Source: a virus
Taxonomy: Duplodnaviria > Heunggongvirae > Uroviricota > Caudoviricetes
DNA length: 61,049 bases
Strand: one strand, 5' to 3'
Virus record (IMG/VR): IMGVR_UViG_3300043399_000700
Shown here: one piece after another, positions 1 to 61,049 of the stretch
Layout: each line of letters begins with the position of its first letter
Position numbering within the stretch: position 1 is the stretch's first letter
Program-made: the position numbers and the translations under genes
The notes under the pieces: model-generated
Seen by the model: the letters and a program-made list of their open reading frames with translations, nothing else
The model's database searches: none
What the model was told of the DNA's origin: nothing

Positions 1-3000
1 CATACACGCCATCAACGTCTGCGCTAAACTGTTTTATAATAATCTTTTGATTTGGTGTTAGTCCATGTTGGTTGTTGAATGTAACAGTTGATGTACCGTT
101 TAAATTATCTTTGACTAAGATAACAGAACCATTAGACAAATTAGTTCTATAGATGCCCCAATTGTAGTCGTTAACTTTGGCTACCCAAATTGGTGTTCCA
201 ACGATTAAGTTAGCTTCGCCAACTGTGTTAGTGTAGTCTGCGATAGCTTGAGGTAAACTTGCCCAGTCAAATGCTTTAACTGGCACATCATCATAGTTTA
301 CATAACCAGCACTTGGTAAACTTATGTCTGTGCTTACCAAGGTTGTTGTTGGTAAAATATCTGGACCGGTAATCTTATAACTTTCTTTCCAAAGTGTGTT
401 ATAAGTTACTGTTTGATCTGCAGTACTTTCCTGCCCAGGAGATATAATTTGAATAGTTGAAGGATTTGATTCTAACAATGCTTGATTCAAACGAATCTCA
501 AAATATGCGCGGCTAGCAGTTGCGCCGTAACTTGCACGTTGGATTGCCCAGTTTTCAAAAATTTCGTACTCAGCAACTTCTTTGTTTAGATTAGCGCGAG
601 TGAAGATATCTGTAGCACGTTTAGTACCTTTGGTGCCAAGGAATTGTTGATACAAGTTAACCTGACTAATGTCGTCAAGATTTAATGCTTGCATGTATTC
701 GCGAGGACGGAACCCGATTAAGCCAAATGACAACAAATCTGCATCTCGTTCAAGGTTGGCAGAGTAAGTGTTATAAAAGTTACGAATTAATTCATCCTTG
801 GTTGCTAAGTTAGGTAGCAAGCCCTTTTGAATTTGATTGTAATCGCTCTTGATCCACACAGAAAAATCAAATGCTTCTGCAGGTGGAATTACCTTGGCAG
901 CAGACCAATAGGTACCCTTATAAAGAACAATTTGTCCTTTACTATAAGTTGTATTTGGACGCCACTCAGTGATGTTATCCTGGTTAAGGATAAAGCCTTG
1001 AGCATCAAGTTGTCCGTTCCAGTCATAGGTGGTGTAACCATTGAATAGCAATCTGCTTTGGCGTGCACCAGTGATTGGCTTGTAGATCAAATCATTGAAA
1101 ACGCTAGTATTGTCAAAAACAATAATATTTTCATAGGCTGTAAACTTAGCATACAAGTAGTTAAATGTCTGGTTGTTAATTCCAGTTAACTTTAATGTGT
1201 TGTCGATTCGATCAACCACATAGTCTTGATTTGCTAAAGGTTGTTTGTTCTGATTTAAAATAATATCGTCAATGGTAATAACATTGAGAGGTTCGACAAT
1301 TTGACCTTCTCGTGTAATCTCTAAAACATTAGCTGCTGGATTGAGATTGATTAGGCTACCTGGACCCCATCCTTGCTGAGTCCAGTATAAGAATTCTTTG
1401 CCCATCTGATCCCAGTCAAGAACTTTTGTATTTTCAACATTTGTAAATGTCATGCCCTGACGTTCTAACAGTTTTCCGTAACTTACTAAAAAGTCAACAA
1501 CTGCAGATTCACTTACGAATTCGTAACCATATGGCACTTGAACTACATTTTCAGAATAAGCAGTATTCACACGAACATCTTGCTCGCCGACACGAATTGT
1601 ACGATATACGCCATTAGGTACGCTTACTAAAATTTCAAAGTATGGACGATTTGTGCTGTAACCATAAACAGCATAACCGTTTTCGGTTCTTTGAACAATC
1701 ACGGAACTCCAAGTTAATGTATCAAACGTTGGGTTTCTATACAATAAGACTTGGAAACTTTCGTCCGGTAATAATAAACTTGTGTTGGTACTGTCTGGGC
1801 TAGATTTTTCTGTGTAAATCTTGAGATATTGTTTGTCAGAGAAACTTGCCATGCGATAGCAAAGTCTTACATCGATGTTGTGCAAAGTTGCATGCAAATT
1901 AGCAGTACTGTCTAAACCGCTAACACGATTATAGTCAACGATCCAGTCAATATAACTGGCTTTGCTTGTTCCGTCACCGTAGATTTCAATGTTAACAGGG
2001 TTTACACGGAAACGACCTTGGTACAAATATTGGTCATATTCGGCATTATACTGATACAAATCTCGATCAATGTTAAGTGCAAAGAACTTAGCTGGCTTAG
2101 TTACTGACAATAGTTTCATAACCGCAAATGGCCAAGCACTTGAACGGCGCCACGATGCTTCAACAGGGCCGTCGTCGCCTGCTACCCAGGATTTACGGAA
2201 GCTAAGGGCATTATAATCACCAACAACTGTGCTAATTGGTGGTAATAAATTGCCTTGTGAATCAACTGGAATAACATTTGTCAAACCAGGACGAACATAC
2301 AATGGATTAATATACGGACCAGCAGGATCTTTAACCAAACCTGCTTCAAGGTCTTCCCATAAAACCATATTGCCTGATGTATATGGCGCTGAGCCATATT
2401 CTAGTTGCCACCATGCTGGTTCCTCAGAGAAGCCAAGCATTTCCCACGGACGAGTGTGCGGATAATTTGTGTCGTAGAAGTATTGATAGATTCCACGCCA
2501 ATTGCCTAGTAAAGGATCTTGGTTAAGTTTGTCCGACGAACTTGAATAGTTCCAAGTAAATGCATTATCGGCATCATAATCTTGTGCGCGATAGTCTAGT
2601 TTGTTTGTACCGACCCAAGTTAAGAAACTTAGATTTAATATTTGAGTTATTTCACCTTGTGAGTATTCGGTTGTACGGAACTGACCTGGTGCAACATCTT
2701 CGTAAGATAAGGTAGCAAGTTGATGTTCACCTTTGAGATTGTCATAAACTCGACGTTCAAACTCTAATAAAACTTCGTCGCGGAAGTCACTGAATGCAAC
2801 AGTAATAGATCCATCGTGTCCTTGAATAACCCATGTTGGATTAACATAGGTGTCATCTAAGAACATCTCCGGCATGTATGCTGGGTACATTCTTAGTTTG
2901 GTTGGTGTGTTTGGAACAAAACTTCCGGTGGTATTTTGAAATTCTCGAATAGTTACAACATCACCAACTTGCAAATCAACAAGCAATGTTACTTTGCGAG

Positions 3001-6000
3001 TGCCGTTGGTGTACGAATATTGGTGATCATCACCAACTAGCAAAATGTCGTTTAGATATACCAAGAATCCAGTATAACCTGCCACTTCAAAATCGTAACT
3101 ATAAAGCAAATCAAACGTTTGTGTTGATACAGGTGTAATGTTGTAAACAGTTTGTTCGTAAGCATCACCCGAAGGTATCATGTCGCTCCAGTAGAATGGC
3201 GACATTTGTGTCTTACCTATATTAATATAGGCCAACGCTTCATCGAGTACCTGCGCGGCTGTTTTGTTTTCGACATTAAGTTTAGCAACAGTATCTAGCA
3301 ATAAGTTTTTAAACTGCTGGTATGACCCTGCATTAAAGTCTGCGGCGCGAGCAAACTCGTAGGCTCCTGTGCGCATAAACACGCCAGCAAAACTCAAAGG
3401 CGAACTTTGTTGTAAAATAACTTGACCATAAGGAACAATGTTTCCAAGGTCTCGAGTATTGTTGCGTCCGTTAATTGTACCAGAAAAGTCTTTAAGATTT
3501 TGACAAATAGTTCCGTAGTGTGTTCTAATAGTGCCTAATGTTAATTCTGTTGCATTTTCGTTGATTGGGTTATTTTCAAGATTCAACGGAACGCTGTAAA
3601 AACCTACATTGCTGGCTACATCGCTAACAACTGATACTTCGATAACTGTTCCTTCGACTACGATATCTTGATCGAGTACCCATTGATTAAATGTAATTGT
3701 AGTCGATCCGTTGCTGTTAATTGCGTAGGTGTAACCAGAAGGTTCTAAAAAGTTTGAGTCAACAAATACTTTAACTGGAATTTCGTCAAGGTTAGTAGTA
3801 ACTGGAACATCGACAATTAGTGGTTGGTTAGCATAGATGAACTTAAACTCTTGTCGGCTAACTGTTTGGGTAAACCCGGTTTGCCAACCTAAAAGTTGTT
3901 GGTATGTAGTGCGAGTAGAGTATTGACGAACTACCCCAGCCTGAATCGGCTCTGTAATACCAACGGTGTTTTCTACATACACAAAACTATCAGTGTATAA
4001 ATTGTTGTCGAACACAATGTCGCCAACATTGTTAATTGTTAGATAACGTAGTGGTTGACCAATTACCAAATCTTCTGCGCCGGTACCAACAGCATAACTG
4101 AATAACTTTGTGCCAGAGAATGTTGAACTAGGGTAAACGGCAATGTCAGAAAAACTATAGCCATTCTGGTCAAACACATCAAATAGCGGCGGTTGGTTAA
4201 TTGATGTTTTTTGTTGTGCTGGTACCCAAGTTATTCCATTAAACCAGTAGCTCTTACCTTGTTGGCTTACACCACTTAAACAAACAACATTTTGATCAAC
4301 TAAAATATCCGGTGTGCGTAAATCTGCAGGTTGTAGATCAATTATAGGAGTGCCAGTGTTACCTGGGTCAACAAATCTTACAACATATACTTTGTTTCTA
4401 ACTTCTGGATCTCTATCGTTGGCAAAAATTACACGGCTGCCGGTGATAAATGCGTACCCATCAACAGAATAACCAATGGTACCATTGATATTAGACATTG
4501 CATCTGTTTCTTGGAAATCAATGATGTTAACTGGTTCGATTGCTTCAGTACCGAAGTTGAATAACTTAATATCCGGGCGGAACTCAATAATTGGACGGCG
4601 TGCTCTAAATGCATTGTCAACATACGGAACTGTGTTGTTGTATTCGGCACTTGCATAGATTACATCAATGTGGAACCAACGGTTGCTGCGGCTCCATGCA
4701 TTTTTATCAAAACTTGCGCGGTTAATAGTCATGTAATCTGGATACAACGGTGCATTTTGAGTTGCATCGAAACTGCCAACATCGTACGGCGTTGAGTCGT
4801 AAGGAACCGATGAGCTTTCTGTGTAAGTTTCAGGAGTAATGAATTCTAGTACAGGCAATAACTTAATTGCTTGACCGACACCCTCGACATAATATTCGTT
4901 GCCAACATATGATGAAGGAACAACTGCGCCCTGGAATTGTACTTTTAACCCATTGGTGAAAACCACACCATTAGGGCTAGTATAATTTTTACGTCCTAAA
5001 ATTTCTGTATCAACATTAATTGTTTGTGCAGTAGTGTCGTTGATAACTTTAATTGCGCCAAAGAATGTAGGATCGGTTGCATCTTGATAATACAACAAAT
5101 CTAAATCTGCTGTAATTAACGGAATACGTTGAAACTCTAGGTTTTCGTCTTTGTAAAAACTAATATTAGCGTATGTGTTTCCATAAAGAATTGTAGTGCG
5201 AGTATTGATAGCAAGACTTTGATCCAACTGAAGCTGAATTACACCGTTGACTACAGTAATACGCCAAATGTTATAAACATCAACATCAAAACCCGGAGTA
5301 ACAAAAATTAACGTGCGATTGACAATATCTGCAAAGCCGTCGATGCCACCGTGTGTGGTCATAAATGTCACATAGTCTTGTCCGTTAATGTCGTCGAACG
5401 CTAACGTTGTTGCAAAATCTGTGCCACCGATATTTGTAAAATCAAAATAAAAGTTCTGAGCGTTAATTGCCGGAACTGAAAAATCAATTGCACCAAGGTC
5501 CTCGCCATTGTTAGTAACACCTAAGACTTCTCGACTACTTTGATTTGGTGTAGCCGGAAGTACACCGTTAACTCCTGGGACGCTTTGAATATACAAACGA
5601 TTACCGGTTTGATTAACGTTAAAAGTATATGTGCCATTACGTACAATCGAAATTGTAGGATTGAGTCCTGTGTATCCCTCAACAGTATAGCCACGATCGG
5701 TGCGTGTGATATTAAAGTCATTGGTTGTTGGTACAACGGTTGGGCTGACTGTTACCGAATTTGGACCACCAGGAATCCAAAAGTACTGACTAAAGTTAAC
5801 AAACTTGTCGTAGTCAACAAAAGGATCGAATGAGTAATACTCGCTTGACCATAGGCGATCTTGTCTAGTAGTGATACCACCTTGTACACCTACAGCATCA
5901 ACTAAACCAGGGTAAGTGATTGCATCAACAACAGTATTGGTATTGTCTTTTAAGAATACAACTCCAGGCTCAAGTTGATAATCAGATCGAGTCTTTGTTG

Positions 6001-6187
6001 GTTCTAGTACATAACTATCTGTAGGATTAACGCCAGGACCAACACGACGTCCAATGTAACCTTGAGTAGGTTTTAATTTTGGATTTTGTGTTAGCTGATC
6101 TAGTGTTGCACTTAAAAACTGTTTGTTAGTTTCTGTGCGAAAGATCTCAGGTAGAAAATCAACTGTACGAATTCTTGACATTGCCAT
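1..6187 (-). CDS. Giant baseplate wedge protein (gp7-like), 3'-truncated at window edge, >2060 aa
   Basis: ATG at 6187 reads MAMSRIRTVDFLPEIFRTETNKQFLSATLDQL...YYSFDPFVDYDKFVNFSQYFW. The same frame is still open at the edge (...LTPNQKIIIKQFSADVDGVY). Not in the ORF track, consistent with no stop inside the window. Lies 1 bp after the gp6-like stop. Function inferred from position and size. Confidence 0.7.
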   Translation of the reverse strand, partial: MAMSRIRTVDFLPEIFRTETNKQFLSATLDQLTQNPKLKPTQGYIGRRVGPGVNPTDSYVLEPTKTRSDYQLEPGVVFLKDNTNTVVDAITYPGLVDAVGVQGGITTRQDRLWSSEYYSFDPFVDYDKFVNFSQYFWIPGGPNSVTVSPTVVPTTNDFNITRTDRGYTVEGYTGLNPTISIVRNGTYTFNVNQTGNRLYIQSVPGVNGVLPATPNQSSREVLGVTNNGEDLGAIDFSVPAINAQNFYFDFTNIGGTDFATTLAFDDINGQDYVTFMTTHGGIDGFADIVNRTLIFVTPGFDVDVYNIWRITVVNGVIQLQLDQSLAINTRTTILYGNTYANISFYKDENLEFQRIPLITADLDLLYYQDATDPTFFGAIKVINDTTAQTINVDTEILGRKNYTSPNGVVFTNGLKVQFQGAVVPSSYVGNEYYVEGVGQAIKLLPVLEFITPETYTESSSVPYDSTPYDVGSFDATQNAPLYPDYMTINRASFDKNAWSRSNRWFHIDVIYASAEYNNTVPYVDNAFRARRPIIEFRPDIKLFNFGTEAIEPVNIIDFQETDAMSNINGTIGYSVDGYAFITGSRVIFANDRDPEVRNKVYVVRFVDPGNTGTPIIDLQPADLRTPDILVDQNVVCLSGVSQQGKSYWFNGITWVPAQQKTSINQPPLFDVFDQNGYSFSDIAVYPSSTFSGTKLFSYAVGTGAEDLVIGQPLRYLTINNVGDIVFDNNLYTDSFVYVENTVGITEPIQAGVVRQYSTRTTYQQLLGWQTGFTQTVSRQEFKFIYANQPLIVDVPVTTNLDEIPVKVFVDSNFLEPSGYTYAINSNGSTTITFNQWVLDQDIVVEGTVIEVSVVSDVASNVGFYSVPLNLENNPINENATELTLGTIRTHYGTICQNLKDFSGTINGRNNTRDLGNIVPYGQVILQQSSPLSFAGVFMRTGAYEFARAADFNAGSYQQFKNLLLDTVAKLNVENKTAAQVLDEALAYINIGKTQMSPFYWSDMIPSGDAYEQTVYNITPVSTQTFDLLYSYDFEVAGYTGFLVYLNDILLVGDDHQYSYTNGTRKVTLLVDLQVGDVVTIREFQNTTGSFVPNTPTKLRMYPAYMPEMFLDDTYVNPTWVIQGHDGSITVAFSDFRDEVLLEFERRVYDNLKGEHQLATLSYEDVAPGQFRTTEYSQGEITQILNLSFLTWVGTNKLDYRAQDYDADNAFTWNYSSSSDKLNQDPLLGNWRGIYQYFYDTNYPHTRPWEMLGFSEEPAWWQLEYGSAPYTSGNMVLWEDLEAGLVKDPAGPYINPLYVRPGLTNVIPVDSQGNLLPPISTVVGDYNALSFRKSWVAGDDGPVEASWRRSSAWPFAVMKLLSVTKPAKFFALNIDRDLYQYNAEYDQYLYQGRFRVNPVNIEIYGDGTSKASYIDWIVDYNRVSGLDSTANLHATLHNIDVRLCYRMASFSDKQYLKIYTEKSSPDSTNTSLLLPDESFQVLLYRNPTFDTLTWSSVIVQRTENGYAVYGYSTNRPYFEILVSVPNGVYRTIRVGEQDVRVNTAYSENVVQVPYGYEFVSESAVVDFLVSYGKLLERQGMTFTNVENTKVLDWDQMGKEFLYWTQQGWGPGSLINLNPAANVLEITREGQIVEPLNVITIDDIILNQNKQPLANQDYVVDRIDNTLKLTGINNQTFNYLYAKFTAYENIIVFDNTSVFNDLIYKPITGARQSRLLFNGYTTYDWNGQLDAQGFILNQDNITEWRPNTTYSKGQIVLYKGTYWSAAKVIPPAEAFDFSVWIKSDYNQIQKGLLPNLATKDELIRNFYNTYSANLERDADLLSFGLIGFRPREYMQALNLDDISQVNLYQQFLGTKGTKRATDIFTRANLNKEVAEYEIFENWAIQRASYGATASRAYFEIRLNQALLESNPSTIQIISPGQESTADQTVTYNTLWKESYKITGPDILPTTTLVSTDISLPSAGYVNYDDVPVKAFDWASLPQAIADYTNTVGEANLIVGTPIWVAKVNDYNWGIYRTNLSNGSVILVKDNLNGTSTVTFNNQHGLTPNQKIIIKQFSADVDGVY

Positions 6188-6188
6188 A

Positions 6189-9100
6189 TTAGATTACACC
6201 ACTGTTAGGAGCTGTTTTAAGTTCACTGCTGGTTAGAGCAGTAATTACAAGTATATCGTTAACGCTTGCAGCGTTAACAAAAATTTCATTTGGAGCACAA
6301 CGTATTTCGTATAAGTCACCAAAGTTCTTAGTTGCATTTACCGGCACAAGTACTGCGGTGCTAATAATGTCACCAAGTTCTTTGTGCAGATAAGCTGCAA
6401 GTTCAGAGAAGTAAAACGTCTGGCCAAAATCCCACTTATCTAAAGTAAAGTACTCGTTGATCTTAGCAACTACGCGACTCTTAATTTCTGTATCACTAAC
6501 TGCAACCTTAGGATAACGAATAACCTTAATGGTTGCACGAAGCTCGCTAGCGGCTTTAGATCCGAATAATGGTTTGAAGCTTACGCTGTTTAAGATAATA
6601 TTGTCAGAGATCATCTTAAATTGGTTGAGTGAGCTGTACGCTGCTGTTAATTCATCTGTAGTGGGCACAGATGGTTTAGGTACTGTTCCGGTACTATCCT
6701 TGATATAATTTTGATAAGCATTGTAGTATGCTTGTGTTACCAAATACATATCAATAATATTTGTTGAACCAGGATCAATGCGGCGGTTCAACGGAGCATT
6801 ATGTCGATACTGGAAGTACAAATCTTGACGTCCAACACGAGCAAAAAATTCGTCACTAACAACAATTAAATTTCTTGCACCTAAGTAGTCAATGGTTAAC
6901 TGATAAAAGATTCCTGTGTCATAAGCATAGAAATACTGTCCATTAGCATAGTCGCCTTTGACTTGTTCAATGGCAAGTTGGTTTGGATAGCTAGAGTTGA
7001 TTGTGTTTGGAGGAACTAACACAAAACGCTCTAAGTTATCAAAGTCAACAGTACGTTGCAAGAACACATACTTTTGCGTTGGATTAACTGTTGGTGCAAC
7101 AATTGTTGTAAAATAATCTGGGTTATCTGCAATACCATCGTTGTCTGCGTCAACAAAGCTAACTCGAACACGAAAATCATTTACATAACCATCATCTTCA
7201 ACCGGCTGACCAATAATATCTAAAATCTCATCGTTGTTTAAAGGAGTACTTGCATCCGGTGCGCTATTTGTTTTTAGAACATTAATAAAGTCGTTGACAA
7301 CAAAACCTGTGCGAGGATCATAAACTTGCTGTGAACCGTCATAGAAGAAACGTGTTTGTAGCACACTACCAAAGTAACGATCCAACGAACGCGAAGTGAT
7401 TGTGTAACTAGATCCGTCGGTAATAAATGCAACTAGCCACGAATTATCTAAGCCGAGACCGTCGGTATTACCAGCATAGGTTAAGCTAAAGGTTGTAGCT
7501 GAATTTAAATTAGTTTGTGTAATTAGATACCACGAACCAACGCTGCCTGTAACAGTACCTGTGCTGTCGTAGCCGATGCCAAAGTCTCGATATAACTCCA
7601 TTTGATCCATGATTTGTTGTTCAAATGTAGTTGGCAAGTCTGTAACAAACTTTGGAATTACTTGTACAGGAATCGCGCCCGAAGGAATATAATTGTTAAG
7701 AACAACTGGACCAGTGCCATCAACGAAATTACCTTGTCCAAAGTTAGTACCGTCAAGGTAACAGCCAGAAATTGTAGCCCATAAAACTGTTTTGTCGTTT
7801 GGTCCAGTTGCAGTACCTACCTTTAGTCGATTATTAGAATCAAAATAGTAACCCGAAGGTGGTACAAACTTAACCAAGGCATCCTGAACAATGTACTTGG
7901 CATTGTTACTAACAGTAGGGCCAATTGGTGCTGGATTATTTTTAGCAGCACCTGCGGTGTAGTAAAAATAACCAGTGGTTTCATTGGCTAGGGTCGTGCT
8001 TTCTTGCCAAGCAAAATTTAACACGCCTAGGCTAGGGCGAGGGAAATCTTGGTAGTAAAATTCTAACATACCTCGATTGCTTAACAATGGCTCAAGATCA
8101 TTGACAATCATGTTAGCAATATCGTTGGTATCTAAGAATGTAAAATTAAAACTCGGAGTGGTAACTTCTTCCCATAGACCACCGTCGCTGGCAAAAATAT
8201 TTGTTGATGAATATTTTCCAGTGATGTCAACTAGGTCTAGGTAACGACTTGTGCCAATTGAGCTGCGATTGACGGCCTTTGACTTGATAATGCTGCTGTA
8301 TAAGGTATATGGAAAATTATTGTAATCTTCGCCGTTAACCATACGATCTTGTGTGTAATAGCGAGCCGGTGCACGTTGCTTAATGTCGCCAATGGTTTCA
8401 CGTGTAGCTGCATTACTTACAGGCTGACTTAAATTACATGTGAATGTAATTGTTTCTTGACGACCAGTGCGGCTAATGTACCCGATGTTAATTGCAATGG
8501 CTTGCATTTCGTCAGGAGTGATTACATATTGCAAACCATTGGATGCACGTACATAGGTACGGAACAAGCCGACTGGGATTTCAGTAAACACACCGTCGCC
8601 AAAGTTTAGATTAATTTGGTCATTGGTGCGTGAAGTTACAGTAAAGAACTTACGGGCTTCTGGATTAACTTGCTCAATTGCTGCACCGTATAAGTTTTGT
8701 ACTTCAGTCCATTCATACTGAATCTGACCATTGTCGTTTAATTGATATACCCAAACGTCTGTGTTGTTAATTCCGTCGACGTTGACATTAACTACACGAT
8801 TACTAATTCGTTCGCCTAGACTAAAATCTAAATTTTGCAAGTTACCTTGTTTAAAGAAGAAAAAGAATCCTGTGTTAGGACTTGCATAACCCATGTAATC
8901 GTTACGATACAAAATGTTAAACAATCCGTTAGGACGAGGCGCAGGTTCATAGACATAATCACGATCTTGTGTTGTAGCACTAACGGCTTCGAAGACCATA
9001 GCATTGTTGTCAACTGTAGCATTAAAAGGAATTACAGGAAGGTATCCCGGAACAAGGTTTAGTGAATATTCTTGTGTTAAAATACCAACAATATCTTTAA

Positions 9101-9626
9101 CTGCACCCGGTTTTCCTATACGTTGACTGTCAACTAACGCGGCGTTGATGATAACAGTCATTTGTTCTAACCATGTTGGGTTAGTAGTATCATTCCAGTT
9201 TATAGTTACATTGCTTAAATTAGTGCCATTGTAATCTACAATATTTTCAGTAGTACTAACGCTCGCAACTTTTAAAAAGCCATTGGCTTCTTCGTTGCGC
9301 TTTGGAGTGTAGCTAACAAGATTAGCAAGTTTAACCACTGAATCACGACGTTCAGCAGTATCAATAAAGTTTTCACGAATGTTTAAATCGTTGCGGAACG
9401 ATAATGCTTGGCCCATAAAAGCCATAACATCCATCATTGCGATAAATTCAGAACTTTCAACGTAGTCGTTAAAGTTCTCCGGGTAGTACAAACGAATGTA
9501 ATCAATGAAACTTTTGCGTAAAGTTTCAAAGTCGTAGCTTTGGAAGTCTGCTTCGCGATAAGTGCGATAGATACGCTTCCAATCTTCTACCCCAAATAAT
9601 GCTGTTTGTCGTGTGGTTTTTGCCAT
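6189..9626 (-). CDS. gp6: Baseplate wedge subunit (T4 gp6-like)
   Basis: N-terminal DFQSYDFETLRKSFIDY...ENFNDYVESSE...ENFIDTAERRDSVVKLANLVSY and RMVNGEDY motifs; sits next to the gp25-like gene. Confidence 0.8.
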   Translation of the reverse strand: MAKTTRQTALFGVEDWKRIYRTYREADFQSYDFETLRKSFIDYIRLYYPENFNDYVESSEFIAMMDVMAFMGQALSFRNDLNIRENFIDTAERRDSVVKLANLVSYTPKRNEEANGFLKVASVSTTENIVDYNGTNLSNVTINWNDTTNPTWLEQMTVIINAALVDSQRIGKPGAVKDIVGILTQEYSLNLVPGYLPVIPFNATVDNNAMVFEAVSATTQDRDYVYEPAPRPNGLFNILYRNDYMGYASPNTGFFFFFKQGNLQNLDFSLGERISNRVVNVNVDGINNTDVWVYQLNDNGQIQYEWTEVQNLYGAAIEQVNPEARKFFTVTSRTNDQINLNFGDGVFTEIPVGLFRTYVRASNGLQYVITPDEMQAIAINIGYISRTGRQETITFTCNLSQPVSNAATRETIGDIKQRAPARYYTQDRMVNGEDYNNFPYTLYSSIIKSKAVNRSSIGTSRYLDLVDITGKYSSTNIFASDGGLWEEVTTPSFNFTFLDTNDIANMIVNDLEPLLSNRGMLEFYYQDFPRPSLGVLNFAWQESTTLANETTGYFYYTAGAAKNNPAPIGPTVSNNAKYIVQDALVKFVPPSGYYFDSNNRLKVGTATGPNDKTVLWATISGCYLDGTNFGQGNFVDGTGPVVLNNYIPSGAIPVQVIPKFVTDLPTTFEQQIMDQMELYRDFGIGYDSTGTVTGSVGSWYLITQTNLNSATTFSLTYAGNTDGLGLDNSWLVAFITDGSSYTITSRSLDRYFGSVLQTRFFYDGSQQVYDPRTGFVVNDFINVLKTNSAPDASTPLNNDEILDIIGQPVEDDGYVNDFRVRVSFVDADNDGIADNPDYFTTIVAPTVNPTQKYVFLQRTVDFDNLERFVLVPPNTINSSYPNQLAIEQVKGDYANGQYFYAYDTGIFYQLTIDYLGARNLIVVSDEFFARVGRQDLYFQYRHNAPLNRRIDPGSTNIIDMYLVTQAYYNAYQNYIKDSTGTVPKPSVPTTDELTAAYSSLNQFKMISDNIILNSVSFKPLFGSKAASELRATIKVIRYPKVAVSDTEIKSRVVAKINEYFTLDKWDFGQTFYFSELAAYLHKELGDIISTAVLVPVNATKNFGDLYEIRCAPNEIFVNAASVNDILVITALTSSELKTAPNSGVI

Positions 9627-9644
9627 AGTACTTTCCGTTTCAAG

Positions 9645-9652
9645 TATTTATG
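9645..9652 (-). promoter_or_regulatory. Late-promoter-like CATAAATA upstream of gp6-like gene
   Basis: Member of the recurrent TAAATA motif found upstream of structural genes; resembles T4 late TATAAATA. Confidence 0.55.
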
Positions 9653-9672
9653 GCAATTATAAACTGGGTAGT

Positions 9673-10047
9673 TTATACGTAGGATGCTCTGCGTGTTTGT
9701 TGATTAAAAAATACCGATAACACTTCTGCATTACTGCCGGCAACTGTTTGTACTTCTATCTCAATTAAAATACCGTTAAGTTGTGGGTAAACATTCATAC
9801 TGGTAACAACAACTCGTGGATCTTGTGCTACAACTCGCTGAACTTCCGCTTCGATAGCACTTACTGTTTCTGCTGCTTGTGGTTCAAAAATTAGGTTCCA
9901 CATAACTGTGCCAACTGCAGGTTTTCCAACAATTTCGCCTTGACGAATATTGAATGCATTTAATAAGTCGCGTTTGATCAGCGGAAAATCTACAAGTGTA
10001 AACTTCTTGTATTGATCAATAGTGTTATATCCGATAAATGTTGGCAT
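9673..10047 (-). CDS. gp25: Baseplate wedge subunit gp25-like
   Basis: 124 aa; LIKRDLLNAFNIRQGE...GTVMWNLIFEP...DPRV pattern of the GPW_gp25 family. Confidence 0.85.
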   Translation of the reverse strand: MPTFIGYNTIDQYKKFTLVDFPLIKRDLLNAFNIRQGEIVGKPAVGTVMWNLIFEPQAAETVSAIEAEVQRVVAQDPRVVVTSMNVYPQLNGILIEIEVQTVAGSNAEVLSVFFNQQTRRASYV

Positions 10048-10052
10048 ACTTG

Positions 10053-10060
10053 TATTTACC
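10053..10060 (-). promoter_or_regulatory. Late-promoter-like GGTAAATA, 5 nt before the gp25 ATG (leaderless)
   Basis: Minus strand reads GGTAAATA-CAAGT-ATG; no Shine-Dalgarno. Confidence 0.5.
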
Positions 10061-10062
10061 CA

Positions 10063-12336
10063 TTACTCTGTGGTGTAGCTTGTTGGCGTTGATTCAAGTT
10101 TCTGAATTTGATCTGGTGTTAAACCTGATGCACTATAATTCCACTGATTGACTTTATCGTTATCAATGACATCGCTGACTGCTTTATCTACGACTGCTCG
10201 ACTAGTAGTGTTAGAAGATCCAAATGTTGATGGATTGAGTCCTTGCTCTGCCGGAGTTAGTTTTTGTTCAACTAAGTCCACAGCGAATTGTGCGTTTCTT
10301 GCAACAATGTTCATTTCAGTGACTAATCCGCTTGATATGTCAATGTTGTCCAACCACGATTTAGTTCTATCTAAGCCGTATTTGGTAGCTACTTGCACTA
10401 TTGGTGCCATTACATTAGCGGCTTCAGAACCTAACAATAATCCTGCAGCTTTAGTTTCCTCGTAAGCAGCTTGATACAATGAATATTGAATTGTATCTTG
10501 TAGTGCAGAATCGTTGAGAACTTGCGCCAAAGCTGTTACTCCGGCCTTGCCTGTCCAAACCACTGGAGAACTTATAATGTCTAAGTAATCTGGATTGCCT
10601 TCGATATAAATCTCGACTGTACCGGGTTTGAGATAGCCACCAGCTTCGAGCTGTTGCGGACTAAAGCCGTACTTACCCACACCCTTTTCGAGACTAACTT
10701 CGTCAAACGGTTGATCAGTTTCTTTGATCATTTGTGCTGCCATGCCTGTTACTTGTTGAGGATTGATTGTTGCAGTACCTAAGCTAAACTCTGCTTGTGG
10801 TTGCTTTGCGTAATCACCTGCGTCGATTGTAGCAGTTGGTGTTTCTGTCTTAATTTCTTCTGTCTTTGCTGCAACCTTAGGTGTTGGCTCGGTCGCTTCA
10901 GCAGGACTTAGGCTCGTAGTTGCAGTTGTACCTTTGTTATGATACGGATAAGGTTCGTGTGTTGGAGCACGAGTTGCAATAGTTTCAATCTTACCTTGTT
11001 CAACCACCCAACCAGTTTTATCTTTAAAAACTGTGTTAGGAAGTTTATTCACTGTAATAGCCTTAGGCTTATTAACGCTTGGTGCCTTGCCGCCATTTAG
11101 TGCAATACATCCTGCACTTAATGTCATGTTAGAACCACCATTAAATGTGCCGCTCTTAGAACCGTCTAGGCAAAGTGCTCCGTCGCTTTTAAGACCAATA
11201 TACTTGTCGCTACCAGCAATTAGCGCATTTTTACCTGTTAGGTTTAGCATTTCGCTTTCGATGTTAAACTGCTTCTTGCCATACATATTAAGCATGCCAT
11301 TGGCATTAATGTTAATATTTTTATCAGCATGGATGTTAATGTCACCTTGGCTGCGCATGTTAATAGAGTTTGAGCTGTAAACATCAATGGTGCCTTCCTG
11401 GCCAAACTCTAACCATGTTTGTCCGTTAGCATGAATAATGTAAAAACAATCACCAGAGTCACTCATTAAAATTTGATGGCCTTTGGCTGTGCGAATACGA
11501 ACTTGGGCATCTTGTCCCTTTAGGTCGCCGTCGTCCATAACAAAACTGTGTCCACCTTTACGTCCTAATATCTTTGCTTGCTCAGGAGTAACTTCATTCT
11601 TTTCAAGTTTTGTTTGAATGTCTTTGTCAGGAAGTCCGCCAGCGTAGATTGGACGGCCAGGTGTTGAAAATCCAAATACTGTACTTGGCGATTCACGTTG
11701 ACTATTTGAATTAATTGTTCCACGAATTGGGTCAGTCACTAAGCCCTGTTGTAGCAATGTACCCGCTACCACTGAGTGCACTGGCTTTTTCTGATCAAAG
11801 AATCTTGGGTTTTCATCAATGCCTTGATTGCCAGCATTAATTTCTGTTACTGGTAATCGACTTGCACCTTTAAAATAGGTGTCTTGATTTTTGTTATCAA
11901 GGTTGTAGTTTGCGGTTGCTCCAATTGCTGGCAACATATGATTCAAGCCAGGCTGTATAACACTTCCGATATAGTAACCTTGGTTTGGGTCGCCAGAAGC
12001 AAAAAAGCAAACAACTTGTGCTCCGATGTCGGGAGTGGTCATCCACATGCCGTAGCTTTGTGGGTTACCAACATAATTACCTGTACCTTGTGTTGTGCCT
12101 GTTTGTCCAACGCCACCATAAAATGGGCTAACATAACTTACAGTACGCCATAAACTTTGATCTTGTTTATTCGATCCTGCAAAATCTTCAATCCACACTT
12201 GTACACGACCCGACCGTGTTGGGTCAACATTATTCATTACCTCGCCTAGGTACGGACCTGATTCAGCTGGTGCGCCACCGCGATCAAGTTTATACCCTGC
12301 TGGGCGGCCTTTACTTCTTTGTACGTTTTCTGCCAT
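10063..12336 (-). CDS. gp5: Baseplate central spike (gp5/VgrG-like) with C-terminal lysozyme-like extension
   Basis: OB-fold start GEVMNNVDPTRSGRVQVWI...PDIGAQVVCFFASGDPNQGYYIG; beta-helix GHSFVMDD...RIRTAKGHQILMSD...INMRSQGDINIHADKNININA. Confidence 0.8.
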   Translation of the reverse strand: MAENVQRSKGRPAGYKLDRGGAPAESGPYLGEVMNNVDPTRSGRVQVWIEDFAGSNKQDQSLWRTVSYVSPFYGGVGQTGTTQGTGNYVGNPQSYGMWMTTPDIGAQVVCFFASGDPNQGYYIGSVIQPGLNHMLPAIGATANYNLDNKNQDTYFKGASRLPVTEINAGNQGIDENPRFFDQKKPVHSVVAGTLLQQGLVTDPIRGTINSNSQRESPSTVFGFSTPGRPIYAGGLPDKDIQTKLEKNEVTPEQAKILGRKGGHSFVMDDGDLKGQDAQVRIRTAKGHQILMSDSGDCFYIIHANGQTWLEFGQEGTIDVYSSNSINMRSQGDINIHADKNININANGMLNMYGKKQFNIESEMLNLTGKNALIAGSDKYIGLKSDGALCLDGSKSGTFNGGSNMTLSAGCIALNGGKAPSVNKPKAITVNKLPNTVFKDKTGWVVEQGKIETIATRAPTHEPYPYHNKGTTATTSLSPAEATEPTPKVAAKTEEIKTETPTATIDAGDYAKQPQAEFSLGTATINPQQVTGMAAQMIKETDQPFDEVSLEKGVGKYGFSPQQLEAGGYLKPGTVEIYIEGNPDYLDIISSPVVWTGKAGVTALAQVLNDSALQDTIQYSLYQAAYEETKAAGLLLGSEAANVMAPIVQVATKYGLDRTKSWLDNIDISSGLVTEMNIVARNAQFAVDLVEQKLTPAEQGLNPSTFGSSNTTSRAVVDKAVSDVIDNDKVNQWNYSASGLTPDQIQKLESTPTSYTTE

Positions 12337-12351
12337 ATCTTACTCGCTTAA

Positions 12352-15300
12352 TCAAGGATCATATCCTGCATCATCGTCGGGTGCCATACCAAAATCGGTT
12401 GTTGACGGTAAGCTCGGAGACACCTCATTGTTATTTGCATCTTCTTGTATTGGGTTGCTACTTTCTGCTAATACTGTTCCGGTACCAGTTTGATTTACGG
12501 TACCACCGATGCCACCAGCATCGTCAATAGTATCAGCAACTGCGTTATATGCTGCATAATCAAGAACTTGTTGCTGTTCCTGTGTAGTCATTTCGGCGCC
12601 GCCTGCATCGTCGATTGTGTTTGCAATTGCATTGTAAGCACTAGTATCAAACGTTTGTGCATTTTCAATCGAAGCACCGCTTTGCCCAATTGTTTGACTA
12701 CCGACTCTTGTCTGGCTTGATAATGCTGTATATGCATTATTAATTATTGCGGCGCCACCTGTGCCTACACCTTTATCAAAGTTCTTAATTGTACCAGACA
12801 ATTTTTGTGTAAACTTGCCGCCCTTAAAATATGACTTTACTACGTTGGCTGAATATACAATACTTTCAGATGGTAAATTAGTTTCGCCTGTAGCAGCACT
12901 AAACGCTGTGTTATTTTGAAATACCGGAGTCAATCCAGTACCCAGATTAAAGTCAGTCGGTGCGTTAAATCGTACTTCGTACAGTACTTCGCTGGCTGCT
13001 GCATTAACTGAACCATCTGGCATAAACGAATCAAAAGAAGGGTTTGTGTAAAATACTTCGCTTTGTATTAACCAGTCTGGATCGCCCAGGATTGTAAGTT
13101 CACATTTCATTACATCTTCAGCTGAGTATAAACGATCCGCTAAACTAGCAGCAGGCATTGTTGATGTGCCTTTGGCGCCTTGGCTGGACTCCCCTGGACG
13201 GGTTTGGAACGCACGTTTTTCTGCCCAGCGACCACTAAATGATGCATCAACTGCAACGTCAACACCAACTACCTGTGCATAGTTATAATTAACATCAATT
13301 ACAAAATCTAGTACTTCAGAATTTTGTCCAGTGAACCAATAATTGTAAATTTTATGTACGCCACGATATTTGGCATTGTTAAAATAAGGGCTTCGTGGCT
13401 CATTGATTTGATAAGGAGTGATCACATACTTAAATTTGTAAGCAGAATTTCTACGTTTGCGATCGTAGCCAATGCGTTGAGCAGTACCTTGAATTCTAAA
13501 CCACATTGTGGTTGCCACTGGTTGTTGTTTTTTAGCTTGTTGTGTGTTTTGATCGTAAACGATTGTTTGTTGGTTAGTAATAAAACTACTGTTTCTTAGA
13601 GCTAAATCAATTAACTGAACAACTTGTGTGCCAGCAGTAATATTGTAATTCTTGGTGTTCTTATCGTAACTATTCTTACTCATAAGAAGTCGCTGACTAG
13701 CATTAGTTGATTTTTGCATTGGTGCATTGGTTTTATCTTGCGTGCCTTGCTTAATCAACGTTGCATCAATTAACCCTGGTAAGTTGTATAATTGAATTTC
13801 GTATTGATCTGCAATTTCTTGCTGACCTTTTTTAACAAGATCTTGTTGGTGTTGATTTAGTGCTGCGGCTAAACCTTGTGTTACTGTTTGTGTTGCTCCA
13901 GCAGCGGTGGCTTTCTGCGGTGCCGTGGTTGTGGTATTAGTTGTAGGGGCAGCTCCTGTAACCGGAGCTGCGCTGGCCGCAGCAGCAGCTGGTGCTGAAC
14001 CTGTGGGTGTAGTTGTGGTATTAGCCTGTGTTTGTTGATCGGTCGAATACGCTACTGGTCCATTGAACAGAGTTTTTAAATCAGGAGCAACCAACTCAAA
14101 GTTAAACGGAATAGTACCACCAAAGGTGCTACTAAACATAGTGTTAGATTGGGTAACTACTGCAGTCACATCGTATTCAACACCCTTGCTGCTAATCTGA
14201 TATTGCAAATCACCAATGGTAAAAGGGATCCACTTTTCTGAAATGGCATTCTTGTCAGATCCAAAGAACGATGAGTTCAATCCTAACTGTTCACCGGTAA
14301 CCAATTTTCCTTCTTGGTCGTATCCGTAAAATCTAATAATCATCACATAGTTTTGATTAATTGCAGTTGACGGAACATTACCTAATTTTGAGTATTCACG
14401 AACAGCACGATCAAGTCGATTCAACAAAGTAATACCGTTTACTTCGCTAATACGAAATTTCATTTTTGTAACGTTGTGTGCAGCGCCAGTGCCTTGAGTT
14501 CCGACAAGGCTTTCTAATTCAATGTCGTCGATATAAAAGTCGACATCAAAGTATCGATTACGCTGGTTTGCAACTGTACTGCTATTGATGCCTCCGCTTT
14601 GAATAATCAGTGAATTTGGAGGGAACGCAATCTTTTGTCCATTAATGATTGCTTGGTTTTCTGCTTCGCTCAACATATAGATTGAAATGCTATAAGTTTG
14701 CGATGATAAACTAGCCAACTTATTAGGTGTGGCAACAATTGGTGCTGTAAACCCAGGAGGAATCACCGGGCGGCCGCTGCCACCAATGCTAGTAGTTGTG
14801 CCGATTGATGTTTTAAATTGATTAATCCAGTCGTCGGGCGCAGCACAAACTCCGTTTTGAATTGCCGATGCTGGAACTGGAACTCGTGCGCCACCAACAT
14901 CTTGTGATGCGCCGCCGGTGCCGTTTGGTCCAAGGTCTGTGTTATTAGATAAGTCAGTACGTTCAGCATTTGAATCATTGCTAGCACTTGATCTCGGTAT
15001 TACATTATCTTCGTTGTCAATTACTAAAGGATTTGCAGGAGGGTTTTGTACGTCGGCACTTTCTGCGTTAACAGCCTGTTGTTCTTGAACAATAGCACCG
15101 GCAGAATCATCAGACAACGCTTGTGTTGATTGTACTGTTCTTGACGTAAACTCGCCTTCGGATGCTTGCAACATCAATGTAGTCGATGTATTGCGAAGAT
15201 CATTAATACCCGAGGTTAACTTAAAATAAGTTTGTTCTAATGAAGTAACATCAGCCTGGCGTCCAGGTGTGTCGGCTTGTGGCTTCATTAGATTTGTGTA

Positions 15301-15567
15301 TTCGTATCCAGCATCTGCACTAGATTGTGCGTAGCCTAAAAACGTATTAACTTGCGGATATATTGCTGTGGCGCGATAAAAATTTAAATCTGTAATTGCT
15401 GCGCCCATGCTACCTGTTAAATTACGAGCTTGATTTAATTGTTGTTCTGACTGTTCGTATGCACTAACCGCTGATGTTTTATTTTGATCAAATGTGCCAG
15501 ATGCTGCTTGGCGCATTGCATAATTCCACGATGGAGATCCAGGACGACCGTAGGGAAGATTTGCCAT
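12352..15567 (-). CDS. Baseplate hub protein (gp27-like), 1071 aa
   Basis: Lies between the spike and gp53-like genes. Hub-like segments (PNKLASLSSQTYSISIY, FYIDDIELES, CELTILGDPDW) with low-complexity linkers. Function inferred. Confidence 0.55.
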   Translation of the reverse strand: MANLPYGRPGSPSWNYAMRQAASGTFDQNKTSAVSAYEQSEQQLNQARNLTGSMGAAITDLNFYRATAIYPQVNTFLGYAQSSADAGYEYTNLMKPQADTPGRQADVTSLEQTYFKLTSGINDLRNTSTTLMLQASEGEFTSRTVQSTQALSDDSAGAIVQEQQAVNAESADVQNPPANPLVIDNEDNVIPRSSASNDSNAERTDLSNNTDLGPNGTGGASQDVGGARVPVPASAIQNGVCAAPDDWINQFKTSIGTTTSIGGSGRPVIPPGFTAPIVATPNKLASLSSQTYSISIYMLSEAENQAIINGQKIAFPPNSLIIQSGGINSSTVANQRNRYFDVDFYIDDIELESLVGTQGTGAAHNVTKMKFRISEVNGITLLNRLDRAVREYSKLGNVPSTAINQNYVMIIRFYGYDQEGKLVTGEQLGLNSSFFGSDKNAISEKWIPFTIGDLQYQISSKGVEYDVTAVVTQSNTMFSSTFGGTIPFNFELVAPDLKTLFNGPVAYSTDQQTQANTTTTPTGSAPAAAAASAAPVTGAAPTTNTTTTAPQKATAAGATQTVTQGLAAALNQHQQDLVKKGQQEIADQYEIQLYNLPGLIDATLIKQGTQDKTNAPMQKSTNASQRLLMSKNSYDKNTKNYNITAGTQVVQLIDLALRNSSFITNQQTIVYDQNTQQAKKQQPVATTMWFRIQGTAQRIGYDRKRRNSAYKFKYVITPYQINEPRSPYFNNAKYRGVHKIYNYWFTGQNSEVLDFVIDVNYNYAQVVGVDVAVDASFSGRWAEKRAFQTRPGESSQGAKGTSTMPAASLADRLYSAEDVMKCELTILGDPDWLIQSEVFYTNPSFDSFMPDGSVNAAASEVLYEVRFNAPTDFNLGTGLTPVFQNNTAFSAATGETNLPSESIVYSANVVKSYFKGGKFTQKLSGTIKNFDKGVGTGGAAIINNAYTALSSQTRVGSQTIGQSGASIENAQTFDTSAYNAIANTIDDAGGAEMTTQEQQQVLDYAAYNAVADTIDDAGGIGGTVNQTGTGTVLAESSNPIQEDANNNEVSPSLPSTTDFGMAPDDDAGYDP

Positions 15568-15570
15568 TGA

Positions 15571-15870
15571 TTAGAACCCTAGTACTGTTTGTAGTGTCGC
15601 AATCTTAGGCAAATAAATTCTTGTGCCTTTAACAAATGACCCAAGCGGATCAACTAAGGCATTTGGATTACGCTGTGCAAATACCCACCATAAACCTGCG
15701 TCACCGTATAAGTCAAAGGCTAATAGGTCTGGACGCAAATGATAAGTTTCATTGATGATAAAAGTAATATCGTCGGATTGCTTTGGAATAGGACGATTTA
15801 CCCAGTTACTGAGATAGAAATTAACAACCGGTGTTGTAAAATAAGGACTGGTAGCATTATAATTTGCCAT
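15571..15870 (-). CDS. gp53: Baseplate wedge protein gp53-like (LysM-related)
   Basis: RPDLLAFDLYGDAGLWWVFAQRN...IYLP. Start placed at ATG 15870, which overlaps the upstream stop as TAATG. Confidence 0.75.
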   Translation of the reverse strand: MANYNATSPYFTTPVVNFYLSNWVNRPIPKQSDDITFIINETYHLRPDLLAFDLYGDAGLWWVFAQRNPNALVDPLGSFVKGTRIYLPKIATLQTVLGF

Positions 15871-17435
15871 TACCAATAACCTCCCTTGAGCAAGTTGCCA
15901 TTGGCAAATTTTTGTAAACTAAACTGTTTGCTAACTTGTTGGCGACTCATCATCGGCAACAATGTAAGTGTAATTGTCATCTTAGTAGGCACATAAGTTG
16001 ACTCGTTTAATCCTAGATTTGGCGGCGATGGCGGAATGTTCATAGCACCATTTAACAATACTTGTGCATTGTTGCTGCCAAAGCCAATGCCAACCGATTG
16101 CGCTGAGCCAGTTAGTCGTGCCCATATAGCACTTAGGTCAAAACCTGATTGTGTGTAACTTAAACTACGGCGCCACATCATTTGTCCACCTGTGGTTGTT
16201 TGTTTACCACGTGCACGAATGTAGTCAACATCATTAGGTAAGTTAAAAGCAAAGTTGCTAATAGCACAAGCATTTTCAGCGAACTGATATTGACCAAGCC
16301 CTGATAAGAAAACCAACGGCGGTGGTGATCCACGATACTTGTCCTGACCATAGAACATTTTTGTACAGGCTTTAAAGAATGTAATGACTGCTAGCAAATA
16401 ATCTGCTTCAGCAGAATCTTGTGCCGTAAAATCAGCAGTTAGTGTCACTTCACCGACACGACTACCTTTGTAAAAGTAACCGCGATAGTTTGAATGTGTT
16501 AGGTCGTAAGGGCTGTAGTCTGCTGAATAGTTTGTAGCTATCGTTGGCATGTATGGAAATATTACGCCGTCGGTTGCACGAAGTGGAGAGAGGACGCCTG
16601 GGTCAACATCTTTATACAAATAATTTGCACTAGGCGCCAAACGTAATCGTACACGCCAGTCGCCAAGTTTAGATCCTGCACCTTGGTTACGCTGTTCAGC
16701 AACAGTTTGTTGCTGTTGCAACAACGAAGTTGCAATCGCTGCCTGATTAGCTTGTTCTTGTGCATAGGTAGCATTAGGCCCAAAGTTAGCTTGGTTAATT
16801 GTAGGCTCTACTGGATTCTGATAACTTGTTCCTGTGCCAGGGGGATTAGTATTATACTGCTCTGCTAATTGTCCTGCTTGATACGCTGACAGATCCATGG
16901 CCATAACATCGCTAGGATTGGCAGTATTGTAAACATACCAAGAACCGTTTTGCGGATCTTGAGCGATCGAATACGAACCGCCAACTGTAGCAGCATTATA
17001 ATTTTGAACGGTGGGCTCTTCTACCAAAGGCGTTGTTTCAGCAATAATTACTTGCCCTTCAACCGATTGTATTCGTAGGTTAGTGCCTTCTTCTGATGTG
17101 GTCGCAGCGTTATATGACGATGCTGTTGCGCTATCTTCTCGTGGAGTAAAATTAACAGCAATAGCATCATCGTTAGCTGTTAGTGTAGGGACGCTGGCGC
17201 TGGTTTCCGTAGCGGGCTGAGAAACTGTTTGTACGCCGCCTTGTGCATTAATAGTTGCTTCGTTGGCTAGTGCAATTATTTCTGAGTCAGTGCGGCCAGA
17301 TTGAACAAAATTTCTAGCAACTGAATATACAGGCGTTTCGTAGATTTGTTTGCCACTGGCGTTATCAACAACTCCGTAGATAAACTGCCCATTAGCTGGA
17401 TTCTTAGTAATCGTTAGTGACAAATTGCTGGCCAT
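15870..17435 (-). CDS. Tube-initiator / baseplate tube-cap protein (gp48/gp54-like) with long N-terminal extension
   Basis: C-terminal half GVIFPYMPTIATNYSADY...THSNY...FTAQDSAEADYLLAVITFFKACTKMFYG...PPPLVFLSGLG...VPTKMTITLTLLP is tube-fold-like; head of the baseplate operon. Confidence 0.6.
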   Translation of the reverse strand: MASNLSLTITKNPANGQFIYGVVDNASGKQIYETPVYSVARNFVQSGRTDSEIIALANEATINAQGGVQTVSQPATETSASVPTLTANDDAIAVNFTPREDSATASSYNAATTSEEGTNLRIQSVEGQVIIAETTPLVEEPTVQNYNAATVGGSYSIAQDPQNGSWYVYNTANPSDVMAMDLSAYQAGQLAEQYNTNPPGTGTSYQNPVEPTINQANFGPNATYAQEQANQAAIATSLLQQQQTVAEQRNQGAGSKLGDWRVRLRLAPSANYLYKDVDPGVLSPLRATDGVIFPYMPTIATNYSADYSPYDLTHSNYRGYFYKGSRVGEVTLTADFTAQDSAEADYLLAVITFFKACTKMFYGQDKYRGSPPPLVFLSGLGQYQFAENACAISNFAFNLPNDVDYIRARGKQTTTGGQMMWRRSLSYTQSGFDLSAIWARLTGSAQSVGIGFGSNNAQVLLNGAMNIPPSPPNLGLNESTYVPTKMTITLTLLPMMSRQQVSKQFSLQKFANGNLLKGGYW

Positions 17436-17455
17436 TGAAGTGTTCCTTTGTAGTA

Positions 17456-17463
17456 TATTTATT
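17456..17463 (-). promoter_or_regulatory. Late-promoter-like AATAAATA heading the baseplate operon
   Basis: Recurrent TAAATA motif; AAGGA SD lies between it and the ATG at 17435. Confidence 0.55.
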
Positions 17464-17489
17464 CGGGTTAAAAACGGCTAACATAATGA

Positions 17490-17517
17490 TTGACAACAGG
17501 GATTTACATGCTATACT
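17490..17517 (+). promoter_or_regulatory. Sigma70-type promoter for gp55-like gene
   Basis: TTGACA (17490-95), 16-nt spacer, TATACT (17512-17) with extended -10 TG; GGAG SD before ATG 17547. Confidence 0.7.
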
Positions 17518-17546
17518 AACTAGTATATCTACGGAGAACTCTAACC

Positions 17547-18437
17547 ATGGCGGTAGTAACAACAAAAAAAGTAAATTACTTAAACAACAGAGACATATTA
17601 AAAGAGATTCACCTAAGCAAAAACACATTCTGTTCGTACCGAGATCCTAAATTGGACCATCAATACGACATTATTTTGCCTAGTCTGGACAAAATTAATC
17701 AGCGCACAATTGCAGAAGCACGTAGAAATCGTGCCGATCGGTTAAAACGAGAAACTGGCGAAGAACAAAACGAAAAGAAAATTCCGCACACAGACTTAGT
17801 TTTTCGCATTACATGTTGGGACCATATACCCATGGCGCCCAAAAAACTAACCAAAGCACAGCAAGCAAAGAAGAAAAAACTCGAAGATCTAATGGAGTTT
17901 GACGAAGAATTATCCGACGGTTTAGAAGACTTAATCGACGAACCTGTGTTAGATATGAACCATGTTCGACTAAACTTTCCACCGTTTTACCACTATCGCT
18001 TAGACGAAGATAAGAACCCGTTTTTAGTAGGTAAGAGCCACTGGAAAGGTGATTTAGAAACTGGTGAATTCAGCCGTGATCACGGAAAAATGACTAACAA
18101 GTTAGCCACTATGTTTATTAAGTTATGTGAGCGTTATGCCACTCGTTCAAACTGGCGTGGTTATACTTACAACGAAGAAATGCGTGGGCAAGCACTACTA
18201 CAATTAAGTCAAATTGGTTTACAGTTTGATGAGTCAAAATCACAAAACCCATTTGCTTACTATACAGCAGCAATTACAAACTCATTTACTCGTGTGTTGA
18301 ACATTGAAAAGAAGATGCAAAACATTCGAGATGATATTTTGGAAATCAACGGACTTAATCCGTCATGGACTCGTCAGAATAGCCAAATGCAGAACGGCGA
18401 ATCTGGTGAGGTGGTTGTAATTAAATCAGACGAGTAG
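17547..18437 (+). CDS. gp55: Late-transcription sigma factor (T4 gp55-like) with N-terminal extension
   Basis: NWRGYTYNEEM...FDESKSQNPFAYYTAAITNSFTRVLNIEKK matches gp55-family motifs; precedes gp47 and gp46 as in T4-like cores. Confidence 0.8.
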   Translation: MAVVTTKKVNYLNNRDILKEIHLSKNTFCSYRDPKLDHQYDIILPSLDKINQRTIAEARRNRADRLKRETGEEQNEKKIPHTDLVFRITCWDHIPMAPKKLTKAQQAKKKKLEDLMEFDEELSDGLEDLIDEPVLDMNHVRLNFPPFYHYRLDEDKNPFLVGKSHWKGDLETGEFSRDHGKMTNKLATMFIKLCERYATRSNWRGYTYNEEMRGQALLQLSQIGLQFDESKSQNPFAYYTAAITNSFTRVLNIEKKMQNIRDDILEINGLNPSWTRQNSQMQNGESGEVVVIKSDE

Positions 18438-18449
18438 TATAATACCTAG
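18415..18449 (+). promoter_or_regulatory. Sigma70-type leaderless promoter for gp47
   Basis: TTGTAA, 17 nt, TATAAT, 6 nt, ATG(18450); no SD. Confidence 0.6.
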
Positions 18450-19466
18450 ATGGCAAATCTATTTAAAAAAGCACTAGTATTCACTGACATCCATTTTGGA
18501 CTCAAAAGCAATAGTCTTGTACACAACCAGGACTGTTCCCAATTTGTTGATTGGGCGATTCAAACTGCCAAAGAGCAGGGTTGCGAAACTGGATTCTTTC
18601 TTGGCGACTGGCATCACCATCGTGCAAGCATCAACTTACAAACTTTAGACTTTAGTTTACAAAGTTTAGAAAAACTAAGTGCAGCGTTTTCTCAGTTCTT
18701 TTTTATTCCAGGCAATCACGATTTATACTATCGCGACAAACGTGATATTCATGGTGCTGCTTGGGCCAAGCACTTGCCCAATATCCATGTGTGCAACGAT
18801 TGGTTCAACGAAAACGATGTAGTTATTGCTCCATGGTTATGTGGCGATGATCACAAACGTATTCACAAGATGAAGGGTCAGTATATCTTCGGCCACTTTG
18901 AGCTACCTCATTTTAAGATGAATGCTATGGTTGAAATGCCAGATCATGGCGAAATCCAAAGTGAGCACTTTTCAAACTTTGCTGAAGTATATTCTGGTCA
19001 CTTTCACATGCGTCAACACAAACGCAACATTAACTATATCGGCAATGCGTTTCCACATAACTTTGCTGATGCCGGCGATGACAACCGTGGCTGCATGATT
19101 TTGGAATGGGGCAAACCTCCTACATTCCATGCATGGCCAGGGCAACCTACATATCGTGTGTATGATCTAAGCCAGATTATTGATAACGGTGCTGCCTTGC
19201 TCAAACCAAATATGCATGTGCGTGTAGGACTTGACATTGAGATTTCCTACGAAGAAGCAAACTTTATTAAAGAAACATTTATTCGAGACTACAATCTTCG
19301 TGAAATGGCACTTATTCCTAACAAGAAAGGTGCACTCGAAGAAGATATGGCACCCGGAGAGGTTAAGTTCGAATCTGTTGATCAAATTGTAACTGACCAA
19401 ATTACTAAAATCGAATCTGAGTTTTATGATTCTAAACTATTGCTACAAATTTACCAGGCACTATGA
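18450..19466 (+). CDS. gp47: Recombination endonuclease subunit (gp47/SbcD/Mre11-like)
   Basis: Metallophosphoesterase motifs TDIHFG, GDWHH, GNHD, GHF, SGHFH. Confidence 0.9.
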   Translation: MANLFKKALVFTDIHFGLKSNSLVHNQDCSQFVDWAIQTAKEQGCETGFFLGDWHHHRASINLQTLDFSLQSLEKLSAAFSQFFFIPGNHDLYYRDKRDIHGAAWAKHLPNIHVCNDWFNENDVVIAPWLCGDDHKRIHKMKGQYIFGHFELPHFKMNAMVEMPDHGEIQSEHFSNFAEVYSGHFHMRQHKRNINYIGNAFPHNFADAGDDNRGCMILEWGKPPTFHAWPGQPTYRVYDLSQIIDNGAALLKPNMHVRVGLDIEISYEEANFIKETFIRDYNLREMALIPNKKGALEEDMAPGEVKFESVDQIVTDQITKIESEFYDSKLLLQIYQAL

Positions 19467-20548
19467 TTAGAAGTCTAGGATACTCAGAAGATCAAATCAA
19501 TCAGTTTGTCAAAGACCAAGGGTACAATGTACTTGGTGAAATTATGATCGCAACAGTTGATACTAACTGGCACCGACTGTTGGCTTCTTTAGGAAAAATA
19601 AAAAAATCTAGTTACAAAGCCAGCGAAAAATACATTGTTCATCATCAAGACACAGAATATTTCATCGGCAACGTTGCATTTACTATAGAAAACTTTAATC
19701 GAGTCATAAGAGCATTGAATATCGATCCGTGTCGTTTTGTAATCTTTACCAACCATTATGGCAGCACATACAAATGGCTGGAGTACTGCAATCACGAAAA
19801 AAATCAATTCATTGTGGTCGAATCTCCGTGGACCAATTATGTTCGCTGCGAGCAACCAACTAAGCCCATTGCAACAACTAACTGCAACTATCACTTTTCC
19901 TGCATTATGGGCAGAGCAAGAGCACACCGTGACAAGTTATCCCACTGGTTGTTAGAAAATCATCTTGATCAATTAAACCTAGTAGTTTACAATCGTTCCG
20001 ACGATGCACCGACACCCGAAGAAACATTTTCTCAAACAACAGATTCTATCGGCATTAATCACTTTAGTTACTTGTCGCCAATTCCATTTACTAGAATCAA
20101 CGAAGAATGGACTAACTATTCAAAACTTAAATCTAGTTTAATTCCTATAAAGAATTACGAGATTCCACCTTACCAGTTTAGTGATAAATTTGCTTCTCCG
20201 TGGTACGAATCTGTGCTGCTTGACTTAATTACAGAAACTGTGTTTAACTATCCGTATGCGTACATAAGCGAAAAGACTATAAGACCAATTGCTGTTGGGC
20301 GTCCGTTTGTTATAGTCGGTGCGCCGCAAACACTAGACTGGTTACGCAACATGGGCTTCAATACATTTGATCGTTGGTGGGACGAATCCTACGACCAATG
20401 TCAAGATCCAGACTCGAGGTTACAAAAAGTTTTTGCAACCATTGAGCATATTTGCTCAATTCCATTAGAGCAATGCCAACAGATGTTAGAAGAAATGGCT
20501 CCTGTGTTACTGCACAACCAAAAACGCTACGAAGAACTTGCATTTTGA
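19463..20548 (+). CDS. Putative glycosyltransferase-like protein (GT10-like C-terminus)
   Basis: C-terminal LITETVFNYPYAYISEKTIRPIAVGRPFVIVGAPQTLDWLRNMGF..FDRWWDESYD; paralogous to 43799-44866; ATGA overlap with gp47. Confidence 0.45.
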   Translation: MIRSLGYSEDQINQFVKDQGYNVLGEIMIATVDTNWHRLLASLGKIKKSSYKASEKYIVHHQDTEYFIGNVAFTIENFNRVIRALNIDPCRFVIFTNHYGSTYKWLEYCNHEKNQFIVVESPWTNYVRCEQPTKPIATTNCNYHFSCIMGRARAHRDKLSHWLLENHLDQLNLVVYNRSDDAPTPEETFSQTTDSIGINHFSYLSPIPFTRINEEWTNYSKLKSSLIPIKNYEIPPYQFSDKFASPWYESVLLDLITETVFNYPYAYISEKTIRPIAVGRPFVIVGAPQTLDWLRNMGFNTFDRWWDESYDQCQDPDSRLQKVFATIEHICSIPLEQCQQMLEEMAPVLLHNQKRYEELAF

Positions 20549-21378
20549 ATACACTAGAATATATCGAAAGTATGATCATTAGACCTTGCAACCTTAGTTG
20601 CCAAGGTTGTACCACCTTTAGTGATCTTACATGGGCGGGCTACACCACATGGGAACAAGGTAAAGCTGAAATCGAACCTTGGCTTGCAAGACTTAAATTT
20701 GAGAGCTGGGGAGTCATGGGCGGAGAGCCGCTAATGAATCCCGATTTAAAAAATTGGCTCAGAGGTATCAGAGATTTAATGCCCGAAACTCAAATAAGAG
20801 TTGTAACCAATGGGTTGTTATTAAACAAGCATCGATGGATTGTCGATTTATTGCACGAACTAGGCAATAGCACACTTAAAATTAGCTATCACTTGCCAGA
20901 CAATCAACTTGATCAAGAAATTGAGTTTATACAAAAACGCTTTGCATGGAAACCTGTTACAGAGTACGGAATTAATCGTTGGCTTACCGATAACGAGTAC
21001 CGTTTTCAAATTGCTCGTCCTGAAAAGTTTTTAAGAACATTCCGCGGTTCATATGATAACATGATGCCGCACAATAACGCACCCAACGAGGCATTTGAAA
21101 TTTGTGTACAAAAACGTTGCCCGATGATGTTCAAAGGTCGCATATACAAATGTGGTACTGCAGGATTGACTCCAGATTTGTTAGAAAGATTTAATTACCC
21201 AAACAAAGAAATGTGGGAGCCCTTTATTGACGCTGGTTTGGCGCCTGACTGCTCCGACGACGACCTTGCACGATTTGTACAGAACTTCGGAAAACCGCAT
21301 AAAATATGTAGACAATGTCCAACTAACAAAGACATTGAATCATTGATTGACCACACCATTACAGTAAAAAGGAAATAA
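20545..21378 (+). CDS. Radical SAM protein
   Basis: CNLSCQGC (CxxxCxxC), GGEPLMNP, VVTNG and extra C-terminal cysteines. Start placed at TTG 20545, overlapping the upstream TGA. Confidence 0.85.
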   Translation: MNTLEYIESMIIRPCNLSCQGCTTFSDLTWAGYTTWEQGKAEIEPWLARLKFESWGVMGGEPLMNPDLKNWLRGIRDLMPETQIRVVTNGLLLNKHRWIVDLLHELGNSTLKISYHLPDNQLDQEIEFIQKRFAWKPVTEYGINRWLTDNEYRFQIARPEKFLRTFRGSYDNMMPHNNAPNEAFEICVQKRCPMMFKGRIYKCGTAGLTPDLLERFNYPNKEMWEPFIDAGLAPDCSDDDLARFVQNFGKPHKICRQCPTNKDIESLIDHTITVKRK

Positions 21379-21379
21379 C

Positions 21380-22555
21380 ATGTATTCAGTATATCAACAC
21401 TGGGATCCGCTAAATGTTTGTCTAGTAGGACGAACTTACCCACCAGAGTTTTACTCATGGATTAAGGACCCAGACACCAGATCTAGATTTGAAAAACTTG
21501 CCGAGGAAACCGAAGAAGATTACCAAAATCTAATCGGCCTACTGCAAAACAAATTCAATGTAAAAATACATCGACCAGAGTTTCCTGAAGATCTTTCTTC
21601 ACTGTACATCGGTAACAAATGGGTGCAACCACCTACTGCTCCTAGAGATTATTTTCTCATGATTCAAGATAAGTTTTGGGTTCCGCATGTTCCCAATGCT
21701 AGTCATGCATGGTCAGTATTCTATCGCCAAAACAAACAAAGTTGGTGGGATGACTTTATTCGCCCACAAGACTTTTATGCAGCAATGCCCGAATTTAAAA
21801 ATGAAATGGAAGAAAAATTCCAACAGTTTCAAATCAACGACCAAGCGCACCTAGATGCTAAGTTAAAATTCTACACACATGTATTTGACGACATTCGCGC
21901 ACAAAATAACGAGATTGTTTATACTGATTTAGACTTTATCAACGGATGCTTTGTAGGACGTTTAGGACAAGATTTATATTTTGCTACACAAACTTACCAC
22001 GATGACAAACAACTCATTTTGGATCAAGTTAACAAACTCTTCCCTGACACACGCAACCACGTAGTTAATTCAGGAGGACACGGAGATGCTGTGTATTGTC
22101 CAGTTACCCCAGGATTAATTATTAGTCTTAACGATGTACCAACCTACGCCGACACTTTCCCAGATTGGGAGGTTGTGTATTTGCCACCTAGTAACTATTC
22201 GCACATGCGAGAATTTGAAGTTTCAATGAAACGAAACAAGGGTCGCTGGTTCATGCCTGGGTTTGAACAAGATAACAACCTTATTCACATGGTAGATCAC
22301 TACTTCGATGAATGGGTTGGGCAAGTTAGTGAAACCGTTTTTGATGTTAACATTCTTATTGTTGATCCTAAAAACATTGTTGTTAGCACACACAACGACA
22401 AAGTCGAAGAAGCATGCGCACGACACGGAATCGAAGTTCACGTAAGTCCGTTTAGACACAAGTATTTCTGGGACTGCGGTATTCATTGTGTAACCAACGA
22501 TCTTTCTCGCACCGGAACCAAAGAAAACTTTTTCCCAAATCGCCGTCTTGGTTGA
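21380..22555 (+). CDS. Amidinotransferase-family protein (copy 1)
   Basis: WDPLNVCLVGR start; GHGD (H-x-D) and GIHCVT catalytic-Cys motifs of the Gly/inosamine-phosphate amidinotransferase fold. Confidence 0.8.
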   Translation: MYSVYQHWDPLNVCLVGRTYPPEFYSWIKDPDTRSRFEKLAEETEEDYQNLIGLLQNKFNVKIHRPEFPEDLSSLYIGNKWVQPPTAPRDYFLMIQDKFWVPHVPNASHAWSVFYRQNKQSWWDDFIRPQDFYAAMPEFKNEMEEKFQQFQINDQAHLDAKLKFYTHVFDDIRAQNNEIVYTDLDFINGCFVGRLGQDLYFATQTYHDDKQLILDQVNKLFPDTRNHVVNSGGHGDAVYCPVTPGLIISLNDVPTYADTFPDWEVVYLPPSNYSHMREFEVSMKRNKGRWFMPGFEQDNNLIHMVDHYFDEWVGQVSETVFDVNILIVDPKNIVVSTHNDKVEEACARHGIEVHVSPFRHKYFWDCGIHCVTNDLSRTGTKENFFPNRRLG

Positions 22556-22586
22556 TTCTGTTCAACGTTGACTGTATAATTTCTAT
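22552..22586 (+). promoter_or_regulatory. Sigma70-type leaderless promoter for gp46
   Basis: TTGATT (22552-57), 17 nt, TATAAT (22575-80), 6 nt, ATG(22587); no SD. Confidence 0.65.
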
Positions 22587-24350
22587 ATGATTCAGATTAA
22601 AGATCTTACTGTTAAAAACTTTATGAGTGTGGGTAATGCCACACAAGCCGTTAACTTCGATCGTCAAGATCTCACGCTTGTTTTAGGTGAGAACTTAGAC
22701 TTAGGCGGCGATGGTTCACGCAACGGAACTGGTAAAACTACTATTATCAATGCGCTGAGTTATGCGCTATATGGCCAGGCACTAACTAACATTAAGAAAG
22801 ATAACTTAATCAACAAAACCAATGGCAAGAACATGTTGGTTAGTTTAGAGTTTAATGTAAACGGTCAAGATTATCGTGTCGAGCGTGGTCGCAAACCCAA
22901 TCTTCTTAAGTTTTATGTTAACAATGAAGAACAAGCCTCGGAAGATAATGCGCAAGGCGACAGTCGAGAAACACAACAAGCCATCGAAGACATTCTCGGT
23001 CTTAGCCATGACATGTTTAAGCATGTCTTGGCTCTTAACACTTATACAGAACCGTTCTTAAGTTTAAAGGCCAACGATCAACGCACTATTATTGAACAGT
23101 TGCTAGGCATTACATTACTGTCCGAACGTGCTGAAAAGATCAAAGAACTAAACAAACAAACCAAAGATGCGATTACTCAAGAGGAGTTTCGTATTCGTGC
23201 TATTCAAGAAGCCAACAAACGCATCGAAGAACAAATTGAATCACTAAAGAAACGACAAAAGATGTGGGAAGCCAAGCAAAAAGAAGATTGCGAAAAACTT
23301 GGTGCAGCTATTGTAAGCCTTGAACACATTGATATTGATGCAGAGATTCAAGCACACAGAAACTTAGCCGACTACAGCGTTCGTAAGAAACAAATTCAAG
23401 ACGAAGAAACTGCTATCAAACGATTAAAGTTAGATATTGATCGCGAACAAAAGACTATTGCTAAAATCGAAGCAGATCTTCAAGCATTGCGCGAACACAA
23501 GTGCCATGCTTGCGGACAAGATCTTCACGACTCTAAGCACGAAGAAGTTCTTAAAGTTAAAGAAGCAGACTTAGTAAGTGCACAAGATAACATTCACTTG
23601 CATCAAACACAACTTGCAGAACACGAAAACGAACTAGATGACCTAGGAGAACTAGGGTCACAACCGCAGGTGTTTTATGATACCATTGAAGATGCACTAA
23701 ATCATCGCAATAGCTTAGAAATGCTGCGCAAAGACTTAGACAGTCGCAGTCAGGAAGTCGATCCGTATACAGAACAAATTGCCGATATGCAAGGACAAGC
23801 CTTGCAAGCGATTAGTTATGATACGCTAAACGAATTAACTAGAGTGCAGGATCATCAAGACTTCTTGCTAAAACTACTAACCAACAAAGACTCATTTATT
23901 CGTAAGAAGATTATCGAACAAAATCTAAGTTACCTGAACTCAAGATTAACACATTACTTAGATCGCATCGGTTTACCACACTCTGTAATATTCCAAAATG
24001 ACTTGTCCGTGGAAATCACTGAACTCGGGCGCGACTTAGACTTTGACAACTTATCTCGTGGTGAACGTAACCGATTAATCCTATCAATGTCGTGGGCTTT
24101 CCGTGACGTTTGGGAAAGTTTGTACAGCCCAATTAACTTGTTGTTCATTGACGAACTTGTTGATTCGGGTATGGACACACAAGGTGTTGAAAACAGTCTA
24201 GCATTGCTCAAGAAGATGTCGCGTGAACGTCAAAAATCTATTTGGCTAGTAAGCCACCGCGATGAACTTGCAGGGCGTGTAGAAAATATTCTTAAAGTTG
24301 TTAAAGAAAACGGCTTTACTAGTTATAATACGGATGTTGAGATAGCATGA
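22587..24350 (+). CDS. gp46: Recombination ATPase subunit (gp46/SbcC/Rad50-like)
   Basis: Walker A NGTGKTT, coiled coil with CHAC zinc hook, signature LSRGE, Walker B LLFIDE, H-loop VSHR. Confidence 0.92.
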   Translation: MIQIKDLTVKNFMSVGNATQAVNFDRQDLTLVLGENLDLGGDGSRNGTGKTTIINALSYALYGQALTNIKKDNLINKTNGKNMLVSLEFNVNGQDYRVERGRKPNLLKFYVNNEEQASEDNAQGDSRETQQAIEDILGLSHDMFKHVLALNTYTEPFLSLKANDQRTIIEQLLGITLLSERAEKIKELNKQTKDAITQEEFRIRAIQEANKRIEEQIESLKKRQKMWEAKQKEDCEKLGAAIVSLEHIDIDAEIQAHRNLADYSVRKKQIQDEETAIKRLKLDIDREQKTIAKIEADLQALREHKCHACGQDLHDSKHEEVLKVKEADLVSAQDNIHLHQTQLAEHENELDDLGELGSQPQVFYDTIEDALNHRNSLEMLRKDLDSRSQEVDPYTEQIADMQGQALQAISYDTLNELTRVQDHQDFLLKLLTNKDSFIRKKIIEQNLSYLNSRLTHYLDRIGLPHSVIFQNDLSVEITELGRDLDFDNLSRGERNRLILSMSWAFRDVWESLYSPINLLFIDELVDSGMDTQGVENSLALLKKMSRERQKSIWLVSHRDELAGRVENILKVVKENGFTSYNTDVEIA

Positions 24351-25381
24351 ACTTAGCCTGGGACCACTGGCACATTGAGCCATCTAGTATTTGCACCTTA
24401 AAATGCCCAAGGTGCCCTCGTGCTGAAGTTCCAGAAAGTTTGCTAAACAGACAATTGACCTTGGATTTTTTTGTAAATCAATTAGGTGCCGATGTTGTTC
24501 GTCAGATTCGTAAAATTACATTCTGCGGCAACGATGGAGACCCAATTTACTGCAAAGATTTTTTAGAAATATGCAGTTGGATCAAAGAAGTCAATCCATC
24601 AATTAACTTAGTACTCATTACCAACGGCAGTTATAAACCTGTTGAATGGTGGACACGTCTTGCAGAAATATTTAATGAGCACGACGAAGTGCATTGGAGT
24701 TTAGATGGATGGGATCAACACAGCAACGAACAATACCGTGTAAATTCTGATTGGGCGTCAATAGCACAAGGCATACGTACATTCCGTTGCTACAACGGAT
24801 CAACATACACCGTTTGGGCCAGTATTGCTTTTAGATTTAATGAACATGCTATTAACTGGCAAAAGGGCTTAGCCAAAGAGTGGAGATTTGATCTTTATCA
24901 GCTAACAAAAAGCACTAAATTTGCGAGTAAATATCCCGAAGCATATGGCGGTGCACAAGATATGCTCGAACCCACTGACCCTAATTTAGTGGCCAGCGGA
25001 CATCGCTTTGAGCGTGTTTTAACACCTATAAGTGCTAAAATACGCCCCGGGGCAGAACTGAAGGCAATTTTTTTACAACGGGCTCAAGACTTAGATAAAC
25101 ATACACAATACTCAGGCATTTGTTTAATAGGCAACAAAGGCGTGTTTTTAAACAGCCAAGGGGAGTTTTATCCTTGCTGTTGGACCGCTAATAGATACGA
25201 ACATAATAATTTTTGGCACACACTGGCACAAAGCCGTTTTAATTTAAATCAAAAAACTTTTACAGAGATAATGTCTGACCCGTTTTGGACGTCAGATTTC
25301 TTAAAGTTTGATAGTCTCGAATGCCGCACTAAATGTACACGAGAGAAACTATCAGACTTATCGCACACAACTGAATGGTAA
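24347..25381 (+). CDS. Radical SAM protein with SPASM/twitch-like C-terminus
   Basis: CTLKCPRC motif, FCGNDGDP, ITNGS; C-terminal C...GEFYPCCW...CRTKC. Confidence 0.85.
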   Translation: MNLAWDHWHIEPSSICTLKCPRCPRAEVPESLLNRQLTLDFFVNQLGADVVRQIRKITFCGNDGDPIYCKDFLEICSWIKEVNPSINLVLITNGSYKPVEWWTRLAEIFNEHDEVHWSLDGWDQHSNEQYRVNSDWASIAQGIRTFRCYNGSTYTVWASIAFRFNEHAINWQKGLAKEWRFDLYQLTKSTKFASKYPEAYGGAQDMLEPTDPNLVASGHRFERVLTPISAKIRPGAELKAIFLQRAQDLDKHTQYSGICLIGNKGVFLNSQGEFYPCCWTANRYEHNNFWHTLAQSRFNLNQKTFTEIMSDPFWTSDFLKFDSLECRTKCTREKLSDLSHTTEW

Positions 25382-25385
25382 CAAA

Positions 25386-25901
25386 TTGACAAGCCCAAGT
25401 AAAGCCAAAGGAAACTCGTTTGAACGTCAAACTGCAGATTTTTTAACAAATCTCTATGGAGAGAAGTTTATTCGTGCACCCGGCTCAGGCGCTTATGTAG
25501 GCGGTAAAAATACTCATCGTAAACAACTGTTGCACGAAGGACAAATACGCAACTTTAAAGGGGACATTGTTCCAGGACAAAGTTTTCCTAAGATGAATGC
25601 TGAGTGCAAAAGTTACAAAGAATTTCCATTTCATCAATTATTCTCTGGCGAAGTAAAACTATTAGAATCATGGATTGATCAATGTATGGACGTTGCTGAC
25701 GAGGGCGACTTCAACATTATATTCATGAAATTCAATCGCAAAGGCACTTACGTAGCCATCCAGGCACAACCCAATCAAACAGAACTATTTTTTACAAGAC
25801 ACTTTAACTACGCTTCTAAAAAACACGGGCATTGGTTCATTATGGACCATGATTTATTTTTTGAACTAAACGAAGACACAGTACGAGAGTTATGTCAGTG
25901 A
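25386..25901 (+). CDS. PD-(D/E)xK nuclease, Holliday-junction-resolvase-like
   Basis: SKAKGNSFERQTADFL...GSGA...GDIVP...AECKSYK. Start placed at TTG 25386, just after the upstream stop. Confidence 0.65.
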   Translation: MTSPSKAKGNSFERQTADFLTNLYGEKFIRAPGSGAYVGGKNTHRKQLLHEGQIRNFKGDIVPGQSFPKMNAECKSYKEFPFHQLFSGEVKLLESWIDQCMDVADEGDFNIIFMKFNRKGTYVAIQAQPNQTELFFTRHFNYASKKHGHWFIMDHDLFFELNEDTVRELCQ

Positions 25902-26836
25902 TTGTCACTGTTGTAACCGACGGCGGATCTGGTGGAACATTCCTAACTTGGAGTTTGCATTTCTTATCCGGCGCAACTGAATACTTCAGTACCGAAACTA
26001 AATCATGGACTAAGATTGTTGATAACCCGTTAACATCTAAAAACAGTCATGGCTTTATACCAAATCAACTAAACAGAATTAAAAATCACTCAATCGAAAC
26101 ATTAAACAACCAAATTAAATTATTACAAAACGAACAAACTAACACATTTCATACACTATACTTTCACGAAACCGACGATCCAAACCTAGACAACAATGTC
26201 ATTGACTTAACTAACAAACTAAACAACAAAACAATTTTATTAAGGTCTTATCATTATCCGCTGTATCACGACAAGTATGCATCAAGAGGTTATACTGCAT
26301 TATCCCCTGATGATGCATTTGACGAATTTTGCAACAAGTACTTTAAAGATTCAGCAGAAACTTTTCAAAACTTAAACTTAACTAATATCTGGGACAAACG
26401 AGAGTTCATTGCATTAAACTTTGACGCATTTAGACAACGTAACACTATTAAAGACCCTGACAATTATTACTACTTAGACGCACTAGAGCTTTGGACTAAC
26501 TTTGACATTTCAGTCAAAACCCTATTTGACTACTTGAATCTAGGGTTAGATACCGAACGCTTTGAACATTGGAAAAACATATACAACAACTGGAAAAAAT
26601 TACAATTCGACAGACTACAATTTCAAACTTACTTCGATAAAATTATTAACTCAATTATTAACAACACCGACTTAGACTTAGAACGATTCAATTTAGACAT
26701 TCAACAAGAAGCAACAATACAAAGAACGTTACTATACAAACACAACTTGGCTCTAAAAACTTGGCAACTTGAAAAATTTATTAATACACAACAATTACAT
26801 TCTCTATTAGAACCAAACACATACCACAATTTATAA
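25892..26836 (+). CDS. Hypothetical protein, possibly sulfotransferase/P-loop-like
   Basis: N-terminal VVTDGGSGGTFLTWSL resembles a 5'-PSB loop; gene is visibly more A/T-rich than its flanks. Confidence 0.35.
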   Translation: MSVIVTVVTDGGSGGTFLTWSLHFLSGATEYFSTETKSWTKIVDNPLTSKNSHGFIPNQLNRIKNHSIETLNNQIKLLQNEQTNTFHTLYFHETDDPNLDNNVIDLTNKLNNKTILLRSYHYPLYHDKYASRGYTALSPDDAFDEFCNKYFKDSAETFQNLNLTNIWDKREFIALNFDAFRQRNTIKDPDNYYYLDALELWTNFDISVKTLFDYLNLGLDTERFEHWKNIYNNWKKLQFDRLQFQTYFDKIINSIINNTDLDLERFNLDIQQEATIQRTLLYKHNLALKTWQLEKFINTQQLHSLLEPNTYHNL

Positions 26837-27267
26837 GCACCAGCAGTAACAGCTAGCACAGGCTAATATCGTGTGCCCTATACCTGGATCACAGATCGCA
26901 GGGACGGAAGACTCTTCGCTGTAAAGAGCACTCAACTACTACCCGTGAGGATGAAGATCGCCAATGCCGCGATTTAGTTGTTTGAATAGGAATAAAAGGC
27001 TAAAAAGACGCTCAAGACGATTGAGCACGTTGTACAAGTATGATAGCGTATATTTGTATAACCGCCGTTGTAATAAGACGGGGATGGAGGTACCGGACAA
27101 CCGCCTCTGCTAAACACCCTAACGCTGTGTGACTATGCTACTCAGATGAAGTCAATCTTTGCCCAGTGCGGGCAAAGTGTGACCAATTAATCTAGATGAA
27201 GCATAAACGCTTCGCTTTAAAAATAAATGTTGTGAGCGTAAGCGAAACAACAGATCACGTAGTGATC
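26837..27267 (+). ncRNA. Candidate structured non-coding RNA or cis element (unidentified)
   Basis: 431-bp ORF-free gap between convergent operons with about ten stems, G-U-containing pairs on the + strand and a GUGA tetraloop. No known family recognised. Confidence 0.45.
27127..27201 (+). repeat. Bipartite direct repeat GTGTGAC-N10-AGATGAAG x2, 50-bp period
   Basis: Copies start at 27127 and 27177, with the CTTTGCCC/GGGCAAAG hairpin between them. Confidence 0.7.
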
Positions 27268-27600
27268 TTATATATTATCAGGCCAATCTCTAAATAATGC
27301 GTGTTGTATATCAGCAGCAACAAACTGATTAAATGATTTGTGTTTCTCTTCGAGTTCACCTTGCTGTGGTACTACTCGTTGGAATGCTTGTTCCATTTGT
27401 GCCATGTTGTTAAATTCCATGAGTATCATCCACTCTGGCATATCAGCAATACTACGGAATCCCATTTTGCAACGAGTAATTCTGTACGATACCATTTTGC
27501 CTTCTGATACTAAGTGATCAAAAAACTTCTTCATGTTGTTGACCCAGTCTAGATCAGAAATGTCGCCTTCTTTGTTTGCCCAAATTGTATAAATGTCCAT
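27268..27600 (-). CDS. Small dimeric alpha-beta-barrel-like protein (DUF6614/EthD-like)
   Basis: MDIYTIWAN...HLVSEGKMVSYRITRCKMGF...EWMILMEFNNMAQMEQAF pattern. Start placed at ATG 27600, 1 nt after the upstream stop. Confidence 0.5.
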   Translation of the reverse strand: MDIYTIWANKEGDISDLDWVNNMKKFFDHLVSEGKMVSYRITRCKMGFRSIADMPEWMILMEFNNMAQMEQAFQRVVPQQGELEEKHKSFNQFVAADIQHALFRDWPDNI

Positions 27601-27601
27601 G

Positions 27602-28729
27602 TTATCCTCTTTCTGGAAAATAGTCTTGCATTGTACCTTCTCGGTGTAAATCACTAGTTACGCAATGAATCCCGCCATCCCAAAAATAACGGTGCCTAAA
27701 TGGAACGACGTGCGGAGTAACGCCAAATCTTTCAAGTGCATCAAATACCTGTTTGTTGTAGTTAAACACCATGACATTCTTTGGGTCGATGATCAACATG
27801 TTTACGTCAAAAACTGTTTCTTCAACATACCCTGTCCAGTGTGATAACCACGATTCAACTGTGTTAATTACGTCATGATCGTTTTCGAATCCGGGTATCC
27901 ACCACTTGCCACCGTTTTTTGCTTTTAGTTTTATAAATTCTTCAATGCCTAGCCAACTTTGCCCGGGTAGATATACAACTTCCCAGCCTGGATAAGTGTC
28001 TGCATACGTTGGTACATCGTATAAACTTATAATCAAGCCGGGTGTAACTGGACAATATGTGCCATCACTGTGTCCGCCGGTGTTTACAACGTGATTTCTG
28101 TAGTCAGTGAATTCGTTGGTAACAATCGACAATCGTTTGTTTAAGTCTTGATTGTAGTTTTCAGTACCCCAATATAGATCCTTGCCAATTCTTGCACACT
28201 TTGCGGTGTCGGCAAACAATCTGCCAGAGTGTACAGTATTGCCGTTGGCTTTGATGTAATCGAGAATATGATCGTATTCGCTGCGATGAAGTTGTGTGTT
28301 GCCAAAATCGAATACTTCTTTACATTCTTTTTGTATTGCTGCTGGTAGTTGATTAAACTCTTCCCAACTGTTACAGTCTGGCCAGCTAGGATCTGCAATG
28401 TCAGTGTAAGATGTTCTTAAAAAGTTTGTAGAATAGTATTCGTAAAACGTTGTGCCAAACATTCCTGTGTAGTCACGAGGAGTCATTGGTGGTCGAACAT
28501 ACTGTCCGTTGACAAAAGTCTGTTTGGGTAACTCTGGTCGTAGTACTTCTACACCAAACTCGTGTAGTTTTTTAATAATGCCTTGAAAGTCTTCTTCGGT
28601 TTCAATGGCAATTTTTTCAAACAATGATCTAACGCTGGGTTTGTTAATCCATGAATAAAATTCAGGAGGGTAACTACGTCCAACGACGCAAACTTTTAAC
28701 GGATCCCAATGTTGATATACTGAAAACAT
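27602..28729 (-). CDS. Amidinotransferase-family protein (copy 2)
   Basis: MFSVYQHWDPLKVCVVGR...GHSDGTYCPVTPGLIISL...RHRYFWDGGIHCVT. Start 28729 via TAATG overlap. Confidence 0.8.
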   Translation of the reverse strand: MFSVYQHWDPLKVCVVGRSYPPEFYSWINKPSVRSLFEKIAIETEEDFQGIIKKLHEFGVEVLRPELPKQTFVNGQYVRPPMTPRDYTGMFGTTFYEYYSTNFLRTSYTDIADPSWPDCNSWEEFNQLPAAIQKECKEVFDFGNTQLHRSEYDHILDYIKANGNTVHSGRLFADTAKCARIGKDLYWGTENYNQDLNKRLSIVTNEFTDYRNHVVNTGGHSDGTYCPVTPGLIISLYDVPTYADTYPGWEVVYLPGQSWLGIEEFIKLKAKNGGKWWIPGFENDHDVINTVESWLSHWTGYVEETVFDVNMLIIDPKNVMVFNYNKQVFDALERFGVTPHVVPFRHRYFWDGGIHCVTSDLHREGTMQDYFPERG

Positions 28730-29172
28730 TACGTCATAGGACCGAGTAGTTCGAATCCGTCCATGTCTTGTTTGTATAGGTGTGCTTGTTCTAAATATAG
28801 ATATTTGAATCCACGTTCTTTGTATATTGCACATTCAGCTTTCATAGTTTCAATGCCTAGTCGTAGTCTAGGACGATGATAAGTCCAAGCAAACTGCGCA
28901 CACTCGGCGTTGTGCTCGTCGTAACGTTTAATTAAACTAAAAGCTACTAATTGCTCCTTGTCGTAATACCCAATGACGTCAGTCATTGGGTCTGTGTAGC
29001 GACTGTGAAACATGGGCATAACACTAGAAAAGTGTTTGTAGATACAATATGTGTGGTAAATGTTATCTAATTGATTAAAAACAGTATCTGAAAATTCAGT
29101 GATATAACGCCAATCAACGTTTATCTCATAGTTTGTTTTACTTAAATCAATTCTAGCAAACTGGTAACTCAT
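28729..29172 (-). CDS. ATE_C/Bpt-like aminoacyl-tRNA-dependent transferase (stand-alone GNAT-like domain)
   Basis: IYHTYCIYKH...M, GYYDKEQLVAFS, LRLG...ECAIYKERGFKYLYL...YK...FELL aligns by eye with ATE_C; no ATE_N domain. Start 29172 via ATGA overlap. Confidence 0.6.
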   Translation of the reverse strand: MSYQFARIDLSKTNYEINVDWRYITEFSDTVFNQLDNIYHTYCIYKHFSSVMPMFHSRYTDPMTDVIGYYDKEQLVAFSLIKRYDEHNAECAQFAWTYHRPRLRLGIETMKAECAIYKERGFKYLYLEQAHLYKQDMDGFELLGPMT

Positions 29173-29678
29173 TTGCGTGGATCCTTGCGATGTTGAAACA
29201 GCATTGTTAAGTAGTCTTCGGGCCATGCATCGTAAAATCCTTTGCGAGCCATAATTTCTGCCTTGGCATCTAAATCACTTAGACATTGCACAAGTGCTAG
29301 AGCATAGGTACCTTGATTCATTGATACTCCGTTGACAATTTCTGGATCGTCGGGGTGGTCTTCTAAAACTAAAATATCCTTGCTTAACAAAAATTCACGG
29401 TTAGCAAAATCTAATGCGTTAGAAAATGTTTTGTAATCCCAAGTCTCAGGATCGTAGGCTATAGCGATAACTTCTCGGTTACCTAGCCCTGTGCGCCAAA
29501 TGTCTAGCAAGTCACCGATTGGGTTTGTACCAATTCGAACTTCGTAGGTACCTTCCATTCGAGCTTTGCGAGCATAAGGACAAGGAGGCCAACCTCCTAA
29601 TGCTGGATGCGGAACTTCTACAAAGTTTGTGATCCAGTGTAAGATATCTGCTTCTAGTTGTTGCTGTGTAATATTCAT
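29169..29678 (-). CDS. DUF1415-like protein
   Basis: W..NFVE...CPYARKA and DHPD...NQG.Y motifs resemble the DUF1415 CPFA/FHP pattern. Confidence 0.5.
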   Translation of the reverse strand: MNITQQQLEADILHWITNFVEVPHPALGGWPPCPYARKARMEGTYEVRIGTNPIGDLLDIWRTGLGNREVIAIAYDPETWDYKTFSNALDFANREFLLSKDILVLEDHPDDPEIVNGVSMNQGTYALALVQCLSDLDAKAEIMARKGFYDAWPEDYLTMLFQHRKDPRK

Positions 29679-29908
29679 TAGAAATATGGTAATCCTGTTT
29701 TCTTAACAGTTTCTAAATTTTCTTTGATTAAATTGCCAATAACGGTGCGCTCGTTGTAACTTAGATTCATTGCTTCTTCGTAAGTTATGCCTCCACGCAT
29801 TGACCAACACATTCTTAATATGTCTGAGCGTATTGAAGTTATTTCTTTGTCGTAACCTGCAACAATCTTTTCAATACGCTCGGCGGTCGCTGTTAGGAGG
29901 CGGAACCG
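29678..29908 (-). CDS. Tail-chaperone 'T' segment (gp51-like), probably made as a -1 frameshift extension of the gp26-like gene
   Basis: 76-codon open -1 frame after the slippery site (RFRLLTATAERIEK...MRGGITYEEAMNLSYNER...LPYF); no in-frame ATG/GTG/TTG until residue 33. Confidence 0.6.
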   Translation of the reverse strand, partial: RFRLLTATAERIEKIVAGYDKEITSIRSDILRMCWSMRGGITYEEAMNLSYNERTVIGNLIKENLETVKKTGLPYF

Positions 29909-30729
29909 AAAAAATTTGTTACATTGAGTGTAAACGGTGTTTCGTATTCTTTTTGACAGCCTTGACATTGAATCTTAAGCGGTTTAAGTTCAGCAGCATC
30001 GCGAAGTTCAATAATACGATCACGCACTCGATTGAATAAATCTCGATCACAATTATTCATAAACTCGCGAATAAATTCTGTTTCTACAACATTTTCGTTG
30101 CCGGCACGTACTAATCCAATGCTATGTGCAATTGCATCAATAGTCATGCGACTTAGTTTTAAAAATGCTTCGTTGATTCGACGCATTTTTTCTTCTTCGC
30201 TTAGATCCGCTGTAGGCAACATTTCGATTAGCTTTTGATCTTCGTATTGCGCTAGCGAGTTAGCATTAATTTGATCGTATGTTAATGGCTTTAAGAAAAT
30301 TTCAATATCGCCTTGTTTAATTGATTCAGAGTAATTGCCTACTTGAATTTGCTCCATGACTAAACGAAGATCTAAACCAAACGAATTTTCGTGTTGACAG
30401 TAAGGGCAATCACTTTCGAAATCCATTTCGTGACCGAAACTAGCAATGCGGATAGCAATTAGTATTGCATCAATGTCAGTAGCTGGAATCTTCCAAGCAT
30501 CGCGAATGTTTGGAACGCAACTTTGGATTACACTAACGATAGCAGTACCGTTGAATAATGCATCTGCGGTACGATAAGTGATTTCGTCCATTGCAGTCAT
30601 TGGAAACACAGGTAGCTCGCGGTTCGGCGGCATGTCTAGTGTACCAGGTTCGTAGAAGTTACCGTTTGATGGTAACTTGATGTAAATTGCTGGTTGTCTA
30701 AAATACTTGCGTAAAGGGTTATTTTGCAT
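29893..30729 (-). CDS. gp26: Baseplate hub assembly / tail assembly chaperone (gp26-like)
   Basis: NPLRKYFRQPAIYIKLPSNG...PMTAMDEI...D.ILIAIRIASFG with two CxxC (CPYC, CQGC). Start 30729 with AGGA SD. Confidence 0.7.
   Translation of the reverse strand: MQNNPLRKYFRQPAIYIKLPSNGNFYEPGTLDMPPNRELPVFPMTAMDEITYRTADALFNGTAIVSVIQSCVPNIRDAWKIPATDIDAILIAIRIASFGHEMDFESDCPYCQHENSFGLDLRLVMEQIQVGNYSESIKQGDIEIFLKPLTYDQINANSLAQYEDQKLIEMLPTADLSEEEKMRRINEAFLKLSRMTIDAIAHSIGLVRAGNENVVETEFIREFMNNCDRDLFNRVRDRIIELRDAAELKPLKIQCQGCQKEYETPFTLNVTNFFGSAS
29908..29914 (-). other. Putative -1 slippery heptamer T TTT TTC
   Basis: Zero-frame codons AAT TTT TTC, four sense codons before the stop; the -1 frame is open to 29678. 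Confidence 0.6.
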
Positions 30730-30777
30730 GATTTTCCTGACCATAAATATGTTAAGAGTACTTATTCGGCGTATATT
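30730..30777. promoter_or_regulatory. Divergent late-promoter-like motifs (CATAAATA on +, AATAAGTA on -)
   Basis: 48-bp gap between the chaperone and tape-measure genes holds both motifs. Confidence 0.5.
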
Positions 30778-33294
30778 ATGGCAGATAATTTAACAGATGA
30801 GCAGATAGAACTGCTTAGAAGAGCATTAGAAGAATTGCGTAAATCAACAGTTATGAGTGATAAAACTCAGGCTGAGTTAAATGCTGCTATGAAAAAAGAC
30901 GCTGGTGCGTTTGAAGATAATACCAAAGCAGTCAATGATAATACGTCAGTTGCTAAGGATTTTGTCAAAGACCTGTCCGGTTTAGGCAACGAACTTGGTG
31001 CAGCGATTGGACAGATTAGAGAAAGCCGTGAGGATTTCCGTAGTTTAAATCCTGCAATCAGAGCAGCAGGTACAATTTTTGGTGCTACTGGCAAAGCAAT
31101 TGGCAGTATGGCCGAAGGTACTGGCGAAGCAGTTCAAGGTCTTGCTGGTTTAAACAAAGGATTTAAAGGCTTTACCGCTACGATGGTTGGCGGTGGTCTA
31201 ATCAAAGCATTTGGTAGCGGATTAAAAAGTGGTAGCGAAGCAGCAGCTAACATGGCAGTTGCTTTTGGCGAGTTTGCCACAGGCGAATTACAAACTGTTG
31301 TTGAAGCATATCGTAAAGTAGGTTCTGCTGGTGCCATTGGCGCTGGCGGTATGAATGAACTTTACGAATCATCGAATCAATTAGGCATTGGCCTTCAAGG
31401 CATGGCCGAAATTGTATCGCGTAATTCTAAATCGTTGGCCTATGCTGGTGGTAGCACACTTGCTGGACGCAAAGCTCTAGTAGATTTAACCGCAAATTCT
31501 AAAGACTACGAAGATAAACTTTTAGCACTTGGTTACACATTTACTGAAATGCGTGATCAATCGGCTAAGTTCTTAGAGCGTAATCGCACTCTCGGCACAG
31601 TATCAGCAGGAGATCAACGTCGATTAGGCGAAGCTAACAATGCTTATATGATGCAGCTAGATCAACTTGCTAGAATAACCGGTAAGAGCCGCGACGAGCT
31701 AGCAAAACAACTTGATCAGCAAATGAAAGATGTTCGTTTCCAAGCAACACTAAGAACAATGGAAGCGAAAAATGGTGTAGAGAATCGAGCAGCCATTGAA
31801 AACATTGCAGCTACGATCGGTAAAGAACAAGGTGACTACGCACGTAAAGGCTTTATGGATGCAATGAGTGGTGCTATCAACACTCCAGAAGCACAAGCGT
31901 TTTTACAAACACTCGATGAAGGTGGTCGCCAAGCAGTACAAGATTTACGCAACGGTGCAATTAAAGACACCGTTGTAGGTTTTAGAGAAATAACAAAGTC
32001 TCAAGCACGTTGGTATGAAGGCAAAGGCGGTGACGAAGTCTTTGGAAGAATTGCCGGAATGGGTAGTGCTATTGAGCCAATGATTGGCGCACTACAAAAA
32101 GCCCGAACACTTGATGACAAATATTATGATGCAATGGGCAAAACAACTGCAGAACAAAATGCTGCTGCTAATGCCCAAGACAAAGCAACCAAAGACACAG
32201 TAGAAGCGCAAAAGAAATTACAGCAAATGGGACAAAAACTCGACGAGATTGTACGTCAAAAAGTGTTACCAACTGCTGCGTCGTCGATTAAATCTTTTAC
32301 TACAGCCATTGATGATTTTGTTGATATTGCTTCCAAAGCACTAGGGACTAAAAAACCAACAACCGGTATTGGTGCTGGCGGCGGCGGAACTGCTCCGGTA
32401 CAATCATCATCTGCTGCCGAAGACATGGCCTGGGGTGGTACTAATGTAGGTGGTACAGCAGGTGCACCTACACCGCCTGGCTCACCGGTTGAAGGATCAA
32501 CCGCACAAGTTCTTAGCACAATTAAAGGCAGAGAATCGGGCGGTAATTATCAAGCACAAGCCAAAGGATCATCTGCGTCGGGTGCTTACCAGTTTACTGA
32601 TAGTACATGGCAAGGCCTAACTAAAAAATATGGGTTTGGCACAGAGTTTGCCAAAGCTAAAGATGCACCACCGGAAGTACAAGATGCAGTGGCATCAAAA
32701 TATGTCGATGAAATTTTAAAGAAAGCCGGTGGAGATGTTTCGAAGGTTCCAGTTGCGTGGTACACTGGTAATTTACAAGGAAAAATGTCAGATGCTGCAC
32801 TAGCGGCAAACAAAGGACAAACGGCTGCACAATACCAATCAAAATGGATGGCAGACTATACTAAAACAATGGGTGGAGGTGCAATTGCTGGTGCTACCAT
32901 TGCGCAAGCACAAGTTCCCCCGCCACCTCAACAAATGACACCAGAACAAGTTGCTGCAATCAAGCAGCAAATGTGGGAAGGTCGTAAACGTATGGCTGCC
33001 AAAGATCCTAATGGTAAAGTTATAACACAATTACCGGGTGAGCCATGGGCTGCTAACGGTGGTGTTTTTTCTGGTCCTAAAGGTGGGTATTCAGCAACAT
33101 TACACGGCAACGAAGCAGTAGTACCATTACCAAGCGGCAACGAAATTCCAGTTGACATGGCTGGTATGGGCGATGTTTTTGACGAACAGTTATCGTTGCT
33201 AGAAGATCAAACATCGAGCCTTGAAGAATTATTGCGCACACTAAGACAAGGTGCAGACTTGTCTCAACGTATTTTACGAGCATCACAGGCATAA
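30778..33294 (+). CDS. Tape-measure-like protein 1 with lytic transglycosylase/lysozyme-like domain, 838 aa
   Basis: Long helical Ala/Gly-rich body; IKGRESGGNY...ASGAYQF.DSTW lysozyme-fold motif; C-terminal GGVFSGPKGGY...LHGNEAVVPLP. Start placed at ATG 30778. Confidence 0.75.
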   Translation: MADNLTDEQIELLRRALEELRKSTVMSDKTQAELNAAMKKDAGAFEDNTKAVNDNTSVAKDFVKDLSGLGNELGAAIGQIRESREDFRSLNPAIRAAGTIFGATGKAIGSMAEGTGEAVQGLAGLNKGFKGFTATMVGGGLIKAFGSGLKSGSEAAANMAVAFGEFATGELQTVVEAYRKVGSAGAIGAGGMNELYESSNQLGIGLQGMAEIVSRNSKSLAYAGGSTLAGRKALVDLTANSKDYEDKLLALGYTFTEMRDQSAKFLERNRTLGTVSAGDQRRLGEANNAYMMQLDQLARITGKSRDELAKQLDQQMKDVRFQATLRTMEAKNGVENRAAIENIAATIGKEQGDYARKGFMDAMSGAINTPEAQAFLQTLDEGGRQAVQDLRNGAIKDTVVGFREITKSQARWYEGKGGDEVFGRIAGMGSAIEPMIGALQKARTLDDKYYDAMGKTTAEQNAAANAQDKATKDTVEAQKKLQQMGQKLDEIVRQKVLPTAASSIKSFTTAIDDFVDIASKALGTKKPTTGIGAGGGGTAPVQSSSAAEDMAWGGTNVGGTAGAPTPPGSPVEGSTAQVLSTIKGRESGGNYQAQAKGSSASGAYQFTDSTWQGLTKKYGFGTEFAKAKDAPPEVQDAVASKYVDEILKKAGGDVSKVPVAWYTGNLQGKMSDAALAANKGQTAAQYQSKWMADYTKTMGGGAIAGATIAQAQVPPPPQQMTPEQVAAIKQQMWEGRKRMAAKDPNGKVITQLPGEPWAANGGVFSGPKGGYSATLHGNEAVVPLPSGNEIPVDMAGMGDVFDEQLSLLEDQTSSLEELLRTLRQGADLSQRILRASQA

Positions 33295-33297
33295 TCT

Positions 33298-35544
33298 ATG
33301 AGTGTAAATCAACTTGAAGATTCGATTGAGTTACTAACAAAAACTCTTAACGAGCGTCGAAAGCAAGGCTTGATTAGCCAAAAAACCTATAACGAATTGC
33401 TCAAACGTATTACTCAGAACACAAGTGCAGTTGACGACAATACAAATCAAGTTAGTAAAACCTCAAGTAATGTAAAGAAGGTTGCAAAAATTGCTGGCAA
33501 TTTTGCTGCAAGCACAGTTCGTGCGTCCGAATCAATTAGAAAAAATCGTGAAGATTTTACAAGTTTAAATCCTGCAATCAAAGTCACTGCTAAAGCTGCT
33601 GAGTTAGCTGGTAGTACTACTGGTAAGTTAATATCAACTATTGGCGATGCGGTTAATGCATTTTCACTATTTGGCGGACCAATTACTAAGATAATAGGTA
33701 CTGTCGGTGGCATTGGCATGAACATGCTTGGCAACTTTATGGAAAACAATTCCAAGAAAGTTGCAGCACTAGGACAGGCATTTGGATCTTTTGCACTTCA
33801 AGAGTTACAAAATGTAGTTTCTGCGTATCGAACCATTGGTTCTGTTGGCGCCACAACTGCACAAGGTATGACAGGAACTTACGACGATGCAATCCGTGCA
33901 GGCATGTCGATTACCGAATACTCGCAATTGATTGCTAAGGAAGGTGAAAACCTTTCTGGCTTTGCTGGTAGTACAACAGCAGGTGCAGAAGCATTAGGGC
34001 GAGTTAGTCAAGCAAACGAAGGCTACAAAAAAGAATATTTGGCGCTAGGATACACGTTTGCTGAACAGCAAGAATATACAGCAGAATACCTAAAGCGCAA
34101 CCGTGTAACTACAGGCACAAATATCAGCGATACTCAACGACTTGCCGAAGGCTCTCGTGAGTATATGGACATGCTTGATGAAATTTCTCGACTAACAGGC
34201 AAGAGTCGCAGTGAAACAGCACGAGCATTAGAAAAACAAGAAAGTAATTTACGTTTCCAAGCATCATTGAGATTGGCAACTAAGCGCACAGGCGATGAAA
34301 AGGTTGCTAACAGTATGCGTAAAATGGCTGAGGGAATTGAAGCGTTTGGTAGCGAAAGTCTATCGCAAGGATTTATGGATATGACCAGTGGCCTGGGTAC
34401 TAAGGCTGCACGTGATTTTAACCTTGCTACCGGCGGCGAAGGTCAGAAGATTGCTGAAATGGTAAAGAGTGGTGAAATCGATCACGCCAAGGGCTTAGAA
34501 ATGGTTCAGGCTGCTGTTCGTCGTAGATGGAAACAAGTAGGCGGCGATAACTTTGCAATGAAGGTGGCTAAAACCGGCACAGCCATGGACGATGCATTAC
34601 CTGGCATGGCCCGTATGGTACAGGCACAAGATATTACTGCTGAAAGTTTAGAAAATCTCAAGAAAGAACAGCAAGACACTAAAAAAGCCAAAGACCAAGA
34701 AACTAAAAATATAATTTCTGCACAAGAAGTAATGCGCAGCATGGCCATTGACATGGATAAAATTGTCAAGGAAAAAGTATTTCCACTGGCTACTACTGCT
34801 GTTGATAGTTTAACTGATGTATTTGTGTCATTTGTTGATAAAGCGTCTGATACACTAGGACTTAAAAAAGTTGAACGTGTTAAAAAACCTGCTGCTGGTG
34901 CAGCACCGGCTGTTGAGGGTGTTCCTGGTCCTGCAGTAGACAGGTCTGGAGTTAAGCCCGGCGAAGGACTAACAGGCAAGTCATTAAATGGGGTACAACC
35001 ATCACTAGCACAAAGAATAGAACAAGTTGCACGAGAGTTTAAAGTTAAAACAGGCAGAGATGTAAACGTTACTTCTGCTGTGCGTACACCAGAAGAACAA
35101 GCAAAACTTTACGCCGACTATCAAGCAGGCAGATCAAAATATCCCGTTGCTCCGCCGGGTCGCAGCAAACACGATCAAGGTTTGGCCATTGACGTTGATT
35201 CGCAAATTGCTAATCAACTTGATAACATGGGATTATTAGCCAAATACGGATTAGGACGTCCAGTGCCCCGAGATCCAGTTCATATTGAAGTTGTTAGTGC
35301 AGCAACGGGTGGAGCATTCTCGGGTCCGAAATCAGGCTATCCAGCAGTATTACATGGCAACGAAGCAGTAGTTCCGCTACCAGATGGAAATCAAATACCT
35401 GTAGAACCAACTGGCATGACTGAAACTTCCGAAAGTCAAATCAAAGCAATTCGTCGTCAAAATCAAATTATTGCCGAAATAATTGCTGCGGCTAGAAGTA
35501 ATAATGACGCAAACAAGAGATTACTAAGCCTTAAGGCGTCCTGA
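33298..35544 (+). CDS. Tape-measure-like protein 2 with peptidase M15-like domain, 748 aa
   Basis: Paralogue of the previous gene; TSAVRTPEEQAKLY...SKHDQGLAIDV...HIE zinc-peptidase motif; same C-terminal LHGNEAVVPLP motif. Confidence 0.75.
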   Translation: MSVNQLEDSIELLTKTLNERRKQGLISQKTYNELLKRITQNTSAVDDNTNQVSKTSSNVKKVAKIAGNFAASTVRASESIRKNREDFTSLNPAIKVTAKAAELAGSTTGKLISTIGDAVNAFSLFGGPITKIIGTVGGIGMNMLGNFMENNSKKVAALGQAFGSFALQELQNVVSAYRTIGSVGATTAQGMTGTYDDAIRAGMSITEYSQLIAKEGENLSGFAGSTTAGAEALGRVSQANEGYKKEYLALGYTFAEQQEYTAEYLKRNRVTTGTNISDTQRLAEGSREYMDMLDEISRLTGKSRSETARALEKQESNLRFQASLRLATKRTGDEKVANSMRKMAEGIEAFGSESLSQGFMDMTSGLGTKAARDFNLATGGEGQKIAEMVKSGEIDHAKGLEMVQAAVRRRWKQVGGDNFAMKVAKTGTAMDDALPGMARMVQAQDITAESLENLKKEQQDTKKAKDQETKNIISAQEVMRSMAIDMDKIVKEKVFPLATTAVDSLTDVFVSFVDKASDTLGLKKVERVKKPAAGAAPAVEGVPGPAVDRSGVKPGEGLTGKSLNGVQPSLAQRIEQVAREFKVKTGRDVNVTSAVRTPEEQAKLYADYQAGRSKYPVAPPGRSKHDQGLAIDVDSQIANQLDNMGLLAKYGLGRPVPRDPVHIEVVSAATGGAFSGPKSGYPAVLHGNEAVVPLPDGNQIPVEPTGMTETSESQIKAIRRQNQIIAEIIAAARSNNDANKRLLSLKAS

Positions 35545-35550
35545 TAAATA
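35543..35550 (+). promoter_or_regulatory. Late-promoter-like GATAAATA upstream of portal
   Basis: Recurrent TAAATA motif, 30 nt before the ATG. Confidence 0.55.
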
Positions 35551-35580
35551 TTCGCAACTTAAATCAAAAGGTGTCCTTAT

Positions 35581-37341
35581 ATGGCAGGTTGGAAAAAGTA
35601 TTTTAAGATCGCTCCGCAAGACGGATCAATGAGCCCAGTTTCGGGCAATAACTATCGCGGCCCTAACTATGGTAAGGGCTCTGCTGCTGAAACCGACTTT
35701 ACGTTCCGCAACTACCGTAGCCATTTACCTGAAGTTTATTCAGGCCACCCTAACCGCATTGAGCGTTACAACCAATATGAAAACATGGACGTTGATTCAG
35801 AAGTCAACGCTTGTTTGGATATTCTTGCCGAATTTTGTACACAAGTTAGCGAATCAACTAAAACTCCGTTTGATATTGATTTCAATGATCAGCCCACGGA
35901 CCACGAAACTGAAATTATTAAAAAGCAATTACAGCAGTGGACTAAACTTAACAAACTAGATCAACGTATGTTTAAAATGTTCCGTAATACATTGAAATAC
36001 GGCGATCAAGTGTTTATACGTGATCCAGAAACATTTGAACTGTACTGGGTCGACATGACTAAAGTTGCTCGAGTTATTGTAAACGAATCTGAAGGCAAGC
36101 GTCCTGAGCAGTATGTTGTTCGTGATATTAACCCTAACTTTCAAAATTTAAGCATTGCTCCTAAGACAACCAATGACTTTTCTGTAAATCCACCTGCCGG
36201 CGGCTATGCTGCACCGTATAACTACTCTGCACCAATGACACCAAACCCAAGTGGTACAAGTCGTTTTAGCAAAGCAATGAACGAAACAACAGTTGATGCA
36301 AAACACGTTGTTCATTTGAGCCTAAGTGAAGGTCTTGACTATTACTGGCCATTTGGACAAAGCGTTCTTGAAATGATTTACAAAGTTTTCAAGCAAAAAG
36401 AACTACTCGAAGACGCTATCCTAATTTACCGTGTACAACGTGCTCCGGAACGCCGCGTATTTTACATCGACGTTGGTAACATGCCTAGCCACCTTGCTAT
36501 GCAGTTTGTTGAGCGAGTTAAAAACGAAATTCACCAACGCCGTATTCCTACAAACACAGGCGGCGGACAAAACATTATGGATGCTTCGTATAACCCACTA
36601 AGCATCAACGAAGATTACTTCTTTCCTCAAACAGCCGAAGGCCGTGGAAGTAAAGTTGAAACACTTCCTGGAGGCGAAAGTCTAGGTCAAATTGATGACC
36701 TTAAGTACTTTAACAATAAGATGTGCCGCGGGCTTAGAATTCCGAGCTCGTACCTACCTACTGGACCGGATGATTCCGATCGACCGATGAGCGACGGCAG
36801 AGTGGGCACCGCTCTTATCCAGGAATATCGTTTCAACCAGTATTGCGAACGCTTACAGCGTCAAGTTGTACAAAAACTTAACGACGAGTTTAAGATGTTC
36901 TTACGTTGGCGTGGTTTTAACATTGATTCTGGCTTGTTTGATATTACATTTACAGCACCACAGAACTTTGCAAGCTATCGTCAAGCAGAATTAGATACCA
37001 CACGTTTAGGTGCGTTTAGTGCTATTGAGCCACTACCTTACTTCTCTAAGCGTTTCTTAATGAAGCGTTATCTAGGTTTAACCGAAGAAGAAATTACAGA
37101 AAACGCCAAGCTCTGGAAAGAAGAACGCGACGAACCAGAAATGGAAACCGAATCAGGACAAGACTTGCGTTCAGTTGGTATTAGCCCAGCGGACCTTGAA
37201 TCTGACATTACAGCAGGTCAAGAAATCGCTGCTGATACCGGTATGCCCGAGGGAGATATGGCAGTACCTGGCGCACAAGCTACACCAATGGATACCGGTG
37301 CACTAGGTGGTGCCGCCCCAGGCGGAATGCCAACAGTTTAA
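35581..37341 (+). CDS. gp20: Portal protein
   Basis: LEDAILIYRVQRAPERRVFYIDVGNMP...EDYFFPQ..GRGSKVETLPGG...DDLKYF are T4 gp20 signatures. Confidence 0.93.
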   Translation: MAGWKKYFKIAPQDGSMSPVSGNNYRGPNYGKGSAAETDFTFRNYRSHLPEVYSGHPNRIERYNQYENMDVDSEVNACLDILAEFCTQVSESTKTPFDIDFNDQPTDHETEIIKKQLQQWTKLNKLDQRMFKMFRNTLKYGDQVFIRDPETFELYWVDMTKVARVIVNESEGKRPEQYVVRDINPNFQNLSIAPKTTNDFSVNPPAGGYAAPYNYSAPMTPNPSGTSRFSKAMNETTVDAKHVVHLSLSEGLDYYWPFGQSVLEMIYKVFKQKELLEDAILIYRVQRAPERRVFYIDVGNMPSHLAMQFVERVKNEIHQRRIPTNTGGGQNIMDASYNPLSINEDYFFPQTAEGRGSKVETLPGGESLGQIDDLKYFNNKMCRGLRIPSSYLPTGPDDSDRPMSDGRVGTALIQEYRFNQYCERLQRQVVQKLNDEFKMFLRWRGFNIDSGLFDITFTAPQNFASYRQAELDTTRLGAFSAIEPLPYFSKRFLMKRYLGLTEEEITENAKLWKEERDEPEMETESGQDLRSVGISPADLESDITAGQEIAADTGMPEGDMAVPGAQATPMDTGALGGAAPGGMPTV

Positions 37342-37355
37342 TAAATAACTATACT

Positions 37356-37574
37356 ATGATACTACGTGAGTTTTTTGAACAACAACCCGAAGGTTACCAA
37401 GATTTAGCCGATGATAACAGTCAGCCTCAACTTGGCGATACCCGCAAGTCTAAACTCACGTTGCGTCAAATTAACAAATTACGCCGCATGAATGATCTGC
37501 GTACTGTAGAATATAAACAAAATCTCAAAGATATTAAACGTCAGTACGCACCACCTGCTGCACCGCCGATGTAA
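37356..37574 (+). CDS. Small hypothetical head-morphogenesis protein
   Basis: 72-aa ORF between portal and core genes, preceded by AATAAATA (37340-47). Confidence 0.55.
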   Translation: MILREFFEQQPEGYQDLADDNSQPQLGDTRKSKLTLRQINKLRRMNDLRTVEYKQNLKDIKRQYAPPAAPPM

Positions 37575-37692
37575 TCGAAAATCTAATTATCTTAGATTTT
37601 GATTCATTTTCTGGCCATTTTACCCCATAAACCACCCATATTTTTAACTGTAATGTAAATATTTACAGAGCCTTTACTTGGAGATTTCTCTT

Positions 37693-38547
37693 ATGAACAA
37701 ATTTGAACAATTAATTGAATTCGTCATTAATGACGAAGAACAAAAAGCTCGTGATCTATTCCACGACATCGTTGTTGAAAAGTCTCGCTCAATTTACGAA
37801 AGCCTAATGGCTGAAGAAGAAGAGCTAGACGAAGCCAAAGATGAAGAAGAATTAGACGAGTCTGAAGAAGAATTAGACGAATCAGCTGAAGAAGCTGAAG
37901 AACTAGATGAAAATCTAGATGGAATGTGCGGCGCTATCGGCGGCGACCAGTCAGACGATCTTATCGACGATGTTGAAGCCGAAGAAGAAGGCATGAGCTT
38001 CGAAGGTGAAGATGATCTAGAAGCTGAGTTTGCTGACGAAGAAGGCGGCGAAGATTTAGAAGATCGTGTTGTTGATCTTGAGGACAAGCTAGACGAACTA
38101 ATGGCAGAATTTGAATCGCTATTAGGCGGCGACGAAGCTGGTGCTGAAGGCGGCGACGACGGTGAAGAATTAGATTTTGACAGCGAAGAAGAAGTTGACG
38201 CAGAAGACGGTGAAGAAACAGAAATGGACGACACTGAATTTGAAGTTGCCGAAGCACTTGAAGAAGCTGTTACACTACAAAAAGCCCCAGCTCCAACAAC
38301 ATCAGAAGAAAGCTTCGTAAACAAGAAGTCAATCAATGATGACAACAGCGGTGCTGCTGGTATGGAAGCAAAGCCAGTTAAAACATCTGGTGCACAAGAA
38401 AACGGTCGTACTGCCCCTAAAGCAGGCGAACTAATTGGTAAGGTACAAAACAGCGTTGGCGGCGATAAGAAATTATCACCAGCTACAAAGCCAACTCTAA
38501 GCCAAGCCAGTGGTGTAAACACCAAAACTCCTTTCCCAAAGAACTAA
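37693..38547 (+). CDS. Highly acidic prohead core-like protein
   Basis: Glu/Asp-rich; lies between portal and protease like T4 gp67/gp68. Start 37693 has a GGAG SD and upstream TGTAAATA. Confidence 0.6.
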   Translation: MNKFEQLIEFVINDEEQKARDLFHDIVVEKSRSIYESLMAEEEELDEAKDEEELDESEEELDESAEEAEELDENLDGMCGAIGGDQSDDLIDDVEAEEEGMSFEGEDDLEAEFADEEGGEDLEDRVVDLEDKLDELMAEFESLLGGDEAGAEGGDDGEELDFDSEEEVDAEDGEETEMDDTEFEVAEALEEAVTLQKAPAPTTSEESFVNKKSINDDNSGAAGMEAKPVKTSGAQENGRTAPKAGELIGKVQNSVGGDKKLSPATKPTLSQASGVNTKTPFPKN

Positions 38548-38556
38548 TCAAGTAAA

Positions 38557-39183
38557 ATGGCTCGTTACTTACAAGAGAACCTTACTTTCGACGCTGCTCG
38601 TATCGTTGTAGAAAGCCACGGCGAGGGTAAGGACCTCTATATGAAGGGCATTTGCATCCAAGGTGGTGTCAAGAATGCCAACGAGCGTGTGTATCCGGTT
38701 AGTGAAATTGAATCTGCAGTTCAAACATTAAACGAACAGATTCATGGTGGATACTCAGTTCTAGGGGAAGTAGATCACCCAGATGATTTAAAAATTAATC
38801 TAGACCGCGTTAGCCATATGATCACAGAAATGTGGATGGATGGTCCTAACGGTTTTGGTAAATTAAAGATTCTTCCAACACCAATGGGTCAACTAGTGAA
38901 AACTATGTTGGAAAGTGGTGTAAAATTAGGAGTTTCAAGTCGCGGTAGCGGAAACGTTAACGAGGCTAACGGACACGTCAGTGACTTTGAAATTGTCACT
39001 GTTGATGTAGTTGCCCAACCCAGTGCTCCAAATGCTTATCCTAAAGCAATTTACGAAGGCCTAATGAACATGCGTTACGGCCATCGTGTTATGGAAATGG
39101 CAAAAGATGCTGGACAGGACAACAAGGTACAGAGATATTTGAAGAGCGAAGTAATGAAGCTCATCAAGGATCTCAAGATCTAA
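38557..39183 (+). CDS. gp21: Prohead protease
   Basis: NANERVYP, LGEVDHP, LGVSSRGSG, DVVAQPSAPNAY motifs. Confidence 0.92.
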   Translation: MARYLQENLTFDAARIVVESHGEGKDLYMKGICIQGGVKNANERVYPVSEIESAVQTLNEQIHGGYSVLGEVDHPDDLKINLDRVSHMITEMWMDGPNGFGKLKILPTPMGQLVKTMLESGVKLGVSSRGSGNVNEANGHVSDFEIVTVDVVAQPSAPNAYPKAIYEGLMNMRYGHRVMEMAKDAGQDNKVQRYLKSEVMKLIKDLKI

Positions 39184-39193
39184 GGAGAACGGC

Positions 39194-40288
39194 ATGCTAG
39201 ATGCTATTAAACCATTACTAGATAGCGGCTTGATCACAGAAGACGTAAGTCAAGAGCTAAATGAGGCTTGGGAATCTAAGTTAAATGAAGCTCGTGAACA
39301 AGTTCGTGCAGAACTACGTGAAGAGTTTGCACAACGCTATGAGCATGATAAAACAGTGATGGTGGAAGCCCTAGATCGCATGGTAACAGAAGGTCTTGCT
39401 GGCCAGTTAGAAGCAGTTGCAGCTGAAAAGAAGCAACTTGCCGAAGACCGTGTCAAGTTCCAGGTTAAGATGAAAGAAAATGCCCAGAAGTTTAACGACT
39501 TTATGGTTTCTAAATTAGCTGAAGAAATTGGCGAGCTACGCAAAGATCGCAAGGCACACAACGAATCAATCGACAAGCTCGAAAACTTTGTTGTTAAGGC
39601 TCTTGCTAGTGAAATCCGTGAGTTTGCAGAAGACAAGAAGGACATGGTAGCAACCAAGGTTCGTCTAGTTAAAGAAGCTCGTGGTCAACTAGAGGCTCTA
39701 AAGTCACGCTTCATCAAGGAGAGTGCCGCTAAAATGAGTCAATCTGTTAGCAAGCATCTAAAGGCTGAACTAAGCCAACTACATGAAGACATCAAAGTTG
39801 CTCGTGAGAACAATTTTGGTCGTCGTATCTTTGAAGCATTCGCAACAGAATTCAACGCTACTCACTTAAATGAGAACGCTGTAGTTCGTAGCCTAAAGGC
39901 AGCGATTGCACAAAAAGATCAGCAGTTAGCTGAAGCCATCACACTCGGTAAGAAGGCTAAGACCCTTATCGAAAACAAGGAACGCGAGATTCGTGTCATC
40001 AAAGAGTCAAACCTACGTCAGGCCACTCTAGATGAATTACTAGGCCCTCTAAATGATGAGAAGCGTAGTGTTATGTCGAATCTGCTCGAAAACGTTCAAA
40101 CAGCCCGCTTAAAGAACGCTTTCGAAAAATATCTACCAGCAGTTTTAGCTGAGGGTTCAACAAAAGCCAAAAAGGTAATTGCTGAATCACGCACTGAAGT
40201 TACTGGCGATAAATCTGCAAAAGTTGTTGAGACAGAAGATACTAGCGAAAGCAATGTTATCGACCTAAAACGACTAGCAGGGCTTTAA
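39194..40288 (+). CDS. gp22: Prohead scaffolding protein
   Basis: Coiled-coil, charged protein between protease and capsid genes; strong AAGGAG SD. Confidence 0.8.
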   Translation: MLDAIKPLLDSGLITEDVSQELNEAWESKLNEAREQVRAELREEFAQRYEHDKTVMVEALDRMVTEGLAGQLEAVAAEKKQLAEDRVKFQVKMKENAQKFNDFMVSKLAEEIGELRKDRKAHNESIDKLENFVVKALASEIREFAEDKKDMVATKVRLVKEARGQLEALKSRFIKESAAKMSQSVSKHLKAELSQLHEDIKVARENNFGRRIFEAFATEFNATHLNENAVVRSLKAAIAQKDQQLAEAITLGKKAKTLIENKEREIRVIKESNLRQATLDELLGPLNDEKRSVMSNLLENVQTARLKNAFEKYLPAVLAEGSTKAKKVIAESRTEVTGDKSAKVVETEDTSESNVIDLKRLAGL

Positions 40289-40310
40289 TTTAGTTTACTA
40301 AGGAGACATT

Positions 40311-41516
40311 ATGTCACAAGAATTATTAGAGAGCCGTTGGGGTGAGACCAAGGAAGCCCTCCTAGAAGGTTTACAAGGTGCTCGTCGCAACACAATGAGT
40401 GCTGTTTTAGAAAACACTCGTAAGTACCTAAAAGAATCATCAGCTGGTACAACAGTTGCAGGTAACATCGCAACTCTAAACCGCGTTATTCTTCCAGTTA
40501 TCCGTCGTGTAATGCCAACCGTTATTGCTAACGAACTAGTTGGTGTTCAGCCAATGACTGGTCCAGTTGGTCAGATCCACACATTACGTGTTCGCTACGC
40601 TTCAACAATGACTGACACATCAGCTGCTCAGACATCGGTTCAAGCAGGTGAAGAAGCCCTAAGCCCATTCAAGATTGCTCAGGCTTACTCATCAGGCGCT
40701 CGTGCTGCTGACAACGCTGCAACAACTCAAGATTACTACACTGGTGCTAACACCGCTGCCCTAGAAGGCAACGGCGGTCGTCAGATCAGCGTACAAATCC
40801 TAAAGCAAGCTGTTGAAGCTAAGTCACGTAAGCTACAAGCTCGTTGGACATTTGAAGCTGCTCAAGATGCTCAATCAATGCACGGTATTGACATCGAAGC
40901 AGAAATCATGGCTGCACTAGCACAAGAAATCACAGCTGAAATCGATCAAGAGATCCTTCTAAGCCTACGTACTCTTGCTAGCACAGAGTTCACATACAAC
41001 CAAGCTACAGTATCAGGTACTGCTACATTCGTTGGCGACGAACACGCTGCTCTAGCTGTTCTAGTTAACCGTGTTGCAAACCTAATTGCTCAGCGTACAC
41101 GTCGTGGCGCTGGTAACTGGGCTGTTGTATCACCAGCTTCATTAACAGTTCTACAATCAGCAACGACCTCAGCTTTCGCTCGTACAACAGAAGGCACATT
41201 TGAAGCTCCAACAAACACCAAGTTTGTTGGTACATTAAATGGCGCAATGCGTGTATTCTGTGATAGCTACGCTAACGACAGCATGCCTGTTCTAGTTGGC
41301 TACAAGGGTTCAAGCGAAACAGACGCAGCAGCGTTCTACTGCCCATATATTCCATTAATGAGCAGCGGCGTTGTTCTAGATCCATCAACATTCGAACCAG
41401 TCGTAAGCTTCATGACTCGTTACGGTTATGTTGAACTAACCAACACAGCTAGCAGCTTTGGTAACGCAGCCGATTACGTCGGTGAAATTGCCGTTTCGAA
41501 TCTATCATTTAGCTAA
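40311..41516 (+). CDS. gp23: Major capsid protein (gp23 family)
   Basis: PVIRRVMPTVIANELVGVQPMTGPVGQIHTLR; SRKLQARWTFEAAQD; FYCPYIPL; FMTRYG. Confidence 0.95.
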   Translation: MSQELLESRWGETKEALLEGLQGARRNTMSAVLENTRKYLKESSAGTTVAGNIATLNRVILPVIRRVMPTVIANELVGVQPMTGPVGQIHTLRVRYASTMTDTSAAQTSVQAGEEALSPFKIAQAYSSGARAADNAATTQDYYTGANTAALEGNGGRQISVQILKQAVEAKSRKLQARWTFEAAQDAQSMHGIDIEAEIMAALAQEITAEIDQEILLSLRTLASTEFTYNQATVSGTATFVGDEHAALAVLVNRVANLIAQRTRRGAGNWAVVSPASLTVLQSATTSAFARTTEGTFEAPTNTKFVGTLNGAMRVFCDSYANDSMPVLVGYKGSSETDAAAFYCPYIPLMSSGVVLDPSTFEPVVSFMTRYGYVELTNTASSFGNAADYVGEIAVSNLSFS

Positions 41517-41541
41517 TCGAAACAGTTGTTACTACACTTAC

Positions 41542-41565
41542 AAAAACCCGCTTCGGCGGGTTTTT
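41542..41565 (+). terminator. Rho-independent terminator after capsid gene
   Basis: AAAAACCCGC-TTCG-GCGGGTTTTT. Confidence 0.9.
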
Positions 41566-41609
41566 GTTTGATTTCGTGTGTAGGAGAAGTCGCTGCACTA
41601 AATATTAAT

Positions 41610-42263
41610 ATGAAATCATATACATATCTTATAAAACATATTCCAACTGGTAAAGTATATTATGGCGTTCGCTTTGCAAATAAAGTTGATCCAACAGACG
41701 ATTTGTGGAAGATTTATTTTACTAGCAGTATTGGTGTTAAAAAGTTAATAGAAGAAACCGGCGAAGAAAGTTTTTTGGTTGAAGTTCGACGAACATTTGA
41801 TACTAAGGAAGAAGCAGTATTGTGGGAAACAAAAGTTTTGCGTAGATGTAAAGTTTTACAAGATGATCGTTGGTTAAATGCAAACATTGCGGGATATATT
41901 TTTCCTTCTGAAGAAATTAGAAAAAAGATGAGCGTAGCACAACGTAACAGAGTTACGTCTGAAGAAACAAAGAAAAAACTAAGCGAAGTACAGAAAGGAA
42001 GTAAACGTCCGTGGGCTATTCAAAATCTCCCAAAAGATGTTAGTGGCGACAATAACGGAATGTACGGTAAGCAACATTCAGATATAACAAAACAACGTAT
42101 TAGTAAAGCAAATAAGGGCCGAGATCCGTGGAATAAAGGAAAGACGGGTTTGCAAGTAGCTCATAACAAAGGTAAGAAGATGAGCGAGGAACAAAAAGCA
42201 AAACTGTCGGCTGCTCGTCGAGCATACTGTGAAAGAAGAAAATCGGAAAAAGAACAAGCATGA
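41610..42263 (+). mobile_element. Free-standing GIY-YIG-like (Seg-type) homing endonuclease with NUMOD3 repeats
   Basis: YTYLI...YYG N-terminus; repeated SEETKKKLS / NGMYGKQHS...KQRIS / WNKGK. Start placed at ATG 41610, 5 nt after CTAAATA. Confidence 0.8.
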
Positions 42264-42439
42264 TTGAACTACATTTAGAAAACATTAGCAACGAAGAACT
42301 TCCTAAGAAGATCTACGAAATACACGAACGTATGCAATATGCTCCACCTAATTTGCGTGGGCAGATGTCAACAATCCTACGTGCTTATCAAGCAGAGTTT
42401 GCTAATCGTCAACAACAGGAACAAGAATCTAAATCTTAA
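42260..42439 (+). CDS. Small hypothetical protein, 59 aa (below ORF-track cutoff)
   Basis: ATGA overlap with the endonuclease stop; MIELHLENISNEELPKKIYEIHERMQYAPP...QESKS*. Confidence 0.5.
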   Translation: MIELHLENISNEELPKKIYEIHERMQYAPPNLRGQMSTILRAYQAEFANRQQQEQESKS

Positions 42440-43775
42440 ACAGTTTTAAATGTTGTTTAATGTCACTGACAACCGTTGTCCAGTCTTTAAAACTTGGTTG
42501 TCTGAATAATCTAGCAGTTGGATACCAAGGATTATCGCTACGATTTAACAACCAACGCCAATCTGTTCCGTAAGCATTTAACATAATCCATGTAGGTACG
42601 CCTAGTGCCCCGGATAAATGTGCTACAGCAGTATCTACACTGATAACCAAGTCTAGGTTACTGACTAATGCCGCAGTATCGTGGAAATTTTTAAGTTGAT
42701 CGTTGACAATCAAAACGTTGTGTTGTTTTAGTAAATCTAGTTCTTCAACAGTTGCATCGTGCTGTAAGTTAACGAATTGATATTCGGCCGATAATAATGG
42801 AACAAGCTGATTCAACGACATGCTTTTGTAGCGGTTAATCCATGTTGCTCTGTTTCCTGTCCATGTGAGACCAATTCTCATTTTAGTTTTTGGTCCAAGA
42901 GTTTTCTTCCACCATTGAACAGCTTTTTCGTTAGCATTTAAATATTTTATCGGCGCCGGAATTGTTTCTAAGGTAGTTCTGAATGCACGTGGTAAACTTA
43001 ATAACGCACAGTGATAATCAAAATTTCCTATGTTTTCGAAGTTATCTGTTACTTTGATACTTGCGTCACCTACAAACAAAGGAAACAACTCAGGACGAGT
43101 AACTAAAATAATTTTAGCACCTTTGTTTCTGAGATTGATAATGTAACGGCAAAATTGAATAGTATCCCCAAACCCTTGCTCGGAATATAGTAAAACTGTT
43201 TTACCTTCTAATCCGGCATCGATGTCATTGATAGTGATCTCGGGTCTATTAATCTCGGGTTTGAGCCCTTTTTGTGTGTCGTACTGCCAACGAGATTCGT
43301 ATAGATCCCATCCAGCAAGAAGATTGCCGCTTAATAAGTGTGCAACAGATTCGTTGAATATAGTTGTAATATTAGTTGGATCTAATTTTTGAGAAACTTG
43401 TAAAAACGGAATAGCAAGTTCGGGCTCGCCCATTTCTCGTAATGTATTGCCATAGTTGCAGTAAGCACTGGCACTTCTATGATTCTCAATAAATGCCTGC
43501 CCATAATCTGCAAGCGCAAGTTCGTATTGATCTAACGCACGATAGCAGTTGCCACGACAAATCAGACTCTCGTGAGATCCGTTTTTATAGGCATGATCAA
43601 ACATTTCTAAACCTCGTGCAAAATCGCCGAGTTGATAGCAAGTTAAACCAAGGTTGTGGTATGCACCAATGGTATCAGGATGTTCTTGAATAATTTTTTC
43701 GAACCCTGCTTTGGCTTCAATGAACTTGCCTTGTTCGTATAATCTGTTAACAGTTGCTAATTCGGTATCAATCAT
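42429..43775 (-). CDS. TPR-repeat glycosyltransferase (GT9/heptosyltransferase-like C-terminus)
   Basis: N-terminal TPRs; EQGFGDTIQFCRY, DLVISVDTAVAHLSGALG, DWRW...PWYP.ARLFRQ. Confidence 0.85.
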   Translation of the reverse strand: MIDTELATVNRLYEQGKFIEAKAGFEKIIQEHPDTIGAYHNLGLTCYQLGDFARGLEMFDHAYKNGSHESLICRGNCYRALDQYELALADYGQAFIENHRSASAYCNYGNTLREMGEPELAIPFLQVSQKLDPTNITTIFNESVAHLLSGNLLAGWDLYESRWQYDTQKGLKPEINRPEITINDIDAGLEGKTVLLYSEQGFGDTIQFCRYIINLRNKGAKIILVTRPELFPLFVGDASIKVTDNFENIGNFDYHCALLSLPRAFRTTLETIPAPIKYLNANEKAVQWWKKTLGPKTKMRIGLTWTGNRATWINRYKSMSLNQLVPLLSAEYQFVNLQHDATVEELDLLKQHNVLIVNDQLKNFHDTAALVSNLDLVISVDTAVAHLSGALGVPTWIMLNAYGTDWRWLLNRSDNPWYPTARLFRQPSFKDWTTVVSDIKQHLKLFKI

Positions 43776-43798
43776 ATTTTTTTACTATAAGTAAAGGC

Positions 43799-44866
43799 AT
43801 GGAAAGTTTACACTGGCGTTATAATTTTGATCAAGCTCGTTTTGAACTTATTAACAACGATCCAAATCAACACTACGAACCACTATTAAAACGTGTATCT
43901 ATTCCTACATTAGTTATCGACATTAACTTAGTTACGTTGGAAAATTTCCGAGAGTACATAATCAATGTCCTAAACCAAGCATCAGTTAATTATATTAATT
44001 TTGAACAAGTAATTTTTGAGCACACGCAAGATCCAACTTATGATTATGATAGTAAATGTAATATTTTAAACGACCTGAGTCAGAGTCTGGGAATCAAGTT
44101 TTATTTTGCGCATGTTAGATTTGCAACAACAACTCACTCGCATCTTGAAGAATTAATATACCCTAATCAGATTATATTTCATCGACGCCGTGTTACTCCT
44201 TGTTGGACAGATGTAGTAGAAAAACGCTATAAATTTAGTTGTTTAAATAGAAATCCGTCGATTCATAGATTAATACTTTACACGTTGCTTAAACAACAAA
44301 ATTTGCTGGAACATTTTATATACACATTTTATGACAGGTGTCCATACAACGGATTTAAGTATGGTCCAACTCAATACGTAGATTTGTCTAAGTATGTTAA
44401 CACCGATTTTAAATCTTTATGCTTGTCAAACTTGGCAGATTTTCCTTTGTCTTGGGACAACGAACTTAACGGCGGCGGCAATGATCATACTATAGGTCAT
44501 GCTGCATTTCAAGATACGTGGTGTCATATTGTAACAGAAACCTCAATGACTATACCATATGCCAGCGAAAAAACTTGGAAGCCGATTGCTTCTGGACAAC
44601 TTTTTCTTATTGCAGCAGCACCGGGAATTTTAAAATGGTTAAAATCTCTAGGGTTTTACGTGTTTGATGTGTCTTACGATTCAGAACCAGATTTGTTTAA
44701 GCGTTTACAACTGATTGTAGAAATTGTTAAAAACAACGTTGATAACCCAGGCGAATGGTGGAATCAAAACAAAAAATATATTGAGCATAACTACTATCAA
44801 TTTCACAATGGAAATGTAGAGAAAAAGCTGCTCGAACCCATAATTGCTCAATTGAACCATAAATAA
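43799..44866 (+). CDS. Putative glycosyltransferase-like protein (GT10-like C-terminus)
   Basis: IVTETS...SEKTWKPIASGQLF...LKSLGF..FD.SYD; paralogue of 19463-20548. Start 43799, 5 nt after TATAAGTA. Confidence 0.45.
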   Translation: MESLHWRYNFDQARFELINNDPNQHYEPLLKRVSIPTLVIDINLVTLENFREYIINVLNQASVNYINFEQVIFEHTQDPTYDYDSKCNILNDLSQSLGIKFYFAHVRFATTTHSHLEELIYPNQIIFHRRRVTPCWTDVVEKRYKFSCLNRNPSIHRLILYTLLKQQNLLEHFIYTFYDRCPYNGFKYGPTQYVDLSKYVNTDFKSLCLSNLADFPLSWDNELNGGGNDHTIGHAAFQDTWCHIVTETSMTIPYASEKTWKPIASGQLFLIAAAPGILKWLKSLGFYVFDVSYDSEPDLFKRLQLIVEIVKNNVDNPGEWWNQNKKYIEHNYYQFHNGNVEKKLLEPIIAQLNHK

Positions 44867-44952
44867 AAACATACAACGCAATTCGGCGTTTTATGCGGAA
44901 ACCACCGCGTAGTGGCTAGAACCCACATCGGACTTCTGTAAGGAGAAAACAA
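44858..44952 (+). promoter_or_regulatory. Late promoter CATAAATA followed by an 87-nt structured leader
   Basis: Three hairpins plus CTTCT complementary to the AGGAG SD. Confidence 0.45.
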
Positions 44953-45771
44953 ATGGGACGTCCTCTTAAGATTCAAAAATACGGTACTGCTCAAGGTATC
45001 ACATATAACTCAAACGGTACTGCAAATACACCAGCCGCTGGTGTTCCAGTTGATCAAGCATATCCACAGTTTAGCACACTAACTGACGCACTATACCCAA
45101 CAACAATGACAGGATCAAACTTCTTTGGTGTTGTTGGCGGTCAAAGTTCAGCAGCAACTTCTGCCACATTTCCACGTGTAAAAGTTCGTGTATTCATTAC
45201 AGGTTTTGCTGAAGCCGATGGTTATATCATCCGTCAAAAAGGTTCACACAAGTATCTAGTTGGTGATGTTACATCACGCACAGCACTAGTAAGCGGTCAA
45301 TCATATGTTATTACTGCTGTTGGCAACACAAACTGGAATGCATACGGTGTTGTTGGTACTCCAGTTGCTGGAACAATCTTTACTGCAACTGCTGCCTTAG
45401 CAGACACAGGCACAGGTACTGTTAATGCTATCGGTCAGTGCGTACTAACAAGCGATTTAAGCCCAACTGCTGGTTTAATGAGCATTAGTATTGCTGTTGG
45501 TGGTGACTCAACTGAAGTTGCAGTCAGCAAGCTAACAAACAAATTTGTTCAAGACTGGGCTAACTTCCAAAACGTTAACGGTACTGCTCTTACTAGCTAT
45601 GCTAGTGGCGGTGACAACGCTGGCGAAGTTCTTTACTCAGGCGAAGATAGCTATGTTGCTAACTTCTTTACTGACGAAGCAACTACACTCAAGTCTGGTG
45701 CTGATGCTGCTACATTTAGCAACGGCACAGGCGAGATGGAGCTTGCACAGGTTGAAAAGTACACATCGTAA
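44953..45771 (+). CDS. Probable virion structural protein (unknown function)
   Basis: Strong SD, own late promoter and terminator; Gly/Ala/Thr-rich beta-type composition. Confidence 0.55.
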   Translation: MGRPLKIQKYGTAQGITYNSNGTANTPAAGVPVDQAYPQFSTLTDALYPTTMTGSNFFGVVGGQSSAATSATFPRVKVRVFITGFAEADGYIIRQKGSHKYLVGDVTSRTALVSGQSYVITAVGNTNWNAYGVVGTPVAGTIFTATAALADTGTGTVNAIGQCVLTSDLSPTAGLMSISIAVGGDSTEVAVSKLTNKFVQDWANFQNVNGTALTSYASGGDNAGEVLYSGEDSYVANFFTDEATTLKSGADAATFSNGTGEMELAQVEKYTS

Positions 45772-45790
45772 TTTTTACCTAGGTAACCAA

Positions 45791-45824
45791 AATCCTCACA
45801 GCATATATACTGTGGGGATTTTTT
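45791..45824 (+). terminator. Rho-independent terminator
   Basis: AATCCTCACAG-CATATATA-CTGTGGGGATT followed by a T run. Confidence 0.7.
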
Positions 45825-46412
45825 ATGACTATTAGTTTTGTACTAGGCAACGGCAAAAGCAGACTGTCTATTAATTTAGAAAGTTTGCGTAAGCATGGAA
45901 AAATTTATGGGTGTAATGGGCTCTATAGAGAGTTTACACCCGATGTACTGGTTGCCACTGATCGCCCTATTGCCCGCGCTATAGAAGAATCGGGATACCC
46001 TCTTAAAAATGCGTTTTATACAAGACGTCCAACTGCAGGGTTAGGTGCATTGGCACTAAAAAGGCCATATCAAGGGTACAGCTCCGGGCCTAACGCAATA
46101 TCACTTGCCTGTATTGACGGTGCAAAAAAAGTTTATTTGATTGGATTTGATTTTGGATCCCCTACACAATTTCTAAACAATGTTTATGCAGACACCGAAT
46201 TTTATCGCACGAGCCAGGACAAAGCAACTTACGCTGGCAATTGGATTAAACAATTAACACAGATTTGCCAAGACTATCCTTTGACAAAATTTACTCGAGT
46301 TATAGGTCGAGAAAGTACACACATTCCAGAGTTTGCTACAATACCTAACTTAACTCATCTGCAGATTTGTGAATTCCAAAATTTGCTAAATAGTGTAGAG
46401 GGTAAACCATGA
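45825..46412 (+). CDS. Maf/DUF115/Cst-like putative glycosyltransferase domain protein
   Basis: FVLGNGKSR...GCNGLYREFTPDVLVATD...SSG..A...A...GAKKVYLIGFDF pattern. Confidence 0.5.
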   Translation: MTISFVLGNGKSRLSINLESLRKHGKIYGCNGLYREFTPDVLVATDRPIARAIEESGYPLKNAFYTRRPTAGLGALALKRPYQGYSSGPNAISLACIDGAKKVYLIGFDFGSPTQFLNNVYADTEFYRTSQDKATYAGNWIKQLTQICQDYPLTKFTRVIGRESTHIPEFATIPNLTHLQICEFQNLLNSVEGKP

Positions 46413-47356
46413 GTGCATATATTAAAAGTAATACAGATTATACAATCGATGTAGCAACTGTTTCTGCAACAGGTAATATCGTTGCAGGTAGTACTATTAC
46501 TGGTACCAATGGCGTTTTTAGCGGAAACTTAACAGTTAATGGAAACGTTTCTTACATTAACATCGAAAACTTAAACGTAAAAGATCCAATTATTGGACTA
46601 GGACGAGGACCAAACAATGCACCGCTAACTGTAAATGATGGCAAAGATCGCGGCGAACAATTGTGGTACTATAGCAGCAGCGAAAAATCTTCGTTTATCG
46701 GGTATCAAAACGTGTCTGGTAAACTTATTGCTGCAACTGATGTTTCAGTTACTGGAGAAGTAGTAACAGTTAATTCTTATGGTAGTTTTGTTGTTGGAAA
46801 TCTTGAATCAACAACAGTGGTTACATCTGGTAATATTACCGGTGGAAACTTAGCAATCTCTGGCACAGTAAGCACAACTGGTGGTGTAACGGCCCTGGAA
46901 TTTATCGGCGATGTTAAAGGTGACGTACTATCAAATAGTTCAACCGTTGTTATTGATTCAACAACTGGTGATGCATTTCTTAACAACGTTGGTGCGAGTA
47001 TTGTAAGTGCAACTGGTAACATTACTGGTAATTATATTCTAGGAAATGGTAGTCAGTTAACTGGTATGGTTGATTTGTCATCAGTATCTCAGAGTATTTT
47101 ACCAAGTGCTAATGTTACATACGATTTGGGTAGTCTAACGAATCGATGGAAAGATTTATACCTAAGTAACAGTACAATTTATTTAGGCAATTTAACTGTA
47201 AGTGCTACAGATGGTAATTTAACTGTTAATACCGGATTTAAGTTTGCCGATAGTACAGTTCAAACTTCTGCTGCAATTAGTATTACTGATCTTCAGACAC
47301 TAGTAGCAGCATCAACCGACTTTGCAGACTTCCAAACTAGAATAGCAGCACTATAA
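46409..47356 (+). CDS. Short fibre-like protein
   Basis: One copy of the DPIIGLGRG...DGKDRGEQLWY cassette, SATGNITG repeats, C-terminal DFADFQTRIAAL. Confidence 0.65.
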   Translation: MSAYIKSNTDYTIDVATVSATGNIVAGSTITGTNGVFSGNLTVNGNVSYINIENLNVKDPIIGLGRGPNNAPLTVNDGKDRGEQLWYYSSSEKSSFIGYQNVSGKLIAATDVSVTGEVVTVNSYGSFVVGNLESTTVVTSGNITGGNLAISGTVSTTGGVTALEFIGDVKGDVLSNSSTVVIDSTTGDAFLNNVGASIVSATGNITGNYILGNGSQLTGMVDLSSVSQSILPSANVTYDLGSLTNRWKDLYLSNSTIYLGNLTVSATDGNLTVNTGFKFADSTVQTSAAISITDLQTLVAASTDFADFQTRIAAL

Positions 47357-47384
47357 CAGCCCTCTAAAAAATTAAGGTATATTT

Positions 47385-47416
47385 ATAAGGCTACACCAGT
47401 GTGGCCTTATTTTTTT
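47385..47416 (+). terminator. Rho-independent terminator (next late promoter GATAAATA at 47417-24)
   Basis: ATAAGGCTACA/TGTGGCCTTAT stem followed by T6. Confidence 0.75.
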
Positions 47417-47479
47417 GATAAATATCTTTTGAGCAACGCTACGAGCGAACGCAACAATTTTTTTTTAAGGAATAATAAC

Positions 47480-50400
47480 ATGGCACTAACCAGAGTCCGC
47501 GCCCTGCAAATTAGTAATATTGACTATAAGCAGGCGGTTAGAGTAATTACAACAACAAATATTGCTAGTTTAAATGGGGGAGCACCCGATACAATCGACG
47601 GCGTAAGTTTAAACGCAAACGATCGTATTCTAGTTAATGGCCAGAATACAGGCAGTCAAAATGGTATCTACTATGTTGTATCAGTAGGTACTGGGTCAGA
47701 TGGTGTGTGGGCACGTACAGTTGATGGCAACGACACAGGCGACATCCAAGCTGGCATGATTGTAATGGTCACTGAAGGTACAGTTTACGCTGACAGTCAG
47801 TGGAAATTAATCACAAATAATCCAATCACTGTTGGTACAACACCATTAAACTTCCAACAAGCATCAGCATTTGCATTTGGTAATGTTTATGCTAACGGTA
47901 CACCAATTTTAGCAGACACAGTCGGTGACACAATTACATTAACTCCAGCAAATAACATTGTTATTACTGGTAATGCTACATCCGACACAGTAACTTTTGC
48001 TGTTGCTGATTCTCCAACATTCCAGACAATTACTGCTGGAAACATTATTCCATCGGCAAATGCAACCTACACATTAGGTAATGCCACTAATCAGTGGAAG
48101 TCACTATATGTTTCTGGTAATACAATTTACATTGGACCAGGACAAATCACTGCTGATGGCAATGCAGTTACGCTAACCGGTGCAGGTGGCGCAACATTAA
48201 CAATCGATGGTGCGAATAACTCAGTTGGTACTGCTACTGCAACATTTATTTCTGCCACAGCAAATGTTAATGCTGGTAATTTATTAACTGGCGGTATTGT
48301 TAGTGCTAGCGGCGACATCACAAGTACCGCTAACGTAAATGGTGTAACATTTAATGGTAATTTGGCTGGTACGACTGCTTCGTTAACTGGCAATGTAACC
48401 GGTGCTAACTTATTAACAGCAGGTCTTGTATCAGCTGGTGGTACTGTAACTGGTGGCAACTTAGCCACAGGTGGTACAGTAAGTGCCGCAGGTGCAATCA
48501 CTGGTGCTAACATTACTGGTACTAATTTATTAACTGGTGGTACTGTAAGTGCCGGCGGAGATGTAACTGGTGCTAACTTATTAACTGGTGGTGTTGTAAG
48601 CGCAACTGGCACAGGTACATTTGGTAATGTATTAACTGGCGGCGTTGTTTCGGCAACTGGTACTGTAACTGGTGGTAATCTTGTTACTGGTGGATTTGCA
48701 AGCGTAGCAGGTGCAGCAACTGTTGGTAGTTTATCAACTGCTGGTACTGTAAGTGCTGGCGGTAATGTAACCGGTGCTAATGTATTAACCGCAGGTGTTG
48801 TAAGTGCTGGCGGTAATGTAACCGGTGCTAATGTATTAACCGCAGGTGTTGTAAGCGCAACTGGTACAGGTACATTTGGTAATGTTGCAACTGGTGGCAC
48901 AGTAAGCGCAACTGGTAATTTATCTGCTGGTAACGTTTCAACATCGGGCAGCGTGATTGCTGCGACTATTGAATCAACCGGTAATGCAATTATTGGTGGT
49001 GATTTAATAGTTAATGGTAATGTTACATACATCAACATTACAGATCTAAACGTACAAGATCCAATTATTGGATTAGGCCGCGGAGAAAATAATGCGCCGT
49101 TGACCAGCAATGATGGCAAAGATCGCGGCGAACAATTATGGTATTTTGATACTGCCGGTAATGTAGAGCAATCGGCATTTATTGGTTATCAAAATACAAG
49201 TGGCAAATTAATTGCCGCTGTTGATGTTACAATTGCTAACGAAATTGTAACAGTTAACGAATATGGTACATTTAAAGTCGGCACAATCGAAGCCGATGCA
49301 CAGTCAGTTTCTGGTAACCTAACAGTTGGGAATCTTCTATCAACTGGTGTAGTAAGTGCAGCCGGAGATGTAACTGGTGCAAACTTATTAACAGGTGGTG
49401 TTGTTTCAGCAACTGGCACAGGTACATTTGGTAACGTTGCAACTGGTGGCACAGTAAGTGCAACTGGTACTGTAACTGGTGGCAACTTAGCTACAGGTGG
49501 TACAGTAAGTGCAATCGGCGACATCACAAGTGCTGGCAATGTAAGCGGTACAACATTTAATGGTAATGTTGCTGGCTCAACAGTAAGTGCAACTGGTACT
49601 GTAACTGGTGGCAACTTAGCTACAGGTGGTACTGTAAGCGCAACTGGCACAGGTACATTTGGTAACGTTGCAACTGGTGGTACTGTAAGTGCTACAGGCG
49701 ATATCACAAGTGCTGCTAACGTAAGTGGTACAACATTTAATGGTAATGTTGCTGGTACAACAGTAAGTGCATCTGGCACAATCACAGGTGGTAACGTTGC
49801 AACCGGTGGTACTGTAAGTGCTGCAGGTGATATTACTGGTGCTAATGTAACTGGTGCAAATCTATTAACAAGCGGTGTAGTTTCAGCAACTGGTACTGTA
49901 ACCGGCGGTAACGTTGAAACTGGTGGTACTGTAAGTGCAACTGGCACAGGTACATTTGGCAACTTAGCCACAAGCGGCACAGTAAGTGCTGCTGGTACTG
50001 TAACTGGCGGTAATTTAGCCACAGGTGGTGCTGTAAGTGCAACCGGTACTGTAACTGGCGGTAATTTAGCCACAAGTGGTACTGTAAGTGCTACAGGCGA
50101 TATCACAAGTGCTGCTAACGTAAGTGGTACAACATTTAATGGTAATGTTGCTGGTACAACAGTGAGTGCAACCGGTACAGGTACATTTGGTAATGTTGCA
50201 ACTGGTGGTACTGTAAGTGCTACAGGCGATATTACAAGTGCTGCTAACGTAAGTGGTGGCAATATTGCCACAAGCGGCACAGTAAGCGCAACCGGTACAG
50301 GTACATTCGGTAATGTTGCAACTAGTGGCACAGTAAGTGCAACTGGTACAGCAACAGTTGGTAGTTTATCAACCAGTGGTACTGTGAGTGCAACCGGTAA

Positions 50401-53400
50401 CATTACAGGTGGCAATGTATCGGGTACAACAATCAGTGGTAATCTAGTTGGTACATCTGCTTCGCTAACTGGTACAGTCACAGGTGGCAATTTAGTAACT
50501 AGTGGTACTGTAAGTGCTGCAGGCACAGCTACAGTTGGCAACTTAGCCACAAGCGGCACAGTAAGTGCTGCAAGTACAATCACTGGTGGTAATTTAGTTT
50601 CAACTGGTACTGTAAGTTCTAGCGGTAACATTACTGGTGCAAATCTATTCACAAATGGTGCAATTTCGGCAACCAGTACAATCACCGGTGGTAATGTTGT
50701 TACAAGTGGCACAGTAAGTGCTGTAGGCACAGTTACTGGTGGTAACGTTGAAACAAGCGGTGCTGTAAGTGCTGCAGGTGCAGCTACCGTTGGTAGTTTA
50801 TCAACTGCTGGTGCTGTAAGTGCAACTGGTAACATCACAGGTGGCAATTTATATTCACCAGGTGAGGTAAGCGTTGCTGGCAACATCACTGGTGCAAATT
50901 TAAATGTCGACACAATTAATTCAGACAATATTAGTGTAACTGGTAATGTCGATGCAGGACTATCATTGCGCACTTCAGGTTATGTAAGTGCAACTGGTAC
51001 TGTAACTGGTGGTAACGTTGAAACAAGCGGTAATGTAAGCGCAACCGGTACTGTAACTGGTGGTAACGTTGCAACTGGTGGCACAGTAAGTGCAACTGGT
51101 ACAGGTACATTTGGTAATGTTGCAACTGGTGGTACTGTAAGCGCAACTGGCACAGGTACATTCGGTAATATTGAAACTAGTGGTACTGTAAGTGCAACTG
51201 GTGATATTACAAGTGCTGCTAATGTAAGTGGTGTAACATTTAACGGTAATGTTGTTGGTGCAACTGCAAGCCTAAGCGGCATAGTCACTGGTGGCAACTT
51301 AGCCACAGGCGGTACTGTAAGCGCAACTGGTAACATTACTGGTGGCAACGTATCGGGTACAACAATCAACGGTAACCTAGTTGGCACAACTGCTTCTCTA
51401 AGCAGCACAGTCACTGGTGGCAACTTAGCCACAGGTGGTACAGTAAGTGCTGCTGGCGATATTACAACTGCTGCTAATGTAAATGCAATTACCACTAAGG
51501 GTAATGTTGAAGCAACTTACGCAAGTTTAAGCGCCAACGTAACTGGCGGTAACTTATTAACTGGCGGCGTTGTTTCAGCAACTGGCACAATTACAGGTGG
51601 TAATGTTGAAACTGGTGGTACTGTAAGCGCAACTAGTACAGTCACAGGCGGTAATTTAGGAACTGCTGGCACAGTAAGCGCAGGTGGTAATATTACCGGT
51701 GCAAATATCTCTACAGCAGGTGTTGTAATTGCAACTGGCAACGTAACTGGTGGTAACATTAACACAACTGGTTTAGTTAATGCCAGCGAATTACAAACAT
51801 CTGGTAATGCAATCATTGGTGGCGACTTAACAGTTAACGGTAACGTTACATACATCAACATTACAGACCTAAACGTACAAGATCCAATTATTGGTTTAGG
51901 TCGTGGTGAAAATAATAGCCCATTAACCAGCAACGATGGCAAAGATCGCGGTGAACAATTATGGTATTATGACACCGAAGAAAAATCAGCATTTATCGGT
52001 TACGATAACTCAACCGGCAAGTTAATTGCTGCATCAAATGTTGTAATTGCTAATGAAATTGTAACAGTTAATAGTTACGGTACATTTAGTGTTGGCGCAC
52101 TAGAAGCTGAGTCACAATCAGTTTCGGGTAATATTACTGGTGCTAACTTATTAACATCTGGTGTTGTAAGTGCTGGTGGTAATGTAACTGGTGCCAACTT
52201 ACTAACTGGTGGATTAATCAGCGCAACCGGCGCAATCACTGGTGCTAACATCACTGGTTCTAACTTACTAACCGGTGGATTAATCAGCGCAACTGGTGAT
52301 ATTACAAGTGCTGCTAATGTAAACGGTGTAACATTTAACGGTAACGTTGTTGGTACAACTGCTTCATTGAGTGGTACTGTAACTGGTGGTAATGTTGCAA
52401 CCGGTGGTACAGTAAGTGCTGCTGGCGATATCACTGGCGGTAACTTAGCAACAGCAGGAACAGTAAGTGCTGGTGCTAATATAACTGGTGCCAACTTACT
52501 AACTGGTGGATTAATCAGCGCAACTGGCGCAATCACTGGCGCTAACATCACTGGTTCTAACTTACTAACAGCAGGTTTAGTGAGTGCTGGCGGTAATGTA
52601 ACTGGTGCTAATGTATTAACTAGCGGCGTAGTAAGCGCAACTGGTACAGGTACATTTGGTAATGTAGCCACAGCAGGTACTGTAAGTGCAACTGGTACTG
52701 TTACTGGTGGTAATATTGCAACTGCTGGCACAGTAAGTGCAACTGGTGATATTACAAGTGCTGCTAACGTAAGTGGTGTAACATTTAACGGTAATGTTGT
52801 TGGTACAACCGCTTCACTAAGTGCTAACGTAACCGGCGGTAACCTGTTAACTAGCGGCGTAGTAAGCGCAACTGGTACAGGTACATTTGGTAATGTAGCC
52901 ACAGCAGGTACTGTAAGTGCAACTGGTACTGTTACTGGTGGTAATATTGCAACTGCTGGTCAAGCTAATTTAGGTAACATTGTAATCAGCGGTGATAATA
53001 TCACTGACACCAATGGTCGTGTAAACTTTAACACAGCACTAGGCGACGTCGACTTTGCAGTTAACGGTCTTGCTGCTAACGTATTCTACGTTGATGCTGC
53101 TGCAAATACAGCATCGTTTGGTAGCGCAACACAAGTAACTGGTGCAATTGTAAACTTCAGCACAACAGATTCGATCAAAGTTCCTGTTGGTGATACAACA
53201 CAGCGTCCGGCAACTGGTTCTGCTGGTATGATTCGTTTCAACACTGAAATTGGTGAATTTGAAGGCTACGACGGCAATGCTTGGGGTACAATCGGTGCTC
53301 CAGAATTTACTGTTATTGCAGATGATCAGTTTGTTGGCGACGGAAGCACCTTATCGTTTACACTAAGCTCAGAACAAACAACTAATAGTTGCTTAGTATC

Positions 53401-54244
53401 TATTAACGGTATTTCACAGTTCCCAGGTGATGCTTACTCAGTATCGGGTACAACACTAACATTCACTGAAGCACCGGCAGCAGGTGACGTAATCGACGTT
53501 CGTGAAATTACAACTACTACAACTGTTACATCAATTATGAACAGTTCTGGTAACGCTAAGATCACAACACTCGAAACTTCGGCTACGATTGCCACAACTG
53601 GTAATATTGTCCCAACTGGTAACCTAGCATATAGTTTAGGTGGCCCAAGCAACATGTTTAGTAGCGTATATGTTGGTGGTAACACAATTTACTTAGGTGC
53701 ATTGCAACTTAAGGATATTGGTGCTAACACATTTGCTGTTTACACAGCAGATGGCACAACTGAAGCTAATATTGCAGTTGGTTCAATTGATGTAACTTCG
53801 CTACAATCTGGTACTAGCGTACTTGGTATTAACGGTATCAACGGCAACGTTTATGCAACAGTCGATGGCGTAGCCAATGCGTTTGTAGTAACATCAACAG
53901 GCATTAATGTACTAGGTAACATTAGCACCACTGGCGATATCGTTGGTCAAAATGTCAACTCACTATCTGATGCTACATTGAAGACCAATGTACAGAAGAT
54001 TAAAAATGCCGAAGAAGTTATTAACGCAATTGATGGTTATACATTTGATTGGGTTGATGGCAGCGGTTCGAGTTACGGTTTTATTGCTCAACTAATTGAA
54101 GCAATTCTACCACATGCAGTAAAAACAGATCCAGTTACTGGTGTTAAATCAGTTAACTACTCAGCGGTAATTCCGTTCTTAGTTGAAATGGTTAAGAAGC
54201 AAGGTCAAGAAATCGCTGAAATTAAAAAGCAACTAGGAAAATAA
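47480..54244 (+). CDS. Long repeat-rich tail/head fibre with C-terminal peptidase S74 chaperone, 2254 aa
   Basis: Start placed at ATG 47480 (AAGGA SD). Dozens of ~17-aa GNL/VxTGGxVSATGxxTG repeats; C-terminal SDATLKTNV...YGFIAQ...VNYSAVIPFLVE coiled coil. Confidence 0.85.
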   Translation: MALTRVRALQISNIDYKQAVRVITTTNIASLNGGAPDTIDGVSLNANDRILVNGQNTGSQNGIYYVVSVGTGSDGVWARTVDGNDTGDIQAGMIVMVTEGTVYADSQWKLITNNPITVGTTPLNFQQASAFAFGNVYANGTPILADTVGDTITLTPANNIVITGNATSDTVTFAVADSPTFQTITAGNIIPSANATYTLGNATNQWKSLYVSGNTIYIGPGQITADGNAVTLTGAGGATLTIDGANNSVGTATATFISATANVNAGNLLTGGIVSASGDITSTANVNGVTFNGNLAGTTASLTGNVTGANLLTAGLVSAGGTVTGGNLATGGTVSAAGAITGANITGTNLLTGGTVSAGGDVTGANLLTGGVVSATGTGTFGNVLTGGVVSATGTVTGGNLVTGGFASVAGAATVGSLSTAGTVSAGGNVTGANVLTAGVVSAGGNVTGANVLTAGVVSATGTGTFGNVATGGTVSATGNLSAGNVSTSGSVIAATIESTGNAIIGGDLIVNGNVTYINITDLNVQDPIIGLGRGENNAPLTSNDGKDRGEQLWYFDTAGNVEQSAFIGYQNTSGKLIAAVDVTIANEIVTVNEYGTFKVGTIEADAQSVSGNLTVGNLLSTGVVSAAGDVTGANLLTGGVVSATGTGTFGNVATGGTVSATGTVTGGNLATGGTVSAIGDITSAGNVSGTTFNGNVAGSTVSATGTVTGGNLATGGTVSATGTGTFGNVATGGTVSATGDITSAANVSGTTFNGNVAGTTVSASGTITGGNVATGGTVSAAGDITGANVTGANLLTSGVVSATGTVTGGNVETGGTVSATGTGTFGNLATSGTVSAAGTVTGGNLATGGAVSATGTVTGGNLATSGTVSATGDITSAANVSGTTFNGNVAGTTVSATGTGTFGNVATGGTVSATGDITSAANVSGGNIATSGTVSATGTGTFGNVATSGTVSATGTATVGSLSTSGTVSATGNITGGNVSGTTISGNLVGTSASLTGTVTGGNLVTSGTVSAAGTATVGNLATSGTVSAASTITGGNLVSTGTVSSSGNITGANLFTNGAISATSTITGGNVVTSGTVSAVGTVTGGNVETSGAVSAAGAATVGSLSTAGAVSATGNITGGNLYSPGEVSVAGNITGANLNVDTINSDNISVTGNVDAGLSLRTSGYVSATGTVTGGNVETSGNVSATGTVTGGNVATGGTVSATGTGTFGNVATGGTVSATGTGTFGNIETSGTVSATGDITSAANVSGVTFNGNVVGATASLSGIVTGGNLATGGTVSATGNITGGNVSGTTINGNLVGTTASLSSTVTGGNLATGGTVSAAGDITTAANVNAITTKGNVEATYASLSANVTGGNLLTGGVVSATGTITGGNVETGGTVSATSTVTGGNLGTAGTVSAGGNITGANISTAGVVIATGNVTGGNINTTGLVNASELQTSGNAIIGGDLTVNGNVTYINITDLNVQDPIIGLGRGENNSPLTSNDGKDRGEQLWYYDTEEKSAFIGYDNSTGKLIAASNVVIANEIVTVNSYGTFSVGALEAESQSVSGNITGANLLTSGVVSAGGNVTGANLLTGGLISATGAITGANITGSNLLTGGLISATGDITSAANVNGVTFNGNVVGTTASLSGTVTGGNVATGGTVSAAGDITGGNLATAGTVSAGANITGANLLTGGLISATGAITGANITGSNLLTAGLVSAGGNVTGANVLTSGVVSATGTGTFGNVATAGTVSATGTVTGGNIATAGTVSATGDITSAANVSGVTFNGNVVGTTASLSANVTGGNLLTSGVVSATGTGTFGNVATAGTVSATGTVTGGNIATAGQANLGNIVISGDNITDTNGRVNFNTALGDVDFAVNGLAANVFYVDAAANTASFGSATQVTGAIVNFSTTDSIKVPVGDTTQRPATGSAGMIRFNTEIGEFEGYDGNAWGTIGAPEFTVIADDQFVGDGSTLSFTLSSEQTTNSCLVSINGISQFPGDAYSVSGTTLTFTEAPAAGDVIDVREITTTTTVTSIMNSSGNAKITTLETSATIATTGNIVPTGNLAYSLGGPSNMFSSVYVGGNTIYLGALQLKDIGANTFAVYTADGTTEANIAVGSIDVTSLQSGTSVLGINGINGNVYATVDGVANAFVVTSTGINVLGNISTTGDIVGQNVNSLSDATLKTNVQKIKNAEEVINAIDGYTFDWVDGSGSSYGFIAQLIEAILPHAVKTDPVTGVKSVNYSAVIPFLVEMVKKQGQEIAEIKKQLGK
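48100..52960 (+). repeat. Degenerate ~51-nt (17-aa) tandem repeat tracts within the fibre gene
   Basis: Perfect 51-nt tandem pair at 48748-48855; about 110-nt exact duplication at 52616 and 52847. Tract limits approximate. Confidence 0.8.
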
Positions 54245-54270
54245 AGTAAGCGGGGGAAACTCCGCTTACT
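54245..54270 (+). other. Intergenic stable hairpin with GAAA tetraloop
   Basis: AGTAAGCGGGG-GAAA-CTCCGCTTACT; no U-tract, so not called a terminator. Confidence 0.6.
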
Positions 54271-54300
54271 TGCCGAGTTCATACAAAGGAGAGAACGAAG

Positions 54301-56439
54301 ATGGCAATTAAGATTAATGGAAGTACCGTTATTGACGATAGTCAGAATGGTACACTGACTGGTAGTCAATCAGTAACAGGTAATGTCACTGGCGGCAACA
54401 TTAACACAGCAGGTGTTGTTAGTGCAGGTGGCAACGTACAAGCAGGTAACCTACGCACAGCAGGTTTAATTTCGGCAACTGGTGCAATCACTGGTGCTAA
54501 TATCACCGGTGCTAACTTATTAACTGGTGGTGTTGTATCAGCAACTGGTAACATTACTGGTGGTAACTTATCAGGTACAAACGTCACTGGTACATTGTTA
54601 ACTGCTGCTCAAACCAACATTACATCAGTTGGTACACTAACATCGCTTAACTCAGGTGCAATTAGTTCATCAGGTAATGTTACTGGTGCAAACTTAGCAA
54701 CTGCAGGTGTGGTTAGTGCTGCTGGAACAATTACTGGTGGCAATGTTGCCACAGGAGGTACAGTAAGTGCTACCGGTAACATTACTGGTGGTAACTTATC
54801 AGGTACAAACGTCACTGGTACATTGTTAACTGCTGCTCAAACCAACATTACATCAGTTGGTACACTAACATCATTAAATTCAGGTGCAATTAGTTCATCG
54901 GGCAATGTTACTGGTGCTAACATTTTAACAGGTGGACAAGTTAGTGCTGCCGGTGCAGTAAGCGCCGCATCGTTAACTACAACCGGTAACGCTATTGTTG
55001 GCGGCAACTTAGTAGTTAATGGTGATTTAGTTTATACTAACGTTGCCACACTAGCAATTGAAGATCCAGTTATTGGTTTAGGCCGCGGTCCAAACAACAC
55101 ACCGTTAATTGCCGATGATGGTAAGGATCGAGGAACACAGTTATGGTACTATGATACCGCTGAAAAATCAGCGTTTGTTGGTTGGGACGATTCAGTTTCA
55201 AAATTAATTGCTGCTGCTAACGTGTCAATTGCTAATGAAGTAGTAACTGTTAATTCATATGGTTCATTTGTAGTCGGCGGATTAGAGGGTGCTACTGCAA
55301 GTTTAAGTGGCAATGTTGATGCTGGTAATTTACGTACTGCAGGTTTAGTGTCAGCAACTGGTACAATCACTGGTTCAACACTAACTGGTACAATCTTAAC
55401 CGGCACACTAAGCACAGCAGCACAACCGAACGTTACTAGTGTTGGTACATTAACATCACTTAACTCGGGTGCAATTAGTTCATCAGGTAACGTAACCGGT
55501 GCTAACATCTTAACAGGTGGTGTGGTATCAGCAACTGGTAACATTACTGGTTCGTACTTTATCGGTAATGGTAGCCAACTAACCGGTATTGATGCAACAC
55601 AAATTCAAAGTGGCACATCAAACGTCAAGGTTGTAAGTTCGGGCGGCAACGTAACTGCAAGTATTGCTGGTACTGCAAACGTTTTAGTACTAGCAAACAC
55701 TGGTGCTTATGTAACTGGCGTTGTGAGTGCCTCAGGTCAAATTACCGGCAGTCAGTTTAATGGTTCAGGTGCTGGTTTAACATCAATTCCTGGTGCTAAT
55801 GTAACTGGTACCGTTGCTAATGCAACTTATGCTACAAGTGCTGGTAGTGCCACAACTGCTACCACAGCCGGTACAGTAACTACAGCAGCACAAGGTAACA
55901 TTACATCGGTTGGCACACTAACAAGTCTAACAGTCAGTGGTGCAATTACTGTTAACAGCGGTGCAGCAGCAACAGCCATTGTAAACGGATCAACAGATGG
56001 TATTGGTAACATTGGTGCATCTGGAGACGGCTTTAACACAGTATTTGCCAAAGCAACTTCAGCACAATACGCCGACTTAGCAGAAAAGTACACAGCAGAT
56101 GCTGAGTATGCACCCGGTACAGTTGTTGCATTTGGTGGACCTGCAGAAGTAACGCTATCTACTGTTGATGCAGATCGTCGAGTTGCTGGTGTAGTTTCTA
56201 CTAACCCAGCATACCTAATGAATGATCGATGCACAGGAACATCAGTAGCAGTTGCACTAACAGGTCGTGTGCCAGTTAGCGTAGTTGGTACAGTTGCCAA
56301 GGGCGACATGATGGTTTCAGCAGGTAATGGTTCTGCAAGAGCAGAACCAAACCCAGCATTGGGTACTGTAATTGGTAAAGCACTAGAAGATTTTACTGGT
56401 GAAACTGGTATTATCGAAGTAGTAGTTGGTCGACTATAA
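54301..56439 (+). CDS. Fibre protein with C-terminal peptidase G2-like autocleaving chaperone
   Basis: Same 17-aa repeats and one cassette copy; C-terminal YADLAEKY...GVVSTNPAYLMN...VALTGRVPV...KGD...GTVIGKALE. Confidence 0.75.
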   Translation: MAIKINGSTVIDDSQNGTLTGSQSVTGNVTGGNINTAGVVSAGGNVQAGNLRTAGLISATGAITGANITGANLLTGGVVSATGNITGGNLSGTNVTGTLLTAAQTNITSVGTLTSLNSGAISSSGNVTGANLATAGVVSAAGTITGGNVATGGTVSATGNITGGNLSGTNVTGTLLTAAQTNITSVGTLTSLNSGAISSSGNVTGANILTGGQVSAAGAVSAASLTTTGNAIVGGNLVVNGDLVYTNVATLAIEDPVIGLGRGPNNTPLIADDGKDRGTQLWYYDTAEKSAFVGWDDSVSKLIAAANVSIANEVVTVNSYGSFVVGGLEGATASLSGNVDAGNLRTAGLVSATGTITGSTLTGTILTGTLSTAAQPNVTSVGTLTSLNSGAISSSGNVTGANILTGGVVSATGNITGSYFIGNGSQLTGIDATQIQSGTSNVKVVSSGGNVTASIAGTANVLVLANTGAYVTGVVSASGQITGSQFNGSGAGLTSIPGANVTGTVANATYATSAGSATTATTAGTVTTAAQGNITSVGTLTSLTVSGAITVNSGAAATAIVNGSTDGIGNIGASGDGFNTVFAKATSAQYADLAEKYTADAEYAPGTVVAFGGPAEVTLSTVDADRRVAGVVSTNPAYLMNDRCTGTSVAVALTGRVPVSVVGTVAKGDMMVSAGNGSARAEPNPALGTVIGKALEDFTGETGIIEVVVGRL

Positions 56440-56459
56440 CCTGTAGTTGACTTTATAAC

Positions 56460-56496
56460 ATAGGACTGCAACCCTAAGGTGCAGTCCTATTTCTTT
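56460..56496 (+). terminator. Rho-independent terminator (next late promoter AATAAATA at 56498-505)
   Basis: ATAGGACTGCA...TGCAGTCCTAT followed by TTCTTT. Confidence 0.75.
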
Positions 56497-56529
56497 GAAT
56501 AAATATACTAGACTAATTGGGAAGAGTTT

Positions 56530-58404
56530 ATGGGATTAACTAGAGTTCGCGCCTACCAGGTTTCAGACAGCGACTACAAACAAGCAGTTCGAGTAATTTC
56601 ACGTTCTAATGTTACATTAGCTGGCGGCGCACCCTCACAAGTTGACGGAGTTAATCTTGTACAAAATGATCGAGTACTAGTTGCAGGACAATTAACCGCT
56701 AGTCAAAATGGTATTTACGTTGTCACAACCTTAGGTACAGGCTCAAACGGTACCTGGACTCGCGCAATCGACAGTAATCAAACTGGCGAAATACAAGCAG
56801 GCATGATTGTAATGGTTACGGAGGGTAATCTTTACGACGATACTCAGTGGAAATTGATTACTGATGATCCAATTGTAGTAGGTACTACACCATTGTCATT
56901 TGAACTAAATTCTGCCTATGCATTTAGTACTATCGCTGTTGCCGGTCAAAGCAATATAAAAGCAGATACTGTTGACGATACTTTTAATGTTGCAGCCGGC
57001 AACAATATCATTATTACAACTGACGCAAACACAAGTACGCTAACCATTGCATCATCTTTAACATCTCTAAGTAAAATTACTAACGGTACTAGTAATGTTG
57101 ACGTATCATCGGCAAACGGTAATGTAACCATCGGTGTTAACGGAACCCCAAACGTTGCAATTTTTGGATCTACTGATACCACACTCAGTGGTAATTTATT
57201 ACCAGCAGCAAATGTTACATATAGCCTTGGGTCAACAACGAACCGATGGAAAGATTTGTGGCTTTCGAATTCGACATTGTATTTGGGTGCTGTAGCATTA
57301 TCTGGAAATGCTACATCGTTAACTTATGGAAGCAATGTTGTACTTACTAGTAGTAATTCAACAACAATGTCGTTGTCTGGTAATGTTACTGCTGGAAATA
57401 TTTTAACCGGTGGGTTAGTAAGTGCAACTGGTTCTGTCACTGGTGCAAATATTACTGGTTCGAATCTGTTAACAGGTGGTATTATTTCAGCCGCTGGAAC
57501 AATTACTGGTGCAAATATTACTGGTTCAAACTTATTAACCAATGGTGTTATCTCAGCTGCTGGAACAATTACTGGTGGCAATTTAGGAATCACTGGTACA
57601 ATAAGTGCATCGGGTAATATTACTTGTGCTAATGTAATTGCTATAACACATATTGGTAATCTAAGCGGAACATCAGTAAACGTAAGTAACAACGTCACCG
57701 GTGGTAACTTGTTTACAAGCGGCGAGATCTCCGCCGCCGGACGTATTCAAGGCGCTAATGTTATAGGATCTAATTTTTTAACTACCGGTGCTGTAAGTGC
57801 AACAGGTAATGTAACTGGTAGTTATTTTATTGGTAATGGTAGCCAGTTAACGGGTATTGTTGCTACCGCTGGTACATTAATTGAAAATGGAACTAGTAAT
57901 GTAACTGTAATAAACAATTCTAATATAACTGTTGGCGTAGGCGGAATTAGTAACGTAGCAGTATTCCATTCCACTGGACTTAGAATCGCAAATACACTAA
58001 CAGCATTAAACATTGATAGCACCAATGCTGACTTAGCAGAACGATATTTAGCAGATAATAATTATGCAGTTGGAACGGTATTGGCAATCGGCGGCACCTG
58101 CGAAGTTACACAAAGTAATTCATTCAGTCAAAGTTCGGTGGTTGGCACGGTTTCGGAAGCACCAGCAGTTATAATGAACAAAGATTTACAAGGTAACAAT
58201 GTAGTTACAATTGCTCTAATGGGGCGAGTACCTTGTCGTGTTGTAGGATCGATTGCTCGAGGCGATCTTTTAGTAAGCAGTAATATTCCAGGGGTTGCCA
58301 CACGCATGGAATCTTACGTACCAGGGTCTATCTTAGGTAAAGCACTACAGTCTTATAATAGCGACACGCCCGGTTTAATTGAAATTATTGTCGGTCGGTT
58401 ATAA
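56530..58404 (+). CDS. Fibre protein sharing its N-terminal domain with 47480 and its C-terminal G2-like chaperone with 54301
   Basis: MGLTRVRA...DYKQAVRVI...DGVNL..NDRVLV.GQ...QNGIY; C-terminal ADLAERY...ALMGRVPCRVVG...GKAL. Confidence 0.75.
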   Translation: MGLTRVRAYQVSDSDYKQAVRVISRSNVTLAGGAPSQVDGVNLVQNDRVLVAGQLTASQNGIYVVTTLGTGSNGTWTRAIDSNQTGEIQAGMIVMVTEGNLYDDTQWKLITDDPIVVGTTPLSFELNSAYAFSTIAVAGQSNIKADTVDDTFNVAAGNNIIITTDANTSTLTIASSLTSLSKITNGTSNVDVSSANGNVTIGVNGTPNVAIFGSTDTTLSGNLLPAANVTYSLGSTTNRWKDLWLSNSTLYLGAVALSGNATSLTYGSNVVLTSSNSTTMSLSGNVTAGNILTGGLVSATGSVTGANITGSNLLTGGIISAAGTITGANITGSNLLTNGVISAAGTITGGNLGITGTISASGNITCANVIAITHIGNLSGTSVNVSNNVTGGNLFTSGEISAAGRIQGANVIGSNFLTTGAVSATGNVTGSYFIGNGSQLTGIVATAGTLIENGTSNVTVINNSNITVGVGGISNVAVFHSTGLRIANTLTALNIDSTNADLAERYLADNNYAVGTVLAIGGTCEVTQSNSFSQSSVVGTVSEAPAVIMNKDLQGNNVVTIALMGRVPCRVVGSIARGDLLVSSNIPGVATRMESYVPGSILGKALQSYNSDTPGLIEIIVGRL

Positions 58405-58821
58405 TTTTGAATGTTGCTTTTGTATTATAGTAACTTTTTGTTGAACTTCTTCAAAATTAACAGTTGACCACAATCCTGGATGTAATGGTTTAGGCCAAGT
58501 TGTTGCATCCACCCAGGCATACCCAGAATGTTCATGATTTAAGTCAGGCACAAACTCTTTTTCTACCAAGCAAAAGAAGGTGTGATAACAAAAGTTGTTG
58601 TCGTTGCTAGTAAACTTTTCAATAGGCACAAGTTTAATAACAGTAGGCCAAAATCCTAATTCTTCGGTGCATTCTCTTTCGATAGTTTCTAGTAATGTTT
58701 CTTTAGAACGGCTTTTGCCACCGGGTAATCCCCAGGTACCTGCATTGCGTCGATCGTTGCGCAACAGGTACAGGTAGCGATTTGTTTTAGTACAGTAAAA
58801 CCATACGCCAACTGCGTTCAC
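58399..58821 (-). CDS. Nudix hydrolase
   Basis: Nudix box GGKSRSKETLLETIERECTEELG. Start placed at GTG 58821, overlapping the upstream TGA. Confidence 0.85.
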   Translation of the reverse strand: MNAVGVWFYCTKTNRYLYLLRNDRRNAGTWGLPGGKSRSKETLLETIERECTEELGFWPTVIKLVPIEKFTSNDNNFCYHTFFCLVEKEFVPDLNHEHSGYAWVDATTWPKPLHPGLWSTVNFEEVQQKVTIIQKQHSKL

Positions 58822-60215
58822 AGTACCAAGCTCCAATTGCCTGAACGATAAATTCCTTCGTAACTCTTAAGCCACTCGCCCTCGGCCCAGCGGTATTGAA
58901 TGCCGGTGGTTAAGTTAGTAACATATTGTACGTCTGTGTAGTGTTGCGCATCAAAACTTACATTCCATCGAATACCGTCGTATTCGATAATGTCATTGGC
59001 TTGTGCGTAAAGATAGGTCTCTCCAGTACCGAACCATGCAGCAGCACCTTGGTCACCATCTTCGGCACCGCTGGCATTGTTAATTAACAAATAGCGTTGA
59101 CCTTCTGCTGCCAGCGGCAATCCATTTCCGGGTCCTACTCTTTGCGGATCGATAATAGCATTAACTGGGTCCAGTGTATTACGTGGAAGTGTGTCTGCAT
59201 CTACTGTAAACAATAAAAAGCGATCGTCCATTGGATTATAAGAAACTGTACCAACAATAGTGGTACCATCAAACTCGTTGTCTAAATGTACTTGACTAAT
59301 ACCGTTACGCAATTCACCGTATAGATCGACAACTGTGTGCCATTCTAATAGACTAACTTCGTTTGGTTGAGGAGGATTAGTGTTTAGTGGATTACCTGTG
59401 TCGATGGCATAAGGCTTCATTATTTGTAGTTGATTACCTAGCAATAGCACTTGGTAATTATAAGGTGTAAACTTTTGACGAGTACCCATTAACAAATCGC
59501 TGTTGTAAATTGCATTGTTTAAGTCACCACCTGCATCGTACACACTCATAACAATCTTTTCAACAACTCCGAGTTTCTTGACTTTAGCAGGACTTGTGAT
59601 CCAAATAGGTAGTTCAAATTTTAAACTACAGATGTCGATAGGATCGTCGGTGCCAACCGGGATAGTTCTTGACGACCAAGTAACACCTGTTAGTTCAACT
59701 ACACTTAAACTAGTCCAGTCTAAGAAGTTATCAGTGCTTTGTATTTCCAAAGCAGGGTTAAACAATGTTAAAATTTGTTCTAACAATTGAAACTTTTGAT
59801 TTGTGTTCGAAGTCCAAATGTCGAGTTGAATTTCTAAGGTATAAGGTACTGGCATTAATCTTTCGATAGTAAATGCATTACCTTGAGTAGTTTCGTAACT
59901 CTGTGTTTCTTCGTCCCAAAAACGTTGTCGTACACTGGTCTTGTCAACAAAGTATGGCTCTTGAACACGATCTCGAGCATAGTTCAGGTTAGTAATGTAA
60001 AATGTCATCAATGGTGTTGATGGCAAACTGCTTGCTGAGTTATTTTGTAAAACTGTTTGTGCTTGACGGCTGGCATCGCCGTAACGAATAGGCACACGTA
60101 GTAACGCTAGTGCACCTTCGGCATCGTAGCCGTATTCAACTTGGAAGTTTGTAAAGATACGAGTAAACTGTAGTAAGAATCGGCGTATCTGATCGTCGTA
60201 AAAGAATTGTTGCAT
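58818..60215 (-). CDS. gp15: Tail terminator / sheath stabiliser (gp15-like) with C-terminal extension
   Basis: FFYDDQIRRFLLQFTRIF, VPIRYG, MPVPY.L...LDIWTSN..QK.QLLEQIL..FNP motifs. Confidence 0.8.
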   Translation of the reverse strand: MQQFFYDDQIRRFLLQFTRIFTNFQVEYGYDAEGALALLRVPIRYGDASRQAQTVLQNNSASSLPSTPLMTFYITNLNYARDRVQEPYFVDKTSVRQRFWDEETQSYETTQGNAFTIERLMPVPYTLEIQLDIWTSNTNQKFQLLEQILTLFNPALEIQSTDNFLDWTSLSVVELTGVTWSSRTIPVGTDDPIDICSLKFELPIWITSPAKVKKLGVVEKIVMSVYDAGGDLNNAIYNSDLLMGTRQKFTPYNYQVLLLGNQLQIMKPYAIDTGNPLNTNPPQPNEVSLLEWHTVVDLYGELRNGISQVHLDNEFDGTTIVGTVSYNPMDDRFLLFTVDADTLPRNTLDPVNAIIDPQRVGPGNGLPLAAEGQRYLLINNASGAEDGDQGAAAWFGTGETYLYAQANDIIEYDGIRWNVSFDAQHYTDVQYVTNLTTGIQYRWAEGEWLKSYEGIYRSGNWSLVL

Positions 60216-60218
60216 TGT

Positions 60219-61049
60219 TTAACTCGATGGCTTTCCTGGTGCAACTGGTGGATACGGGTGAGCTGGCTTGTTACCCCCATTGTCGCCATTATCGGCCATT
60301 GGCTTAAGAATCTGGCTAAGGCTTTGACGGCTTGGGATGTTACCCAAATCTGCAGTTGGTGTAGTGTATGTATTGTTAACAAATGTGCTGCGTAAAGTAT
60401 TGTTATTCGATCCTGGTGTGAGATCGCTGCGAACCACATCTTCAATCTTGTTCCAGAAAGCACCGTTCCAACGGAACAATCTGTTTGGCCAATAATCCAA
60501 GCGTAGTGCATAGTCGCCAATTGTTGGATTTGGTGGGAATTGAACTCCTGGTGTGACTGGTAACCCGTTTGGACCAATTCCGTCGCCACTTAGATAACCG
60601 GCGGTGTACCCATCCGAACGTGGAGTAGAAATGCCACTGGTTGTATCGGCATTTGTGTTGGTATAGATTAGTGTATCACTAGCATCATATCCGTAAGGAT
60701 CGCCTGGGCTCCCATCAGGATTAGTTGGAACGATATAAAATTTAACCGCATCGTAACCTGATTTTGGAACTTCGATTTCTGCTTGCATTACAATAGCATC
60801 ATTGAGTTCATAGTCTTTCTTGCGAGTACCTTGAACTTCTTGAATTGTTGGTGGAGTATATTCTTGCCAATAGTCGGTATCGGTAATTGGAGTGCCCACT
60901 GGAACGTCTTGTGTTGCTTGGTAATATTTGTCACCATCAAGTACAATAGTACCTTCGGGATAGTAGTTTCCGTTATCCCAAATATTGTCTTCGGCAAATG
61001 GCTTGTTAAGAATATCGTTGTATTCTTGTGCGCCAACTAGTGGTGTTGC
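60219..61049 (-). CDS. Neck / head-completion protein (gp14-like), 5'-truncated at window edge
   Basis: Frame is open to the edge (ATPLVGAQEYNDILNKP...), so the track's 60899 start is internal; lies directly upstream of the gp15-like gene. Confidence 0.6.
   Translation of the reverse strand, partial: ATPLVGAQEYNDILNKPFAEDNIWDNGNYYPEGTIVLDGDKYYQATQDVPVGTPITDTDYWQEYTPPTIQEVQGTRKKDYELNDAIVMQAEIEVPKSGYDAVKFYIVPTNPDGSPGDPYGYDASDTLIYTNTNADTTSGISTPRSDGYTAGYLSGDGIGPNGLPVTPGVQFPPNPTIGDYALRLDYWPNRLFRWNGAFWNKIEDVVRSDLTPGSNNNTLRSTFVNNTYTTPTADLGNIPSRQSLSQILKPMADNGDNGGNKPAHPYPPVAPGKPSS

Follow-up and report, generated by a model that had tools for sequence, protein, structure and literature searches.

A cassette of four genes, here called A to D, lies in the window (the whole stretch of 61,049 nucleotides of phage DNA that was analysed) and recurs in hundreds of related phages. 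Our analysis suggests, with about even chances in our estimation, that its products act together as one enzyme module of arginine and guanidine chemistry, comparable to that of argolaphos biosynthesis. The carriers fall within a clade of jumbo T4-like phages that have not been cultured; the record studied here measures 192 kb and is about 55% complete. Aminoacyl-tRNA-dependent transferases working outside translation are rare. Our literature search returned no described phage system with such a transferase, nor any in which one is paired with an AglA/P422-type heme enzyme or with an amidinotransferase.

Gene organization and distribution of the cassette

The list of open reading frames, the raw sequence and the translations agree on four minus-strand genes (169, 147, 375 and 110 aa for A to D) that are chained 3' of a baseplate-hub gene and a 96-aa gene, as follows:

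27252-27268, minus strand: palindromic 7-bp hairpin AGATCACTACGTGATCT directly after the stop codon of D, from a scan for terminator-like elements
27268-27600, minus strand: gene D, 110 aa, stop codon included
27602-28729, minus strand: gene C, 375 aa, start 35 codons inside the longest open reading frame, stop codon included
28729-29172, minus strand: gene B, 147 aa, start 18 codons inside the longest open reading frame, stop codon included
29169-29678, minus strand: gene A, 169 aa, stop codon included
29678-29968, minus strand: 96-aa open reading frame directly upstream of A
29678-30744, minus strand: upstream baseplate-hub gene (283 aa; Pfam T4_baseplate, 7.6e-17; phrog_150 baseplate hub, 4e-18) together with the 96-aa gene

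The first-pass annotation had read these genes as a continuous chain starting directly at the stop codon of the upstream gene, and both points are borne out. The start of A overlaps the stop of the 96-aa frame as TAATG, A and B overlap as ATGA, B and C as TAATG, and a gap of a single nucleotide separates C from D. Phage operons commonly have such tight junctions, which say little by themselves; more weight falls on conservation. The hairpin after D, whose T-run is weak, is a possible operon end. The late-promoter motif TATAAATA is absent near the cassette; the window holds a single copy, at 47380. Sigma-70-like sites occur less often in the cassette region than in shuffled sequence.

A, B and D adjoin C at 21 of the 34 IMG/VR loci found via C, in the gene orders ABCD and ACBD. 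A second set comprised 80 diverse viral loci found via the long form of B (with the B alignment A7, the broader alignment A6 being too diverse); here B is adjoined by A in 70 loci, by D in 51 and by C in 6. Because the loci all belong to a single broad clade of phages, in which the synteny of hub, 96-aa gene, A ... gp46/47 is conserved, the counts are not independent. They bear out the co-occurrence of the four genes in other genomes, but not the earlier idea of aminoacylation followed by amidination as the core logic of the system: C is not a constant neighbour of B, and the conserved core is D-B-A. C is still linked to the cassette. It is internal in several gene orders and fused to D in some phages, and amidinotransferases are encoded elsewhere in all five of five large contigs that carry D-B-A without an adjacent C. 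Loci with other arrangements show C(-)B(+)A(-); D(-)B(+)A(-); D-C(-)/B(+)/A(-); A-C-B-C'-D; and A/B/C-D fusion. The order hub, 96-aa gene, A is kept at related loci, and the cassette is coupled to these genes in every one of them.

The module is abundant in environmental viromes, where it is represented by thousands of protein clusters at 90% identity and by at least 539 viral contigs. The cassette DNA had no match among 50,697 phage records, and tblastn of B, of its long form and of D against the same records gave none either; no cultured phage within this set carries B or D.

Families and folds of the four products

The product of B starts at its GNAT domain. Its model (pLDDT 89.8) has a GNAT fold, with matches to VipF (Z 15.1), L-PGS (14.3), FemX (14.1), MprF (13.8), Sbb17 (12.4) and human ATE1 (11.4), acetyl-CoA GNATs such as VipF thus matching as strongly as tRNA-dependent ones; the best Foldseek match is KlAte1. 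The match of the window copy to Pfam ATE_C (PF04377) reaches 16.9 bits (E 0.0099), short of the gathering cut-off of 25 bits. The family profile of B finds relatives of 224-268 aa at 1e-30 to 1e-8, and longer phage relatives score 25.5-33.8 bits against ATE_C, above the cut-off. ATE_C is matched at E ≤ 0.1 by 22 of the 25 family members, and an acetyl-CoA GNAT family by none of the 25. A Bpt-like motif is present at the C-terminus of B; ATE_N is matched neither by B nor by its 225-268 aa relatives. Taken together, the family matches, the fold, the motif and the longer relatives support the description of the 147-aa gene, given in the first-pass annotation, as a stand-alone ATE_C/Bpt-like domain and not an ordinary acetyl-CoA GNAT. 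We regard B as a minimal ATE_C/Bpt-type GNAT of a divergent clade, a putative aminoacyl-tRNA-dependent transferase without ATE_N. The first-pass proposal had been staked on B not being an ordinary GNAT and on the genes recurring together; as B is ATE_C-like and the genes do co-occur, it stands on these two points.

For A, the AlphaFold model (pLDDT 94.8) has a single match with Z ≥ 5 among 48,161 PDB chains, which is AglA (9ub3; Z 7.4, rmsd 3.8, 150 of 169 residues aligned, 8% identity); the runner-up reaches Z 4.2. Foldseek likewise gives TM 0.53-0.54 to 9ub3/9ub5 and at most 0.31 to all other listed matches. Through the match to 9ub3, the model shares the AglA-type sandwich fold, in which a central four-stranded sheet lies between helices. 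Two motifs mark the family, PPCPYAR and EDHP...E.V.GV.MN.G, the first of which holds C33-P34, invariant across 14 sequences down to 29% identity. C33 sits at roughly the correct distance past helix 1 to be a candidate counterpart of the heme-ligand Cys of AglA (Cys44). The same residues mark a second similarity, to Pfam DUF6875 (PF21780), now named cytochrome P422: 13 of the 14 family members match it weakly with residues 11-49, around the invariant Cys-Pro, and A itself reaches 17.4 bits, below the cut-off of 24.5 bits and over profile positions 3-42 of 178 only. Between the motif G-G-W-P-P-C-P of A and RxGxVCP of P422, C-P alone is in common, and no substrate-binding motif of P422 was found in the phage protein. 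Pfam YqcI_YcgG (PF08892), the AglA type, is unmatched by A, with nothing at E ≤ 10 across the whole phage record, and the A profile matched no chain among the PDB sequences, AglA included. No redox partner for A was identified. In PHROGs, A corresponds to phrog_28122 (1e-13), and the matches of both A and C are to families of unknown function only.

From its model and the weak P422 matches, we read A as a putative heme-thiolate oxygenase of small size whose sandwich fold resembles those of AglA and P422. This reading was not considered in the first-pass annotation and alters the predicted chemistry. The label given to A at that stage, DUF1415-like (PF07209), was rejected, having failed every test: none of the 14 family members matches it at E ≤ 1, and nothing in the phage record does so at E ≤ 10.

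The amidinotransferase call for C is upheld by its family profile, which matches solved amidinotransferases over its full length (AGAT 2.1e-17, HsvA 7.9e-15, SxtG 2.4e-13, StrB1 1.8e-9); single-sequence matches are below the Pfam and NCBIfam cut-offs. H220-S-D222 and C356 (in GGIHC) do not vary among 18 sequences and correspond in the alignment to the HID and FHC motifs of AGAT, whose catalytic residues we take to be Cys407 and His303 with Asp305, Asp254 being the triad Asp. The position aligned to Asp254, where the alignment is uncertain, holds Asp in the window protein and Asn, Pro, Gln or Thr in relatives. By these sequence criteria, C is a relative of the AGAT/HsvA/SxtG/StrB1-type amidinotransferases with the catalytic Cys and His-x-Asp kept. 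It carries a lineage-specific insert at about residues 92-171, with a two-Cys motif common to other enzymes of this phage. A paralogue at 21380-22552 shares 47% identity with it, and the family has expanded, with between 3 and more than 5 paralogues in a phage genome.

D belongs to Pfam DUF6614 (PF20319): its residues 1-109 match positions 1-107 of the 116-position profile, with 79.2 bits (cut-off 25 bits) and E 3.1e-22. It is the most conserved member of the cassette, with a mean column identity of 85%, above that of the core gene gp46. In P0399/P0398 it is fused to the C-terminus of an amidinotransferase, and three contigs, each from a different source, carry this C-D fusion as a single open frame. 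A scan of genome contigs with D returned only phage-like contigs binned into MAGs and no bacterial contexts; MAG binning suggests freshwater Bacteroidota such as Haliscomenobacter as candidate hosts. A role of D as an Fe-S ferredoxin was rejected because it has one conserved Cys only. Profiles of B, A and D found no meaningful match in a search of the PDB sequences, and a single-sequence scan of NCBIfam gave nothing usable.

A possible guanidine pathway and its alternatives

In the module that we favour, B would transfer an amino acid from an aminoacyl-tRNA to the primary amine of an acceptor, and A would oxidise the product, most likely by N-hydroxylation of a guanidino group. C would use arginine as the donor of an amidino group for an amine, either to produce the guanidino substrate or to extend it, and D could be an accessory or catalytic partner of C and B. 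The amino acid moved by B is possibly arginine, by analogy with its family. A biochemical precedent is argolaphos biosynthesis: the ligases of that cluster are reported to be GNAT-type aminoacyl-tRNA ligases, one of which, AglC, needs ArgRS, tRNA and Arg to make AMPn-Arg. This product is then N-hydroxylated by AglA, a heme enzyme with a thiolate ligand whose substrates are guanidines. The P422 enzymes characterised so far have tryptophan or its derivatives as substrates, not guanidines. The acceptor of the phage pathway could be a small molecule, an amino sugar or glycan, or a protein N-terminus, and the order of the steps may differ from the one sketched here.

The last two kinds of acceptor lead to distinct readings of the cassette. 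One possibility, which we consider unlikely, is that B acts on protein N-termini in the manner of Ate1 or Bpt, either on a baseplate or tail protein of the same operon or on a host protein destined for N-degron decay, with A, C and D modifying or supplying the added residue. By definition, the ATE_C family consists of transferases acting on protein N-termini, the cassette lies 3' of baseplate-hub genes in every case, and the phage encodes 32 tRNAs of its own, among them three tRNA-Arg. However, B is without the ATE_N half, the known settings of amidinotransferases and AglA-type enzymes are small-molecule pathways, no protein stands out as an acceptor, and the synteny with hub genes may be merely inherited gene order. 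We are more doubtful about an aminoacylated or guanidino amino sugar made by the module and placed on the virion or the host envelope by the many glycosyltransferases of the phage. Stand-alone relatives of C do sit amid sugar-nucleotide enzymes in other phages: with an epimerase/dehydratase, a DegT aminotransferase, a glycosyltransferase and a methyltransferase at L026, with UDP-glucose dehydrogenase at L028, and with KdsA/KdsB and a glycosyltransferase in S-SCSM2R. A distant relative of B lies between epimerase and GT10/GT25 genes, and StrB1, an inosamine-phosphate amidinotransferase, is among the matches of C. These contexts concern distant relatives, however, and no sugar-nucleotide enzyme is found within or beside the cassette itself; such a glycan decoration would in any case be compatible with the favoured guanidine module rather than exclusive of it.

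Finally, the four genes could share no pathway at all, being unrelated accessory genes held by inherited synteny in a hyperplastic region, with B an ordinary acyl-CoA GNAT. The restriction of all carriers to one phage clade with identical flanking genes would fit this, as would the score of the window B below the Pfam cut-off for ATE_C and the lack of C near most D-B-A loci. Yet adjacency persists through inversions, reordering and duplication, C and D are fused in some phages, the B family matches ATE_C and not an acetyl-CoA GNAT family, and D is conserved more strongly than gp46. We consider it very unlikely that the genes are unrelated.

If the guanidine module is real, DUF6614 and a new branch of thiolate-heme enzymes would gain functions, and enzymology a minimal ATE-type transferase of 147 aa. 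The abundant jumbo phages of freshwater and the sea would then also be expected to make, while infecting, a guanidino or N-hydroxyguanidino metabolite or modification that has so far escaped notice. It is tempting to go further and suggest, although we think it improbable, that phages of this clade use their own tRNA-dependent transferase, a non-canonical heme-thiolate oxygenase and amidinotransferases to decorate a macromolecule with an arginyl or N-hydroxyguanidino group, be it on a virion protein N-terminus, a glycan or DNA. If true, such marking would make up a class of covalent modification new to viruses, which could serve host recognition or the evasion of host defences, with DUF6614 as its hitherto unknown fourth enzyme.

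Comparison with known systems

With Ate1 and Bpt, which combine ATE_N and ATE_C, B and its longer phage relatives share the GNAT fold and the ATE_C signature W.Y..P..LG ... E ... G..Y.YLG ... YK ... GFE. In contrast to these enzymes, B is only 147 aa long and has neither ATE_N nor the Cys-rich region, and the window copy falls below the Pfam cut-off. C resembles AGAT, HsvA, SxtG and StrB1 in its catalytic Cys (GG.HC), its His-x-Asp and its whole-length profile match, but differs in the phage-specific insert with two Cys and in the apparently variable residue at the position aligned to Asp254. Cytochrome P422 is a small alpha/beta sandwich with an N-terminal Cys-Pro heme-ligand motif, and A has an invariant PCP in the same relative place; its matches to P422 are nonetheless weak, partial and sub-cut-off, and the known substrates of P422 are tryptophan derivatives.

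The closest parallel is the argolaphos pathway of Streptomyces monomycini, and the differences from it are substantial. The argolaphos ligases are FemAB-like (pfam13480) and about 340 aa long, whereas phage B is of the ATE_C type, and the cluster has neither an amidinotransferase nor DUF6614, both of which are present in the phage cassette. AglA is about 245-275 aa long and belongs to PF08892 (YqcI/YcgG), whereas phage A has 169 aa and does not match that family. The argolaphos genes form an actinomycete phosphonate gene cluster, and the cassette is part of a phage structural operon. Nevertheless, the argolaphos pathway combines, as is predicted for the phage cassette, a GNAT-fold ligase dependent on aminoacyl-tRNA (AglC/AglD) with a guanidine-modifying thiolate-heme enzyme that is small and has the sandwich fold. 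By this analogy, the module appears to resemble most the bacterial antibiotic pathways that make N-hydroxy-arginine compounds.

Cassette layout and linkage across viral genomes

The four cassette genes lie on the minus strand, and we give the coordinates whose start codons yield coupled junctions:

29169-29678, minus: gene A, 169 aa
28729-29172, minus: gene B, 147 aa
27602-28729, minus: gene C, 375 aa
27268-27600, minus: gene D, 110 aa
27252-27268: perfect 7-bp palindromic hairpin, AGATCACTACGTGATCT, directly 3' of the D stop
5' of a 96-aa ORF: baseplate-hub gene, 283 aa (Pfam T4_baseplate, 7.6e-17; phrog_150)

The junctions described in the first-pass annotation are all present, namely TAATG between the 96-aa ORF and A, ATGA between A and B, TAATG between B and C, and a 1-nt gap between C and D. 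The hairpin borders a 431-bp structured non-coding gap separating convergent operons. Since the 192-kb virus record containing the window is only 55% complete by estimate, it derives from a jumbo phage; its gp46-like protein and the counterpart in Pseudomonas phage PA5oct share 51% identity.

In a C-based set of 34 IMG/VR loci, A, B and D are found beside C in 21, ordered A-B-C-D (n=14) or A-C-B-D (n=7, one with a second C). In all 21, the cassette comes after the hub gene and the 96-aa gene and faces the gp46/47 genes convergently. Of the 13 remaining loci, at least one, in the related complete phage G006 (345 kb, 99% complete), has the cassette elsewhere on the same contig, in the order A-C-B-C'-D, where C' is a second C gene. 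More distant lineages exhibit other arrangements: C(-) B(+) A(-) and D(-) B(+) A(-).

Longer relatives of B (long-form B) are encoded by at least 539 viral contigs, 80 of which were inspected with HMMs. A directly adjoins long-form B in 70 of these, mostly convergently and sometimes co-directionally, and D does so in 51, whereas C occurs within 7 kb in only six. On these adjacency counts, D-B-A forms the conserved core, to which C is frequently added. Despite its rarity near long-form B, C is tied to the module. All five large contigs that have D-B-A but lack an adjoining C encode at least one amidinotransferase elsewhere, and some phages encode single proteins of 489-515 aa in which an amidinotransferase is fused to DUF6614, the family of D. 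In three contigs, drawn from ENA, Logan and JGI, this C-D fusion reads as a single open frame, adjoining B and A:

L140:5376-6845 (likewise on L141 and L142), plus: C-D fusion (P0399/P0398), amidinotransferase part 31% identical to C, DUF6614 part 57% identical to D

Its neighbours are long-form B, A, a SPASM radical SAM gene and another amidinotransferase gene. Because every carrier comes from a single broad phage clade in which the flanking genes are shared, the linkage counts do not represent independent events; the informative evidence comes from the rearrangements and the C-D fusion.

Two contigs binned into a Haliscomenobacter MAG (L053 and L054; NZ_JBBAKG010000003.1 and NZ_JBBAKG010000001.1; 148 and 183 kb) carry A, a short form of B, and D directly adjoining, with no C between. 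They are probably jumbo-phage contigs, and the bin is a possible lead to host or habitat (freshwater Bacteroidota).

Family assignment of the four proteins

The AlphaFold model of B (pLDDT 89.8) adopts a GNAT fold, with KlAte1 as best Foldseek match and VIA-align Z scores of 14.3 to L-PGS, 14.1 to FemX, 13.8 to MprF, 12.4 to Sbb17 and 11.4 to human ATE1. Because acetyl-CoA GNATs score equally high (VipF, 15.1), the donor cannot be read from the fold alone, and family membership is settled by sequence comparison. B itself matches Pfam ATE_C below threshold (16.9 bits, single-sequence scan). Its profile, run against 1.84 billion representatives, retrieved 163 proteins, many of 224-268 aa (E 1e-30 to 1e-8), and seven of ten long-form relatives scanned pass the ATE_C cut-off. 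The long-form alignment shows a Bpt-like C-terminal pattern, Y.Y.GPGYE..YKS...GFEWWTG, which B carries in shortened version (YLYLE...YK...GFELLG), together with the invariant residues W96, Y98, P101, L105-G106, E113 and G121. Among 25 aligned family members, 22 match ATE_C, in agreement with the stand-alone ATE_C/Bpt domain first proposed, and just one matches another GNAT family (Acetyltransf_6, FemAB type). The profile relatives, the C-terminal pattern and the ATE_C matches thus place B, as a minimal member, in a divergent ATE_C clade that is carried by phages and lacks ATE_N. Its use of aminoacyl-tRNA is predicted from this membership.

For A, the initial DUF1415-like label was abandoned, no match to DUF1415 being found. 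Its model (pLDDT 94.8) gave no Foldseek match at E <= 0.001; on TM-score, AglA entries top the list by far (0.53-0.54). Among 48,161 representative chains, only AglA of Streptomyces monomycini exceeded Z 5 in VIA-align (9ub3; Z 7.4, rmsd 3.8, 150 of 169 residues aligned), the next-best chain reaching 4.2. AglA, prototype of the YqcI/YcgG heme enzymes, has helices sandwiching a four-stranded sheet and Cys44 as ligand of the heme iron; its reaction is N-hydroxylation of the guanidine in AMPn-Arg (PMC12866846). Thirteen of 14 A-family members also match Pfam DUF6875 weakly over the first 40 positions (best E 0.004). DUF6875 is 'cytochrome P422', another thiolate-heme sandwich enzyme with its ligand in an RxGxVCP motif (2025 preprint). 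In the A family, P32-C33-P34 is invariant immediately before helix 2, as are R37, R40 and R164. We lean towards A being a putative small thiolate-heme oxygenase of the AglA/P422 superfamily; as it fails the HMM tests of both YqcI/YcgG (PF08892) and DUF6875 (PF21780), it is filed in neither. A-like genes without the partners, annotated as hypothetical, occur in Puniceispirillum phage HMO-2011, Roseobacter phages and cyanomyophages.

The amidinotransferase call for C was upheld by full-length profile matches to AGAT (2e-17), HsvA (8e-15), SxtG (2e-13) and StrB1 (2e-9). Its invariant H220-x-D222 and C356 (GGIHC) align to the HID and FHC motifs of AGAT, which we take to be His303/Asp305 and Cys407. 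The C-family position presumably opposite AGAT Asp254 is variable, the alignment being uncertain there. Two further paralogues occur in the phage record, and at least five amidinotransferase paralogues in G006:

21380-22555 (about), plus: C2, 47% identical to C, between gp47-like (Metallophos) and gp46-like genes, preceded by a 361-aa gene and a radical SAM gene
G000:C1:68329-69357 (full record, outside the window): third paralogue

An insert in C (residues about 104-145, window about 28300-28420) contains a two-Cys motif of ~45 aa, Y.DI.DPSWP.C.S..(D/E)F..LP..IQ.EC, which reappears, elsewhere in the genome, in a radical SAM protein (1e-11, 38% identity) and a 434-aa protein (copies at G000:C1:27085-28173 and 39544-40848); this suggests a targeting or docking module common to modification enzymes. 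The C-terminal ~110 aa of the 361-aa protein (window 19463-20548, plus strand) reappear in at least seven other phage proteins (window 43799-44866, plus strand, and six more in the genome), one of whose genes immediately precedes the third amidinotransferase. In two unrelated phage contexts, amidinotransferase genes have a fatty-acid-desaturase-family gene nearby (L028:8574-9320, L042:35-739).

D is a full-length DUF6614 protein (Pfam, 79 bits) and the most conserved of the four (mean column identity 85%). An anti-Druantia gene has been predicted as DUF6614 (preprint).

A candidate pathway and its relation to known systems

To our knowledge, the sole chemistry of amidinotransferase-type enzymes is the making of guanidines from arginine. 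In the phage module, a GNAT of the arginyl-transferase family accompanies an AglA-like protein, joined in many genomes by an amidinotransferase. Argolaphos biosynthesis is the nearest chemistry that has been worked out. In it, the GNAT-fold ligase AglC joins Arg to aminomethylphosphonate, requiring ArgRS, tRNA, ATP and arginine, and AglA then N-hydroxylates the guanidine of the product. Since that pathway pairs comparable enzymes, and guanidine-making C is so often added, we propose a single pathway in which B would move an amino acid from tRNA, C would transfer an amidino group, with D helping or coupled, and A would oxidise a guanidino nitrogen. The 32 phage tRNAs, covering nearly all amino acids and including three tRNA-Arg, and the tmRNA (tag ANDEVYALAA; both G000:C1:26251-51106, outside the window) are compatible with this model without being specific to it.

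C-like and distant B-like genes of other phages sit in sugar-nucleotide/glycosyltransferase clusters, and the cassette itself invariably adjoins baseplate genes. The acceptor could therefore be a glycan, or else a protein of the virion or host, and we consider this equal in likelihood to a free metabolite.

Overall, what the first-pass annotation had observed is confirmed, and its interpretation is partly supported. The module is real, widespread and uncharacterised. Literature searches turned up no comparable phage system, and searches for B, long-form B and D found B and D absent from cultured phages. The module shares with actinomycete gene clusters the logic of a tRNA-dependent ligase and a heme N-hydroxylase, with parts assigned by sequence to different or very divergent families: its transferase is ATE_C whereas theirs is FemAB-type, and A falls by HMM in neither of the families PF08892 and PF21780. 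It also differs from these clusters in adding an amidinotransferase and DUF6614, and in its location in a phage structural operon. We regard it as a variation on a type of pathway already known.
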